From: Alphaproteobacteria bacterium
GTDB taxonomy: Bacteria > Pseudomonadota > Alphaproteobacteria > SP197
DNA: 64,000 bases
Reading direction: 5' to 3'
Assembly: GCA_964291265.2 (NCBI GenBank)
Contig: OZ219747.1
Coordinates: 3,232,001 to 3,296,000 of the forward strand
Below the pieces are notes generated by a model. That model saw only the letters and a program-made list of their open reading frames with translations. It searched no databases and had not been told where the DNA came from. Every line of letters begins with the position of its first letter. Positions within the stretch are counted from its first letter, which is position 1. This document shows, piece after piece, positions 1-64,000 of the stretch. Position numbers and translations under genes: made by a program.

Positions 1-194
1 GGGCGCCTCAGAACATACTCCCGCCCGGCGAAATCGAGGAGGAAGGTCAGGTTGGCGTGACCGCCGCCAAACTGGCGAACGGTGAGTGGCCCGATGGCTC
101 CCTCGAGGTTGTCGCGCAACCAGGGCTCGAGACGTTCCAGGTCGGGCCGTTCCTCCGGCCGGACCTCCATGGTCTCGGGATCACGGAACGTCAT
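1..194 (-). CDS. APH/choline-kinase-like phosphotransferase (ACAD10/11 N-terminal / LvaA-like), 5' part only, runs off the window edge
   Basis: Manual translation from the ATG at 194: MTFRDPETMEVRPEERPDLERLEPWLRDNLEGAIGPLTVRQFGGGHANLTFLLDFAGREYVLRRP. The QFGGGHxNLT...YVLRRP motif is typical of this family. Not in the ORF track. Confidence 0.85.
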   Translation of the reverse strand, partial: MTFRDPETMEVRPEERPDLERLEPWLRDNLEGAIGPLTVRQFGGGHANLTFLLDFAGREYVLRR

Positions 195-204
195 CGCCGG
201 ACAT

Positions 205-3496
<3,292 letters not shown>

Positions 3497-3607
3497 GTTC
3501 ATCTCCCGTGAACCCTGCCGGCCGGCGACACGGCACAAGCTCGGCATACACCTGAAACATCACCCGAATACTCTCACTATTCATCATTATACTGAGACAT
3601 TGCCATG

Positions 3608-4813
3608 TCATGGATCATGTTTCGACAGCTCCAGCCTGGAGATCACCGCGCGATGAACTTCATCGGGGCCATCGGCAAAGCGCACGGTGCGGGCGTACAT
3701 CCATGCGTCGGCCAGGATGGTATCCTGGGAAATGCCCATGGCGCCATGGGCCTGGATGGCGCGGTCGGCCACACGCTGGCACAGGTTCGGGGCCACCACC
3801 TTGATGGCGGAGATTTCGCTGCGCGCCTCCCGGCTGCCGACCCTGTCCATCATGTCGGCTGCATGCAGCACGAGATGGCGCGCCATGTCGATTTCAATCC
3901 TGCTGTCGGCAATGTCCGCACGAATCGTGTCCCGGCTTGCCAGGGGTCGGCCGAACGCGACTCTCTCCTTGACCCTGCGGCACATGATGGCGAGGCATCG
4001 CTCGGAAAGTCCGATCAACCGCATGCAGTGGTGGATGCGGCCGGGGCCGAGGCGGCCCTGTGCAATCTCGAAGCCTCGGCCTTCGCCAAGCAACAGGTTG
4101 GACGCCGGTACCTGAACATTGTCGAAGTCCACCTCCATGTGGCCGTGCGGAGCGTGGTCGTTGCCGAACACTGTCATGGGGCGGATCACCCTGACGCCGG
4201 CAGTATCCATGGGAACCAGAATCATGGACTGCTGTCGATGGCGGTCGGCCTCGGGATCGGTCTTTCCCATGACGATCAGGATGCGGCAGCGTGGATCTCC
4301 GGCCCCGGAGATGAACCACTTGCGACCGTGGACCCGGTACCCGTTGCCATGACGTTCAATGCGCGTGCGGATGTTCGTGGCATCCGATGACGCTACATCG
4401 GGTTCGGTCATGGCAAAAGCCGAGCGGATGGTGCCGGCGAGCAGCGGTTCAAGCCATTCGCGCTTCTGCTCGTCGGTCCCGTAGCGTTCCAGGACCTCCA
4501 TGTTTCCGGTGTCGGGCGCCGAGCAGTTGAATGCTTCGGGAGCAATCGGACTGCGTCCCATGAGTTCGCACAGGGGTGCATAGTCCAGATTCGACAGGCC
4601 GTGTCCCCGTTTGCTGTCGGGCAGAAACAGGTTCCAGAGGCCTTGAGCCTTCGCCTTCGCCTTGAGTTCCTCGATGACCGGCGGCGCCTTGGTCCAGCCG
4701 TGTCGCCTTGCCTGCTCCCTGTAAAGCGGTTCTGCGGGGTAGATGTTCTCCTCCATGAACGCGGCCACACGCTCGAGGAGTCGTTCCACCCTGGAGTTCT
4801 GTCGAGAAGGCAT
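3608..4813 (-). CDS. Acyl-CoA dehydrogenase, ACAD10/11 C-terminal (FadE2/LvaC-like) type
   Basis: [51 protein letters not shown] and ADGPDEVH motifs. Confidence 0.93.
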
Positions 4814-4831
4814 GCTGCTCCTCAGGGTCGA

Positions 4832-6466
4832 TCAGGCGGTGGGCAGGACATGATCGCGAAAACGCTCCCGCAACTGAAGCTTCGAGACCTTTCCCGTTGC
4901 CGTGTGGGGAAGGTGATCCACGAACACGATGTCATCCGGCATCCACCACTTGGCAATTCGTCCCTCGAGGTGTCGGCGGATGTCATCGGAATCCGCAGTC
5001 TGGTCCGGGTCGAGGACGATGACCAGCATCGGACGTTCCTGCCAGCGTGGATGGGGCATGGCGATGGCCGCCGCTTCGGCGACTGCCGCGTGACTCATCA
5101 CCTCGTTCTCGAGATCGATGGAGCTGATCCACTCACCGCCGGACTTGATCATGTCCTTCGTGCGGTCCGTGATCTGCAGCATGCTCTCGTCGGCAAGCGT
5201 CGCCACGTCGCCCGTGCGGAACCAGCCGTCATCGGTGAAGGCTGCCGACGTCGCTGCATCGTCATTGTAGTAGCTGCCGATGACCCAGGGACCGCGGCAC
5301 TGGAGTTCCCCCGGAGTGGCGCCGTCCGACGGCACGGGTTGGCCATCGTCGTCGACGAGGCGCAGTTCGACCCCGAAGAGACGTTGCTGGCGCAGTTTGT
5401 GCATGTAGCGCTCATCATCGGCGGCAGTATCGAGGGCGCTGCCATAGGCGCCGCAGGCACACACGGGACTGGTCTCCGTCATTCCCCAGCCCTGCAGGAC
5501 CTCGACTCCGTACTCTTCCTCCCAGGCCTTGAACATGGAGAGCGGGGCGGCAGCGCCGCCGGTCAGAAGACGGGCGACGGTGGAGAGCCTTTGACCGGAC
5601 TGGCGCATCCATGCCAGCAATCCCAGCCATATGGTGGGCACGCCCAGCGCCAGCGTCACGCCTTCGGACTCCATCAGTTGATGGAGGCTTTCGCCATCGA
5701 GTCTCGCCCCTGGAAGGACCAGTGACGCCCCGCAGATCGGCGCCGCGTAGGGTTGACCCCAGGCCTGGACATGGAACATGGGCACCACCGGCATGACCAC
5801 CGCCGTGCGGTTGAGGGGAACGATGCCCGGCGCCAGGACTCCCAGGGCGTGAAGGACGGTGGAGCGATGGCTGTAGAGCGAGCCCTTGGGGTTGCCGGTC
5901 GTACCGGACGTGTAGCACATTGCCGCGGCGGTGTTTTCGTCAAGGCAGGGCCAGTCGAAAGTCTCTGGCATGTCATCGAGGATCTCCTCGTAACAGAGCG
6001 CCCGCTCGAGGGACGTTCTGGGCATGTGCTCCCGGTCGGTCATGATGACCACATGACGCACGCCGGCAAGCCTGTCGGCAAGTTGCTCGACGAGCGGCAC
6101 GAGATCGAGGTCTACGAAGATCGCCCTGTCATCGGCATGGTTGATGATGTAGTCGAGCTGATCGGCAAACAGGCGCGGATTGATGGTGTGGCAGACGGCG
6201 CCCATGCCGGAGACCCCGTAGTAGAGCTCGAAATGCCGGTAGGTGTTCCAGGCGATGGTGGCGACACGGTCACCGGCCCCGATACCGAGCTGCCCCAGGG
6301 CATGGGCCAGTCTGGAGGTTCGCCTGAACGCATCGGCGTACGTGTAGCGGTGAACCGGTCCTTCCACGGTGCGGGAAACGATGCTGGATGCTGGGAAAGC
6401 CTCGGCAGCATGGCGTAGAATGTCGATGATCAGCAGGGGCCTGTCCATCATTCTCCCGGAGAGCAT
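4832..6466 (-). CDS. Medium/long-chain acyl-CoA ligase (AlkK/DmdB-like)
   Basis: AMP-binding [27 protein letters not shown] and [13 protein letters not shown]. Confidence 0.93.
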
Positions 6467-6582
6467 CGCCTTCTCCTTCCAAGTTCGAGCCGCGTCTCGC
6501 GGATCATATCAAGCGGCAGGGGAAGCGGCATCACTCTTCGTGCGCGATGGCGGCAGCTAGCGACACCGGGGTACATCGGACC

Positions 6583-7887
6583 ATGCAGGACATATTCGCG
6601 AGGAGTTTCACGGAAACATCGTACTGGTGGGATCTCGCGCCACGCCCCCGGGACGATGGATCGGCGCCGCCTGACAGCGCGGACGTCCTCGTCATCGGAT
6701 CCGGCAATGTCGGACTGTCAGCGGCACTCACCCTGGCGCGAGGCGGCCGCGATGTCCTCGTCCTCGATGCCGAGGCCGCAGGTCACGGCGCCAGCACCCG
6801 CAATTCCGGCTACCTTGGCCGCACGGTGTGGTTCAAGTACGGCGACATGGTCAGGCGCATGGGCCGGGAGGCTGCCGGCAGCATTGCCCGCGAGGCCGCC
6901 ACGGCCCACGACTTCGCGGCAAGCCTCATTCGCGATGAACAGATTGCCTGCTTCTACTCGAACACGGGCCGTCTCATCACCGCGCCCTCGCGGAAGGCGT
7001 ACGAGAAACTTGAGCGTGACCTCGACATGATGAAGGCCGACGGGGTTCCGGTGGAGGCCGACATGGTGCCGCCCGACAAGCTGAGGGAGGAGGTGGCGAG
7101 CGATCTTTACCACGGTGGTCAGGTGTTGCACGGCAACGGCCTCATCCATGCCGGACTCTACCACCAGGGCCTGCTCGACCGGGCCCGTGCCCAGGGTGCG
7201 ACCGTGATCGGCCATTGTCCGGTGACCGCGGTCGAGCGGCAGCGGCGGGGTTTCGTCGTTTCCACGGCGAAAGGAAAGGTGACGGCGCGCGACGTCATGG
7301 TGGCCACCAACGGCTACACGCCGAAGGCCCTTCCCTGGCACCGCCGAAGGGTCGTGCCGGTTCAGGCCTTCAATGTCGTCACCGAGGCCATCGACCCGGT
7401 GCTCATGAAAAAGGTCCTGCCCCGGGGGCGCCCGATGATCGAGAACCGCAATTCGCCGTCGTGGTTGCGGCCCACCGAGGACGGAACGAGGCTTCTGTTC
7501 GGCGGCGCCACGGGAGAGGGGAACCCCTCTCTTCAGGACAAGGCGCGGCGGCTCCATGGGGAACTGCTGCGGGTGGTGCCGGATCTCGAAGGAACGAAAC
7601 TGACCCACTGCTGGAGCGGACAGGTCGCCTTTCCCTTCGATTTCCTGCCCCACAACGGATTTGCCGACGGCATCCACTATGCCATGGGCTGGTGCGCCTC
7701 CGGCGTGCCGATGGGGACCTGGCTCGGCCACAAGACGGCCCAGCGCATTCTCGGTGACAGTGATGCGCGGACGGCGCTTACGGACAGGCCCTTCCGTACC
7801 ATGCCGTTCTACCGCGGCGATCCCTGGTTCCTGCCGCTGATCACCGCCTGGATGAGGCGCGCCGACCGCAGGCTGATGCGCGACTGA
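6583..7887 (+). CDS. FAD-dependent oxidoreductase, DAO/PuuB-like amine oxidase family
   Basis: DVLVIGSGNVGLSAA, GASTRNSG, VATNGYT and WSG...FDFLPH motifs. The start could be 6547. Confidence 0.85.
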   Translation: MQDIFARSFTETSYWWDLAPRPRDDGSAPPDSADVLVIGSGNVGLSAALTLARGGRDVLVLDAEAAGHGASTRNSGYLGRTVWFKYGDMVRRMGREAAGSIAREAATAHDFAASLIRDEQIACFYSNTGRLITAPSRKAYEKLERDLDMMKADGVPVEADMVPPDKLREEVASDLYHGGQVLHGNGLIHAGLYHQGLLDRARAQGATVIGHCPVTAVERQRRGFVVSTAKGKVTARDVMVATNGYTPKALPWHRRRVVPVQAFNVVTEAIDPVLMKKVLPRGRPMIENRNSPSWLRPTEDGTRLLFGGATGEGNPSLQDKARRLHGELLRVVPDLEGTKLTHCWSGQVAFPFDFLPHNGFADGIHYAMGWCASGVPMGTWLGHKTAQRILGDSDARTALTDRPFRTMPFYRGDPWFLPLITAWMRRADRRLMRD

Positions 7888-8482
7888 GCATCGGGATCGC
7901 ATTGGACGATCAAGCCGTCACCGATCTCGCACCCTGGTACGATCATGAGCCCTGCGCATCGCCAGGTTCCCGAAGACCTTCGGCGTGCACCGTGTCGATC
8001 CAGCCCGAGCCTTCGATGTTCCGCGCCCACCCCTGTCGTGTGGAGAGGCTGCCGGAGGTCAAGGGCGAGGCGGCGACGGGGAGGCAGGGTGATCTCCCCG
8101 GCAATGGCGGCGCGGCACGCCGAGACGATGTGGGCCTCGGGGCTCCGGCGGACGCGCCTGTTGTCCCTACGCTTAGGCGCGTTGTCGCACAGCGCCTTGA
8201 TTCAGGCAGATCTCCGCCGGGCACCCTCGAGAGTACTCGCACCGCCTGCAAGGCAAAGGCGCCGTGCTGCATCCATGGGCACTCCACCGGACTGGCCTTC
8301 GAAGGCGACGACACCCCAGGCTTCCATCGCCGCCAGGCAACGGTTGCAGCGATATCCTCCGTGAACGACTGAAGAGATGCGCATGATGCAGGTGCGTGGT
8401 GAGCCATGGGCTTGTTCCGGAGGGGTTGTCGCTGTTCGCGCCGGTCATCGCTCGAACGGGAGAGCGCGTCACCGCGACCGGG

Positions 8483-10195
8483 TCAAACGGGAAAATCGAT
8501 ACGCCATGCGACCGCGGCGCTCGTTGCCATGGCCTCCTGGCGCGCCTCGATCGTCTGCGGCGTCCACTCGGCGTACTGGCTCGCGATGTCCCGGGTCGTC
8601 CGGAAACGGCTATTCGCGAACACTGTCCGTTTGGCTTCGTAGTCGGCATTGCCGGCGTTGCGATTCGAGCCCTCTTCCAGCAACGCCATGTTGCCGAGGC
8701 GCGATGTCTGAGCCTCCAGTTCTCCTTCGCCGAACCGGTCCCAGCCGTCTCCAGGGTTCAGCGGACAGATATGCTCCAAGGTTGTCCGGCTGTCCTCGAA
8801 GTCCAGGCGATTGCCGGATGCCTGCCGCTCCAGTTCGAACAGGATGTAGCGGACAACCCGCTTGTTTCGCGTCTGCGCAACGCCGATGGACTTCTCGCCA
8901 AAACTCAGCCGGAACCGTTCGTCGTCGGGATAGACCGGCCGCAGGCTGCCCATGACTTGGCGGATCGAGGAATGCTCGCCTCGCGTAATCCTCTGGGCTT
9001 CCGCATGGTAGACCCGCTCCTGCTCGCTTCCGTGAAGACCGCCGACGACATTGTAGCGCAAGGAGATGATCACGACCGAGCGCAGCAGCTTCTCGAAGTC
9101 CGCATCGCCCAGAGAACGCCGCGCAGCCAGCAGCAGGGGAAACGGCTGGCGGACGCTGAACATGCGAAGGGTCCGGACATGCTGCTTCCATTCGACAGGC
9201 CAGTCTGAGCCGTCCGGCTGCGTCAACGCCAGATAAGCCTCGATATCGGTTTCGAGTTCCTGCAGGAGCGAAAACGCATCCCTCCTGTTCCGGACTTTGG
9301 CGCGGACGCTCTTGAAAAGGTCCGACAACCGGACGGTTGCTCTCCGGCTTATCCAGTGGACACGCAGAAAGTCCGGAAAGCTCTCCTCCCCGAGCCTTCC
9401 TACGATGCCGTTCCAGCGTCCTTCCAGCGTCTCGATCTCACGCTCGTGCTCGCCCTGGCGATGCAGGAGCGAGAACAGGTAGTTCTTCAGGAGGTCGGTC
9501 GCCGAGAGCCGCACGCCCCGCGCATTCAGCGTTTCGAACACCCGGTAGGCGTTCAATTCGTCGGTGACCGTGATGACGGTGAAGAGCAGCTTGTCGCTCA
9601 TTCCGTCGATCAGCCGAACCACCGCCAGGCCAGGGTCCTCCTCTTCCTCCAGATAGTCCCGAAATCGGCGGTCGAACCACTCGAACGCCTTGCGCATGTC
9701 GTGTTCCGACTTTCTGAATCCCCGTCTCGGCAAGGGCGAGGTCAGCGGAACCAGATATGTCTGGAAATAGTGGTCATTGTTCCGGTTCAGCTTCAGCTTG
9801 GGTTCCGAAACAAGGGTCACCGGATCGAGGTATCCGATATAGGCTTGGCGCAGGCTTTCGAGCCTCTTGCGGGTGTTCTCGGTATCCCGCCCCTGGTCGA
9901 GCAGGACGTTCAATTGCCGCAGGGCGGCCAGCACGAGAATGCTGAGCGTTGTCAGGCGCTGTTGTCCGTCGATGATGTCGAACCGCTTGCCGTCCTCCGA
10001 CTGCAGGACGAGATAGCCCATGTAGTGCGCCGGCTCCCCCTCTGGACGCATGAGCTCGCGAATATCCTGCCAGAGGTCGTCCCACTCCTCCTCGCCCCAG
10101 CTGTAGTCGCGCTGGAACGGCGGCACCCGGTAGAGCAGGCCGTTGCCCATCAACTGGCGCCAGGTGCTGTTGCTGGTATTGAAATTCGTAGCCAT
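8483..10195 (-). CDS. DUF262 + DUF1524(HNH) protein, GmrSD/SspE-like type IV restriction nuclease
   Basis: VPPFQRDYSW, IIDGQQRLTT and FETLNARG (DUF262); TLEHICP...RLGNMALL...N (DUF1524 HNH). Confidence 0.9.
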   Translation of the reverse strand: MATNFNTSNSTWRQLMGNGLLYRVPPFQRDYSWGEEEWDDLWQDIRELMRPEGEPAHYMGYLVLQSEDGKRFDIIDGQQRLTTLSILVLAALRQLNVLLDQGRDTENTRKRLESLRQAYIGYLDPVTLVSEPKLKLNRNNDHYFQTYLVPLTSPLPRRGFRKSEHDMRKAFEWFDRRFRDYLEEEEDPGLAVVRLIDGMSDKLLFTVITVTDELNAYRVFETLNARGVRLSATDLLKNYLFSLLHRQGEHEREIETLEGRWNGIVGRLGEESFPDFLRVHWISRRATVRLSDLFKSVRAKVRNRRDAFSLLQELETDIEAYLALTQPDGSDWPVEWKQHVRTLRMFSVRQPFPLLLAARRSLGDADFEKLLRSVVIISLRYNVVGGLHGSEQERVYHAEAQRITRGEHSSIRQVMGSLRPVYPDDERFRLSFGEKSIGVAQTRNKRVVRYILFELERQASGNRLDFEDSRTTLEHICPLNPGDGWDRFGEGELEAQTSRLGNMALLEEGSNRNAGNADYEAKRTVFANSRFRTTRDIASQYAEWTPQTIEARQEAMATSAAVAWRIDFPV

Positions 10196-10300
10196 TCGCG
10201 TGCCGACTCGCCGAAAGGGCCGCCTTGGTTCGCGGCTCGGAATTCGAGTTGCAGATACCTGCTCGCCCCTGTTGATCATTGATCGTCTTTTCTGACGGCG

Positions 10301-11161
10301 TTCGGGTCAAGTCTCTTGTCCCGTCATCTTCACTCGCCTGACGCCGGGAACCGGATGTGCGGTTTCCGGTTGGCAGGAATCGGTCCGGTCTTCGGCCCCA
10401 TCTCCCTTTCCGGCCCGTGGCGACGGGTTAGGCAGCTGGGGCCTGGTCGGCGAACCGGCCTCGGGCGTGTTCACTGTTGTCTGAGCGATGCGATCTGGGC
10501 GTAGACGACGCCGGCCAGGATGACGAGGCCGCCGGCGATCTGTGCGGGCTGAAGCACGGTGCCGAACCAGGCAGCGAGGCCGATGGCCGCGACCGGCACC
10601 AGGTTCCCCCACAAGGTCATGGGCGTGACGCCCAGCCTGTTGACCCCGACGTGCCACATGAGATTGCCGAGCGCGATCGGGACGACGCCGATGGTGACGG
10701 CGAGTGCGATTGTCGTGTCGGTCAGCGGCGCATGCAGGGTCACGAGGCCGGATGCCCATGCGATCGACACTGCGGCCGTGAGAAGGGCGCTTCCCGGCAG
10801 GATGGTGTAGGCGGCGATTTCCGTCTGGCTGAAGCCCTTGAACCAACGCTGTGCGGCGACCGAATGCCATGTCCAGGTCACAAGGGCGAGAAGCATGAAC
10901 CCTTCGCCGCCCGTCACGCTCGCATTCGAGAATTCGTGGATCTTGACCACGAGTCCGCCGGTCACCGCCAGGGTGATGCCGATGATGATGCCCCGGGCAG
11001 GTGGAATGGCGAAGAACACCCTGGCCACCACGGCGGCGATGAGGGGCGCCATGGCGTAGACGATGGCAACGGCAACGGATCCGGCCGAGAAGACGGCAAG
11101 GGTGGTCAGCAGCGAGGCGCAGAACGGACCCGTGAATCCGAGGATCGCCATGCGCCGCCAG
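10301..11161. repeat. Direct repeat copy 1 (~860 bp): 3' part of the EamA gene plus downstream DNA
   Basis: Near-identical to 22399-23233 (offset 12072 in the coding part). It differs by a few SNPs and an ~28 bp indel in the non-coding part. Confidence 0.95.
10471..11161 (-). pseudogene. 5'-truncated duplicate of the EamA/DMT transporter
   Basis: Protein is identical to the C-terminal part of 22543..23463 from WRRMAIL onward. The N-terminus is replaced by IS4 end sequence. Confidence 0.9.
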
Positions 11162-11460
11162 AAATCATCATTGCCCACAAATACCGTCTGGCTAGCTGAT
11201 GTGTTGCCGCACGGCGCTGTCGTCCCCGGCATCGACACTGTAACCAAGCATCCACGCCGTGAACGACAGCGCAGCCTGGCCGTTCCAGGTGATCTCCGCG
11301 CCGGTCGGGCCGTCCTTGCTGCGGTTCAGGTATCCGCCCATCGTCGCCACGAGGCGGAATGCCGCTGAGAGATCTTCGGGCGGCGGCAGCTTGCGGACAT
11401 GCGCGAAGTCTTTCAGCAGCGCCAGTTCGATGTCGGTGAATGCGGTCCTTGCCGGAAGCT
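11162..11460 (-). pseudogene. IS4-family (IS50/Tn5-like) transposase, C-terminal fragment and element end
   Basis: Manual translation LPARTAFTDIELALLKDFAHVRKLPPPEDLSAAFRLVATMGGYLNRSKDGPTGAEITWNG..., stop at 11192-11194, then the end-like TCATCATTGCCCACAA. It joins 16808+ in frame once the IS21 insert is removed. Confidence 0.85.
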
Positions 11461-11834
11461 TGTCGGCGGCGATTTAGAACGGCGGGATATTGGCGGAGAA
11501 CCGCTCTTTTGGGCGCTGATCGTGTGAGTGGGTGACCACGACAGGAGAACGTGCGGCATTGGACGAAGGTCCGCCCGGTCTTTGTTTTCTGCCTATTGTT
11601 GGATCCCATTGGTCTTGCATTGACGTTGACGATGTCGTTCCGGTCGGCGTTTTCTGGCGTTCGGCGTTTGTGGAACGTGATGTGGGAGGGGAGCTTCAGG
11701 CTTTTGCGCGTGGTTTCGTTCTGGCGTTCTCCGTCCTCGTCGTGGTTCGTCGGGCGGGACGATCTCGAGGCTGGAGAGCTGACGGTTTCTGTTGCGCTGG
11801 GCGAAGAGGCTGCGTGCGTTGCGGTTGCGGCGGC

Positions 11835-12580
11835 GCAGGGTGCGGCAGGCGTCGAGTGTTTTCGGGCGGATGCTGCGACCTGTGAGCCAGTCCGGCGGCG
11901 GATCGGGCGTTGCTGCGGCTCAGCGGCTGCGGCAGTCTCGTGATGTGGTGTCGTTTGGACGGCCCGGGGGTTTCCCGGGGAGGCTGAGAGGCGCGTCGGG
12001 GTGAGACGTTCTCATTCCTGGATGGTAACGCGTGACCGCGTTCAAGGGTCTTGCGAGATTACGTGTCCCTTCCGTAGCCGCGTGGCGGTTCGATGTCCTC
12101 GAGAGCCTCGATGTCGGCATCGGCGACGATCTGCAGGCGTTCTCCGTAAGGCGTGTCACGGAGGGTTTCGGGGATGCTGTCGAGGCGGTCACGCCATTCG
12201 TCCTGCAGGGTGCGGCAGGCGTTGAGTGTTTTCGGGCGGATGCTGCGACCTGTGAGCCAGTCCGGCGGCGGATCGGGCGTCGCTGCGGCTCAGAGGCTGC
12301 GGCAGTCTCGTGATGCGGTGTCGTTTGGACGGCCCGGGTGTTTCCCGGGGAGGCTGAGCGGCGCGTCGGGGTGAGACGTTCTCATTCCTGGATGGTAACG
12401 CGTGACCGCGTTCAAGGGTCTTGCGGGATCACGTATCCCTTCCGTAGCCGCGTGGCGGTTCGATGTCCTCGAGGGCCTCGATGTCGGCATCGGCGACGCT
12501 CTGCAGGCGTTCTCCGTAAGGCGTGTCACGGAGGCTTTCGGGGATGCTGTCGAGGTGGTCACGCCATTCGTCCTGCAGGG
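11835..12580. repeat. 370-bp tandem duplication inside the IS21 element (degenerate Toprim fragment plus 3' half of the small ORF)
   Basis: 11835-12204 and 12205-12574 are near-identical, with GCAGGG microhomology at the junctions. 11620-11830 is a further degenerate copy of the Toprim 3' end. Confidence 0.9.
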
Positions 12581-12719
12581 AGCGCAGTTCGGCCACGGCG
12601 TCGTTCCAGCGTTGCGGTCGCGAGCGCCGGTCACGGTGCTTTGGGGTGTGGACGGGAGGGATGCCGGCCTTGCGCCGTTCCCGGTATCGCCGCTGCTTTT
12701 CGGCGGGCGTGAGGGGCAT
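12429..12719 (-). CDS. Small (96 aa) helical hypothetical passenger protein
   Basis: AGGAGA RBS, then MPLTPAEKQRRYRERRK...RSRPQRWNDAVAEL...IEPPRGYGRDT. Degenerate homologs lie at ~12060-12205 and 63607-63889. Confidence 0.8.
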   Translation of the reverse strand: MPLTPAEKQRRYRERRKAGIPPVHTPKHRDRRSRPQRWNDAVAELRSLQDEWRDHLDSIPESLRDTPYGERLQSVADADIEALEDIEPPRGYGRDT

Positions 12720-12745
12720 GAGTGGTCTCCTTGTGACGGACGTGG

Positions 12746-13639
12746 TCATGATCTCGCTTGTGGTTCTTTGGTCCTGGCGTTGACGACGTCGTTCCAGTCG
12801 GCGTTTTCCGGCGGTCTGCGTCTGTGGAACGAGACGTGGGAGGGGAGCTTCATCTTTTTGCGCAGGGTTTCGGCCTGTCGCTCTCCGGCCTCGTCGTGGT
12901 CCTGGGCGAGGACGATGGTCCTGACGTTGAGCAGGCTGCTTGCGGCGAGGCTGATCTGTTCGTGCTGTCTTCGCGAGGGTGCCCCGGCGGTGGAGAGGAA
13001 GGCGTGGCTGGGGGGACATTGGTCGATCTGGGCCAGGCTGAGGGCGTCGACGGCGCTTTCGGTGATGACGAGGGCCTCGAGGTCCGCGGCGGTTCCGGCG
13101 CGGACGGCGAACAGGCTTCGGGTTCCACCGGTGGCGAAGCGTTTCGGTCCGTCGGGGGGACCGATCTCGAAGCCGGTGAGCTTTCGCTTCCTGTTGCGAT
13201 GGGCGAAGAGGACGCGTCCGTTGTGGTCGCGGCGGACCAGGGGGCGGCAGGTGTCGAGGGTCTCCGGGAGGATGCCGCGCCCGGTGAGCCAGTCCGGGGC
13301 CGCATCGGGCGTTGCCGCGGCCCAGAGGCTGCGGAAGTCGCGTGGCGCGGCGTCGGGTGCTGCGAAGCGGGTGCAGATGTCGGCGAAGGCCAGTCCGCGG
13401 TTGAGCATGAAGTCGATGACGGTTCCGTTGTCTTCATCGTTCTGGGTGTTGAAGTAGACTCAGTGTCCGTTGTTGAGGCACTTCGTGACGAGCTTCGGCA
13501 GGCCGGGTGCGCACAGGACGGGGTTGGCGCGTGTCGAGGCCTGTTCGTCGCGGACGTATCCCCAGTCGGCGGCGATGCGTTCGAACGGCATGCGCTTGAC
13601 GGCGTCGAAGTCGACGCGGCGGGGTTTATCGGGTTTCAC
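12746..13639 (-). pseudogene. DUF3991/Toprim primase-like protein with one in-frame TGA
   Basis: GTG start overlaps the istB end. Sequence GH*VYFNTQNDEDNGTVIDF (probably a Trp codon mutated, 13460-13462), then ITESAVDALS, LSTAG, LAQDHDEAG and DWND Toprim motifs, all in one frame. Confidence 0.82.
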
Positions 13640-14327
13640 GCCTGAGCCGCCAGGAGTCGCTGTCGATGGAGATGAGGGTTGCGTCGTGCATGAGCCGGTC
13701 GACGGTGCCGGCGATGCCGGAGGCGCTGGGGAAGACGCGGTCCCACTGGGCGAAGGCGAGGCTTGTCGTGACCATGGTCGAGCGGCGCTGATAGCGCCGC
13801 GAGACGATGGCGTAGAGGATGTCGGCATGGTGGCTTTCGAGGGTCACGTAGCCGATTTCGTCGAGGACGAGCAGGCGGGGCCTGGCGAGGATCGCGAGGC
13901 GGCGGCGCAGCTCGCTGCGCGAGACGGTCTCGGCGAGTGCCTCGAGCAGTTCCGGCGCCTTCTCGAAGCGGACGGTGTGGCCGTGCAGCAGGGCCTGGTG
14001 CGCCACGTTGGCGGCGATCATGGTCTTTCCGGTGCCCTGCCCGCCGACGAGCACGGCGTTGTCCGCACGGTCGACGAAGCCGAGGCCGAAGAGCGCTTCG
14101 ACATGAGCCCGGCTGATGTCGCGCGGCCATGTCCAGTCGAAGTCCGCCAGGGGCTTGAAGGCGGGCAGCCGCGCCGCGGCGCGGCGGCGCTCGTGGCTGC
14201 GGGCCCTGCGGGCCTGTTCCTCGCCGCTGACCACCTCCTCGATCCATGCGGTCCCGGCGACCTCGTCCCAGCGTTCGACGAGCCCGTGGAGGCCGAGCGC
14301 CCGGGCACGCTCCCTGAGCTCGCTCAT
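13626..14327 (-). CDS. istB: IS21 transposition helper ATPase IstB
   Basis: FDWTWP, Walker A GGQGTGKT, LLVLDEIGY, TTSLAFAQW and VDRLMH. ATGA overlap with istA. Confidence 0.95.
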   Translation of the reverse strand: MSELRERARALGLHGLVERWDEVAGTAWIEEVVSGEEQARRARSHERRRAAARLPAFKPLADFDWTWPRDISRAHVEALFGLGFVDRADNAVLVGGQGTGKTMIAANVAHQALLHGHTVRFEKAPELLEALAETVSRSELRRRLAILARPRLLVLDEIGYVTLESHHADILYAIVSRRYQRRSTMVTTSLAFAQWDRVFPSASGIAGTVDRLMHDATLISIDSDSWRLRRETR

Positions 14328-15817
14328 GTCTTGTTCCTGGCGCTGGCTTCGGGCCTGTCGTAGGCGTCGAGAGCGGTCCCCCGCGGCGTCGTGCCACGGC
14401 CGCCGCGGCCGTCGTCGGCGATGCTGAGGGGCGGCAGGCCCTGCTCCCGGCGGCGCTCCTCGATGATGACGCGCACGGTTTCGGGGTGGCACGAGCCGCG
14501 CTCCAGCGCCGTGGCGACAGCCCGGTCGAGAGCGTCGGCGCCGTGCGCGTTGAGAAGCGTCTCCAGCATCCGGGCGCAGGAGGCCACGTTGCGCCCGTTG
14601 GTCCCGGCGCGCGCCAGCATCTCCTCGGCCCGCGGCACGGTGCGCAGGACCCGGTCGCGGACGCTCATGGAGCGGGCCCGCCGCTTGCCCGCGGCGATCG
14701 CCCTGGCATGCTCCGGATCGGTGACGGCCTGCTTCCTGTCGTAGGAGCGTCGGTGGCGCGCGACCTCGTCGGCGCCGTCGAGGATGCGAACCTCGTCGCG
14801 GTCGGCGACCAGCGTCAGCAGGGCCTTGGAGAAGCTACCCGGAACGCTGTAGTCGTTGGTGTCGAAGCGGGCGTGGCAGGTCTTGTCGATGCGCACCGGG
14901 CGGACCTCGTGATGCGGGAAGGGGTCGACGGGAAGGACGATCAGGTGCTCCCTCTCCCGGGCGAAGGCGTCCCGCACCAGGAGACTGTCGTCGTCCGGCC
15001 AGGGCCGCTCCGCGGCGGCGCCGAAGCACCACTCCCGAACTGCGGCGTTGAGCTCGCCGAGCGGGACCGTGATGTCGCGCCCGGCGAAGAACCCGGTGCG
15101 CGCGAAGCGCACACGGCGTTCCACGCGGCCCTTCTCCTGCGGGCTCCTGGGCCAGGCGGCGCTCGGTTCGAAGGCATAGTGGGCCGCGAGGCCGAGCAGC
15201 ATCGGATGATAGGTGACCGCCTTGCCGCGGCGCGTCACCACGGCACTCTTCAGGTTGTCGTACAGAAGCCTCCGCGGCACACCCCCGAATGCCGCGAAAG
15301 CCTCGACATGGCCTTGCAGGAAGCTGGCCATCCGCGCGTCGTGGAACAGGCTCAGGACAGTCTGGCGCGAGTAGCTGAGGGTGACGAGAAGCCCCATGAG
15401 CCTGCGCTCCGCCCGGCCAATGCGGACCTTCCCGAACTCGGCCCAGTCAACCTGCGCCTGCTCGCCCGGAAGGAAGCTCAGCCGCAGCGACGGCTCGGGC
15501 CTCTTCACCGGCCTCAGCCCAAGGCGGCGCAGGTCGTGACGGAAGTGATCCTCGCCGCCGCGGTAGCCCAGAGCCACGACCTGTCGCCAGAGCGTGCTGG
15601 CCGGAAGGTCCGGCGACGCCTCAAGACGCTCCCCGAGGAAGGCAACGAAGGGGTCGATGAGCTTGGCCCGCGGCCGCCGCTCCTGCCCCGACGCCTTGAG
15701 CGCCCGCGTCACCGTGCCGTGGTGCACGCCGAGATGCCGGGCAATCGTCCCCACAGCCCAGCCCTCGGCCCGCGACAGCCGCACGATCGTCGCCCGCGTG
15801 TCCTCGTCGATCGCCAT
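14324..15817 (-). CDS. istA: IS21 transposase IstA
   Basis: N-terminal HTH; PGEQAQVDW, LYDNLKS, KGRVER DDE motifs; FDTNDYSVP. Confidence 0.95.
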   Translation of the reverse strand: MAIDEDTRATIVRLSRAEGWAVGTIARHLGVHHGTVTRALKASGQERRPRAKLIDPFVAFLGERLEASPDLPASTLWRQVVALGYRGGEDHFRHDLRRLGLRPVKRPEPSLRLSFLPGEQAQVDWAEFGKVRIGRAERRLMGLLVTLSYSRQTVLSLFHDARMASFLQGHVEAFAAFGGVPRRLLYDNLKSAVVTRRGKAVTYHPMLLGLAAHYAFEPSAAWPRSPQEKGRVERRVRFARTGFFAGRDITVPLGELNAAVREWCFGAAAERPWPDDDSLLVRDAFAREREHLIVLPVDPFPHHEVRPVRIDKTCHARFDTNDYSVPGSFSKALLTLVADRDEVRILDGADEVARHRRSYDRKQAVTDPEHARAIAAGKRRARSMSVRDRVLRTVPRAEEMLARAGTNGRNVASCARMLETLLNAHGADALDRAVATALERGSCHPETVRVIIEERRREQGLPPLSIADDGRGGRGTTPRGTALDAYDRPEASARNKT

Positions 15818-15849
15818 GAACTCCCTCCCTTTGGTTCCTCAACGCCGCA

Positions 15850-16326
15850 TCACAGGTCCCTCAGCACCACATGCGTCACGACCCGTCCGCACCGGGCGCA
15901 CCGAAGCGGCGATTCGCGTCGCTCTTGCGCCTTCACAACCGCAGGTAGGGAGGTCGGCAGCAGTCGGGAAGGGTGGTCCGTAACGATTTCTTCGGAACCG
16001 GCGTCTCCAGACACCGCCGGAACGTCGCCAAGCAGCACCACAGCAGACGTCTGCGTGTCCATGATCTCGGCAACCATCGCCGCCCTGGCCTTCAACGCAC
16101 GCGCCTCCTCCGCCTTGCGGAGCCGGTAACGCCGCTGGCGGTGACGGCCCGTCTCACGGCCCTTCAGCGTGCTCTGGTAGCGACGACGCGACGCGCGGCG
16201 CCGCTCGATCCGGGACCGCTCCCTGCACTCCTTGGAGCAATACACATGCCCCCGGTCACACGACCGGCAGAGAACAACCTGCCGCTGACACCGCCTGCAG
16301 TTGAACAGTCGTCCCGTCGTGCACAC
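15850..16326 (-). CDS. Cys-rich Zn-finger hypothetical protein upstream of istA
   Basis: LFNCRRCQRQVVLCRSCDRGHVYCSKEC, an Arg-rich helix and a C-terminal RCARCG. The start is uncertain (16326 or 16380). Confidence 0.7.
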   Translation of the reverse strand: MCTTGRLFNCRRCQRQVVLCRSCDRGHVYCSKECRERSRIERRRASRRRYQSTLKGRETGRHRQRRYRLRKAEEARALKARAAMVAEIMDTQTSAVVLLGDVPAVSGDAGSEEIVTDHPSRLLPTSLPAVVKAQERRESPLRCARCGRVVTHVVLRDL

Positions 16327-16807
16327 GATCCGTCTCGAGAGCGGGGGTGGACCCGGACGCAAAATGGCTCGACAATACACGGGAGTTCGGTCCCCCGTGA
16401 CCGGCTCGTCCGGGTGCTGCGCCGGGGGGCGTCACAACTCCGCCCGGCATCGCATCGCTCTTTCTCTTGATGCCGATCTAGCATCCACCCGGGGCGGCGG
16501 CAAAGACGCCGCCCCGGGACCGGACAACGCGACCCGCCCACAGGGAAGACAAACAATCCCGCGAGTGCCTCGGAACCGGAACCCTCCCGGCAACCGTCAC
16601 CAAAACCGAAGCAGAGGTCGACGGAACAACCCGAACCGGACCAAAACGACAATAGGAAAAGACGGCGGCGCTCGGGGAGACAACCAGCCGAACACTCAAA
16701 CCACGACAACAGGACGTGACAATAGGACCTGACAACAGGGAAGAAACACGACCCTGACAAAGCGCGGCAAATCGCCGAAATCCCGCCGTTCTATGCAGCC
16801 ATCAACA

Positions 16808-17395
16808 AAGCTCCGGTTCCGTTCGCGCCAGGTGGGTGAGAGCGGCGATGCGCCAGGCAATCACCGCGTTGATGGCCACGGCCCGTTCGATGCGTCCCCC
16901 GGTACGATGCGCGATCGTCTCCACCTTGCAGCCCGACTTGAGGATCCTGTGCCAGTCCTCGATCCACCACCTCAACCCGTAGAGCCGCACCACCTCGCGG
17001 GCCTGGTGCAGGCTCGTGACAGGCAGGGTCGTGAGCAGGGTCCACGACACCGGTTGTGACCCGTCGTCGGGCCTGTCCACCTCCCCGGCATGGATCGCGG
17101 TCAGCACCACCGGCTCCGCTCCGAAGCGCGCCCTTGTGTGTGCAGGCGGCGGGATCTCGAGTGTCAGTCAGCGCAGGCTCACCTGCGCCTGGCGCCTCGC
17201 TCGCCCGACGGAGGCCTTCTGCGCCCCTGTCGAACGTCGCCCCGACAATCGCTCCACCGTGAGGGAGAACTGTCCGCCTTCCGGCGCCGTGCGCACACGC
17301 TCGAACAGCTTGGGCCGGCCGCGGCCGAAGCTGCGGTCATGGCGCGCCCGCACCAGCAGCGCCAGACGGCGGCAGCCCGCCGCACGGTGCTCGTG
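16808..17395 (-). pseudogene. IS4-family transposase, central fragment (5'-truncated, internal stop)
   Basis: LLVRARHDR...WTLLTTLPV...YGLRWWIEDWHRILKSGCKVE (IS4 YREK motif). TGA at 17168-17170. Confidence 0.88.
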
Positions 17396-17770
17396 GCACC
17401 GCAACACCATGAAGGAAGCGGCATGAACTGGAGACTTGTGCTTGGCGCCACCCCGCTTGCCCTTTTCGCTATGGTCGCTCCCGCGAATGCCGATCCATGT
17501 GAAGGTCCTCTACCCAATCGGCCTGGCGTCGAGTTCTCGGGCAGGACTTTCCTACGCTACGGCTGATTTTTCGGGAAGCCGATGAATCGCGCCCGAATCG
17601 ACCATCTGATCTTTCGCGAGGCCGACGAATCGAGGCCGAATCGGGATGTCCTGGACGGATTCCGTGGCTTCAGTGCCGTCCGCATGGCGACACCGGCAGC
17701 GTTTTCGGCCCGGATGCTTGGTTCTTGATGTTCTAGCAGCGTTCCGGGGTCCCCGGACGCTCAAGGCGTC

Positions 17771-19789
17771 TCAGGGCCGGGTCAGGGCGTTGATGGCCTC
17801 GCGACGGTCCAGTTGTAGGCGGCGCCGGGTTTCGGCGAGGCTTTCGGCCTCGCGGCGGTTGGCGAAGATCACCGCGAGCGCGATGTTGTTGAGGCTGGCC
17901 CGGTTCGCCGGGCCGTTGTCGGTGCGGGTCAGGCAGGCGTCTTCGCCGAAGACGCAATCCCTTTGTCGATGGTTCAGATTTTCCACGGCCCAGTGGCGGC
18001 GGTTCAGTCGCAGCAACTCTTCCGGCGACGTGGCCCCCGTATCGAGAGAGGTGATGATGTAATCGGTTTCCGTGTAATCCTTCTCTTCTTGCTTCCCGGC
18101 ATCGCCGGAGCCTTTCTTCCCGGCATCGCCGGGGCCTTTCTTCCCGGCATCGCCGGGGCCTTTCTTCCCGGCATCGCCGGGGCCTTTCTTCCCGGCATCG
18201 CCGGAGCCTTCCTTCCCGGCATCGCCGGAGCCTTCCTTCCCGGCATCGCCGGGGCCTTCCTTCCCGGCATCGCCGGAGCCTTCCTTCCCGGCATCGCCGG
18301 AGCCTTTCTTCCACGGCTCCCGATAGCGGGTGATGCGGGCGACCTGACGGACGCCCGGATAGTTGATCAGACCGTCCAACGGGACGAGGACGCTGATCGA
18401 ACGCTGCTCCAGTCGACCGTGCGCCTTGTCGAACGGCTCCGTGAAGTGGCCGGTAGCGTCTTTTTGCCAATTGATGCTGTCGAGGATGGCGAAGGTCTCC
18501 GGAGCGTTGCCCTTGACGACGAAGACGTAATCCGCGCGTTGTGTGATCAGCTTCGCGGTATGGCGTGTCGTGTGCAGCGCGTCGAGGGTGATCACCTTGC
18601 CGCCGATGTCGCTGCGCTCCAGGAGATCGTGCATGGCCGCCAGTTCGCCGCCTTCGTCGTTGAAGTTCAGGAGGGAAAAGGGCGCGCCGGTCTCATGGTC
18701 GACAAGGGCCACGGTCTCGTGACGGCCATCGCCGTTGCGGTTGGCGCCGCGGATGCGCTTGCCGTCGGCGGCGAGTGCACGGGCGAGGTGAAGCCGAGGC
18801 CGGGACCAGCGGGTGAGCACATCCTCCAGAGCCTCGGGGTCGATCGACTGGATAACCCGGTGGATGGTGGACTTGGAGACGGGCTCGCGAAGCCCCGTCT
18901 TCGGGTTAAGCCAGGCGCCGATGGCCTCCAACTCCTCCTGGGACAGGGACCGCGCGAACTGCGCGGCGGCGACACAGCCCTTCATGTTGGCGAACTCGGC
19001 GAGCACGTGCACGGTGAGCACCGATGCCGCGGTATGCTTCCTTCCCTGCGCCCGGCGGAAGTCGGGAATGGCCGCGAGCTCGGCGTAGAGCGAGCGCAGC
19101 ACCTTGGGGTCCCGGGGCGCCAGTTCGGGGCATGAGGGCGGCGCCACGTCGGGGGGAAGCGGCAGTGGGCTCGACAGCAGCGCCCGGGCATCGCGCCTCA
19201 GTGCCGTAACGTAGATATCCTTGGGCTTGCCGTGAGGATCGGTGTAACGCCCGTTGGAGCGGGCAAACCCCTTGGTCTCACCCAGACACGTCCAGCCCGC
19301 AGCCTTCAACATCGTGCCGGCAAAGATCTCCGGATCGCAGAACGTCTCCGCCAGCAACACCCCGTGGCCGTGCACCTGCAGCCAATCGTCACAGAGCCGG
19401 CGCGTCATGCACGCAAGGAAACAGGAAGCAAGGTTCGCAAACACCCCGGGCTTGGAGAGGATCAAGAACCGCGTGTTGTTGGCTACCATCGAGAGCCGCT
19501 GGAACTGCTGCTCCGGCTTCCAGCCGGTCCACTGGTCGCGGGGAGCGCACTTGAAGGCGCCGTTCTGCCACGCCGCCAGCCCCAGCCAATGGCCCCTGAA
19601 GGTCGCAAGGTAGCGCAGACCGCGACCCGCCAGGCGACGGAAGCCGAGATAGTGGTGCTTGTTCATCAGCGCGTCCCACAGCGGACGCTCCTCCGGCCTC
19701 GCCAGGCGAACATCGACCTCAGACAGGGAAAAACCCTCAGGTGCTTCCTGATGGATCGGGACAGCTTCCATGAGCTTGCGAATCGACAT
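17771..19789 (-). CDS. DUF4338(DruA-like)-ISAs1 transposase fusion
   Basis: N-terminal HHYLG...CAPRDQWTGW...NNTRFLIL...NLAS...LAETFCDP (DUF4338). C-terminal IPDFRRAQG, AADGKRIRG, ITLDALHT, KAHGRLEQR and HWAVEN...FGED (ISAs1). Start codon approximate. Confidence 0.9.
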   Translation of the reverse strand: MSIRKLMEAVPIHQEAPEGFSLSEVDVRLARPEERPLWDALMNKHHYLGFRRLAGRGLRYLATFRGHWLGLAAWQNGAFKCAPRDQWTGWKPEQQFQRLSMVANNTRFLILSKPGVFANLASCFLACMTRRLCDDWLQVHGHGVLLAETFCDPEIFAGTMLKAAGWTCLGETKGFARSNGRYTDPHGKPKDIYVTALRRDARALLSSPLPLPPDVAPPSCPELAPRDPKVLRSLYAELAAIPDFRRAQGRKHTAASVLTVHVLAEFANMKGCVAAAQFARSLSQEELEAIGAWLNPKTGLREPVSKSTIHRVIQSIDPEALEDVLTRWSRPRLHLARALAADGKRIRGANRNGDGRHETVALVDHETGAPFSLLNFNDEGGELAAMHDLLERSDIGGKVITLDALHTTRHTAKLITQRADYVFVVKGNAPETFAILDSINWQKDATGHFTEPFDKAHGRLEQRSISVLVPLDGLINYPGVRQVARITRYREPWKKGSGDAGKEGSGDAGKEGPGDAGKEGSGDAGKEGSGDAGKKGPGDAGKKGPGDAGKKGPGDAGKKGSGDAGKQEEKDYTETDYIITSLDTGATSPEELLRLNRRHWAVENLNHRQRDCVFGEDACLTRTDNGPANRASLNNIALAVIFANRREAESLAETRRRLQLDRREAINALTRP
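18092..18312. repeat. 24-bp VNTR x9 encoding (K/E)G(S/P)GDAGK inside the transposase
   Basis: CTTCCCGGCATCGCCGG(A/G)GCCTT(T/C) repeated 9 times, in frame. Confidence 0.97.
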
Positions 19790-20294
19790 GACCGGACCGT
19801 CGCACATCCCAAGCGGGATGGCCAGCGGAAAATGTCCGCGCGCGTGCAACATACGAACGCCTGACGTCAAGTGAAATCAAGCGAATTCCAGCGTGGGAAG
19901 GCCTTGAGTTCTCGGGTACGGTTCGATATGTCGGCGACGGTGATATCCTCTGTGTGGGTCAGACGGCCGACCCGGATCATTGGATCGAAGTTCGGACCGC
20001 GGACTTCGATGCCCTGGAACTTCACAAGCCGGGTGGTGAAGCGGCCAAGGCAGCACTTGTTCGATTGGCCCTTGGCCAGCCTGTCGCTTGCACCACAGCA
20101 CGAGGTCGAAGTGGCCGTGTCGTTTCCTTCGACCGGGTGATCGTCCGCTACCGTATCGGCTCCACGAGCATCGGAGACCTGCTCCGTCGGGCTGGCGTTG
20201 CCGAAGGTGGGAACTGACGACCGCCGACCGAGTAGGGAGCCAGTTCGACGGTCGGTCGGAGCCTCGCTCATGGCACAGGCGGGCAGCGCCAGAT

Positions 20295-20363
20295 TGTCCG
20301 AAAAATGCGGCAAACTTCCGACAGGACTTGTTGCTGTCCGAAAAATGTATCATATATAGGACA
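20295..20363 (+). promoter_or_regulatory. Putative AbiEi autoregulatory operator repeats
   Basis: TGTCCGAAAAATG occurs twice, 40 bp apart (20295, 20335), each followed by an inverted half (TTCCGACA, GGACA), directly upstream of the antitoxin start. Confidence 0.55.
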
Positions 20364-21073
20364 TGGCGACCTCAGCACACAATGGTGACCTTCGCTCACG
20401 GCTCCTCGCCCGGATCGCCTCCAGCCCGAACGAAGTCTGGACGCCCGGTGATTTCGCCGATCTTGGCGGCCGCGCCGCCGTCGACAAGACCCTGCAGCGC
20501 CTCACCGCCGCAGGCGATCTGCGCCGTATCGACCGCGGTCTCTACGATCAGCCCCGCAAGAATGAGCTGACCGGTCGCTCCACCGTGCCCGATTATCGCG
20601 CCGTCATCCGCGCTGTCATCCGTCGCGACCAGGCGCGCGCCGTGGTGGACGGTATGACTGCTGCCAACGATCTCGGCCTCACCACTGCCGTGCCGGCGCA
20701 CATCGAGGTGCTGGTCGACGCGCGTCTGAAGCCGATCAAGCTCGGTAGCCAAGAAATCCACTTCAAGTTCGCCGCGCCCAGTCGCCTCTATTGGGCCGGC
20801 CGGCCAGCGATGCGCGTTGTCCAGGCGCTGCACTGGATGCAGGACATGCTTGCGCAGGACGATGAGCGCACCCGCGTCCAAGCCGCGCTGCACCGCCTTT
20901 TCGCAGACCCGCAGCACGGGCAGGTCATCCGCGATGATCTGAGCGCCGGCCTCTCCGCGCTTCCGATCTGGATGCAGGAGTTCCTGCGAGGCCTGCTGGC
21001 GCAACCGATGCAGACGAGCGCCAGTCATGACCAACGCCGCGTACAGGCAGATCATCGCCGCGCCGCCGGCTAA
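20363..21073 (+). CDS. abiEi: Type IV TA antitoxin AbiEi-like (DUF6088)
   Basis: VWTPGDFADLGGRAAVDKTLQRL...RRIDRGLY wHTH and AANDLGLTTAVP. Directly upstream of abiEii. Confidence 0.85.
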   Translation: MATSAHNGDLRSRLLARIASSPNEVWTPGDFADLGGRAAVDKTLQRLTAAGDLRRIDRGLYDQPRKNELTGRSTVPDYRAVIRAVIRRDQARAVVDGMTAANDLGLTTAVPAHIEVLVDARLKPIKLGSQEIHFKFAAPSRLYWAGRPAMRVVQALHWMQDMLAQDDERTRVQAALHRLFADPQHGQVIRDDLSAGLSALPIWMQEFLRGLLAQPMQTSASHDQRRVQADHRRAAG

Positions 21074-22064
21074 CCGGCTTGATCTGTTTCTCACCACCGC
21101 CAATCGGCTCGGCACGCCGATCGGCAATGTCGAAAAGGATTTCTGGGTCTGCTGGACTCTGAACGCGCTCTATCACGAGCGGCCCGCCGACGGGCCGCGC
21201 CTCCTGTTCAAGGGCGGCACCTCGTTGTCGAAGGCCTATGGTCTGATCGAGCGCTTCTCCGAGGACATCGACGTCACCGTCTTCCGCGACGACCTCAATG
21301 AGGCCGCTTTGGTCGAGGAACTGGAGGCCCTGTCGAACAAGAAACGCCGCGCCAGGCTCGATGCAATCCGGGACGCGTGCCGTGCCTACATCACAGGCCC
21401 GCTCCACGAATTCCTCAGTGCGCAACTTGCCGACGCCACCAATGGCACCGGGCGTGTCGAGATCGACGAAGCCGATCCCGACGGACAGACATTGCTGGTC
21501 TGGTATCCCGAGGTCGAGCCGCGCGACGGCGCCTATGTTCGGCCGGCCGTGCGGATCGAGTCCGGCGCGAAGTCAGCGCTCGATCCCAACCGTCCCGTTA
21601 CAATTCGACCCTATGTCAGTGAGGAGGTCGGTCAGCTCGATCTGACGGTCGCCGACGTCACCACGATCAAACCCACGCGCACCTTCTGGGACAAGGTGGT
21701 GATCGCCCATGGCTTGCGGCGCTGGTACGAGCGGCGTGGTGTGCTTCGGCAGGAAGGCCAGCGCGTGTCGCGGCACTATTACGACCTGCATTGCCTGCTC
21801 GGTTCGGAGGTCGGACAAGCGGCGCTTGTGGACCCCAGCCTCGGCGCTGATTGCGTGCGCCATGCGCGCATGTTCTTCGACCGCCCGGACTATGATCTGG
21901 CTTCCGCAGCACCTGGCACATTCGCGATCGCGCCGGTCGGCGGGATGATTGACGCGCTCAGCGGTGACTATGCCAACACGACGGCCATGATTTTTGGTAC
22001 GGCGCCCGAGTTCGATGCCGTCCTTGCATCCATCAACGAAATCGACCGCACAATAAATCGATAG
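21027..22064 (+). CDS. abiEii: Type IV TA toxin AbiEii nucleotidyltransferase
   Basis: VEKDFWV, LFKGGTSLSKAYGLIERFSEDID, RTFWDK and RHYYDL. Confidence 0.93.
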   Translation: MTNAAYRQIIAAPPANRLDLFLTTANRLGTPIGNVEKDFWVCWTLNALYHERPADGPRLLFKGGTSLSKAYGLIERFSEDIDVTVFRDDLNEAALVEELEALSNKKRRARLDAIRDACRAYITGPLHEFLSAQLADATNGTGRVEIDEADPDGQTLLVWYPEVEPRDGAYVRPAVRIESGAKSALDPNRPVTIRPYVSEEVGQLDLTVADVTTIKPTRTFWDKVVIAHGLRRWYERRGVLRQEGQRVSRHYYDLHCLLGSEVGQAALVDPSLGADCVRHARMFFDRPDYDLASAAPGTFAIAPVGGMIDALSGDYANTTAMIFGTAPEFDAVLASINEIDRTINR

Positions 22065-22398
22065 TACGCGACGTGAGTTTCACGTCGCCGCAACCCCGCA
22101 AGGACGTCTGGTCCCTCGAAAGGGATTGGCGGCGCGCCCTCAACCGATAGAATCCAGGCGACCGGGCATGCGTGCAACCGTGCTGACGTGAGCATGGCCT
22201 TTTTCACGGTCTGGCTGGCGGAACGCTTGCCGTCATGCCCTTCGGGCGATGGACCGTTTGGCATGCGCGAGCCGGCAACGCCTCTTTTCGGATCGATCTG
22301 GTCTCGGGACGCTATCTGGAAACGGGCTTGATTCGCCGGAGGCCGGGAAAACCCGGTAAAATCAAGGCTGTATAGAAGGTTCAAAATATCCCGTCATA

Positions 22399-23233
22399 TT
22401 CGGGTCAAGTCTCTTGTCCCGTCACCTTCACTGGCCTGACGCCGGGAACCGGATGTGCGGTTTCCGGTTGGCAGGAATTTTCCGGCCCGTGGCGACGGAT
22501 AAAGCAGCTGGGGCCTGGTCGGCGAACCGGCCTCGGGCGTGTTCACTGTTGTCTGAGCGATGCGATCTGGGCGTAGACGACGCCGGCCAGGATGACGAGG
22601 CCGCCGGCGATCTGTGCGGGCTGAAGCACGGTGCCGAACCAGGCAGCGAGGCCGATGGCCGCGACCGGCACCAGGTTCCCCCACAAGGTCATGGGCGTGA
22701 CGCCCAGCCTGTTGACCCCGACGTGCCACATGAGATTGCCGAGCGCGATCGGGACGACGCCGATGGTGACGGCGAGTGCGATTGTCGTGTCGGTCAGCGG
22801 CGCATGCAGGGTCACGAGGCCGGATGCCCATGCGATCGACACTGCGGCCGTGAGAAGGGCGCTTCCCGGCAGGATGGTGTAGGCGGCGATTTCCGTCTGG
22901 CTGAAGCCCTTGAACCAACGCTGTGCGGCGACCGAATGCCATGTCCAGGTCACAAGGGCGAGAAGCATGAACCCTTCGCCGCCCGTCACGCTCGCATTCG
23001 AGAATTCGTGGATCTTGACCACGAGTCCGCCGGTCACCGCCAGGGTGATGCCGATGATGATGCCCCGGGCAGGTGGAATGGCGAAGAACACCCTGGCCAC
23101 CACGGCGGCGATGAGGGGCGCCATGGCGTAGACGATGGCAACGGCAACGGATCCGGCCGAGAAGACGGCAAGGGTGGTCAGCAGCGAGGCGCAGAACGGA
23201 CCCGTGAATCCGAGGATCGCCATGCGTCGCCAG
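22399..23233. repeat. Direct repeat copy 2
   Basis: Matches 10301-11161. Confidence 0.95.
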
Positions 23234-23463
23234 GGGAGCGCTCGGTGGATCGGGAAACGCCGTGTACGCACCCACAGCAACGTGACGAGGAGAGTGGCTC
23301 CGATGACCTGGCGCGACAGGGTCGTCGAGAGGATGTCCCAGTGATCCAGCAGCAGTTCGATCAGGGGAAAGTTCATGCCCCAGGCAACGACGAGAACGAG
23401 CGCTGCTCCGTTTCCGGAGAGCAGCGCACTGCGGGTGGGGGAGGGCGCCGGCGGCGCGTCCAA
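22543..23463 (-). CDS. EamA/DMT family transporter (intact)
   Basis: About 10 hydrophobic segments; WGMNFP and NLVPVAA motifs. TTG start abuts the upstream stop. Confidence 0.88.
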   Translation of the reverse strand: MDAPPAPSPTRSALLSGNGAALVLVVAWGMNFPLIELLLDHWDILSTTLSRQVIGATLLVTLLWVRTRRFPIHRALPWRRMAILGFTGPFCASLLTTLAVFSAGSVAVAIVYAMAPLIAAVVARVFFAIPPARGIIIGITLAVTGGLVVKIHEFSNASVTGGEGFMLLALVTWTWHSVAAQRWFKGFSQTEIAAYTILPGSALLTAAVSIAWASGLVTLHAPLTDTTIALAVTIGVVPIALGNLMWHVGVNRLGVTPMTLWGNLVPVAAIGLAAWFGTVLQPAQIAGGLVILAGVVYAQIASLRQQ

Positions 23464-25524
23464 TCAGAAAGAGTCCCCGCCTGGGGCCACCAGAACCCTG
23501 TCGCGCTTCACGTGATCTGTCGCATCGAGCGTTCTCGCATAGAGGTGGCCGGCATGGACTGCCGCGGCGATGGTCTGCGGCGCCTCGCAGTCACCGATGC
23601 GGCGGACGCTCTTCAGACCGGCATCCGCGTGTTCCTCCTGTCGGCCCATCAACGCCTTCCACAGATCCTCCAGTGGCCGGCGAGACGTCACGACGACGAT
23701 GTTCCTGCATGGAATCGCGACATTCTCTGCCCCGGATGCGTGGGCAAGAACTGCCTCGCTGCCATCGAAACCGCGCAGCAGTCGCGATGTCCAGGTGACG
23801 ACGCCGATCTCGATGAGACGGGCCTCGATACGCCCCTGGTCCAGGGTATGCGCACAGAGGGGCGACACGATGCCGGCGCTGGTGGCGACAACGACATCGA
23901 GTCCGCGTCCGGCAAGCGTTTCGGCCATGACGCCACCCATGTAGAAATGATCGTCGTCATAGACCAGTACCGGGCCATCGATGGGTGTACCCTCCATGAC
24001 GTCGTCGGGCGTCAGGACTCCATCGAGGTCATGCCCTTCGAATGGCGTGAAACTCGAACGCCCCGTCCCGTCGCGCCGCCAGGTCGAACCGGTGGCGATG
24101 CACACATGACCGAAGCCGAACTCCAGGACCTGGTCGGCGTCCAGTCTGCTTGATCGATAGATGTCCACGTTGGCGAGTTTGGCGATCTGGCCCACTCTCC
24201 AGTCCCTGACCCGTGACCATGTCGAAAGGCCTGACAGGGCCGCTTCCCGAGCCACCCGTCCTCCGAGTCCGGTGGAGGCCTCGGCGAGCGCCACCTGGTA
24301 GCCCCGGCGCCCCGCAGCGAGAGTCGCCTCGAGCCCGGCGGGTCCGGCCCCGACCACGAGCACCTTCTCGTCGGACGAGGCTTGGGTCATGATTTCGGGG
24401 TGCCATCCCCGGCGCCACTCCTCGCCCATGGTCGGGTTCTGCGTGCACCTCAGCGGCACGCCCAGGCCGTTGCTGAGGATGCATATGTTGCAGCCAATGC
24501 ACTCGCGGATGTCGTCAAGCCGGCCGTCTCGGATCTTGGCCGGAAGGAAGGGATCGGCAATGGATGGCCGCGCCGCGCCGATGAGGTCCATGAGTCCCTT
24601 GTTGATGACCGAGACCATGCGATCCGGCGACGTGTACCGGCCCACCGCCACAACCGGTTTCGTGGTCACCTGCTTGACGAAGGCAACGTAGTCCTCCTGG
24701 GCGCCCTCTTCGGCGAAGCGCGCCGTGCGGGCATCGGCAGGGAAATTCGCCAAGTTGACATCCCAGAGGTCCGGAAGTTCGGCAAGGTACTCGACGAGGT
24801 CCCGCCCTTCGCCGTCGCATGTGATGCCCATGTCGGTATCAAGATTGTCGACGGCAAAGCGCAGCACGACAGCGCAGCGGTCTCCGACCGCGTCCCCGGT
24901 CTCCTCCAGGAGTTCCCGGATCAACCGGGCCCGGTTCTCGAAGCGGCCCCCGTACTCATCCGCGCGCCGGTTCTGAACCGGTGACAGGAACTGGGCCGGG
25001 AGATAGCCGTGCGCGGCATAGACATAGACAAGATCGAATCCCGCTTCCCGGGCGCGCAGGGCCGACAGCCGGTGCAGGCGTCGAAACTCCCGGATGTCGG
25101 CCTTGTCCATGGCTCTCGTCTGCGTGAATCCATGCCACACCGGCATGGACATCGGGGCTGCCGGAACGGCCCGGGTGAGGCCGTTGTTGGTGGCATATCC
25201 GCCGTGCCACAACTCGACGCCAGCGAGCGACCCGTGCCGGTGCACGGCCTCGACCATGGCGGCCTGAACGCTGATGTCGTCGTCGTCCCACAGGGTGCAG
25301 TAATGATGACCGAAGTCATCTGACGAAGGATCGATGGAACAGTACTCTGTGCACACGACACCCCAACCGCCCTCGGCCTTGATTCCGCGCATGGCATTGA
25401 GAGTCTGCGGGAGGGCAAAGCCCATGCCCGAACAGTGCGGCACCTGATAGAATCTGTTGGGAGCCGTGACCGGTCCGATGCGAATGGGCTCGAACAGGAT
25501 GTCGTAGCGCGGATCGCGTGTCAT
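23464..25524 (-). CDS. Trimethylamine/dimethylamine/histamine dehydrogenase-family Fe-S flavoprotein
   Basis: RDPRYDILFEP...NRFYQVPHC (6-S-cysteinyl-FMN Cys), YAAHGY, CIGCNIC...C [4Fe-4S] motif and GAGPAG. Confidence 0.9.
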   Translation of the reverse strand: MTRDPRYDILFEPIRIGPVTAPNRFYQVPHCSGMGFALPQTLNAMRGIKAEGGWGVVCTEYCSIDPSSDDFGHHYCTLWDDDDISVQAAMVEAVHRHGSLAGVELWHGGYATNNGLTRAVPAAPMSMPVWHGFTQTRAMDKADIREFRRLHRLSALRAREAGFDLVYVYAAHGYLPAQFLSPVQNRRADEYGGRFENRARLIRELLEETGDAVGDRCAVVLRFAVDNLDTDMGITCDGEGRDLVEYLAELPDLWDVNLANFPADARTARFAEEGAQEDYVAFVKQVTTKPVVAVGRYTSPDRMVSVINKGLMDLIGAARPSIADPFLPAKIRDGRLDDIRECIGCNICILSNGLGVPLRCTQNPTMGEEWRRGWHPEIMTQASSDEKVLVVGAGPAGLEATLAAGRRGYQVALAEASTGLGGRVAREAALSGLSTWSRVRDWRVGQIAKLANVDIYRSSRLDADQVLEFGFGHVCIATGSTWRRDGTGRSSFTPFEGHDLDGVLTPDDVMEGTPIDGPVLVYDDDHFYMGGVMAETLAGRGLDVVVATSAGIVSPLCAHTLDQGRIEARLIEIGVVTWTSRLLRGFDGSEAVLAHASGAENVAIPCRNIVVVTSRRPLEDLWKALMGRQEEHADAGLKSVRRIGDCEAPQTIAAAVHAGHLYARTLDATDHVKRDRVLVAPGGDSF

Positions 25525-25762
25525 GGTTCCCGATCTCCCGTTCCGAGGCCAGCGTACCTTCCCGCGCCCTGGCTGTCAGCGGTCCGATTGACAGGGCGCC
25601 GGTGCCTGCCGCAACTGGATGGACCCACTCCATGAATGATCTCAGCGAAAGCTTGAGCGATGCCGAACGTTCGAATGAGCCCGGCAACGGAAACGATGAG
25701 GGTCAAGAGCCAGTCCGTGTCGATGCTTATTGCTGTTTCGTGACGTCCATTGTGAATAACGC

Positions 25763-25990
25763 CAGACATCCTGACCTCGCCCAATGTCAGACGAGACGAT
25801 TCTGGAGTGTTGCGCCATCGTCAGGGAGACCCCCCTCGCGTCTGCGTGGCCGCTGCGGTGCACCAGGGACCGTCTCACCCCTGGCCTTCAGGAGCTTCAC
25901 CGCACGGTAGACGCCTTCGTGCGAGGCATTGAAGGCTTGGCCAGGTCGACACAGCTCAACGCCGGTGACCGTGTAGAACCTGCCAAGCGC
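25763..25990 (-). mobile_element. Truncated end of an AGACATCCTGA-terminated transposon-family element
   Basis: About 230 bp clearly homologous to 31682-31910; the terminal motif is shared with 29139. Confidence 0.75.
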
Positions 25991-25999
25991 TCCCGGGAT

Positions 26000-26660
26000 C
26001 ATCGCCGTCCGCGCCATCGAGCGGAACGTGGTCTGCGAGCCATGCCGCCAGCATGCCGGTTCTCTCACGCGCGGACCGGAGGTCGACGAACGCGGTCTCC
26101 GCGTCGTGGCGCACCTGCCAGGTCTCCACCGCACGGCGTTACTCCGCCGTTAGCCCCGCGGACTGCGCCAGGGCCGCGCCGCGGCGGGAGAGATCCGCAT
26201 GGTCCGCCAGGAGGGAGACCGGCACGGCGTCCTTCCGCGACCGTTCGACCAGGGTCCGCCAGTCGCGGGCAAAGCGCGCGGCATCGTCCTTCAGCCGCAC
26301 CTGTTCCAGACCGGCAAGCGCGGCCTCGAGGCGTTGGCTGTCTGCCGTCGGGAGTGCCGGCGCGTCTTCTCCGGCGAGCCGCCGCCGGGCGCTGTCGACA
26401 AGGGCCGTTCCCGCATCGCGCCATCAACACGTCCGCCAGGCCGGGCCATTTCCTGCAGGGTGACCCGCGGACCCGGCCGCCCATGTCAGTTCCGGCCAGC
26501 GCCGCGGCTGGTCCTGCAGGCCGGCGATGAGCTCCCGGACCTGGCGCTCCGCGGTGCGCGCCGCTTCCAGGGAACAAGGCGGTCGTCGACGAAGGCGCGC
26601 ATCTCGTCCGGCAGGTCCTCGACCGTCGCGAAGGCGGCGAGGTCACTGGCGCCCCCGCGC
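26000..26660 (-). pseudogene. Degenerate helical protein fragment, possibly the C-terminal region of a conjugative relaxase
   Basis: Coding-like frames with frameshifts and stops (LPDEMRAFVDD, RFARDWRTLVER). No catalytic motif is visible, so the identity is inference only. Confidence 0.3.
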
Positions 26661-26665
26661 GCTGG

Positions 26666-28147
26666 TCAGTTCTTGTGGGCGCCGAAGGCACCGTCCATGT
26701 GACCCTCGGTTCCGTATTGCGCACTGAACCTGCCGTGGATGCCGGTCGGCTGGCTGTCGGCGCCCGGCGTCCTCTGGCTGTCGTTGAAGAAATGAGCCCA
26801 AGCGCCGTAATGCGGTAGGAGCCTCTCGCCCTTCACCGCGTCGATGGTCCAGCTCGTTCGGCCGCCCAGCCCGGTTCTGTCAGTCCCGGTAATGTCGGCC
26901 TGCTCCAGATCGACCTTCCAGTTGCGGCTCCGTCCGCCTACCATGAATTCGGTGATCGTGCCCGTGACCGTCCCGAGCGCGGTGCCGTCGCCGAAGGCGG
27001 CGGTCACCGTGGCCTTGGCCGTCCACTCGCCGGCCTCGTCGGCTTGGCCTTGTCGTTTCAGGGCATACATGCCGGTCGCCGCCCCCACGTAGGTCCCTGT
27101 GCCAGTCGCCACGGCCGGGGCGCCGACCGGGTCGGCCTCATACCATCCAGGTTGGTCGTTATCCCAAAATTCGACATTGGCAAACTCCTGGAAGGCCAGC
27201 GCGCCGTCCTGCTTGTCCTTCTGCAGCCACCAGCCAAAGAGCGTGTGCCTGTAGTCCGTTATACCGTCCGAATCCGGCGCCTCAAGGTCCGTGTAGAACA
27301 CGAGGGTGTGTTCGTACCTGTCGTTGCTGCCGGTCGCACGAGTGCCGGCCCATCCGTGGAGGGCAGGAAGCTTCTCCGACGTCAGGCTGAGCCGGAGATC
27401 CGTATTATCGTCACCTGCTTCGTCGCTGACCATGAAGCTCAGCGCTTCATCGTGCATCGCCGACGTGACGATCCAGTAATGGTTGATGAGGCGTTGGCTG
27501 ACTTGGGCCCCCTTGTCCACCTCGAAAAGGAGTTGGACGGAATCGCGACCCGCGCCCACAGCTCTGTCTTCAAGAGCGGCGAACACCTCGGCGACATCCA
27601 CGGAAGGCGTTACCGGCGGAGGGTCGCCAGTCGAAGGCGTACCACCAGTCGAAGGTGTGCCGTCAGCCGGAGGCGTTCCATCAGCCGGAGGCGTTCCATC
27701 ATCCGGAGGCGTTCCATCATCCGGAGGCGTTCCATCATCCGGAGGCGTTCCATCATCTGGAGGGGCTCCGTCATCCGGAGGCGTTCCATCATCCGGAGGC
27801 GTTCCATCATCTGGAGGGGCTCCGTCATCTGGAGGCGTCGGCGTCACCGTCGGCATACCGCCGGTATAGGTGGCCGTCTTGTTGGCATCCACGGTGACCA
27901 TGCAGGCCTCACCGCCAGCCGGGCAGGTGTAGGTGACACCGCCGAGCGTCCTGCTTTCGCCGGGGGCAATGGTCAAGGCGCCGGCCATGATCGCGGCATC
28001 ATCATCAATGCCGGACAGGTCCAGGGACTTCGGCGCCGGCGTCATCGTCACGTCTGCCTTCTTGGACGACCCGCCGCCACCGCAGCCTGCGAGTGCCAGG
28101 CAGGCAACGGTCATCGCCGCCAGAACCACATGTTGCGTCGTTCTCAT
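26666..28147 (-). CDS. Surface lipoprotein with Pro/Asp repeat linker and C-terminal TbpB-like beta-barrel
   Basis: Lipobox LALAGC followed by GGGGSS; GTGTYVGAATGMY, VTGTITEF and terminal GAFGAHKN. Confidence 0.78.
   Translation of the reverse strand: MRTTQHVVLAAMTVACLALAGCGGGGSSKKADVTMTPAPKSLDLSGIDDDAAIMAGALTIAPGESRTLGGVTYTCPAGGEACMVTVDANKTATYTGGMPTVTPTPPDDGAPPDDGTPPDDGTPPDDGAPPDDGTPPDDGTPPDDGTPPDDGTPPADGTPPADGTPSTGGTPSTGDPPPVTPSVDVAEVFAALEDRAVGAGRDSVQLLFEVDKGAQVSQRLINHYWIVTSAMHDEALSFMVSDEAGDDNTDLRLSLTSEKLPALHGWAGTRATGSNDRYEHTLVFYTDLEAPDSDGITDYRHTLFGWWLQKDKQDGALAFQEFANVEFWDNDQPGWYEADPVGAPAVATGTGTYVGAATGMYALKRQGQADEAGEWTAKATVTAAFGDGTALGTVTGTITEFMVGGRSRNWKVDLEQADITGTDRTGLGGRTSWTIDAVKGERLLPHYGAWAHFFNDSQRTPGADSQPTGIHGRFSAQYGTEGHMDGAFGAHKN
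27620..27836. repeat. 18-bp tandem repeat (PPDDG[T/A]) x10 plus 2 degenerate units
   Basis: GGAGGCGTTCCATCATCC-type units, in frame in the lipoprotein. Confidence 0.95.
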
Positions 28148-28750
28148 CGAACTCTTCTCCTCTCTCCAAGCCCGGACCGACCGGGCCAATCGTTTGAACC
28201 GTTCCTGCGTTCCCCGAACCACCCTCGGAAAGTCTTGAGCGTGATGCCGGTCACGAAGCCCGCGCCCTCAGTCTTCGGCGAACTTGCCGCGGTCCCCCTC
28301 GGCCATGATCAGCAAGTTCACCAGTCGATGCCCGCGTCGCCCTCGTGCGCGAAGCGCCATCCATGATCATCGCGACCGCCCGCGCCCGCGAGGCATGCTT
28401 CGCTTCCCAGCAACGCCCGGCGGAACAGTGGATCACTGTGGATGAGGGGTGGAGCCACAACCTCGGGGGGGGGCCGCGGCAGGTGCCGGGTGGAACCGGC
28501 TCCGTCGGGAGGGTCTTGCCACCGACGCGGCGTGCGCACTCCCGCATGCTCCCGGCAACGCGTTCATCCGCCTGCGCCCGGCGCTCTTCCAGTGGAGGAA
28601 GCGTGGGCGGGAAAGGCGGTATTCAGACGGGAGTGATGTCCCCGATGGCGAGCGGGTGGGCGCCGAAATCCAGCAACTCGGGGACATGCACCGTCGAACA
28701 GGCGCACGGCCGGGCCGTATTATGCCCCGGTGCATATCGCGGAATCTCAT

Positions 28751-28833
28751 GCAGAGGCGCAGAGGCGCAGAGGCGCAGAGGCGCAGAGGCGCAGAGGCGC
28801 AGAGGCGCAGAGGCGCAGAGGCGCAGAGGCGCA
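28751..28833. repeat. Perfect 8-bp microsatellite (GCAGAGGC) x~10
   Basis: Directly visible. Adjacent on the minus strand is TTGACT-N19-TAAAAT (28864-28834). Confidence 0.97.
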
Positions 28834-29255
28834 ATTTTACACCGAGATCAAGGCGGGAAGTCAAGTCCGAAATACACCCGTCGCAACGATTGTGCCAGAC
28901 CATAAACTGGCGCACGGCCGTCATGCAACAGGAGTTTCCGGCCCGGACCACTGCTGTGGCTGGCGGAGACGCAGTGCCTTACCGCGCCTTCCATGCGCTG
29001 GATACTCCGGCGGCCTTGCGGAAGAGCCGCAGACATGACTGCGGCAGAGTTGGACGTCACTCGCCGGCAGCCCGACCCGCCGCCTTTCAATCGTCCATTG
29101 CAACTGCTTGCCCGATATCAGTCGTATTGATCAAGATTGGACATCCTGACTTCGTCCAACTTCAAGTGAGGCGATTCTGGAGTGTTGCGCCGTCGATGTC
29201 GCAAACGGCGGAGGCTTGTTCTCGGATAGACTGTCCTGGTCTGGTTGAGGTCTTC

Positions 29256-29500
29256 GTGCAGCGAGTCTAGTTGCTGTACTTGCGAGTGAGAGTTCCGCCG
29301 GCGCAATTTCCAGTTTGGCGCCGTAGCATATCCCACTGGTTCAGGGGCGACCCTGGACCAGCGAGCTGGGACGTAGAAAGCCGTTGTGGGCTGGCTGGAA
29401 CGCAGTGTCCAGCCGGTTCGGTCAGCCAGGGCGGCGAGCAAACCGGAGGGCCGTGGCGAAAGCGAACGATTGGACGAAGCCCCGAGAAAACCATCCTAAC
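29256..29500 (+). ncRNA. Group II intron 5' fragment (domain I), antisense to the transposase
   Basis: Starts GTGCAGCGAGTCTAGTTGCTGTACTTGCGAGTGAGAGTTCCGCC, resembling group II intron 5' ends, and interrupts the transposase frame. No RT or domain V is present. Confidence 0.65.
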
Positions 29501-31247
29501 GGAACAGGGCCGGACTCCAGCCCTCCCGGTCGAAGACCAGCGTCAGGGCCGGCACGGCCATGTCGGCAGTGGTGAGATCCGGTGCATCCGGCCCCGCCAC
29601 GCCCAACTCCTCCAGCGCCGGCAGAACATCCCGTTCCAGGGCGCGGGTCAGGGTGGGATCGAGGTTCTTGTGCAGGCACAGCAGCGGCCGACCGCCAAGC
29701 GCATGGACCCAGTAGCTGACCGAAGCCGGCAGGCAGAGCTTCTGACGAGACACGAAGTGCTTCGGCTTAACCCCCTTGCGGCCGGTATACACTTTCACGT
29801 GACCGTCGACCGACAGCGTCGCGGTCGCCTCCGGGTCCTCCGCGCACCAGTCCCTCGCCAGTGCGCCCTGCCACGCCGTGAGCCGTTCCGCATCCGCCGC
29901 CAGCGCGCGAACCTTGCTCCGCAGCGTCTTGACCTCCGGACAGCGGTCCAGACCCAGGATGGCGCCCCATTCCCCCGGGGACTGGTAGCGTAGCGCCTCC
30001 GCGTTCCGCACCCGGACCAGCAGGAGAAAGGCCTGCAGCAACAGGATGCTCGTCACCCCGTAGTACCCCTTCGGCAACGACAGGAACGCGGGCGCGTGCT
30101 TCAGCAGCCCCTCCCGGAGAAGCGCCGGCAGCGCCGCGAGCACGCCGCCGTGCGCCACCGCCGACAGGGCCTCGGCAAACCGGGGCTGCGCCTCGGGCAA
30201 CCTTCCGACTGCAGCCGCGACCCGCCCCATGCCGTCCCGCGCACCGCGACCCATCGGCGCCGAACGGTCCCGATCGTCGCGGGCGGCGCGGTCGAGCGGA
30301 CGCGGCGCCGGGGATCCGCAGACCTCGGTGTCGCAGGCCGGCATGGACACTTCTTGCGGCCCATCGGGCTTCTCCGATGCATCCGGGCCGGACCCGGCAG
30401 TCGCGGCCTCCGGCCGCGCCGCGCCGATCGAACCCTTCCGGCGATGGTAGTTCAGGGTCGCGGCGTTCACGCCGAGTTCGCGGGCCGCCGCCGACACGCT
30501 CTTGCCCTCGGCCAGCAGACGGTCCGCTTCCTCGCGGATCTCCTGCGTGATCACCACGCGGCCACTCCCACCCGGACGGACACCGGACACGCCGGAGCCT
30601 CCAACCGCTCCCGCGAAAGGCAGATGACCCTTCCGGCGGTGGGCCTGCAACATCTCCTTCGACATCCCCAGAGCACGGGCCACCGCCGCATCGCTCCTCC
30701 CCTCGGCCAGGAGACCGAGAGCCTTCTCCTTCGTCGCGGCCGAGAGCGCCGGGACCTCGCGGCACGGACGAAGTCCGCGAGCGGCAGCACCGTCCCCCGA
30801 ACCCGCGGGCGCAAGATGGCCGCGCCGGCGGTTGTAGTTCAGCGTCTCCTTCGACAGCCCCAGTTCCCGCGCCACCGCCGCACCGCTCATCCCCTCGGCC
30901 AGCAGACGCGTCGCACGCTCCTTCATCTCCCCCGTGATCGCGCTCACCCCGCGTACCGGACAGAACTGCAGGAAGCCGGCCTCGCCCTCATCGCGCAATC
31001 GGTTCACCGACCGCTGCAGGGTCGTGCGAGAGAGACCGAAGGCCATCCGGATGTCCGCTCGGCGCACCCCGCTCTCGGCCAGGCGGGCCGCCCGCAGGAG
31101 CCAGGCGCCGCGATCGTCCACATCGTGAAAGTCGTAGGGTTCGAGGTTCGAAAAATAGACCACCTGACCGCGTTCGTTCTCGGCGAACGAGAAGCAGGAA
31201 TGTCCGATCGGAACCGCCTCGGGAGGGGACAGGGGAAGCGTGTCCAT
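29496..31247 (-). pseudogene. Putative DDE transposase with tandem HTH repeats, 3'-truncated
   Basis: GGVLAALPALL, PGEWGAILGLDRCPEVKTLR, VDGHVKVYTG and LVFDREGWS motifs; three LLAEGxSxxAxARxLG HTH repeats. Confidence 0.8.
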
Positions 31248-31396
31248 GGGCCACCTGGAGAAAGAAAGTGGGGTTGCGTACCTTACTCGACAGCAGATTC
31301 ACTTGTTAAGCCCGCCAAACCCTGAAAACCCTTGGTTTCCCTGTGGAAAAGGGCTCCGTCAGACCCAAGACGGCTTTCCGAAGTCAGGACGTCTGA

Positions 31397-31680
31397 GGTT
31401 CGCCGACACGGACATGGCTGGCCAGGGTCGAGTGGCGCTCCTTGAGTTCGGCGAGGTCCTCCTCGATGGCGCCGACCTCGGCAGCGAGAGCGTCTGTTGT
31501 CTTTCCCTTGGCGGTGGCCCTGGCGGTCCGCACATGCAGCTGAGCGAGGCGCGCCTGGTTTTTCTGGATGGCGCCTTACCCACGGTTCTCATGTGCGGAT
31601 TGACCACGAGGGTGTCGTGATCGAGCGTCTCGAAGCCATGCTCCGGCAGAGCGTCAAGGTTGTAGGTGTCACGCCTATAC
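31397..31680 (-). pseudogene. Internal fragment of another transposase of the same family
   Basis: YNLDALPEHGFETLDHDTLVVNP, a frameshift, then a coiled coil ending HVRVGE. Confidence 0.55.
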
Positions 31681-32211
31681 TCAGACATCCTGATCTCGGC
31701 CAATGTCAGATGAGACGATTTTGGAGTGTTGCGCATCGCCGGCATCGCCGGGGAGATCACCCTCTCGTCTGTGTGGCCGCTCCGGTACACCAGGGACCGT
31801 CTCGCCCCTGGCCATCAGGAGCTTCACCGCACGGTAGACGCCCTCGCGCGAGACAGTAAAGGTCTGGCCAGGTCGACACAGCTCAACGCCGACGACCGTG
31901 TTGAACCTGGCGATGCGCAGGGTCTGTCGACGGGTGTTATGATGGGCTGCATGGCAGTCGAAGGGCTCGAGATTGGTGAAGTACCATGCCTGATTGTCAA
32001 TGACGGCCCATGAGAAGGGTGTGGCATCGACTCCCTCGGAGTGGCAGGGAGGGTGCCATGGCGGACCAAAAGATGAAACATGTGATAATGGACATACTTA
32101 CCGTCACATGCCACGCGCAATCCGCGTCGAAACAACCGGAAACACAGGAAAACAGTGGATTTCCTGACGGGACCGATCTGCCTTCTCAGGAGACTAGGTC
32201 AGGATGTCTGA
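31681..32211. mobile_element. MITE-like non-autonomous derivative (531 bp)
   Basis: Terminal IRs TCAGACATCCTGATC / TCAGACATCCTGACC. No intact transposase inside. Confidence 0.75.
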
Positions 32212-32236
32212 ACATCAGCCGAAGGATCGTGGAACA

Positions 32237-33364
32237 ATGGCCTCATCGGATGTCATCGATCTGCTTCGCACGCTCGTCAGGCAGGATACGTGCGATCCCC
32301 CGGGAAGAGAAATCGAGATCGCCTCGCTGGTGCACGAACGGCTGCGTGGCGCGGGCATCGAGTGCAGTCTCGACGAGTTCGCACCCGGACGCGCCAATGT
32401 CGTGGCAAGGGTCAGGGGCAGGGGATCAAGACCGGCGATCGTCTTCTCGGCCCACTTCGACACCGTACCCCTTGGCAAGGAGGCCTGGAGCCGCGATCCC
32501 TTCGGTGGCGAGATTGTCGACGGAGCACTCTATGGCCGAGGCGCGGCCGACATGAAGAGCGGCATGGCAGCCATGATCGTTGCCGCCGAATTCCTGAACC
32601 GCGAGTCCGGATGTCTGGCGGGCGACCTTGTCCTTGCCCTGACCGCTGGAGAGAGCTCGAACTGTCTCGGCGCCCGGCGTCTGGCGGAAACCGATGCGCT
32701 GAAAGGTGCGGGCGCCCTGCTTGTGAGCGAGCCTTCGTCCATGGACGTCCTGCTGGCGGAGAAGGGGGCTCTCTGGTTGCGCCTGATCGCTTACGGGAAA
32801 TCCGGACACTCCTCCGCAGGAGCCGACGGCGGCCACAGCGCCATCGAGCGCATGATGGACGCACTGGCCGATCTCAGAGACTTCGATTTTCATGCCCGAA
32901 CGCACCCGCTGCTGGGTCTGCCGAGCGTGTCGGTGGGGCGCATCGAGGGTGGTACCGTGGTCAATCTGACGCCTGACAGGTGCCAAGCCGAGATTGATGT
33001 GCGCACACTGCCCGGCATGGACCCGGAGGCAGTCGAGAGCAAGCTGCTTTCCTGCCTTGGCCAGGATCTCGATATCGAGCGCATCGACTGCAAGCCGCCT
33101 GTCGAGACGCCTGCCGATCACCCCTTCGCCAAAGTCTGCCTCGAGACTGTGGCGGCCGGGCAGGGGTTCCCCGCCGCTCCCGGCGGAGCCGCCTACTACA
33201 GCGATGCCGCGGTCCTGGCGCCGGCGTTCGATCTTCCCATGGCCATCATCGGTCCGGGCAGGCTCGGAATGAGCGGCCAGACCGACGAGCATGTCATGAC
33301 GGCGGATGTGATCGGAGCGGCCGATCTCTATCGCAGGATTGCCTTGGCCTGGCTCGGGATCTGA
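32237..33364 (+). CDS. M20 metallopeptidase (ArgE/DapE-like deacylase)
   Basis: SAHFDTVP, YGRGAADMKSG, GES, SEP and GHSS. The upstream ATG at 32204 lies in the MITE IR. Confidence 0.9.
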   Translation: MASSDVIDLLRTLVRQDTCDPPGREIEIASLVHERLRGAGIECSLDEFAPGRANVVARVRGRGSRPAIVFSAHFDTVPLGKEAWSRDPFGGEIVDGALYGRGAADMKSGMAAMIVAAEFLNRESGCLAGDLVLALTAGESSNCLGARRLAETDALKGAGALLVSEPSSMDVLLAEKGALWLRLIAYGKSGHSSAGADGGHSAIERMMDALADLRDFDFHARTHPLLGLPSVSVGRIEGGTVVNLTPDRCQAEIDVRTLPGMDPEAVESKLLSCLGQDLDIERIDCKPPVETPADHPFAKVCLETVAAGQGFPAAPGGAAYYSDAAVLAPAFDLPMAIIGPGRLGMSGQTDEHVMTADVIGAADLYRRIALAWLGI

Positions 33365-33599
33365 CCTCCGTCCCGTTGTCGGAATACCGGCCATGGGCGC
33401 CGACGCCATGGGGCTCGGTGGCTGACGTGACTTCGAACATCCGGTGTTCTGTCGAGTCGGGTGGTCCGCCACTGCCCCATGGCCGGCTTTCGATGCCCCT
33501 GGCCGCAGGCGCCAGCGCGATCACCCGGCCCGGGCCGCTGCCTCTACCGGTGACCGCTACGGTAGTGTTGTCCGAGTTCCCGGTGTACCGTCACAGGCT

Positions 33600-34110
33600 C
33601 CCCTTGAGAGAGTCCGGATCAGTATCCGTGGACCGGACCCGTTGCATCGACAAGCTGTTCACAGCGCATGAAGCGCTTCGGATTGTCCAAAGACCTTGAT
33701 GGTCCCTGCGAACATGGTTGTCCCGGGTCGGCACGATGTCGCAATGAGGCGTGACATCGACGTTCTCCATCCCCCGGAGTGGATGGCTTGCAGGCAAGGG
33801 CTCAGGTTTCGCAGACGTTCAGAGGGGCCGCCCGGACATGTTCAGACTCGAGTGCGCTGATGAGCTGCGGTCTCATCGATGACACCGCTCCGCGACATGT
33901 CGTGAAGCAAGACCCCGGGTCTCGTGGAGGCAATGGCTGCCGATCAGGCCTCGTGCTTCTTCGGTCAGAGGTGTCACGATGATCACCTGGTCCGATTGCT
34001 GAGAGAACCTCGTGCGCGTCATCGGGACCGACCACCTTCTCCGCTCGGGACTTCAGGACGGGTCGCTTGCCGAAGACCGTCATGCCGAGCGCCCTGGCGA
34101 TGCGTGCTCA
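33600..34110 (-). pseudogene. Decayed D-2-hydroxyacid dehydrogenase
   Basis: Frameshifted fragments ARIARALGMTV, SDQVIIVTPLTEEARGLI, SRSGVIDE, LISALES and EPLPASHPLRGMENVDVTPHC. Confidence 0.7.
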
Positions 34111-34402
34111 GGCCCCACAGGTCCTGCCCGCAACGGCCGACCGAAGAGGGTTTCGCGAGAGAGTCGGATCGAAGCGTTCCGTACAGCCGACATGCGGATT
34201 GATTTCGGCCGTGTCGGCCGGACCGTCCTGGCCGCCGGTTGCCGCGACCTCAGGCCCGGGAAAGCGCCGGTCAACCTCGGCGATGACAGTGCTGGGAACT
34301 TCTGCAAGAACAAAAATGCGATGTTGTCGCGACCGGATCGTTCTCATCCGGTCTTGACGTGTGGCAGACGCCGGGGAACGAGCCCCGTCATATCCCCGGA
34401 CC

Positions 34403-35851
34403 TCAGTAGCCCGGCGGTGGCTGGAATCCACCGAATTCGCGTTCGATCAGGCGGGCCGCTCCGATTGTCGTGAGATCCCCCAGCCACGGCCCGGTGATCT
34501 GGATGCCACCCGGCAGTCCGTCGCGGCTGATGCCGGCCGGAGCCACGGTTCCCGGAAGTAGGGCCATGAGACCAAATCCGGCCCAGAACATCTGGTCGGT
34601 GGTGGGAACCTCGTGGCCGTTGACCGGAATCGTGCGCTCATGCCTTTCGCCGGCGTGATCATGGGGAAAGGCCGTGGAGGCGGCGGCGGGCGAGAGCAGG
34701 ATGTCCCAGTCCTCGAAGAAATGGTGCCAGGCCCAGCGAATGTGTTCACGCCGTTCATTGAGCGCCAACCACTCGCGGTGGGTCATTGTGTTGCCGCGGA
34801 TCATCAAGGCAAGGTAGCCTGCGTCATCAGGGTCGAGCCGTGCGCGTGCCGCCTGGAATTCCTCCAGCTTCGCCTGTGGCAATCGACCACTGGTGGCGGC
34901 ACGAAGCAGCTGAATGTAGATCTCGTGGGCGACGCGCATGTCAACATCAGGCCGCGCCCTGTCGCTGACGGTGGCGCCCGTGCGGGCGACGCCGTCGACC
35001 ATGTCCTGGAGCATGTCAAGGTAGGCGCCGTCCACCTCCGACAATCCGCTTTCAAGCATCACGGCGACACGCAGGTCGCCGAATGTCCGGGCGCGAGGGG
35101 CGGGAAGGTCGAGTCGCCAGCCGTCGGCATCGAGGGTATCCGGCCCGGCCATGGCCTTGAGTGCCACCTCGAGATCGCCCGCCGAACGCGCCAGCGGCCC
35201 TATGACCGCCATGTCGGCCCCTGTCAGGATTCCCGGCAGGGCCTGTCCCCGGGGCGGGCAGATTCCGAAGCTCGGCTTGTGACCGAAGACACCGCAGTAA
35301 TGGGCAGGATTGCGTATCGACGCACCGATATCGCTGCCGGTCTCGATGCCGGTCAATCCGGCGGCCAGGGCGGCGGCGGAACCTCCGGAGGAACCTCCGG
35401 GTGTCCGCCCGGTGTCCCAGGGATTCGACGTGACTCCGTAGATGTCGTTGAAACTCTGCCAGTCGGCAAGATTGAGCGGGACATTCGTCTTGCCGAAGAG
35501 AGTCACGCCGGCGCGTTCCAGACGTTCCACCACAACGCAATCATGTCTGGCGATGTTGTTCCGGAAGGCGGGGTCTCCCCATGTGGTCGGGGCACCGGCG
35601 ACATCAAAGCTCTCCTTGATCGTCATGGGCACGCCGTGCAGTGGCGGCAGGTCACCGCCGGCGACGGTGCGTGAATCCGCCACTCTCGCTGCTTCCAGCG
35701 CTCTCTCGCGATCCTGCCAGATCACGGCGTTGATGGCCGCATCATGGGCGTCGATGCGGCTCAGGTAGAGTTCCAGAAGTTCCACTGCGCCGATTTCCCG
35801 GCGCCGGATCATGCCGGCGAGGTCTTCCGCCGACCGGAATGCCACGGTCAT
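34403..35851 (-). CDS. Amidase (AS family)
   Basis: PLHGVPMTIKES, GRTPGGSSGGSAAA and GSDIGASIR. Confidence 0.93.
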   Translation of the reverse strand: MTVAFRSAEDLAGMIRRREIGAVELLELYLSRIDAHDAAINAVIWQDRERALEAARVADSRTVAGGDLPPLHGVPMTIKESFDVAGAPTTWGDPAFRNNIARHDCVVVERLERAGVTLFGKTNVPLNLADWQSFNDIYGVTSNPWDTGRTPGGSSGGSAAALAAGLTGIETGSDIGASIRNPAHYCGVFGHKPSFGICPPRGQALPGILTGADMAVIGPLARSAGDLEVALKAMAGPDTLDADGWRLDLPAPRARTFGDLRVAVMLESGLSEVDGAYLDMLQDMVDGVARTGATVSDRARPDVDMRVAHEIYIQLLRAATSGRLPQAKLEEFQAARARLDPDDAGYLALMIRGNTMTHREWLALNERREHIRWAWHHFFEDWDILLSPAAASTAFPHDHAGERHERTIPVNGHEVPTTDQMFWAGFGLMALLPGTVAPAGISRDGLPGGIQITGPWLGDLTTIGAARLIEREFGGFQPPPGY

Positions 35852-35863
35852 AACGATGGCCTC

Positions 35864-37483
35864 TCAGGTGTCATTCGCCAGGAGCCAGGGGGCGCCCTCC
35901 TCAACAGCGATGATGGTTGGTCTCGGTGCCCCGAGAGCCTGAATGACGGCACCTTCGAAATCGGCAAGACTATTCGGGCGCACGGCATGAACATGGCAGG
36001 CGCGGGCCAGCATCAGAAAGTCCGGATTGCTTCCCTCCACCCCCACCCGGTGGATGCCGCGGCTGTCGAGATCATCCTGGATCTGCTTGAGACCGCCGTT
36101 TTCCCAGATGATCACGGGCAACGAAAGGCCAAGATCACTGGCGACCATGAGCTCGGGCATGGTGAACATGAACCCGCCGTCGCCTGCGATGGCGACAACC
36201 GGACGCTCGCCGGGTACCCGCATGGCACCGATTGCATTGGGGAGCGCACAGCCCAGAGCACAATACCCGGCAGGGTAGAACCACTGGCGGGGCGCGAAGA
36301 CCGGAAAGGCAAACGCCCCGGTGTAGACCAGCTGGCAGGCATCGCCGGCAAACACCGTGTCGCGCGGCGTGACGGACCGCAAACGTTCCAGAAGTCTGAC
36401 ATGTTGCCGTTCGGAGGCAGTCAGGTTGGCCATCACGTCGGATCGGATGTGCCTGACGACGTTTTCGGTGCTCTGGCACAACGTGGCGCCATCATGGTCC
36501 CCAAGCAGGGAGGCAAGCCGTTCCATCACCGGAGCGGCGTCGGCAATGACGGCAAGATCAGCAGGATAGAGATCATTCATCTTGCCTGGATCGATGTCGA
36601 CCCTGATGAGACGGCCGCCGATGTCGAGGCGTTCGACAAAACTGTCGGTCTCGGATAGTTCCGTGCCGACCGCGAGGACGACGTCAGCCAGGCTGATGAA
36701 GTGGCGGACCTCCTCGCGGACCGTGCTGCCGGAGAGACTCAAGGGATGGTCATCCGGAACGATGCCCTTGCCGGCGGTACTGGCGATGACGGCGGCACCG
36801 AGAGATTCGGCGATCCTGATGAGACCGGACCCCGCTTCGGCCGCGCCGCCCCCGACCATGATGACGGGCCGCGTGGCGGAACGCAGCATTGCCGCCGCCT
36901 CGTCCACCAGACCCGCCGCCGGGCCGGGTCTCGAGGGCAGGGACACCGGTTGCCACTCATACCCGATCTCCTGGCCGAGAACATCGATCGGGATCGACAA
37001 GTGGACCGGCCGGGGCCTTTCGCCGGCGAAGATGGAAAAAGCCTGGGCCATCAGTTCCGGAACATCCTGTGGTCGGTGCGCCGTGGCACTCAGGGCCGTC
37101 AGGGGCCGCGTGACCTCCTTCTGTTCGGTGATCTCGTGAAGCACTCCCCAACCCTTTCCGATGGTCTCGCTGGATGCCTCCGCCGAAAGCAGGAGAAGGG
37201 GCAGTGAATCGGCCCAGGCCTGGCCGACAGCGGTGGCGGCATTCGTCACACCCGGTCCCGAGATGACCAGTGCGACTCCGGGCTTGCCGGTGGCCCGGGC
37301 ATACCCCTCTGCCATGAACCCCGCTCCCTGCTCATTGCGGGACTGGATGTGCCGGACCTCACCGGTCTCGAGGCCCCGGCAGAAATCAAGGGTATGGACG
37401 CCCGGAATGCCGAAGACCTCCCGGACACCGTAACGGGCCAGGAGGCGGATCGTCGCTTCACCGCACGTCAACCGGTTCGTCAT
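35864..37483 (-). CDS. ThDP-dependent decarboxylase, 5-guanidino-2-oxopentanoate decarboxylase (AruI)-like
   Basis: TCGEA...VFGIPGVHT, EQGAGFMAEGYAR, GYCALG and GDGGFMFT...WENGG. Confidence 0.82.
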   Translation of the reverse strand: MTNRLTCGEATIRLLARYGVREVFGIPGVHTLDFCRGLETGEVRHIQSRNEQGAGFMAEGYARATGKPGVALVISGPGVTNAATAVGQAWADSLPLLLLSAEASSETIGKGWGVLHEITEQKEVTRPLTALSATAHRPQDVPELMAQAFSIFAGERPRPVHLSIPIDVLGQEIGYEWQPVSLPSRPGPAAGLVDEAAAMLRSATRPVIMVGGGAAEAGSGLIRIAESLGAAVIASTAGKGIVPDDHPLSLSGSTVREEVRHFISLADVVLAVGTELSETDSFVERLDIGGRLIRVDIDPGKMNDLYPADLAVIADAAPVMERLASLLGDHDGATLCQSTENVVRHIRSDVMANLTASERQHVRLLERLRSVTPRDTVFAGDACQLVYTGAFAFPVFAPRQWFYPAGYCALGCALPNAIGAMRVPGERPVVAIAGDGGFMFTMPELMVASDLGLSLPVIIWENGGLKQIQDDLDSRGIHRVGVEGSNPDFLMLARACHVHAVRPNSLADFEGAVIQALGAPRPTIIAVEEGAPWLLANDT

Positions 37484-37497
37484 GGGCTCCTTCTCCA

Positions 37498-38592
37498 TCA
37501 GGCATCGAGTTGTGCGAGAACGGCGTCGGTCATGGCCTCGCTTGTGAGCCTGCCTCCAAGATCGGGGGTTCGGGCCCCTTCTTCGAGAGCTGCCGTCACG
37601 GCCCTTTCCATGTTCCCGGCGATGTCCGTGCGGCCGAAGGCGTAGTCGAACATCATGGCGGCCGAAAGTATGGCGCCGACGGGATTGGCGATGCCCTTGC
37701 CGGTGATGTCGGGTGCGGACCCGTGAACCGGTTCGAAGATGCCGCGGATTCGCGTGGCGCCTTCGGGAAGTCCGACAAGGCACGCCGACGGCAGCATGCC
37801 GAGACTTGCGACAATGACGCCGGCCTGGTCGCTCAGCATGTCGCCGAACAGGTTGTCGGCCATGATGACGTCGAATCGTTGCGGATCCCGGGCAAGTTGA
37901 TAACTGGCGTTGTCGGCATAGAGATGTTCAAGTGTGATCCTGGGGTAGTCCAGGGCGATTTCCGATACGACCTCGCGCCACAGGACATGCATTTCCATGA
38001 CGTTGGACTTGTCGGCCGAAACAAGATGCCGGCGCCGTCTTCCGGCAAGTCGGAAACCGACATGGGCGAGGCGAGCTATCTGGTGTTCGTCGTAGACCCC
38101 CAGATCGTATCCCCTCCGGGGCGCCTGCGGCGGCCGGTCGACTCCCCTCTCGGCGGCAAAGAAGTTGCCGCCGGTCATTTCCCGCAGCACAAGCACATCG
38201 GCTCCGCCCGTCAGACCCGGTCGGTAGGGGGTCAGGGGTTCGAGACAGGCAATTGCGCGCGCCGGACGCAGGCCGGCGTAGGCGTCGAGTTCCATGCGCA
38301 GCTGCATCAGGCCATCCGACACAACCGTTTCCCCGGCAGGGCGGATACTGTCCCACCGGGGGCCTCCCGTGGCGCCGACGAGAACGGCATCAGCCCTTCT
38401 GGCATGGTCGAGCGTCGTCTCCTCGAGGAAGGTTCCGGTTTTCTCGTAACAGGCCCCGTGCAGGAGGCCCTCTGTGACGTCGACGCGAATGTCGCTGTCG
38501 CAAGCCCTCTCGATCACCTTGAGTGCGCACCCGATCACTTCCGGGCCGATGCCATCACCGCCCAGGGCGAGCAGATCGAAGGTTTCCGGCAT
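37498..38592 (-). CDS. Isopropylmalate/tartrate beta-decarboxylating dehydrogenase family
   Basis: GDGIGPEV, DKSNV, NLFGDMLSD and FEPVHGSAPDITGKGIANP. Not in a leu operon context. Confidence 0.85.
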   Translation of the reverse strand: MPETFDLLALGGDGIGPEVIGCALKVIERACDSDIRVDVTEGLLHGACYEKTGTFLEETTLDHARRADAVLVGATGGPRWDSIRPAGETVVSDGLMQLRMELDAYAGLRPARAIACLEPLTPYRPGLTGGADVLVLREMTGGNFFAAERGVDRPPQAPRRGYDLGVYDEHQIARLAHVGFRLAGRRRRHLVSADKSNVMEMHVLWREVVSEIALDYPRITLEHLYADNASYQLARDPQRFDVIMADNLFGDMLSDQAGVIVASLGMLPSACLVGLPEGATRIRGIFEPVHGSAPDITGKGIANPVGAILSAAMMFDYAFGRTDIAGNMERAVTAALEEGARTPDLGGRLTSEAMTDAVLAQLDA

Positions 38593-39040
38593 GTCGGTCA
38601 CGTCCTGAACTGTTCACTCTTATTGTTAGCAGACCGTCCGCACTGCAGACAGCCTTCCGGGAGTCACCTGCATTCACCAGGTCCCATGCCGTGGATGCCA
38701 CGCCTCATCGGGTTTGGGAGATTCCGGAAACGAAGCCGGTGCATGTTCGGCGATGTAAGCACTCCGCATGGGACCCCGCCTGCGCCAGCAGATCTCGCTG
38801 TGGCTTGCCGGCGCGTACTTCGGGCGGTACCGGCCGGGCCAGCCACGCGAGTGAAGGAGAGGGACCCCGGCCTCAACTGCCGTTCGCACGTACGCGTCCC
38901 TCAAGCGGGCCTTGCCGTGACATCCCCGGGAAACGGCCTCTGCCGCCGCATCGTCCAGAGTGCCGACGGTCTGACCGGACACTGCGGCGACACCTTCTCG
39001 AGTCCTGCTTGGCGGGCCGTCGGTTGACCACGGATGACGT

Positions 39041-39069
39041 CTTGAAAGGTCCTTCCCTGCATCCCATAT
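39041..39069 (+). promoter_or_regulatory. Sigma32 (RpoH) promoter
   Basis: CTTGAAA-N15-CCCATAT upstream of a small heat shock gene. Confidence 0.75.
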
Positions 39070-39074
39070 CACTG

Positions 39075-39182
39075 GTTGCGACCGTCCCTTGCCTCTTCGT
39101 GGAAGACCAGACGGGAGCAACGGGGTCCTGCCCTTGGGGGGACCGATCACACATACCGCTCAACCGGAGGATATGTACCATG
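39075..39182 (+). promoter_or_regulatory. ROSE-type RNA thermometer in the ibpA 5' UTR
   Basis: The last hairpin ACATACCGCTC-AACCG-GAGGATATGT pairs with the SD sequence and has a bulged G, as in ROSE elements. Confidence 0.7.
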
Positions 39183-39641
39183 ACACGCTTCGATTTCTCT
39201 CCCCTGTTTCGTTCGACTGTCGGCTTCGACCGCATGATGAATCTGCTCGAAGCCAGTTCCCGCAACGGCGATGAGGGGTATCCGCCCTACAACATCGAGA
39301 AGAAGGGCGACAACGATTATCGCATCACAATGGCCGTCGCCGGTTTCGGCGAAAACGATCTCGCGATCGAGGTGAAGGACGGGACCGTGACGATTTCCGG
39401 TTCGGTCAATGCCGATGGTGACAAGGAGCGCACCTATCTCTACCGCGGCATCGCCGGCCGGAGCTTCAAGCGCGCCTTCCAGCTGGCGGACCATGTCCAC
39501 GTGTCGGGAGCGGCCATGGAGAACGGACTGCTTCACATCGACCTCGTGCGAGAGGTGCCGGAGGCGTTGAAGCCGCGGACGATCAGGATTTCGACGGGTG
39601 AGGACCCGCGCCAGATCGACAATCCGCGCAAGGCAGCCTGA
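39180..39641 (+). CDS. ibpA: Small heat shock protein (Hsp20)
   Basis: FDFSPLFRSTVGFDR, YPPYNIE, YLYRGIA, NGLLHIDL and KPRTIRI. Confidence 0.95.
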   Translation: MTRFDFSPLFRSTVGFDRMMNLLEASSRNGDEGYPPYNIEKKGDNDYRITMAVAGFGENDLAIEVKDGTVTISGSVNADGDKERTYLYRGIAGRSFKRAFQLADHVHVSGAAMENGLLHIDLVREVPEALKPRTIRISTGEDPRQIDNPRKAA

Positions 39642-39698
39642 TACCACCACTCCAACATGCGTCAGGGCGCCAGGCACCACGCTCGGCGCCCTGACTGC

Positions 39699-40970
39699 CT
39701 AGTGTTCCGAAGGATCGTCCAGGGTACGCCCCCTGACGAGGGAGTCCTTGCCGAATCGCTGGCGGACGGCGTCAAGCGCCTCGTCGACCCGAGCGTTGGA
39801 CTGCCTCGTGGCATGATCGAAGAGATCGCCGAACTCGACATGCCCGGAATCGACCAGGTCGTGAACGCCGACTCCGATCAGACGGAATGTGCGGCCATCG
39901 GTTTCGCGGGCCAGCAGTCCTTCACCGACAAAAAAGATTTCCTCGGCAGACTGGGTCGGGTGCTGAAGATGGCGGTTGCGGGTCATGACACGGAAATCCG
40001 CGGTCTTCAGTTTGAGCGTCACGCCCCGTGCGGCCAGCCCGGCCTTTTTCGTGCGTTCGGAGACGCTCTCCGAGAGTTGCCAGAGTACCCGGCGCAGTTT
40101 CGGAAAGTCCGCGGTATCGTCATGAAGTGTGGTTTCGGAGGAGATACTTCGGGTTTCGCCTTCCGGTTCCACCGCCCGATCATCCTCGCCCCGGCTGAAC
40201 TGGAAGAAGCGGTGGCCAATCTTGCCGTAGCGTGAGGTCAACTCGGCTTCATCGATGCGGGCAAGGTCGCCGATCAGGGTAATGCCGTCGCGGGCAAGGC
40301 GGCGTCGGGTCGCTTCACCCACGCCCCAGAGCAGACTGACCGGCTTGTCGGCGAGAAAGTGCCGCGCCTCGCTGCGGCCTATGACCGCAAACCCGAAAGG
40401 CTTGTCCAGATCGGAAGCGATCTTGGCGAGAAACTTGTTGTAACTCAGCCCGATGGAAACCGTGATCCCCAGCTCCTCGCGAATCTGGCTGGCAAGGCGG
40501 GCCAGGGTCCGGGCCGGCGAGCCACCATGCAAGGCACTGGTTCCGGAGAGATCCATGAACGCCTCGTCGATGGAGAGTGTCTCGACCAGCGGTGTCACGT
40601 TCCGCATCATGATGCGGACTTCATTGCCCGTGGCGACGTACTTCTTCATGTCGGGAGGGATGACATGGGCTTCGGGGCACAGCTTGAGGGCGCGGAACAT
40701 CGGCATGGCCGAACGCACACCGAAGGAGCGGGCAATGTAGCAGCAGGCGGCGACAACCCCGCGATGGCGGCCTCCGACGATCACCGGCACACCCGCAAGT
40801 TCCGGCCGGTCCCGCTTCTCGATGGCCGCATAGAAGGCGTCACAATCGAGATGGGCGATGGCGAGATCGTCAAGTTCCGGATGGCACACGATGCGTCGCG
40901 ACCCGCAGGCATCACAGGCCTCGAAACCGGATTGCGGCCGATGGCCGCAGGTGCGGCAAAGGGTCTTCAC
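39699..40970 (-). CDS. dinB: DNA polymerase IV
   Basis: AHLDCDAFYAAIE, GVRSAMP and SIDEAFMD; alpha-type N-terminal Zn ribbon. Confidence 0.95.
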   Translation of the reverse strand: MKTLCRTCGHRPQSGFEACDACGSRRIVCHPELDDLAIAHLDCDAFYAAIEKRDRPELAGVPVIVGGRHRGVVAACCYIARSFGVRSAMPMFRALKLCPEAHVIPPDMKKYVATGNEVRIMMRNVTPLVETLSIDEAFMDLSGTSALHGGSPARTLARLASQIREELGITVSIGLSYNKFLAKIASDLDKPFGFAVIGRSEARHFLADKPVSLLWGVGEATRRRLARDGITLIGDLARIDEAELTSRYGKIGHRFFQFSRGEDDRAVEPEGETRSISSETTLHDDTADFPKLRRVLWQLSESVSERTKKAGLAARGVTLKLKTADFRVMTRNRHLQHPTQSAEEIFFVGEGLLARETDGRTFRLIGVGVHDLVDSGHVEFGDLFDHATRQSNARVDEALDAVRQRFGKDSLVRGRTLDDPSEH

Positions 40971-41070
40971 GCCTCGACCTTACGTCCCTTCATCGCCGTT
41001 GTCGCGCCTTGCCGATATCCGTGCCGTGGCTAACATGACGCAGTGTTCGGCGAAAGAGGTCACCCCAACC

Positions 41071-42747
41071 GTGTCCTACCAGTATGTCTACGTCATGAAG
41101 GGCCTCACCAAGACCTGGCCCGGAGGCAGAACCGTTCTGCGAAACATCTGGCTGTCATTCCTTCCGGGCGCTAAGATCGGTGTGCTCGGACCCAATGGCG
41201 CCGGGAAATCCACGCTCCTCAGAGTCATGGCCGGCGTCGAACGGGACTTCGATGGCGAAGCTTGGGCGGCTGCCCAGGCAACGGTCGGATACCTGCCGCA
41301 GGAACCGGAACTCGATCCTTCGAAGGACGTCATGGGCAATGTCATGGAAGCAATGACGGAGACGAGCACCCTGCTGGAGCGATTCAACGAGATCTCGGCG
41401 CGCTTCGCCGAACCCCTTGATGACAATGAGATGAATGCGCTGATCGAGGAACAGGGCGCGATACAGCAACAGATCGATGCCGCAGACGGTTGGGATCTCG
41501 AACGTACGCTCGAGATCGCCATGAATGCACTACGCCTGCCGCCGGGAGATGCCGATGTCAGGCATCTTTCAGGTGGCGAGAAGCGACGGGTGGCGCTGTG
41601 CCGCCTGCTCCTGCAGAAACCCGATCTTCTTCTTCTCGACGAACCGACCAATCACCTCGATGCCGAATGCGTGGCGTGGCTGGAACGACATCTCGCAGCT
41701 TACGAGGGAACCGTCGTGGCGGTAACGCACGATCGCTACTTCCTTGAAAACGTAGCCGGATGGATTCTCGAACTCGATCGTGGCGAGGGCATTCCCTTCG
41801 AGGGAAACTACTCGGGCTGGCTGGAAAGCAAGCAGGAACGGCTGCGAAGGCAGGGCAGAGAGGAGAAGGCGCGTCGACAGGCTCTTGAACGCGAACTTGA
41901 GTGGGTGCGCTCGTCACCTGGAGCGAGGCGCACGAAGGGGAGGGCGCGCCTCGGCGCCTATGAGGAGCTTCTTGCCGAGAGCCGAGACAGGGCAGAAGGA
42001 CCGGCAAGGGGTCGTATCGCCATCCCACCGGGGCCACGTCTCGGTGACCTGGTGATTCGTGCCGAGGCGCTGTCGAAGGCTTTCGGGAACCGGCTGCTCA
42101 TGGACGGGCTCGATTTCACCCTGCCCCAGTCCGGGGTCGTCGGCATCATCGGCGCCAACGGCGCCGGAAAGTCGACACTGGTGAAGATGCTGACCGCTCG
42201 CGAGGAGCCTGACGGAGGATCCATCGCCGTTGGCGACACGGTGGTCACCGGATATGTCGACCAGAGTCGCGACGACCTCGATCCCGGAGCGACAGTGTGG
42301 GAGCAGATCACGGGCGGTGCCGAGACGCTGGCGATGGGCGCCCGGGACGTGTCGAGCCGCGCCTACGTCGGAGCGTTCGGGTTTCGAGGTCCCGATCAAC
42401 AGAAGAAGGTCGGCGAACTGTCGGGAGGTGAACGCAATCGCGTGCACCTCGCCACCATGCTGAAGTCCGGGGCCAACGTGCTCTTTCTCGACGAGCCGTC
42501 CAACGATCTCGATGTCGATACCTTGCGGGCCCTCGAGGAGGCATTGATGGGCTTCGCCGGATGTATCGTGATCATCAGTCATGACCGCTGGTTCCTCGAT
42601 CGCCTCGCCACCCATATCCTCGCCTTCGAGGGTGACAGCCACGTCGAGTGGTTCGAAGGCAACTATGAAGCCTATGAAGAGGACAGGACCAGGCGAATGG
42701 GGACTCGCGAACCCCACCGGATCAGGTACAGGCCGCTGACACGGTGA
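41071..42747 (+). CDS. ettA: Energy-dependent translational throttle protein (ABC-F)
   Basis: YQYVYVMKGLTK...LSFLPGAKIGVLG; two ABC domains; HILAFEGDSHVEWFEGNY. Confidence 0.93.
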   Translation: MSYQYVYVMKGLTKTWPGGRTVLRNIWLSFLPGAKIGVLGPNGAGKSTLLRVMAGVERDFDGEAWAAAQATVGYLPQEPELDPSKDVMGNVMEAMTETSTLLERFNEISARFAEPLDDNEMNALIEEQGAIQQQIDAADGWDLERTLEIAMNALRLPPGDADVRHLSGGEKRRVALCRLLLQKPDLLLLDEPTNHLDAECVAWLERHLAAYEGTVVAVTHDRYFLENVAGWILELDRGEGIPFEGNYSGWLESKQERLRRQGREEKARRQALERELEWVRSSPGARRTKGRARLGAYEELLAESRDRAEGPARGRIAIPPGPRLGDLVIRAEALSKAFGNRLLMDGLDFTLPQSGVVGIIGANGAGKSTLVKMLTAREEPDGGSIAVGDTVVTGYVDQSRDDLDPGATVWEQITGGAETLAMGARDVSSRAYVGAFGFRGPDQQKKVGELSGGERNRVHLATMLKSGANVLFLDEPSNDLDVDTLRALEEALMGFAGCIVIISHDRWFLDRLATHILAFEGDSHVEWFEGNYEAYEEDRTRRMGTREPHRIRYRPLTR

Positions 42748-43661
42748 CAGGACCTGCCAGGCCGACAACGGACAATGGGCGTCCTTGCCGCGTCATCGAG
42801 GTGCATGGAATTCTCGTCACCGTGGAACTCGACGGTGATCCCGTGCGCTGTGCCCTGCGCCAGGGCATCGATCCCTATCCCGTGGTCGGCGACCGGGTGC
42901 ATGTCACGACGGGGATGACGCCGCCAAGGATAGAATCAGTCCTTGAGAGACATGGGGTGCTGGCCCGTTGGCGACGCGATGCCAGCAGGCGCGTGTCGGG
43001 GAGTGCCACGGAACAGGTTCTCGCTGCCAACATCGACCGCGCCCTTGTCGTCGTCTCGCTGGCCAGTCCCCCGTTTCATCCCCGTATCATCGATCGCTAC
43101 GCGGTCATCGCCGCCAGGGGCGGCGTCGATGTGACGGTCGTGCTCAACAAGATCGACCTCGAAATGCCGCGTCCGGACCTTGTCGACCACTGCAGGGAGG
43201 GGATGGTGATCGTCGAGGTGTCGGCCAGGACAGGGCAGGGACTCGACCGGTTGCTCGACTGCATCAAGGAGCAGACTGTTGTCCTCACCGGGCCGAGCGG
43301 TGTCGGGAAGTCCTCCCTCGTCAATGCCCTCACCGGCACTCAGAGCGCCCGTGTCGGTGGTCTCGGCGGCCGGCGGCGGCAGGGAAGGCACACGACTGCC
43401 CGTTCATCACTCTATGATCTCGGCGGGAGCACTTCCCTCATCGACACTCCCGGGATTCGCTCGCTGGGTCTCGCGGGCATCTCCCGTGATGAACTCTCCG
43501 CACTGTTCCCCGACATCGATGAGGCGGGCCGCCGCTGCCGGTTCCGCGATTGCACCCATGATCACGAACCTGGGTGCGCCGTGCGTGTGGCAGTCCGGTC
43601 GGGCGCCATTCCGACAGGCCGCCTTGATGTCTACCTGCGTCTGCTGCGTGAAGAGGAGTAG
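42744..43661 (+). CDS. rsgA: Ribosome small subunit-dependent GTPase A
   Basis: NKID, GPSGVGKSS, GRHTT, DTPG and CRFRDCTHDHEPGC. Confidence 0.93.
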   Translation: MTGPARPTTDNGRPCRVIEVHGILVTVELDGDPVRCALRQGIDPYPVVGDRVHVTTGMTPPRIESVLERHGVLARWRRDASRRVSGSATEQVLAANIDRALVVVSLASPPFHPRIIDRYAVIAARGGVDVTVVLNKIDLEMPRPDLVDHCREGMVIVEVSARTGQGLDRLLDCIKEQTVVLTGPSGVGKSSLVNALTGTQSARVGGLGGRRRQGRHTTARSSLYDLGGSTSLIDTPGIRSLGLAGISRDELSALFPDIDEAGRRCRFRDCTHDHEPGCAVRVAVRSGAIPTGRLDVYLRLLREEE

Positions 43662-43922
43662 GGACGAGTGACAATCGGTACGCTGCCGATGAAACCGAGC
43701 GGCGCGTATGGGGATCCCGGAAGATCCACGGCCAGGACTGGGCTGCTTGAGGTGAGACGGATGCGCACTGAGCGCAGACCTTGTCACGAATCAACGCCTG
43801 GAGTTGTGCATCGTATTCCTCGACGGTCCCGCTGCAGAGGAGCGATGCCCGGTCGAATCCCCGGCGTTCCGCGAAATCGCGCGGACCACACGGTCGCCTG
43901 CCACGTGCGCTGAGCGGCGGGG

Positions 43923-44525
43923 CTACGATTTCGGAGACCGGAGAAGGTGGGCGACGTCGCGCCACAGTTTGGCGAACGAGGGAGAATTTCGCCGCGCTTC
44001 AGCCATATCGAAGGTCGCAGTGAGCGCAGCCTGGTCGAGTGTCTCGCGGTAACGCCGACCACGTGGCATCCTTGCGCTGAGCCAACCCTTGGCGTCCTGG
44101 ATGGTTTCGGGATGATCCGGCGATGCAAGCGCCTTGTCGAGGCCGCGTCGTCCGGCGATCGAGCTCGCCGCCGCCAGGAACCAGGCTTCGTATTCCGCCT
44201 TGGCCAGGACCACGCGGATCTCCCGTCCAGGACTTGTCTCAACAGCGCGGGCGAGAAGTTGCGGGGCAAGTTCCGCCGGGCAATCGCGGTCTGCGTCAAG
44301 CAGTACCAGCACACTCCCGCTCGTCCCCGCCAGATGCGAGGCCAATGCTGCGGCGCGTTCCAATTCACCTTGCTTCATGAGCTTGTTGCGTGGCACAGGG
44401 ATTGGCCGGGGTGTCTCGACAACAATGTCCGGCGAAATCTCTCCGGCGATGCGGCGGAGCAACTCCGGCAACGCCGTTACCTCGCCATGCCCTTCCACAA
44501 TCGCCAGGATGGTCCTGCGCATCAT
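43923..44525 (-). CDS. DUF4276-family (Toprim-like) protein
   Basis: IVEGHGE, LLDADRDCP, EYEAWFLA, YRETLDQ and SPSF. Overlaps the ATPase stop. Confidence 0.8.
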   Translation of the reverse strand: MMRRTILAIVEGHGEVTALPELLRRIAGEISPDIVVETPRPIPVPRNKLMKQGELERAAALASHLAGTSGSVLVLLDADRDCPAELAPQLLARAVETSPGREIRVVLAKAEYEAWFLAAASSIAGRRGLDKALASPDHPETIQDAKGWLSARMPRGRRYRETLDQAALTATFDMAEARRNSPSFAKLWRDVAHLLRSPKS

Positions 44526-45733
44526 TCTGTGACCGGGCCGAACAGGTCCAGTTGACGGTCGATTGGATTGGAACGCGACGGGTCCGGGTCAAGCTGGTTC
44601 ATCCTGAGCAATTCGCCGGCCGTGTAGAGGTGATCCCTTAGCGCCAACCGTCCGGGCTCATTCAACGGGCCTATGCGGCTTTCGCCACTTTCCGCCGTGA
44701 CGGCAATGATCTGGTTCGGCGAGATATCCGGATCGTCGAGCAGTTCCGGGCTGTGGCTTGTGACAAGAACCTGCGTGTGCTCGGCTGCGTCCCGGAGGCT
44801 GTCCACCAGCACACCGGCGGCCGCGGGGTGCAGTGCAATTTCCGGCTCCTCAATGCCGACGAGCCAGCGTCTCCGGTCGTCTTGGGCATAGCTCTGGAAC
44901 AGCGCCACCAGGACCCCGAGCGCGCGCAGCGTACCGTCCGACATGTTCCCGGCGAGGAACTGCCACGGGTGTCGCGCACCTCGAACCCTCTGGCGGAACG
45001 CCAGGGTTTCCCTTGGCCCGATGGCACGGCGATCGACGCCGGCAATCCCGGGCACCACCTGGCCGAGATAGTCTTCGATTCTTCGCTTGAAGGCCGGCGC
45101 GTTCTCCGAAAGGTTGTGCAGGACGCTGGCCATGTTCCAGCCGTCCCGTGCCAGGAGCATTCCCGGATCGGGCGGCTGGAGATCCCGGATCTCTTCTGGG
45201 TTCAGATTGTAGAAGCCCGTTGTCGCCAGGGCATCGTAAACGGCGCGGAACGGCTCCAGGCCCGAAGCCGTGACGAGATACAGTCGGTCGGCGGCGGCGA
45301 CGGGAGGATGCGTGATCGTGCTTTCGACAACAGCGCCCCGCTCTACCTTGTAACGATGCTCGCCAAGCTCGTTTCGTGGCGCGACGAGGCACTCTTCCTT
45401 CCGGACTTCGTAGCCGCCCCTTTTTGTGGCTCCGACCGTGAAGGCGTGGTAGCCGACCCATTCCTCGAGCGTGAACTCGAGCCGAATGCTGAAATGGGTC
45501 GGGTGGCCGCCGGAGCGTCGGCGGACCTCGCCGATGCCGCCGCGGTCGCGCAACGCATGGTCCATGGAGTAACGGAGCGATTCGGCGGTGAATCTGAGCG
45601 CATCGAGAAAATTGCTCTTGCCCGAGCCATTCGGCCCGACGAGAAAGGAAAGCTGCGCCGGCCTCACATCGCAGGCGACGATGCTCTTGTAGTTTCGCAA
45701 GACGATGCGCGTCAGCAGGCGACGGTCGGACAT
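44522..45733 (-). CDS. ABC-type AAA_21/AAA_15 ATPase
   Basis: NYKSI, VGPNGSGKSN, MSDGTLR, IEEPEIALHP and VTSHSP. Confidence 0.88.
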   Translation of the reverse strand: MSDRRLLTRIVLRNYKSIVACDVRPAQLSFLVGPNGSGKSNFLDALRFTAESLRYSMDHALRDRGGIGEVRRRSGGHPTHFSIRLEFTLEEWVGYHAFTVGATKRGGYEVRKEECLVAPRNELGEHRYKVERGAVVESTITHPPVAAADRLYLVTASGLEPFRAVYDALATTGFYNLNPEEIRDLQPPDPGMLLARDGWNMASVLHNLSENAPAFKRRIEDYLGQVVPGIAGVDRRAIGPRETLAFRQRVRGARHPWQFLAGNMSDGTLRALGVLVALFQSYAQDDRRRWLVGIEEPEIALHPAAAGVLVDSLRDAAEHTQVLVTSHSPELLDDPDISPNQIIAVTAESGESRIGPLNEPGRLALRDHLYTAGELLRMNQLDPDPSRSNPIDRQLDLFGPVTE

Positions 45734-45990
45734 TGAAGGTCTCTCGCTGGCGAGGCGGCGCGGCTCCGAGGTCAGTCTATCAGATCAGACACCCGACCCG
45801 CAGGAACACCTTGCCGTGAACATCACCGGGAATCAGGCCCCGTAAAACCCTGGATCGCCTGACACCACAACATCCGCGTCCTCAGCGGTCAGATCCGGAC
45901 GTGACGGGGTGGAATGACGGGTGCACCGCAGACATGAAGCCGCAGATGCTGTGGAGGCCCGCTTCGGTCATGGCCCTTGCAGCATGTGCT

Positions 45991-46443
45991 TCATGTGTCG
46001 TCGAGCAGGGCATCCATGATGCGCCTGGTGTCGGAATAGGCCGCAGCGCTCGTGGTGCGGCGGGGGCCGGCGACATTGAGGATCTGCACGTCATGCCGCT
46101 CGACCCAGTTTCGGCAGACAGCGAACGCATCTGGTGTCTCGTCGGGATGAACCACGAGGCAGGGTTTGCCGCAGGCCAGCGCCAGCCTTTCGGTGAGCGC
46201 TGTGCCCCCGGTCAGTGGTCGTCGCGCCACAATGAGCGTGGCATCCGAATCGCGCACGTTGAAGCGTGTGCGCTGGGCATGGTCACTCAGTGGTGTTTCC
46301 GCCAGCGGGTAACGCTCATCGATGATGCCATTGTCAGCCAGCCGACCCCTGGGACACCACCCGCCGGCCGTTCGGCCCCTGGCCAGCGCGGCATCGAGTG
46401 CCGCCCTGTCGGCGCCGGCCTGGCCCCCGGAGATGATCTTCAA
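45991..46443 (-). CDS. SLOG-family protein (putative molybdenum carrier / cpYpsA)
   Basis: KIISGGQAGADRAALD, GGWCPRGR, RTRFNVRDSDATL and LNVAGPR. Start uncertain. Confidence 0.85.
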   Translation of the reverse strand: MKIISGGQAGADRAALDAALARGRTAGGWCPRGRLADNGIIDERYPLAETPLSDHAQRTRFNVRDSDATLIVARRPLTGGTALTERLALACGKPCLVVHPDETPDAFAVCRNWVERHDVQILNVAGPRRTTSAAAYSDTRRIMDALLDDT

Positions 46444-47129
46444 AGGAGATAAACGGCAAGCAGCACCAGAACAACAATACACGATACCGTCGACACCACG
46501 GTCAGGCGCATGACCCGCTTGTAGGTGGAAAGGTGCTCGCTGTCGGCACGCTGCCAGTCGGCGATGACTTCGGCCATGGATGATCCCCGGTCGGACTGTC
46601 TTCACTGTCGGGCACGGACTGTATCGGCAGGAAGACCTTCACTCAAGCACGGGGAATCACGCCGTCCTGATCGCGACGATCCGCCCGGCCTGAGGGCGCC
46701 GCAGCACAGCTCCCATGTCAGAAGTCGCGGTGTCCTGACGGGCGAAGCACGACGTGACGTGTCACGTCAATCGGTCGCCCGGCATGCACTCGAAGGCCTG
46801 TTGACGACGGCAAGGATATCATGGCGGGCGCCGCCATCGATGAGCGCTTCAGGTGTCATGAGCAAGGCCGTGCGGTTCAGCGATATCGGTGGGAAGTCGA
46901 TGGAACGCCGCAAGGTTGTCCGGGATAGGTACGATCTGCGAACCCCGGGACATGCCATGCCATGCCACGCATGAAGCCATGCGGCCCGTAGCACATGCAC
47001 TCCGCGATCGAGGAGATCCGGGGGCGGTTCACGTGGCCGCAGCCATTCTTGACGACATGGACCGGCAAGAGCGCGATACTGTTCGACAACTTTCAGAGTG
47101 TGAATGATAACACATTGATAATAATATGT

Positions 47130-47560
47130 TTATTGATTCATGTGCCACCCGTTGCATGAGAAGACGGTACGCCGCCAGCCTGGCCCGGGCCAGGGAACTT
47201 GCCTCGGTGCGCTCGTAGTCCCTGGCCCATCGACGGCACCGGCCCGTCCAGGCACTGGTCCTCTCCGCAATCCGACGGCGGGGACGAACGGCGAACTCCC
47301 TGACATCCCTGGGTTTCTCGACAATCACGGTCGAGTCCGGCAAGCCCCTGGGGGCAGTGCGTCACGCAACCTGTGACCCCGTAGCCGCCGTCAGCAAACA
47401 CCCGGGAGGCCTCCGGGGCCTTGCGCGGAAGGTCCACAAGCCGTGTCCCGATCCTGGATGTCGGCCGCATGAACCCTTCACGGACAATCGGTGCCTCCTC
47501 GGTGTCCGCCGTCAGATGACTCTTCCTGCCCGCATCATGAGCAGAGGGACCGCCGCATTC
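47130..47560 (-). pseudogene. IS5-family transposase remnant
   Basis: GRKSHLTADT, VFADGGY and RRRIAERTSAW...RRWARDYER, broken by frameshifts. Confidence 0.75.
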
Positions 47561-47796
47561 CTCGATGGAGCCGTTGCGACGGGTTCCTCGCCTGCATCCC
47601 TGGCAGGACAGTCCTGCAATGGACACGCAGGCAAACGGCATGTATGGCAAGGTGGCGTGAGGTTCACGGCTCTGTGAGCGTGGTCCACGATGCCGGCAGA
47701 GCAGTCCGCCGCCCATGATTCGAGACCGCCCTGACGGCTGGATTGCCGATCCGGCATCGCTACACTCACATGACCCAGCATTCGGGATGCCAGTTC

Positions 47797-49926
47797 ATGT
47801 TGACCGTGCTGTACCGTCTGCCGCTTGCCGGGCTGCTCGTCCTCTGGATGATCGCTGCACCCCTTGTGCCTGTTGCTGCACAGGAGACGATCGACACCAT
47901 CCCCGGGCTCGTGTCTGTCCTTGAGGATCCCGTCAAACGTCAGCAGTTGATCGACAGACTCAATGCACTGGCATCGGCCGCAGACGAGGCCATCGAACAG
48001 GAGACTGCCTCCGGCATCTCCGGATTGGACCAGAGGCTGAAGGGTCTCCTGGAGAATCTCGATGACGGCAGGCAGTTGACGGGCTGGATCATCGACGAGG
48101 TGTCGCATCAGGACTTCGGTTCCGGGCTTCTCCGCATCGCAGGGCAGGCCGGACTGGCCCTTGTTGCTGGCATCCTCGCCTGGCTGGCGGTCGTCGGTCT
48201 CACGGCCGCTCAGCGAAGGAAGCTGCAGGAGGACGGAGGCGCAAGTGTGATGGGGCGGCTGATCGATGCCGGCTCCCGATTCCTGCTCGCCATGGCGCCC
48301 GTCACCGGATTCCTCCTGGCGACCTGGCTTGCCGCCTTCGTTCTGAACCCCGATGCCGTCGCGTTGGCCGTCCTCTACACGACCGCCATGCTCGTCGGGC
48401 TCTACGCCGTCGCCGTCATTCTGGTTCGCGTCATCATGTCGCCCCTGCGCCCCGCCACCCGACTGCTGCCGGTCGCCGATCGCGAGGCAGCCTACCTCGT
48501 GGTCTGGTTCAACCGTTTCTGGGCGATCGGACTTGCGGGCTTCCTGGCCACGGATCTGCTGCTGGCACTGGGCGCCCCCGAAGCGAGCGCCGGTTCCCTG
48601 GTGCGCGTCGTCGGACTGGTGCTCGCCATCATGGCGATTGTCGTCATCCTGCAGAATCGGGTTGCGGTTGCCTCCTGGATTGGCGATGCGGCGGATGGCC
48701 GGGCGCACTTCATGCGCTCGCGCCTCGGCGATGTCTGGCATGTGGTGGCCATCCTTGCTGTCGTCATCACGTTCATCGTGTGGGTCTTCGAGGCGCGCTC
48801 GGGCACGGTGTTCATTCTTCGCGGCCTCGCCTTCACGTTTCTTGCCGGGCTGGCCGGGGCGCTTGCCAGCACCCTGGCGCAACGGTCCCTGTCGAGACTC
48901 TTTCGCATCGGTGCTGACCTGCAGGAGCGGTTTCCGGACCTCGAACGGCGCAGCAACCGCTATCTCCCGCTTGTCGGCGCTTTCACCAATGTGGTGATCT
49001 GGACCGTCGCCATCGTCACGGCACTGGAAAGCTGGGGCGTCGAGGCGACGCACATCTTCCTGTCGCCCGATGGACTCGATCTTCTCGGGCGGCTGATGGC
49101 CGTTGTCGTGGTTGTCATCGTTGCCATCCTGATCTGGGAAATCGGCGATGGTGTCATTGCCAGCCAGCTCAGACGCAGTCGCGGAGAAGGGGCCAACCCG
49201 CGTGTCCTCACCCTGCTCCCGCTGGCGAGAAACATCCTCCTCGTCGTGATCGGGGGCGTGGCGGCCATGACGATCCTGGGCGAGCTCGGGCTCGATGTCA
49301 CGCCGTTGCTCGCAGGTGCCGGCGTCGTCGGGCTCGCCATCGGGTTCGGCGCCCAGTCTCTCATCAAGGACATCATCACCGGAACGTTCATCCTGTTCGA
49401 GAACCAGTTCACGGTGGGTGACTGGATCGAGGTCGGCGGCAAGATGGGAGGAGTCGAGAGCGTGACCGTGCGTACTGTGCAGTTGCGCGATCTGAATGGC
49501 TACGTCCATACGATTCCCTTCGGTGACATCTCCTCCGTCACCAACATGATGCGGGACTTCGGGTTCGCGGTGATCGACATCGGTGTCGCTTATCAGGAGA
49601 ACACGGACAAGGTGATCGATGTGGTGCGGCGGATCGACGAGGAGGCGCGCGGTGACGAGACGCTGAATGAGCGCCTTGCCGGGGATCTCGAGGTGCTGGG
49701 CGTCAATGACCTGGGCGACTCGGCCGTCACCCTCAGGTTCCGCATTCGCACCCTTGCCGGCTATCAGTGGGGCGTGCGCCGCGAGTATCTGAGACGTCTC
49801 AAGCTCGGATTCGACGAGGCCGGTATCGAGATACCCTATCCGCACATGACGGTCTATTTCGGTGAAGTCCGTGGGGGTCGGACCTCACCGGCCTACGTCC
49901 GTCTCGACGCCACGGGAGAGACCTGA
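47797..49926 (+). CDS. MscS-family mechanosensitive channel (YbiO-like)
   Basis: Multiple TM segments; LLAGAGVVGLAIGFGAQSLIKD...GDW and IEIPYP. Confidence 0.9.
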   Translation: MLTVLYRLPLAGLLVLWMIAAPLVPVAAQETIDTIPGLVSVLEDPVKRQQLIDRLNALASAADEAIEQETASGISGLDQRLKGLLENLDDGRQLTGWIIDEVSHQDFGSGLLRIAGQAGLALVAGILAWLAVVGLTAAQRRKLQEDGGASVMGRLIDAGSRFLLAMAPVTGFLLATWLAAFVLNPDAVALAVLYTTAMLVGLYAVAVILVRVIMSPLRPATRLLPVADREAAYLVVWFNRFWAIGLAGFLATDLLLALGAPEASAGSLVRVVGLVLAIMAIVVILQNRVAVASWIGDAADGRAHFMRSRLGDVWHVVAILAVVITFIVWVFEARSGTVFILRGLAFTFLAGLAGALASTLAQRSLSRLFRIGADLQERFPDLERRSNRYLPLVGAFTNVVIWTVAIVTALESWGVEATHIFLSPDGLDLLGRLMAVVVVVIVAILIWEIGDGVIASQLRRSRGEGANPRVLTLLPLARNILLVVIGGVAAMTILGELGLDVTPLLAGAGVVGLAIGFGAQSLIKDIITGTFILFENQFTVGDWIEVGGKMGGVESVTVRTVQLRDLNGYVHTIPFGDISSVTNMMRDFGFAVIDIGVAYQENTDKVIDVVRRIDEEARGDETLNERLAGDLEVLGVNDLGDSAVTLRFRIRTLAGYQWGVRREYLRRLKLGFDEAGIEIPYPHMTVYFGEVRGGRTSPAYVRLDATGET

Positions 49927-50940
49927 GTGCCTGGTTTGACAACCCTGGCCTCGACCCGCAGGCCTCGGGATGCCCGACACGTTCCAGGGGCCGTGGAGGT
50001 GAGATCCTTCACGTTTCTCCTGATCCCGGAGTTCTCGATGATGGCCTTCGCCGCCGCCGTCGAACCGTTGCGCTCGGCCAACCGAATGAGCGGCGCCACG
50101 CACTATCGCTGGATGATCATTTCGAGCGATGGCCGGCCGGTGCGGGCGAGCAACGGAATGGAGGTCGTACCCCATCATGCGATGAGCGAGGTCGCTGCTT
50201 GCGAGACACTGTTCGTCTGTTCCGGGATCGATGCCCATGCCTTCGCCGACAGGTCTGTCATGGCGTGGCTGCGCAAGCTGGCGCGCCAGGGAACCATCAT
50301 GGGAAGCCTGTGTACAGGAACGCACATCCTTGCCCGCGCCGGCCTGATCCGGGGCCATCGCTGCACCATTCACTGGGAAGATCATGAGAGCTTCAGCGAA
50401 CAGTATCCGGACATCGCGGTGACCGACGATCTCTTCGAGATCGACCGCAACATGATCACCTGTTCCGGCGGAACGGCCTCGCTCGATCTCATGCTTCATC
50501 TCATCGGGCTTGATCACGGCGTCGAACTTGCCGGCAGGGTTTCCGAACAGTTCATTCACGAGAGGATCCGGCAATCCGATGATCGACAGCGGATGGCGCT
50601 TCACTCGCGCACCGGAGTCAGTGATGCGAAGGTTCTGGCCGCCATCGATGTCATGGAACACAACCTCGAGGAGCCCATGACGATTCCCGACATCGCCAGC
50701 GGCGTCGGTCTGTCGACCCGACAACTCGAGCGCCTGTTCATCAGGCACCTGAAGCGGTCCCCTTCACGGTACTACCGTGAAATCCGACTGCATCATGCCC
50801 GCCTGATGTTGTTGCAGGGATCAACATCGATCCTGTCGATTGCCCTTTCTGCAGGATTCGTGTCCGCCTCGCATTTCAGTCACCGCTACCGCGAACTGTT
50901 CGGTCGCCCGCCCCGCGAGGAACGGCGCGGTGTTGTCTGA
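49927..50940 (+). CDS. GlxA/AraC-family transcriptional regulator
   Basis: DJ-1-like domain (EPLRSAN, CTIHWE, TCSGG) and AraC HTH (RQLERLF, GFVSASHF). Confidence 0.92.
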   Translation: MPGLTTLASTRRPRDARHVPGAVEVRSFTFLLIPEFSMMAFAAAVEPLRSANRMSGATHYRWMIISSDGRPVRASNGMEVVPHHAMSEVAACETLFVCSGIDAHAFADRSVMAWLRKLARQGTIMGSLCTGTHILARAGLIRGHRCTIHWEDHESFSEQYPDIAVTDDLFEIDRNMITCSGGTASLDLMLHLIGLDHGVELAGRVSEQFIHERIRQSDDRQRMALHSRTGVSDAKVLAAIDVMEHNLEEPMTIPDIASGVGLSTRQLERLFIRHLKRSPSRYYREIRLHHARLMLLQGSTSILSIALSAGFVSASHFSHRYRELFGRPPREERRGVV

Positions 50941-51901
50941 TCCGCGTCGACTGCCGGGAGTGGCGCTGACCTGCAGCGTTCTCTTCCTGACTGCCCTCCC
51001 TTCGGCCGCGGACTCCGGATGGGACGAGTTTCTCGCCGGCGTGCGCACCGAGGCAGCTGCAGCCGGTGTCGGTCAGCAGACCCTCGATGCGGCGCTCACC
51101 GGACTCGAGCCGATCGCGCGGGTGATCGAACTCGACCGCCACCAGCCCGAAAGCGTGCTGACCTTCGATGAATACATGGAAAGCAGGGTGCCGGAGTCCC
51201 TGATCGACAAGGCGGAGGAGAAGTATGCCGAACACCGGCCGCTTCTGGAGGCGATCGCCGCCCACTATGGTTTCGACGCCGAGTACATCGTCGCCATCTG
51301 GGCTGTTGAAACCAGGTTCGGGAGCTACACCGGCGGCTTCGACGTGATTGCCGCCCTCGCGACCCTCGCCTTCGATGGCCGGCGCGGTGCCTTTTTCCGC
51401 AATGAACTCCTGCACGCCCTCACGATTCTCGATGAAGGACACATCTCCCGCAACGACATGACGGGATCGTGGGCGGGAGCCATGGGTCAGAGCCAGTTCA
51501 TGCCGTCGAGTTTCAACCGGTTCGCGGTGGACTGGGATCTCGACCGGCGTCGCGACATCTGGCAGAACCGTGGAGATGTCTTTGCATCGATTGCCAACTA
51601 CCTGGCGCGTTCGGGATGGCAACGCGGCATGCCATGGGGGCGCGCGGTCACCGTGCCAGGGGAGCCTGGCCTCGCGCCGGACGGAATCGAGCCCCTTGAA
51701 ACGTGGTTCTCGCGCGGCGTGACGTGGCAGGGTGAGGTTTCCGACCTGCCCCTGAATGCCGCGGCGTCGCTCGTTCTGCCTGCCGGCGCCGATGGCCCCG
51801 CCTTCCTCGTGTTCGACAACTACAGGGCGATTCTCAAATGGAACCGGTCCGACTACTTCGCGATGTCTGTGACTGCCATAGCCGACGCGCTTTCCCGATG
51901 A
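50930..51901 (+). CDS. mltB: Lytic murein transglycosylase (MltB/SLT_2)
   Basis: AIWAVETRFG, GSWAGAMGQSQFMPSS and KWNRS. Confidence 0.9.
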   Translation: MLSDPRRLPGVALTCSVLFLTALPSAADSGWDEFLAGVRTEAAAAGVGQQTLDAALTGLEPIARVIELDRHQPESVLTFDEYMESRVPESLIDKAEEKYAEHRPLLEAIAAHYGFDAEYIVAIWAVETRFGSYTGGFDVIAALATLAFDGRRGAFFRNELLHALTILDEGHISRNDMTGSWAGAMGQSQFMPSSFNRFAVDWDLDRRRDIWQNRGDVFASIANYLARSGWQRGMPWGRAVTVPGEPGLAPDGIEPLETWFSRGVTWQGEVSDLPLNAAASLVLPAGADGPAFLVFDNYRAILKWNRSDYFAMSVTAIADALSR

Positions 51902-52701
51902 TCACGACGACGGCGCGTACCGCCGGCGTGGTGCTGCTCGGCCTTCTTCTGGCGGCCTGTGCCGGGATCGATTCTGCCACCACGGTGATGAAGTCCGGCG
52001 ACCAGGAGCCACGGGGTCATTACAAGGTCGGGCAACCCTATGAAATCAAGGGAGTCTGGTACCATCCCGAAGAAAATCCCTTCTACGACGAGGAGGGTAT
52101 CGCGTCCTGGTATGGTGAACCCTTTCACGGACAGCTGACCGCCAACGGTGAAGTCTATGACATGAACGAACTGACGGCGGCCCACAAGACGCTGCCCATG
52201 CCTGTCTACGTCAGGGTCACCAACCTGGAGAATGGGCGAAGTCTTGTCCTCAGGGTGAATGACCGCGGTCCGTTCATTGCCGGGCGCATCATCGACGTGT
52301 CACGCCGCGGCGCCCAGCTGCTCGGATTCGAAGGTCAGGGAACGGCCCGGGTCAGGGTTCAGGTCGTCGATCAGGAGAGCGGCAGGACCTGGGCCGAACT
52401 CGGCCGCGAGCCGGCGGGAACGGACAGTGCATCGGCGCCGGCCATCGATCTGACCCACGAGGATCCCGGTGGCGGCCTGTTCGTCCAGGCAGGCGCCTTC
52501 ACGAACGCGGCAAACGCCTTCGTGGTGAGCCATGCACTTGTCGGTACCGGTGACGTCCACGTCATCCGCGCCGTGGTCGAGAATCGGGTCTTCTACCGCG
52601 TCCGCGTCGGTCCCTTCCTCGCTCGTGGCCAGGCCGACCGCATACGCGAACAGGTCATGGGTCTCGGCTTTCACGAGGCCATTGTCGTCACCGTCATGTG
52701 A
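51898..52701 (+). CDS. rlpA: Septal ring lytic transglycosylase RlpA with SPOR domain
   Basis: Lipobox LAAC; GIASWYG, TAAHKTLP and RVNDRGPF; SPOR VQAGAF. Confidence 0.93.
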   Translation: MITTTARTAGVVLLGLLLAACAGIDSATTVMKSGDQEPRGHYKVGQPYEIKGVWYHPEENPFYDEEGIASWYGEPFHGQLTANGEVYDMNELTAAHKTLPMPVYVRVTNLENGRSLVLRVNDRGPFIAGRIIDVSRRGAQLLGFEGQGTARVRVQVVDQESGRTWAELGREPAGTDSASAPAIDLTHEDPGGGLFVQAGAFTNAANAFVVSHALVGTGDVHVIRAVVENRVFYRVRVGPFLARGQADRIREQVMGLGFHEAIVVTVM

Positions 52702-53032
52702 CGCGTCCGCGTGCGCATGTGCAGGCGCGGCAGAGAATTCAGCGTCGGTGTCTCATGTCGCGGACCCGCTCCTCCTCCACGCCGAGCGTCACCGAACCTG
52801 CCCGGGCTGTTGTCCTGAAGGGGCCGCCGGTCGGTCTGCCTGAATTTCCCGTGAGCATCCCGTCTGTCATCCGGCAGGACCGTGAGGAGACACCTCGAGG
52901 GTTTCCGTCACGAAAATGCCGCGCCGTGATGCCATCAGTGTTCGTGGTATCGACGAGTGGTGGGGGAAAGCGGTATCCTCGGGCGCCGAACCCGAGTACA
53001 TGCGCATTGCGGTGGTGAGCGGAAGGACATTC

Positions 53033-54166
53033 ATGAGCTGGCGAATTCTGATCGGTCTGGTTGCCACTGTCTTGCTGTCCGCGCCGCTAGCGGCATTCGA
53101 GATCTCGGCGCGTGAGGCCATCCTCGTCGACGAGACGACCAACACCGTTCTCTTCCAGAAGAATGCCGACGTTCCGACCGAACCCTCCTCGATGACCAAG
53201 CTGATGACGGTGTACCTTCTGTTGGAGAAGCTGGCGTCGGGATCGCTCGCTCTCGACGATACCCTGCCCGTCAGCGAGAAGGCGTGGCGCAAGGGTGGGT
53301 CGAAGATGTTTGTCGAGGTTGGCGACAGCGTGATGGTCGAAGACCTGTTGCGGGGGATCGTTGTCCAGTCAGGCAATGATGCGTCGATCGTGGTTGCAGA
53401 GGGACTTTCCGGATCCGAAACCGCGTTCAGCGAACTCATGACGCAACGCGCCCGGGAACTCGGCATGAACGACAGCACGTTCCGCAACTCTTCCGGCTGG
53501 CCCGAAGAGGGGCATGTGACAACCGTGACCGATCTAGCCCTCCTGGCAAGCCGGACGATCAGGGATTTTCCTCAATACTATCACTACTACTCCGAGACGG
53601 AATTCACCTACAACGACATCCAGCAGACCAACCGGAACCCGCTGCTTTACACCGGAATCGGCGCTGACGGTCTCAAGACCGGCTACACCCGCGCGGCCGG
53701 ATACGGCCTCACGGCCTCCGCGGTGCGAGGAGACCGTCGACTGATCCTCGCCGTCAACGGATTCGGGAGTGCCGCGGCCCGGTCGCAGGAGTCCGAGGCC
53801 ATCATCGAGTGGGGATTCAGGGAGTACGATACCTTCCATCTCCTTGATTCCGGTGTCGAAGTGGGTCGGGCCAGGGTCTGGCTCGGCGATTCTGACTCGG
53901 TGCCGCTTGTTCTGGCAGACAATCTGGTTGTCACGCTGCCTCGAGCAGCGCGGGACTCGCTCGATGCCCGCATCGTCTACGAAGGACCGGTGCCGGCACC
54001 GATCGCGGAAGGTCGAGAGGTCGCCCGCCTCGTGATCGAGGCGCCGGGAGTGGAGAGCATCGACAAGCCTCTGCTGGCCGGCAGTGACGTCGGGAAACCC
54101 TCCCTGCTGCTGAGAATGGCGACGGTTCTGGGTTATCTGCTCTTCGGCGATGCGGGCGCTCCTTGA
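53033..54166 (+). CDS. dacA: D-alanyl-D-alanine carboxypeptidase
   Basis: SMTK, SGN and KTG motifs. Confidence 0.93.
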   Translation: MSWRILIGLVATVLLSAPLAAFEISAREAILVDETTNTVLFQKNADVPTEPSSMTKLMTVYLLLEKLASGSLALDDTLPVSEKAWRKGGSKMFVEVGDSVMVEDLLRGIVVQSGNDASIVVAEGLSGSETAFSELMTQRARELGMNDSTFRNSSGWPEEGHVTTVTDLALLASRTIRDFPQYYHYYSETEFTYNDIQQTNRNPLLYTGIGADGLKTGYTRAAGYGLTASAVRGDRRLILAVNGFGSAAARSQESEAIIEWGFREYDTFHLLDSGVEVGRARVWLGDSDSVPLVLADNLVVTLPRAARDSLDARIVYEGPVPAPIAEGREVARLVIEAPGVESIDKPLLAGSDVGKPSLLLRMATVLGYLLFGDAGAP

Positions 54167-54795
54167 GGCGGGGCCGGCTGATCACCCTTGAAGGCGGAGA
54201 AGGAACCGGCAAGTCGACCCAGGCCCGGCGTCTGGCATCATGGGTTTCCGTGAGATACGAGGTCGAGGTTGTGGTGACGCGTGAACCTGGTGGCGCCCCA
54301 GGCGCCGAGGCAATCAGGGAGTTGCTGATTGCCGGGGCTGCCGATCGATGGGATCCGGGAACGGAGGCTCTTCTTCATGTTGCGGCCCGGCGTGAGCATG
54401 TTCTCCGAACGGTCCGCCCGGCCCTTGCGGAGGGTCGCTGGGTGGTCAGCGATCGGTTCCTTGATTCAACGAGGGCCTACCAGGGCGTGGCGCAGGGCGC
54501 TGGCCTCGACTTCGTTGACAGTATCGGTCGTCTCGCCATTGGCATGTTGCGTCCGGATCTCACGTTCATACTCGATCTCCCGGTCGGGACGGGACTCGCG
54601 AGAGCCAGGACCCGTGGGCACACCAACCGCTATGAGCGCATGGGGGAAGCCTTCCACGAACGGTTGCGCAGGGCTTTCCTTGCCATCGCCTGCAAGGAGA
54701 CCGACCGCATCAAGGTGGTCGATGCATCGGGGAGCGAGGATGACGTGGCCGGCCGTCTCGAATCGGAGATATCGCTGAGATGGCCGATACCATGA
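54163..54795 (+). CDS. tmk: Thymidylate kinase
   Basis: LEGGEGTGKST, TREPGG and SDRF. Confidence 0.96.
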   Translation: MRRGRLITLEGGEGTGKSTQARRLASWVSVRYEVEVVVTREPGGAPGAEAIRELLIAGAADRWDPGTEALLHVAARREHVLRTVRPALAEGRWVVSDRFLDSTRAYQGVAQGAGLDFVDSIGRLAIGMLRPDLTFILDLPVGTGLARARTRGHTNRYERMGEAFHERLRRAFLAIACKETDRIKVVDASGSEDDVAGRLESEISLRWPIP

Positions 54796-54850
54796 CGAGA
54801 GGCCGGAGTGACAGGGGAGGAGGCTCCTGCGAGTTCGGTCGCCAGATGTC

Positions 54851-55963
54851 ATGACGGACGATCCGGTCGACATCCGCAAGCATCCGGACTTCCCTGAACT
54901 CGAGGTTCCTGCTCCCTGGGCGAACGAAGGACTCATCGGACACGAGGCGGCCGAGCGCGAGCTTGCCGCTCGGGTGGCTGACGAGCGCATCGCTGGCGCC
55001 TGGATCATCGGTGGCAAGGCTGGCATCGGCAAGGCGACACTCGCCTGGCGCCTGGCCCGGCACCTCATGTGCGGTACGGGCGAGGACCTGTTCGGCGAAC
55101 CTTCGGCCACCCTGGATTTCGATGCAGGAGACCCCGCTGCAGCCTGGATTTCAGCGCGTTCACACGGTGACGTCCTTGCTGTCGGACCGTCCATGAATGA
55201 GCGGGGAAGACGCCGCCGGGAGGTCGTCATCGACGACGTACGCCGTGTCGGGCCCTTCTTCGCCCGGACGGCCGGCAACGATGGCTGGCGTGTCGTCATC
55301 ATCGACGACGCCGACCTGATGAACACGAATGCGGCCAACGCGGTTCTCAAGGTGGTGGAAGAACCTCCCCGTCGCGCGGTCGTGCTGCTCGTCTCCGCGA
55401 TACCGTCCTCGTTGTTGGCCACCATCAGATCCCGGTGCAGGAAGATCACGCTTTCCCCACTTTTGCGTGAACAGGTAAGTCTGTTGCTTGAACAATATCT
55501 GCCGAACCTGGCGGTTGAGGAAAGAGACGCCCTGGCGCAACTGTCAGGTGGCAGCCCAGGGCGCGCCCTGCTTCTGGCCGAGAAGGACGGTCTCGCACTC
55601 TATCGCGAGGTGATCAGCCTGATTGCCACGGCCCCGGACATCGATCCGGCGGCACTTCATCGTCTTGCGGAGCGTCTTGCCCGGCCCGGCGGCGAAGCAT
55701 CCTGGAACCTGGCGTTCGACTTCATCATGGACTGGTCCGCAGCGATCATTCGCAAGGCAACCACGGGCGAGGCCGCGCCTCCCGTTCTGCCGGAAGAGGC
55801 CGAGGCCATGGCGCGCATCGCCGATGACCCTGCCCTTGAACGCTGGATGGCCGTGTGGGAAAAGGTCGCGCACCTGCGCCTGACAGTTCAATCCTTCAAC
55901 CTGGATCGCAGGCAGTCCATCCTGTCGGTATTCGGTACCCTGCAGGCGGCTGTCAGGACCTGA
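54851..55963 (+). CDS. holB: DNA polymerase III delta' subunit
   Basis: GIGKATLA, IIDDAD, AANAVLKVVEEPP and TIRSRC; lies between tmk and metG. Confidence 0.93.
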   Translation: MTDDPVDIRKHPDFPELEVPAPWANEGLIGHEAAERELAARVADERIAGAWIIGGKAGIGKATLAWRLARHLMCGTGEDLFGEPSATLDFDAGDPAAAWISARSHGDVLAVGPSMNERGRRRREVVIDDVRRVGPFFARTAGNDGWRVVIIDDADLMNTNAANAVLKVVEEPPRRAVVLLVSAIPSSLLATIRSRCRKITLSPLLREQVSLLLEQYLPNLAVEERDALAQLSGGSPGRALLLAEKDGLALYREVISLIATAPDIDPAALHRLAERLARPGGEASWNLAFDFIMDWSAAIIRKATTGEAAPPVLPEEAEAMARIADDPALERWMAVWEKVAHLRLTVQSFNLDRRQSILSVFGTLQAAVRT

Positions 55964-56001
55964 GACGCCGTCATCCGTCAGGCGAGGGGAGCCATTGAGG
56001 C

Positions 56002-57543
56002 ATGCGCGACAAGTTCTACATCACGACACCGATTTACTACGTCAACGACAATCCCCACATCGGGCATGCCTACACCACGCTCGCCTGCGACGTGATGGCC
56101 CGCTTCAAGCGTCTCGACGGGTATGACGTGCTGTTTCTGACAGGGACCGACGAGCACGGCCAGAAGGTCGAGAGGGCGGCACGGGAGGCCGGCACCGATC
56201 CGGCGACATTCTGTGACGAGGTTTCGGAGAATTTCCGCAACCTTGCCCGGGAATGGAACTTCTCGAATGACCAGTTCATCCGGACGACCGAGCAGCGCCA
56301 CATCCGCTCTGTCCAGACGTTGTGGCGGCGCCTTGAAGAGGCCGGCGAAATCTATCTCGGAACCTACGAGGGCTGGTATGCCATCCGCGATGAGGCGTTC
56401 TATACGGAGGACGAGCTTGGCGTGGATGGCGCAGGCCGCAAGGTGGCGCCATCGGGCGCTCCGGTGGAGTGGGTGAAGGAGCCGAGTTACTTCTTTCGCC
56501 TGTCAGCCTGGCAGGACCGCCTGCTGAAGCTCTACGCGGACCGTCCCGACTTCATCATGCCCGAAGCGCGACGCAACGAGGTGGTGAGTTTCGTCCGCGG
56601 CGGACTCGACGACTTGTCGATTTCCCGTACGGGCTTCACCTGGGGAATCCCCGTTCCAGGCGATCCCCGGCATGTCATGTACGTGTGGATCGATGCTCTG
56701 GCAAACTACATCACGGCGGCCGGATATCCAGATGATTCGGGCGGGTCATTCGGGTCCTGGTGGCCCGCCATGCACATGGTCGGCAAGGACATCCTTCGAT
56801 TCCACGCGGTGTACTGGCCGGCCTTTCTCATGGCTGCAGGAATCGACGTGCCATGCCGAGTCTTTGCCCATGGATGGTGGACCAGCGAGGGCAGGAAGAT
56901 CTCCAAGTCCCTGGGCAATGTCATCGTGCCCTCCGAGATCGTCGCCCGCTACGGACTTGACCAGGTCCGCTACACGCTGATGCGTGAGGTGAGTTTCGGC
57001 AATGACGGTGACTTCTCGCATCGCGGCGCCATGTTGAGGTGCAACCATGACCTGGCCAATGACTATGGCAACCTGGCACAGCGGGTGCTGAAGATGATCG
57101 CCCGAAACTGCAAGGGAAAGGTGCCGTCGCCAGGCACGCTTCACGATCAGGACCGCGAGCTCCTTGCACGGGGAAGGGGCCTCGTCACGCGCCTGCGCCG
57201 GCACGTGGACGTTCAGGCTTTCCAGTTGATGCTGCGGGATATCTGGGAGGTCATCGGCGCTGCCAACCGCTACATTGATGGCGAGGCGCCATGGAAACTG
57301 AAAGATGCGGATCCGCAACGCATGGAGACCGTGCTCTACTGCACCGCCGAACTGATCCGCATCCTTGCCCTGCTGACCCAGCCCGTGATGCCGGGCTCAT
57401 CGGCCCGGCTCCTCGACCAGCTCGCCGTTCCCGGCGACGGGCGCGACTTTGCCTCGATCGACGAGGCACACAGCCTGCGGCCCGGCTGTCCGTTGCCGGA
57501 ACCCGAGGGTGTGTTTCCGCGTCTCGCCGAGGATGTCCCATGA
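56002..57543 (+). CDS. metG: Methionine--tRNA ligase
   Basis: HIGH, GTDEHG, YVWIDAL and KISKS. Confidence 0.97.
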   Translation: MRDKFYITTPIYYVNDNPHIGHAYTTLACDVMARFKRLDGYDVLFLTGTDEHGQKVERAAREAGTDPATFCDEVSENFRNLAREWNFSNDQFIRTTEQRHIRSVQTLWRRLEEAGEIYLGTYEGWYAIRDEAFYTEDELGVDGAGRKVAPSGAPVEWVKEPSYFFRLSAWQDRLLKLYADRPDFIMPEARRNEVVSFVRGGLDDLSISRTGFTWGIPVPGDPRHVMYVWIDALANYITAAGYPDDSGGSFGSWWPAMHMVGKDILRFHAVYWPAFLMAAGIDVPCRVFAHGWWTSEGRKISKSLGNVIVPSEIVARYGLDQVRYTLMREVSFGNDGDFSHRGAMLRCNHDLANDYGNLAQRVLKMIARNCKGKVPSPGTLHDQDRELLARGRGLVTRLRRHVDVQAFQLMLRDIWEVIGAANRYIDGEAPWKLKDADPQRMETVLYCTAELIRILALLTQPVMPGSSARLLDQLAVPGDGRDFASIDEAHSLRPGCPLPEPEGVFPRLAEDVP

Positions 57544-58325
57544 TGCTTGTCGACAGCCACTGCCATCTCGATTTCCCCGACTTCGCCGATGAGCTCGACG
57601 ATGTCGTCGACCGGGCCCGGGACGCCGGCGTTTCGGTCATGCAGACGATCTCGACGCGCCTCAGCCGCTTCCCGGAGGTGAGGGCGATCGCCGAGAACCA
57701 TGACGGCATCCACTGTTCAGCCGGAGTCCATCCCCACCATGTTGCCGAGGAAGGGATCTGGCCGGCATGCGAGATCGCGGCTCTCGCCGATTGTCCGCAC
57801 GTCATCGGCATCGGCGAGACCGGACTTGACTACCACTATGACAACAGCCCGCGCGAGGCTCAGCGACAGAGCTTCAGGGAACATGTCCGGGCGTCACGCA
57901 GCACGGGTTTGCCGCTCATCGTCCACACCCGGTCGGCCGACGAGGACACCATGGCGATCCTCGAGGAAGAAACGGAAACGGGCGGTTCCTTTCCGGGTCT
58001 CATTCACTCATTCAGCGCCAGCCGGGATCTCGCGGTGCGCAGTCTCAGGCTGGGCTTCTCCATCTCGATTTCAGGGATCGTGACATTCAGGAACGCTTCG
58101 GACCTGCGCGACATCGTCAGGGACATTCCTGGGGAGCGCCTCCTGGTGGAGACTGATGCACCGTTCCTGGCTCCCGTGCCGAAACGCGGCAAGCGCAACG
58201 AACCGGCACTGGTCGTTCACACGGCCCGCTGCCTTGCCGGGCTGAAGGGTGTTTCCGAAGGCGATCTTGCCGCCATCACGACCGACAACTTCTTCCGCCT
58301 GTTCCGCGCCGCACACCGGCCATAA
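57540..58325 (+). CDS. tatD: TatD family hydrolase
   Basis: DSHCH, GETGLDY, HTR and ETDAPFLAP. Confidence 0.95.
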   Translation: MMLVDSHCHLDFPDFADELDDVVDRARDAGVSVMQTISTRLSRFPEVRAIAENHDGIHCSAGVHPHHVAEEGIWPACEIAALADCPHVIGIGETGLDYHYDNSPREAQRQSFREHVRASRSTGLPLIVHTRSADEDTMAILEEETETGGSFPGLIHSFSASRDLAVRSLRLGFSISISGIVTFRNASDLRDIVRDIPGERLLVETDAPFLAPVPKRGKRNEPALVVHTARCLAGLKGVSEGDLAAITTDNFFRLFRAAHRP

Positions 58326-58352
58326 TGTTCCATAATATACCTTATGCGACTT
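58325..58352 (-). other. XerC/XerD dif recombination site
   Basis: Reverse complement AAGTCGCATAA-GGTATA-TTATGGAACAT has the 11-6-11 layout and closely resembles rhizobial dif sequences as I recall them. Confidence 0.85.
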
Positions 58353-59816
58353 TTATTCGACCGTTACCGCACAGTCTCCTCGGATCGAGGCCGTCGTCGA
58401 GGCTGCCTCGCACTGTTGAACGGCGCGTTGTGGTGTTGTCGTCGGTGCAGGTGAGAGCCATTGCTGAAGAGTCGAAAGCGGAGCCATTTCTTCACGTACT
58501 CAAAGTGAGCTCGCCTTGCTGCACGGGGCACAGCACTTCCATACAAGGTGCGCCAGCCACAAGGGTCAGGTTGGGTGCGAGACAAGCGAAGTCCACAGAC
58601 ACGCTGTTTGACTGCATGTTGGAAGGGTTATGAACGATACAACGGACCATGACGTGCCAACGCATACCTTGCGTTGGAGCGTCGATGGGGAAGTTGGGGA
58701 ATGTGAGTGACCCGCCGCCATCGTCATCGTGCGCTGCGGCGGAGTAAGCGTTCGGCCGTGCGGTGATGGCTGATTTTGGTTGGTTTGGGGCTTGCTGACT
58801 ATTGTCTGAGAAAGGGCTGGTAAATCGGTCTGGTCTCGATTATGGTCGGGGCCATGGAGACTTTCGACGAGACGTGCGGAGAGGCACAGCAGCTGACGGG
58901 AGGTGGCGACGGCCTATGTCTGTCGCCAGCGGCCTTGTCATGCGAGGCGCCTGACTGGCGTGCGCTCTATGAGGCGGAGCGGGTTCGTGCGGATGCGGCG
59001 GAAGCGAGCATGCGTGACCTGCGCTGTGCGGAGATTGACGCCCGTGCCCGTGCGGACACATTGCAGTTTGATCTCGACCACACTCGTGATGAGCTGGAGG
59101 CGGCTCGTGCGGACCTGGAGGCGGCTCGTACGGAGGTGCAGCAGGGACAGGACCTGGTGGAGGCGCTGGAGCAGGAAAGGGACGCTCTGAAGAGCCAGAA
59201 CGCTAAACAGAAGAGCGAGCTGAGGAAGCTGCGCGGGACGCGTGACAAGCACGCGAAGGCGCGCTTCGGGTCGAAGAGCGAGAAGCGGAAGAAGAAAGGC
59301 ACCGGGAACAAGCGGGGTCAGCAACCTGGCAAGAGCGGCCACGGGCGCACCCCGCGTCCGAAGCTTGAGGAGAAGCACGAGCGCCATGATCCACCGGCAT
59401 CGCAGCGCACGTGCCCGTGTTGCGGCGAGCCCTATGTGGCCAACGGCAGCCACGAGACCTCGATCATGGAGGTCCATGTCAAGGCTCATGTCCGGCGGAT
59501 TGACCGTGGGCGTTGGCGCCGTGGTTGTCAGTGTTCGTCGGCGCCTGGGGAGATCATCGCGCCGCCACCTTTGCGCTTGTTTGCGAATACCCCCTACGGC
59601 AACAGTGTCTGGGCATGCGTGCTCTATGAGCGCTTCGCCTGCTTGCGTCCCCTGCGCCGGGTCTCGCGATGGCTCAAGGACCAGGGACTGCCGATGGCGC
59701 CGGGAACAATCGCTGGCGGCATGAAGAAGATGACGCCGATGTTCGCGCCTCTCGCTCAGGCCATCCTCGATCATCAGAACCGGCTGACGGTGCGCCACGG
59801 CGACGAGGCCAGCTGG

Positions 59817-61735
59817 GTCGCGGTAGGGATGCGCATTGCTGCGCACCCCCCGCACAGATCCGGACATGGACGTTAATCCATCCGGCTCCTACCTCGGGTG
59901 CTTGACGGTAAACCGCTGGTCCGGCCATGGGTGGCGGATGGAGACGCGCGGCCAAAGAAGCTCGGTCATGCGCTCCAATCGCTTCCAGTCAAAGCAGTGG
60001 CGCTGGGAGCGGCGGCGGATCGCTCGCAGCCATAGGCGTTGCAGCCTTTGGCGGAACGTGCGCAGCCATCGGGTCGACCCCGGAACGGCGAAGTAGTTGG
60101 ACCAGCCATTGACAACTCGCCCAAGCCACATGCCGACCTCCCATATGTCGTGATGCCGTCGATTGCGAAGCACCTCCTCGATGCGCGCCAGGGTCCTTGC
60201 GACCCGTTTTGCGACCGGCTTGCGACCAAGCCTGAAGCGTCCTCTCCGGGTCTCCGTGCAAAAGTGCGTGAAGCCCAGGAAGTCGAACGTCTCCGGCCTG
60301 CCCGCCCCGCGAGATCGCCGGTTCGCCTTGGCAAACCGTCCAAACTCAACGAGACGGGTCTTGTCCGGGTGAAGGGTGAGACCAAAGCGGTCCAGCCTCT
60401 CCCGAACGTCGCGAAGGTATGTCTCCGCATCCCGCTTATGCTGGAACCCGACCACAATATCGTCCGCGTAGCGGACAATGATCGCTTCACCGTTCGGAAC
60501 CTTCGGACGCCATGCCTTGTGAAACCACAGATCGAGCACGTAGTGCAGAACCACGTTCGCCAGGCAGGGGCTGACAATGGCGCCCTGAGGCGTGCCCGCA
60601 CCGGTGTCGCTCCATGATCCGTCGGTCATGACGCCAGCGTTCAGCCACTTGCGGATCAGACGGATCACCCGCCTGTCGCCAATGCGATGCTCCAGGAACT
60701 TGATCAACCAATCCCTCGGGATTGTGTCGAAGTACCCCTGAATGTCCGCGTCGACTATCCAGTTGACCTTGCGCCGCTCGATCCCGAACGCCAGGGCGTC
60801 GAGAGCGTCATGCGCCCCTCGGCCCGGTCGGAACCCGTAGCTGAAGCCAAGGAACTCCACCTCATAAATCGGTGTCAGGATCACATCCACAACCGCCTTC
60901 TGGACGATCTTGTCCTCCAGTGCGGCAATCCCGAGCGGTCGTGTCCCGCCGTCCGGCTTGGGTATCTCAACCCGCCGAACCGGCGGCGCCCGGTACGCTC
61001 CCCCACGATGCAGGCGCGAGTGCAGATCAAGCAAGCGCTCGTCCAGACCCTCGCCATACGCCGCCCACGTCACGCCGTCGACACCTGCCGAGGCTTCCTT
61101 CTTCAAACCGAAGTAGGCCGCCCGGAGCGCGTCCGGCGTAATGTGATGGAAGAGTGCAGTGAGACGCTCCTTCGGGTTCCTCTCTGCAGCTTCCCGTATC
61201 CGGTCCGCCGCCTGTGGCACACTTGCCCGACACTGCGTTCGGTGCGTGCTTTGGCGTCCCGGATTCCCCTTGGTTGAGGCCCTTTCCTCCAGCGACTCCG
61301 CAGAAGCTGACGCTCCCTTGTTCGCCGCCTTCACCGGTCTTACGGCCCCATCCGACTTCTTCAAACCGTTCCTCATAGGCTTCGGCTTTCTCCTTTCCCT
61401 ACACGGTCCCGCCACGACAGGCGGGATAGTTCGAAGACCTCCCAGGGTCCCAACAGAAGGCGTGCGGACGTGCATGGGTTCTCCGACACCGCGGGGCTCG
61501 CCGACATCTCACCAAATCGATGCCTGCGATGTTGCCTTCGACCGATGCGAAAGCCTCGGCACCCCGAACAACGGACTTTTCGGTGCTCATTAGCCCTGCC
61601 CATCCGTACCGCTACCGACGCTTCGCCTGCCCCCTCGCGGGAACCGACGCACGGCTCGCGGAGAAACGTGGTTTGGTTACTCCTTCGTTTCAGGGGACTT
61701 TCACCCCCTGCCTTCCGCCAGTTCGCCTGGCACAC
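59817..61735 (-). mobile_element. Group II intron (1919 nt, class E-like), antisense to tnpC
   Basis: 5' end GTGTGCCAGGCG at 61735; domain V/VI GAGCCGGATG...GTCCGGATCTGTGCGGGGGG...CCCTACCGCGAC ending at 59817. Confidence 0.92.
59889..61220 (-). CDS. ltrA: Group II intron reverse transcriptase/maturase (no endonuclease domain)
   Basis: AGVDG, RPLGI, YGFRPGR, DADI, GTPQG, RYADD and FDFLGFTH. Start approximate. Confidence 0.95.
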   Translation of the reverse strand: MPQAADRIREAAERNPKERLTALFHHITPDALRAAYFGLKKEASAGVDGVTWAAYGEGLDERLLDLHSRLHRGGAYRAPPVRRVEIPKPDGGTRPLGIAALEDKIVQKAVVDVILTPIYEVEFLGFSYGFRPGRGAHDALDALAFGIERRKVNWIVDADIQGYFDTIPRDWLIKFLEHRIGDRRVIRLIRKWLNAGVMTDGSWSDTGAGTPQGAIVSPCLANVVLHYVLDLWFHKAWRPKVPNGEAIIVRYADDIVVGFQHKRDAETYLRDVRERLDRFGLTLHPDKTRLVEFGRFAKANRRSRGAGRPETFDFLGFTHFCTETRRGRFRLGRKPVAKRVARTLARIEEVLRNRRHHDIWEVGMWLGRVVNGWSNYFAVPGSTRWLRTFRQRLQRLWLRAIRRRSQRHCFDWKRLERMTELLWPRVSIRHPWPDQRFTVKHPR

Positions 61736-62506
61736 CGCATCCCCCTCCCTCAAGGCCTCGGGGCGCTCGCAGAAGGCCTGGCTGTGGACCGCGGTCAGCG
61801 CCAACTCCGTCTTCTTCCTCATCGATCCGTCACGCAGCGCCCGGGTGGCCATGGTGCTGTTCGCCTCCACCAAAGGTGTCGTCTTCCTTGTCGTCGACCG
61901 TCACGCGGCCTACAAGAAACTGGAGCGCGTGCTCGATGGCAAGGTGATCCTCTGCTTTTGCTGGGCGCACTCCAGGCGCGATGTGATCGAGGCTGCGGCA
62001 GGCCAGGAGGGGCTGGAAGAGTGGTGCGACAGGTGGCTCGACAGGATCGCGCTGATCTACACACTGAATGGGCAACGGCTGAAGCACTACGATCCCGCAC
62101 GGAAGCGTCAGTCAGCGAGGTTCAATGCCCTGCAGAAGGACCTCCGTGCGGCCGTCGAGGCGCTGTTCAGGCAGGCTCAGGAGGAACTCGACGCCTTGCC
62201 CGAGTGCGTCTTTGTCGACCATCCCCAGGTGCCCATGGACAACAACCTGGCCGAGAGAACCCTCCGGGGTGCGGTGACCGCGAGAAAGCTGAACTTCGGC
62301 TCCGACAGCGAGGAGGGCGCCGCCTTCACCGCCATCATGTACTCGGTCATCGGCACCCTTGCCATGAACAACATCAATGTTCGGCGCTGGCTTCATGAGT
62401 GGCTTGAGGCCTGCGCGCAGAACGGCGGCAAGCCGCCGGATGACCTCGACCCGTGGCTGCCATGGTCGATGAGCCCGGAGCGCCGACGGGACCTCACGGA
62501 ACCGGG

Positions 62507-63094
62507 GTGATCGAGTGCCGTTACTACGGCCGTGACTTCACCGCGCACGAGATGGAGCTGTTGCGCTCCCTGATCACCCAGCACCCCACCCGTGCGGCCA
62601 TCGCCCGCGCCTTCTGCCGCGAGACCGGCTGGTACAAGCCCGACGGCGGCCTCAAGAACATGATGGCGAGTGTCACCTTCCTGGCCATGCACCGCGACGG
62701 CCTCATCACCCTGCCGCCACCCAAGCACCCGCCGGTCCGGCCCAAGCCCATCGTCTTCGGACCCGACAGCGAACCGCCACGCAGCGCGCCTCCCACAACC
62801 CTCGACGAGGTCCGCCCCCTTGCCGTCTCCATCGTCACAGGCGGCACCCGGGAAGGAAAGCTGTGGAACGAGTTCGTCGCCCGCTACCATTATCTCGGCT
62901 ACACGAGACTGGTCGGAGCCCAGATGCGCTACGCCTTCCATGATCGCAACGGAGCGCCCGTCGCCATGCTCGGCTTCTCCACCGCCGCCTGGAAAATCGC
63001 CCCGCGCGACACCTTCATCGGATGGACACCCGAACAGCGGCAGAAGAACCTGCCGCTGGTGGTCGATAATCCAAGGTTCTTGATCATGCCGTAG
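62507..63094 (+). pseudogene. DUF4338 (DruA-like) protein, 3'-truncated
   Basis: YYGRDFT, RYHYLGY, AAWKIAPRDTFIGW and RFLIMP then stop. Lacks the NLAS/ETF half seen in the 17771 fusion. Confidence 0.85.
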
Positions 63095-63364
63095 ATGCCA
63101 TCATAACACCCCATCTCGCTTCAGGGTTGATTTATAACGATTTTCCATTTCGCCTCCTGTGTCAACGGCGTTTTGCCCCGCGTTTTTGCCCCGGTTCGCG
63201 GAGAATCGTCCTTCCCGATGTCTGTCGGCCCCCATGTCTGGCAAGGTTTTTGCGGGTATTCGGGATGATGTGTTCTGTGGTTGTCCACGTGCGGTCCGGG
63301 GTTCTGCCTTGCCGATGTCCTTGCCCTGCGAGCGAGGCGACATGCAGCCTGTGCTTCCGGTGGT

Positions 63365-63618
63365 ATGAGCGGGTTGCCGTCCATTGACCACGGTAACGTT
63401 ACCGGTGAATGCGGTCGCTTTGCCGCCAGCGCTCCCGGACATGGTAACGTTACCGTGTTCAATGGGGTTCCAGGTGTCATGGGTCCCGGCGGCATGAGCG
63501 GGTTGCCGTCCATTGACTACGGTAACGTTACCGATGAGCGCGGCCACCTCGCCGCCCAGCGTCCCCGGGCATGGTAACGTTACCGTGTCCAAGGGGGTTC
63601 CAGGTGTCATGGGTCCCG
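63365..63618. repeat. Two ~130-bp tandem units containing four GGTAACGTTACC palindromes
   Basis: Palindromes at 63392, 63443, 63521 and 63573. Confidence 0.92.
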
Positions 63619-63889
63619 TCCACAAGCCGCGCGGCGGTTCGATGTCCTTGAGGGCCTCGATGTCGGCCTCGACGATGATCTGCAGACGTTCTCCACAAGC
63701 CGTGTCGCGCAGGGAGTCGGGGAGACTGTCGAGACAGTCCTGATCATGCTCCTGCCATGCACCGAGCTCGGCCGCCGCATCGCGCCAGCGTTGCGCACGG
63801 GAGCGGCACTCGCAGGACTTTCGCTGGTGGACGGCAGGGATGCCGTATCTCTCGGCCTGCTCCGGATCACGGGGATGGAACCCGGTCAT
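63607..63889 (-). pseudogene. Degenerate homolog of the 96-aa passenger protein
   Basis: RSRAQRWRDAAAEL...LPDSLRDTACGERLQ...DIEPPRG, frameshift, GRDP*. Confidence 0.8.
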
Positions 63890-64000
63890 GCAAGCCGCTG
63901 CACGGACGGCCATGCAGCCTCGCCGGGCGGTCACAACTCGAACTCGCCCTGGTTCGGGTCCGCGTCGGCGACGCTCCGGCAGCCGGACAGCGCCGCGACG

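Follow-up and report, generated by a model that had tools for sequence, protein, structure and literature searches.

Canonical members of the IS21 family of insertion sequences are about 2-2.6 kb long, carry istA and istB only and duplicate roughly 4-8 bp of their target. Transposition in the family has been proposed to follow a copy-out/paste-in route, in which replication converts a single-strand bridge to a circle. The available portions of the published descriptions mention IstA and IstB alone, and those of one report give a family target duplication of 5 bp (PMC11208146). Within the window, the whole stretch of 64,000 nucleotides analysed here from an alphaproteobacterial genome, our analysis revealed an element (Table 1) that resembles IS21/IS5376, as far as these are covered in the same text, in its DDE transposase, IstB-type ATPase, overlapping istA and istB, TG...CA ends and mostly 5-bp duplications (PMC11208146). 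Contrary to the smaller canonical form, it measures 5.3 kb (4.0-4.7 kb in its relatives) and carries within its ends two further conserved genes, a Cys-rich one upstream and a primase-like one downstream. With four conserved genes over 4.0-5.3 kb in place of the canonical two-gene form, the element was therefore classed as an IS21 variant. No published description of an IS21 element combined with a primase gene was found in a literature search that excluded ISfinder, TnCentral and most subscription literature. We give about an even chance (probability roughly 0.5) to the reading that this is a four-gene IS21 element whose predicted DnaG/T7-type primase likely primes DNA synthesis in the replicative step of transposition.

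Table 1. Coordinates of the element and its parts in the window.
Feature	Position	Strand	Remarks
IS21-family element, 5,347 bp	11461-16807	genes on minus	begins TGTCGG, ends CAACA
Target-site duplication AAGCT, 5 bp, right-end side	11456..11460	none	empty site in 3/3 runs
Right terminal inverted repeat, ~49 bp, imperfect, TG terminus	11461..11509	-	
Decayed debris, ~0.7 kb, near right end	11621..12323	-	present in all 30 aligned copies
96-aa basic/helical ORF	12429..12719	-	intact in 27/30 copies
DUF3991/Toprim primase-like gene, 297 codons from GTG	12746..13639	-	stop at codon 60
istB, AAA+ helper ATPase, 233 aa	13626..14327	-	Pfam IstB_IS21 (PF01695), E=7e-50
istA, DDE transposase, 497 aa	14324..15817	-	NCBIfam NF033546, 222 bits (cut-off 160)
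Cys-rich putative zinc-binding ORF with long basic helix	15850..16323	-	start inferred from homologues
Left terminal inverted repeat, ~49 bp, imperfect, TG terminus	16759..16807	-	
Target-site duplication AAGCT, 5 bp, left-end side	16808..16812	none	

The unit transposes whole and is recently expanded. Its imperfect terminal repeats share a 14-bp core, in-silico removal of the element together with one AAGCT duplication restores the transposase frame that it interrupts, and in contigs from all three public runs 11455 is joined directly to 16808, exactly as in an empty site. The interrupted gene shows a weak Pfam match to DDE_Tnp_1, its IS4 label being that of the original prediction, and the mobile element to which it belongs has three uninterrupted copies elsewhere in the genome. 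The genome carries 30 full copies of the IS21-family element, 97.7-99.5% identical to the window copy, and 26 of them are flanked by target duplications (21 of 5 bp, four of 6 bp and one of 7 bp). Their insertion sites show no evident target consensus, a further likeness to IS21/IS5376 as described in the accessible text (PMC11208146). Since the copies total about 160 kb, or 3% of the host genome, and frequently land in other repeated DNA, the element also shapes the genome. The original prediction of exact ends, of a 5.35 kb unit moving as one and of a gene order with overlapping istA, istB and Toprim gene thus held up, on the minus strand, while it had overlooked the 30 full copies, the decayed duplicate DNA and the position of the 96-aa ORF outside the conserved unit.

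Membership in IS21 is indicated by the IstA-type DDE transposase, the overlapping istB gene, the TG...CA ends and the short duplications. The istA gene, with its motifs located, is intact in all 30 copies; istB scores 191 bits against NCBIfam NF038214, just below the cut-off of 200. The istA-istB overlap is ATGA, and istB overlaps the Toprim gene by 14 nt. One match to the 14-bp core was found per end in a search for IstA-binding subterminal repeats that allowed up to four mismatches and was blind to more degenerate repeats. Abutted inverted repeats, which would mark circles or tandem dimers and which the original prediction had proposed to look for, were absent among the 49 left-end and 42 right-end matches in the genome and from contigs of three public runs, from which rare molecules drop out.

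The conserved unit consists of the Cys-rich ORF, istA, istB and the Toprim gene, in this order and within the ends in five genomes, that of the window included. The related elements measure ~4.1 kb with a 7-bp duplication (L004), 4,654 bp (L005-L015), ~4,045 bp (G004) and ~4,466 bp (G009). In four other genomes the Toprim gene is enclosed by inverted repeats with target duplications, as expected of an IS21 subgroup; neither a general lack of the additional genes in close IstA/IstB homologues nor a Toprim gene never intact within IS21 ends was seen. A pseudogene or one-off capture is ruled out by the 30 copies, 29 of them with an intact Toprim gene, by the four other genomes and by the selection described below. 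Two parts of the proposed module fared less well. The Cys-rich ORF, taken at first for cargo, is the hallmark of a wider subfamily (77 of 80 loci); its open frame extends to 16380, it has no family match in Pfam, NCBIfam, PHROGs or Atlas, and its model (pLDDT 83.8) matched only generic helices in the fold search. The five-gene order is unsupported because the 96-aa ORF occurs in only two of the five elements with the Toprim lineage found here (type A); it was not detected downstream of Toprim in L004, G004 and G009. This ORF belongs to a family of more than 1,000 members, which in the window genome also adjoins other mobile-element genes, presumably of IS110 and recombinase type as labelled by sequence. 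The nearby debris holds fragments of a second Toprim copy (81-83% identical) and a duplicate, offset by 370 bp, of the 3' half of the 96-aa gene. Both the ORF and the debris are passengers.

The nonsense codon noticed earlier in the Toprim gene (13460-13462) is real and private to the window copy. The AlphaFold model of the protein (pLDDT 91.6) found its best fold matches in the Twinkle N-terminal region, the zinc-binding and RNA-polymerase domains (ZBD+RPD) of Aquifex DnaG and the T7 gp4 primase, and a search of PDB sequences matched T7 primase as well (E=1e-8). The Toprim fold with the catalytic Glu and DxD of DnaG-type primases is present. Among the 43 close homologues that cover all five positions, 41 retain E192, D/N196, D245, D247 and D279 (P0001 numbering), and position 196 is Asn instead of Asp in 19 of 49 homologues. 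In DnaG and T7 gp4 an N-terminal zinc domain is required for de novo priming. The corresponding domain here has no conserved Cys or other zinc ligands and no zf-CHC2 match, though the fold matches span the region, and for this reason the protein is called primase-like and not classed as DnaG. The model thus predicts a DnaG/T7-type primase architecture whose N-terminal domain is Zn-less.

The dN/dS of Toprim (0.34-0.37) is close to that of IstA (0.34-0.40) and IstB (0.30-0.37) when the three closest pairs are compared, where dS is similar, and it climbs to 0.40-0.61 in deeper pairs. Toprim is under purifying selection like IstA, and its branching order broadly agrees with that of IstAB. Carriers comprise eight of 32 other genomes of the family, all of the same genus, and two of 300 genomes of the class; a metagenome scan with Toprim gave none in 174 stretches. 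A defence role was rejected, as PADLOC returned only a generic DnaG-like match, and Rfam matched no structured RNA.

The protein might instead be a mainly non-catalytic accessory of transposition, which binds or protects the single-stranded intermediate or recruits helicases of the host or the element. We consider this unlikely. It would accommodate the absence of zinc ligands and the best fold match of all, the N-terminal region of human Twinkle, which we take to be a non-priming relic. It would also suit the type-B Toprims of sister IS21 elements, which carry Glu-to-Lys and DxD-to-DxT changes and are under selection in seven genomes (dN/dS 0.25-0.67); since these lack the catalytic Glu and an Asp and are retained nonetheless, catalysis is dispensable in some carriers. 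Another occupant of the same position, a mini-protein with an SSB-like tail, appears a pure recruiter. Against it, type A preserves the acidic residues in nearly all close homologues, down to ~51% identity, and E and DxD persist in the Toprims of unrelated ExeA-type transposons, where the gene is paired with a helicase gene.

The slot after istB is modular, as relatives hold there either the type-B lineage or the mini-protein, whose tail reads DDDIPF. A PF C-terminus occurs in 16 of 23 such mini-proteins and in 80 of the best 150 matches to their profile versus 7 of 8,011 background ORFs, a count that is partly circular because the tail formed part of the profile. The SSB of the host ends in DFDDGIPF, and the SSB C-terminal motif binds DnaG according to the portion available of one report (PMC5872125). 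Proteins of winged-helix (wHTH) type in the slot gave weak matches only (HTH_36, E=0.015; phrog_19658, E=0.01), and in 11 of the 53 tree rows no gene was recognised there. Two types of unrelated DDE-AAA transposons in the genus likewise end in a Toprim gene: in G005 it lies last within the ends of a 4,006-bp ExeA-type element, and a 5,160-bp element of the window genome ends, again inside its termini, in an AAA_25 helicase-like gene followed by Toprim, both of which match by type phrog_239, a T7-type primase/helicase family. A single clade of the two Toprim lineages of IS21 backbones was rejected (p-AU 0.0002), so Toprim entered the slot more than once; the two backbones themselves stand apart in 53-row trees, join at 95 in the 32-row tree, and a joint clade of both is not rejected (p-AU 0.30). 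Tentatively, and at somewhat less than even odds, DDE-AAA transposons may possess a so far unrecognised slot for replication support after the ATPase gene, filled by a primase, a primase with helicase, an initiator-like wHTH protein or an SSB-tail mimic, which would make them self-priming transposons. If so, copy-out in these elements would be carried out by replication enzymes that they encode or recruit, and the SSB-tail mini-protein would hijack replisome factors of the host.

Toprim could also be a plasmid-derived passenger, retained for a benefit to the host or to a co-resident plasmid but with no part in transposition, which we judge quite improbable. Its closest relatives are indeed plasmid DUF3991-Toprim proteins (446 plasmid records), the 96-aa ORF shows that the element does pick up passengers, and carriers are concentrated in a single genus plus a few further genomes, so that a shared local gene pool could account for the repeats. 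However, a gene useful to the host would need neither to be intact in 29 of 30 copies nor to diverge together with IstAB at equal constraint, and in each of three distinct backbones Toprim stands directly after ATPase (or ATPase-helicase) genes. That the excised circle is conjugally mobilised or briefly episomal, with the primase serving second-strand synthesis in the recipient or an internal origin, is very improbable: plasmid homologues adjoin relaxase and coupling-protein genes, a related element has a helicase-primase pair and two of 11 elements have 13-14 bp tandem repeats close to the left end, but a Pfam search found no relaxase gene among the five ORFs, which leaves the mobilisation suggested at first unsupported, the repeats are absent from the other nine, and contigs of the three runs hold no circles. 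An iteron origin near the left end was rejected, as the tandem repeats exceed those of shuffled sequences in the same two elements only.

The best reading of the slot after istB is replication support, in which the primase would likely prime the copy-out intermediate. One strand would be primed by the 3'-OH left by IstA, whereas the displaced strand may be primed, or the fork restarted, by the element-encoded primase, made in step with IstB; in other members the mini-protein with the SSB-like tail might reach the same end by recruiting host replication proteins. Counted against priming were the mobility of canonical IS21 with two genes only, the lack of circle junctions in the genome and in contigs of three runs, the Zn-less N-terminal domain, the N196 variants, the type-B loss of catalytic residues, the rarity of Toprim carriers, the higher dN/dS in deeper pairs, the 11 of 53 rows lacking a recognised slot gene and the partly circular PF count. 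A primase-like gene in an IS21 element provides a direct genetic handle on the copy-out step, and the fact that primase, helicase-primase and SSB-tail modules replace one another in a single slot hints at the requirements of that step.

Phage Mu and Tn7/Tn5053 (TniQ) as well combine a DDE transposase with an AAA+ ATPase and a zinc-type accessory gene, and their replicative members need fork restart; these systems rely on host primosomes. The present element shares this three-part set, with a putative zinc-type gene whose product, the Cys-rich protein, gave no TniQ match in Pfam or NCBIfam and only generic helices in the fold search. IEE (IS excision enhancer) likewise joins a primase-superfamily enzyme to a helicase part and acts on copy-out/paste-in IS intermediates; it is an AEP/PrimPol and not a Toprim enzyme, promotes excision and deletion, and is not described, in the available part of that report, as a gene within an IS (bioRxiv 10.1101/2023.06.07.543989). 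With DnaG, T7 gp4 and the Twinkle N-terminal region, the protein shares acidic motifs and a fold made up of a ZBD-like and an RNA-polymerase/Toprim part, whereas the zinc ligands and the helicase-binding or helicase domain of DnaG and T7 gp4 are missing from the prediction. The DUF3991-Toprim proteins of plasmids and ICEs have the same Pfam pair, and type A groups with them in the tree at 26-38% identity to the plasmid matches. In contrast to those, the gene described here has no relaxase or coupling protein nearby; it is coupled to istB in an insertion sequence and has multiplied with it.

Our analysis of the window element (Table) bears out its originally predicted exact boundaries and movement as a whole unit: removal of the element and one AAGCT duplication restores the interrupted transposase frame of an IS4-like host element, of which three uninterrupted copies exist in the genome, and the exact empty joint was present in contigs of 3/3 public runs, all from one study. 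At each end lies an imperfect inverted repeat, ~49 bp long and with a TG terminus. The genes follow the order Cys-rich ORF, istA, istB, DUF3991/Toprim gene and 96-aa ORF, with istA matching NF033546 (222 bits, cut-off 160) and istB matching PF01695 (E=7e-50) and NF038214 (191 bits, under the cut-off of 200). The overlaps predicted for istA, istB and the Toprim gene were measured as ATGA and 14 nt, respectively. Transposase, helper ATPase, ends and duplication are thus those of IS21, and the two-gene form is not. The tandem repeats of the left end have a 14-bp array at the equivalent place in the related locus L004, and 9 other elements carry no such repeats. The neighbouring ISAs1-like transposase and locus L001 differ in the copy number of a 10-aa tandem repeat internal to the protein.

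Coordinates of the elements and associated features
Feature	Location	Size	Description
IS21-family element	window 11461-16807, minus-strand genes	5,347 bp	flanked by two AAGCT copies
Debris	window 11621-12323		from second Toprim copy and half of 96-aa gene
Tandem repeats	window 16704-16739	three of 13 bp	inside left end
GmrSD-type restriction endonuclease gene	window 8483-10279 (-)		both Pfam domains; close to insertion
ISAs1-like transposase	window 17771-19870 (-)	699 aa	N-terminal DruA (PF14236) domain
Left-end-only short fragments	G000 (window's genome):C2:837508, 993796, 1866714, 3066894, 3640823-3646150; C1:17461		list includes one left end nested 47 bp within a second one
96-aa ORF homologue	L002:2787-3080; three more G000 places	77% identity	behind putative IS110-type transposase
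Mini-proteins	L082:8389-8589; L019:8285-8491; 21 more		usually SSB-like acidic-PF tail
Two more unnamed families after istB	L037:8241-8699, L056:8326-8736; L033, L041, L054, L074		one with weak winged-helix and replication-initiator matches
ExeA-type element	L114:1647-5652 (same-genus genome G005)	4,006 bp	Cys-rich ORF, DDE, ExeA-type AAA, Toprim B; TG...CA ends
Helicase-Toprim element (L162)	G000:C2:47062-52221; 5 more copies	5,160 bp	Cys-rich ORF, DDE, AAA, AAA_25 helicase-like, Toprim B

The 4.83-Mb genome harbors nested and partial copies as well as 30 full ones, which share 97.7-99.5% identity with the window copy; a 5-7 bp target duplication was found at 26 of the 30. All 30 have an intact Cys-rich ORF, istA and istB; the Toprim gene is undamaged in 29/30 and the 96-aa ORF in 27/30. 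The nonsense codon originally noted in the Toprim gene is private to the window copy, all 3 runs carrying a sense codon at that site. The copies are mosaic (22 haplotypes; 1,916/4,005 site pairs failed the four-gamete test), a pattern suggestive of recombination or gene conversion between them. Left flanks are multicopy DNA at 20/30 copies vs 138/600 random positions, an excess that could stem from targeting or from the purging of insertions that do harm. The left-end-only fragments and the nested left end are possibly mini-elements or composite-transposon ends.

Neighbourhoods were inspected for the best 80 of at least 546 IstA-related loci. Among these 80, spread over many phyla, a Cys-rich ORF lies upstream at 77 and istB downstream at 73, and a Toprim gene follows istB at 26 (9 genomes), belonging either to the window-like type A (12 loci, 2 genomes, 73-74% identity to the window's) or to a second lineage, type B (14 loci, 7 genomes, 26-31%). 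Three same-genus genomes supplied additional type A Toprims (60-64%). Ends and duplications enclose the Toprim gene in L005-L015 (4,654 bp), L016-L018 (4,141 bp), L020-L025 (4,049 bp), L004, and genomes G004 (~4,045 bp) and G009 (~4,466 bp), so that the type A gene does occur inside IS21 ends in four other genomes (L004, L005-L015, G004, G009). The 96-aa ORF is present in only 2/5 type-A elements, and its family (>1,000 proteins) adjoins other mobile genes in the same genome; therefore, of the five-gene order originally proposed, the conserved unit comprises the four genes without this ORF, which may be an accessory common to many mobile elements. Decayed copies of its family come after recombinase-like genes. 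Toprim carriers were found in 8/32 other family genomes, all of the same genus, and in 2/300 class genomes (7 candidates scored per genome), the latter two lying on short contigs that gave no match to a transposase; the taxonomic range of the carriers is narrow.

In Toprim-less relatives the slot directly after istB is most commonly filled by a helical protein of 60-100 aa (23/53 rows of the IstAB trees, counted after removal of near-identical copies and short-match rows), and the slot gene is often coupled to istB by a 4-nt overlap. These mini-proteins end in PF in 16/23 and in F in 21/23 cases (e.g., FDDDIPF, LDDEIPF, FNDEIPF). Their profile, for a family without Pfam model, matched 1,483 clusters; PF endings, with the consensus tail F-D-F-D-D-D-(I/L/P)-P-F, occurred in 80 of the best 150 matches vs 7/8,011 background ORFs, a ratio inflated by the tail having been in the profile. 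The SSB of the host ends in DFDDGIPF, and PMC5872125 describes DnaG and many DNA-metabolism proteins as bound by the SSB tip DDDIPF. Plasmids of Aromatoleum and Mesorhizobium also carry the mini-protein gene after istB, annotated as hypothetical; the tail is present in the former and absent in the latter. Winged-helix-like proteins with weak initiator-like matches (2/53), another helical family (3/53) and no recognised occupant (11/53) were also observed.

Toprim B genes also occur on other DDE-AAA backbones. The ExeA-type element of G005 gave 15 near-identical Toprim matches (about 15 copies), with ends and 5-bp duplications verified at 5 loci, and similar elements are found in G002, G009, G010 and G013. 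The 5,160-bp element has non-TG/CA ends and 5-bp duplications at 6/6 copies, two of which are interrupted by window-type IS21; its helicase-like protein and the window-type Toprim both match phrog_239 (DNA primase/helicase). In G010 the helicase-Toprim pair sits on both ExeA-type backbones, and a few Toprim B matches (L165-L168) lack a clear backbone.

The AlphaFold model of P0001, an intact natural Toprim copy (pLDDT 91.6), resembles most closely the Twinkle N-terminal region, Aquifex DnaG ZBD+RPD, T7 gp4 primase and E. coli DnaG in Foldseek, and a PDB-sequence profile search returned T7 primase (E=1e-8). Of 49 close homologues, 47 retain E192, 44 D245, 45 D247 and 42 D279, and at position 196 there is a D in 29 but an N in 19; the full acidic set is retained in 41/43 homologues covering all five sites if N196 is allowed, and strictly in 24/43. 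Pairwise dN/dS, by simple counting with no GC correction, was 0.34-0.37 (Toprim) vs 0.34-0.40 (IstA) for the three closest pairs, 0.40-0.61 vs 0.28-0.56 in seven deeper pairs, and 0.25-0.67 for type-B Toprims. A single clade of IS21 type A and type B Toprims was rejected (p-AU 0.0002); their IstAB backbones, split in the 53-row trees and joined in a 32-row one, may form one clade (p-AU 0.30).

Copy-out/paste-in has been proposed for IS21, with IstB a DnaC/DnaI paralogue (PMC11208146); PMC7780238 credits host machinery with the replication that turns the bridged intermediate into a circle, and bioRxiv 2023.06.07.543989 has copying primed by the cleavage 3'-OH. We suggest, with a probability of about 0.5, that the slot gene supplies or recruits a priming or restart function for the displaced strand, which the window element would fill with its own predicted primase. 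That strand requires its own, separate primer, and IS911 reportedly requires DnaG. Against an own primase stand the persistence of type-B versions in IS21 backbones predicted to be catalytically dead from Glu-to-Lys and DxT changes, and the missing zinc ligands, no conserved Cys ligands being found in the Toprim N-terminal domain. These features would suit a non-catalytic accessory, which the acidic residues retained among close homologues make an unlikely role. In the Toprim tree, type A clusters with plasmid-type DUF3991-Toprims, type B with the Toprims of ExeA-type elements; a plasmid-derived passenger is still more doubtful, given a gene undamaged in 29/30 copies, under constraint similar to that of IstA, and placed behind the ATPase gene in different backbones. 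No circle junctions were seen in the genome or in contigs of the 3 runs, which also counts against the own-primase reading, and a mobilised or episomal circle appears very improbable.

In the openly searchable articles, IS21 was nowhere described as carrying a Toprim, Cys-rich or SSB-tail gene, and the portions on IS21 in PMC12486865, PMC10122671 and PMC11208146 present IstA and IstB alone. New here are a separate Toprim lineage with its predicted catalytic residues intact, the 30-copy expansion, and a helicase-primase element that shares this genome. Whereas canonical IS21 has two genes, the window element has four conserved ones, and the AAA_25 helicase-like and Toprim genes of the 5,160-bp element resemble a split T7 gp4.
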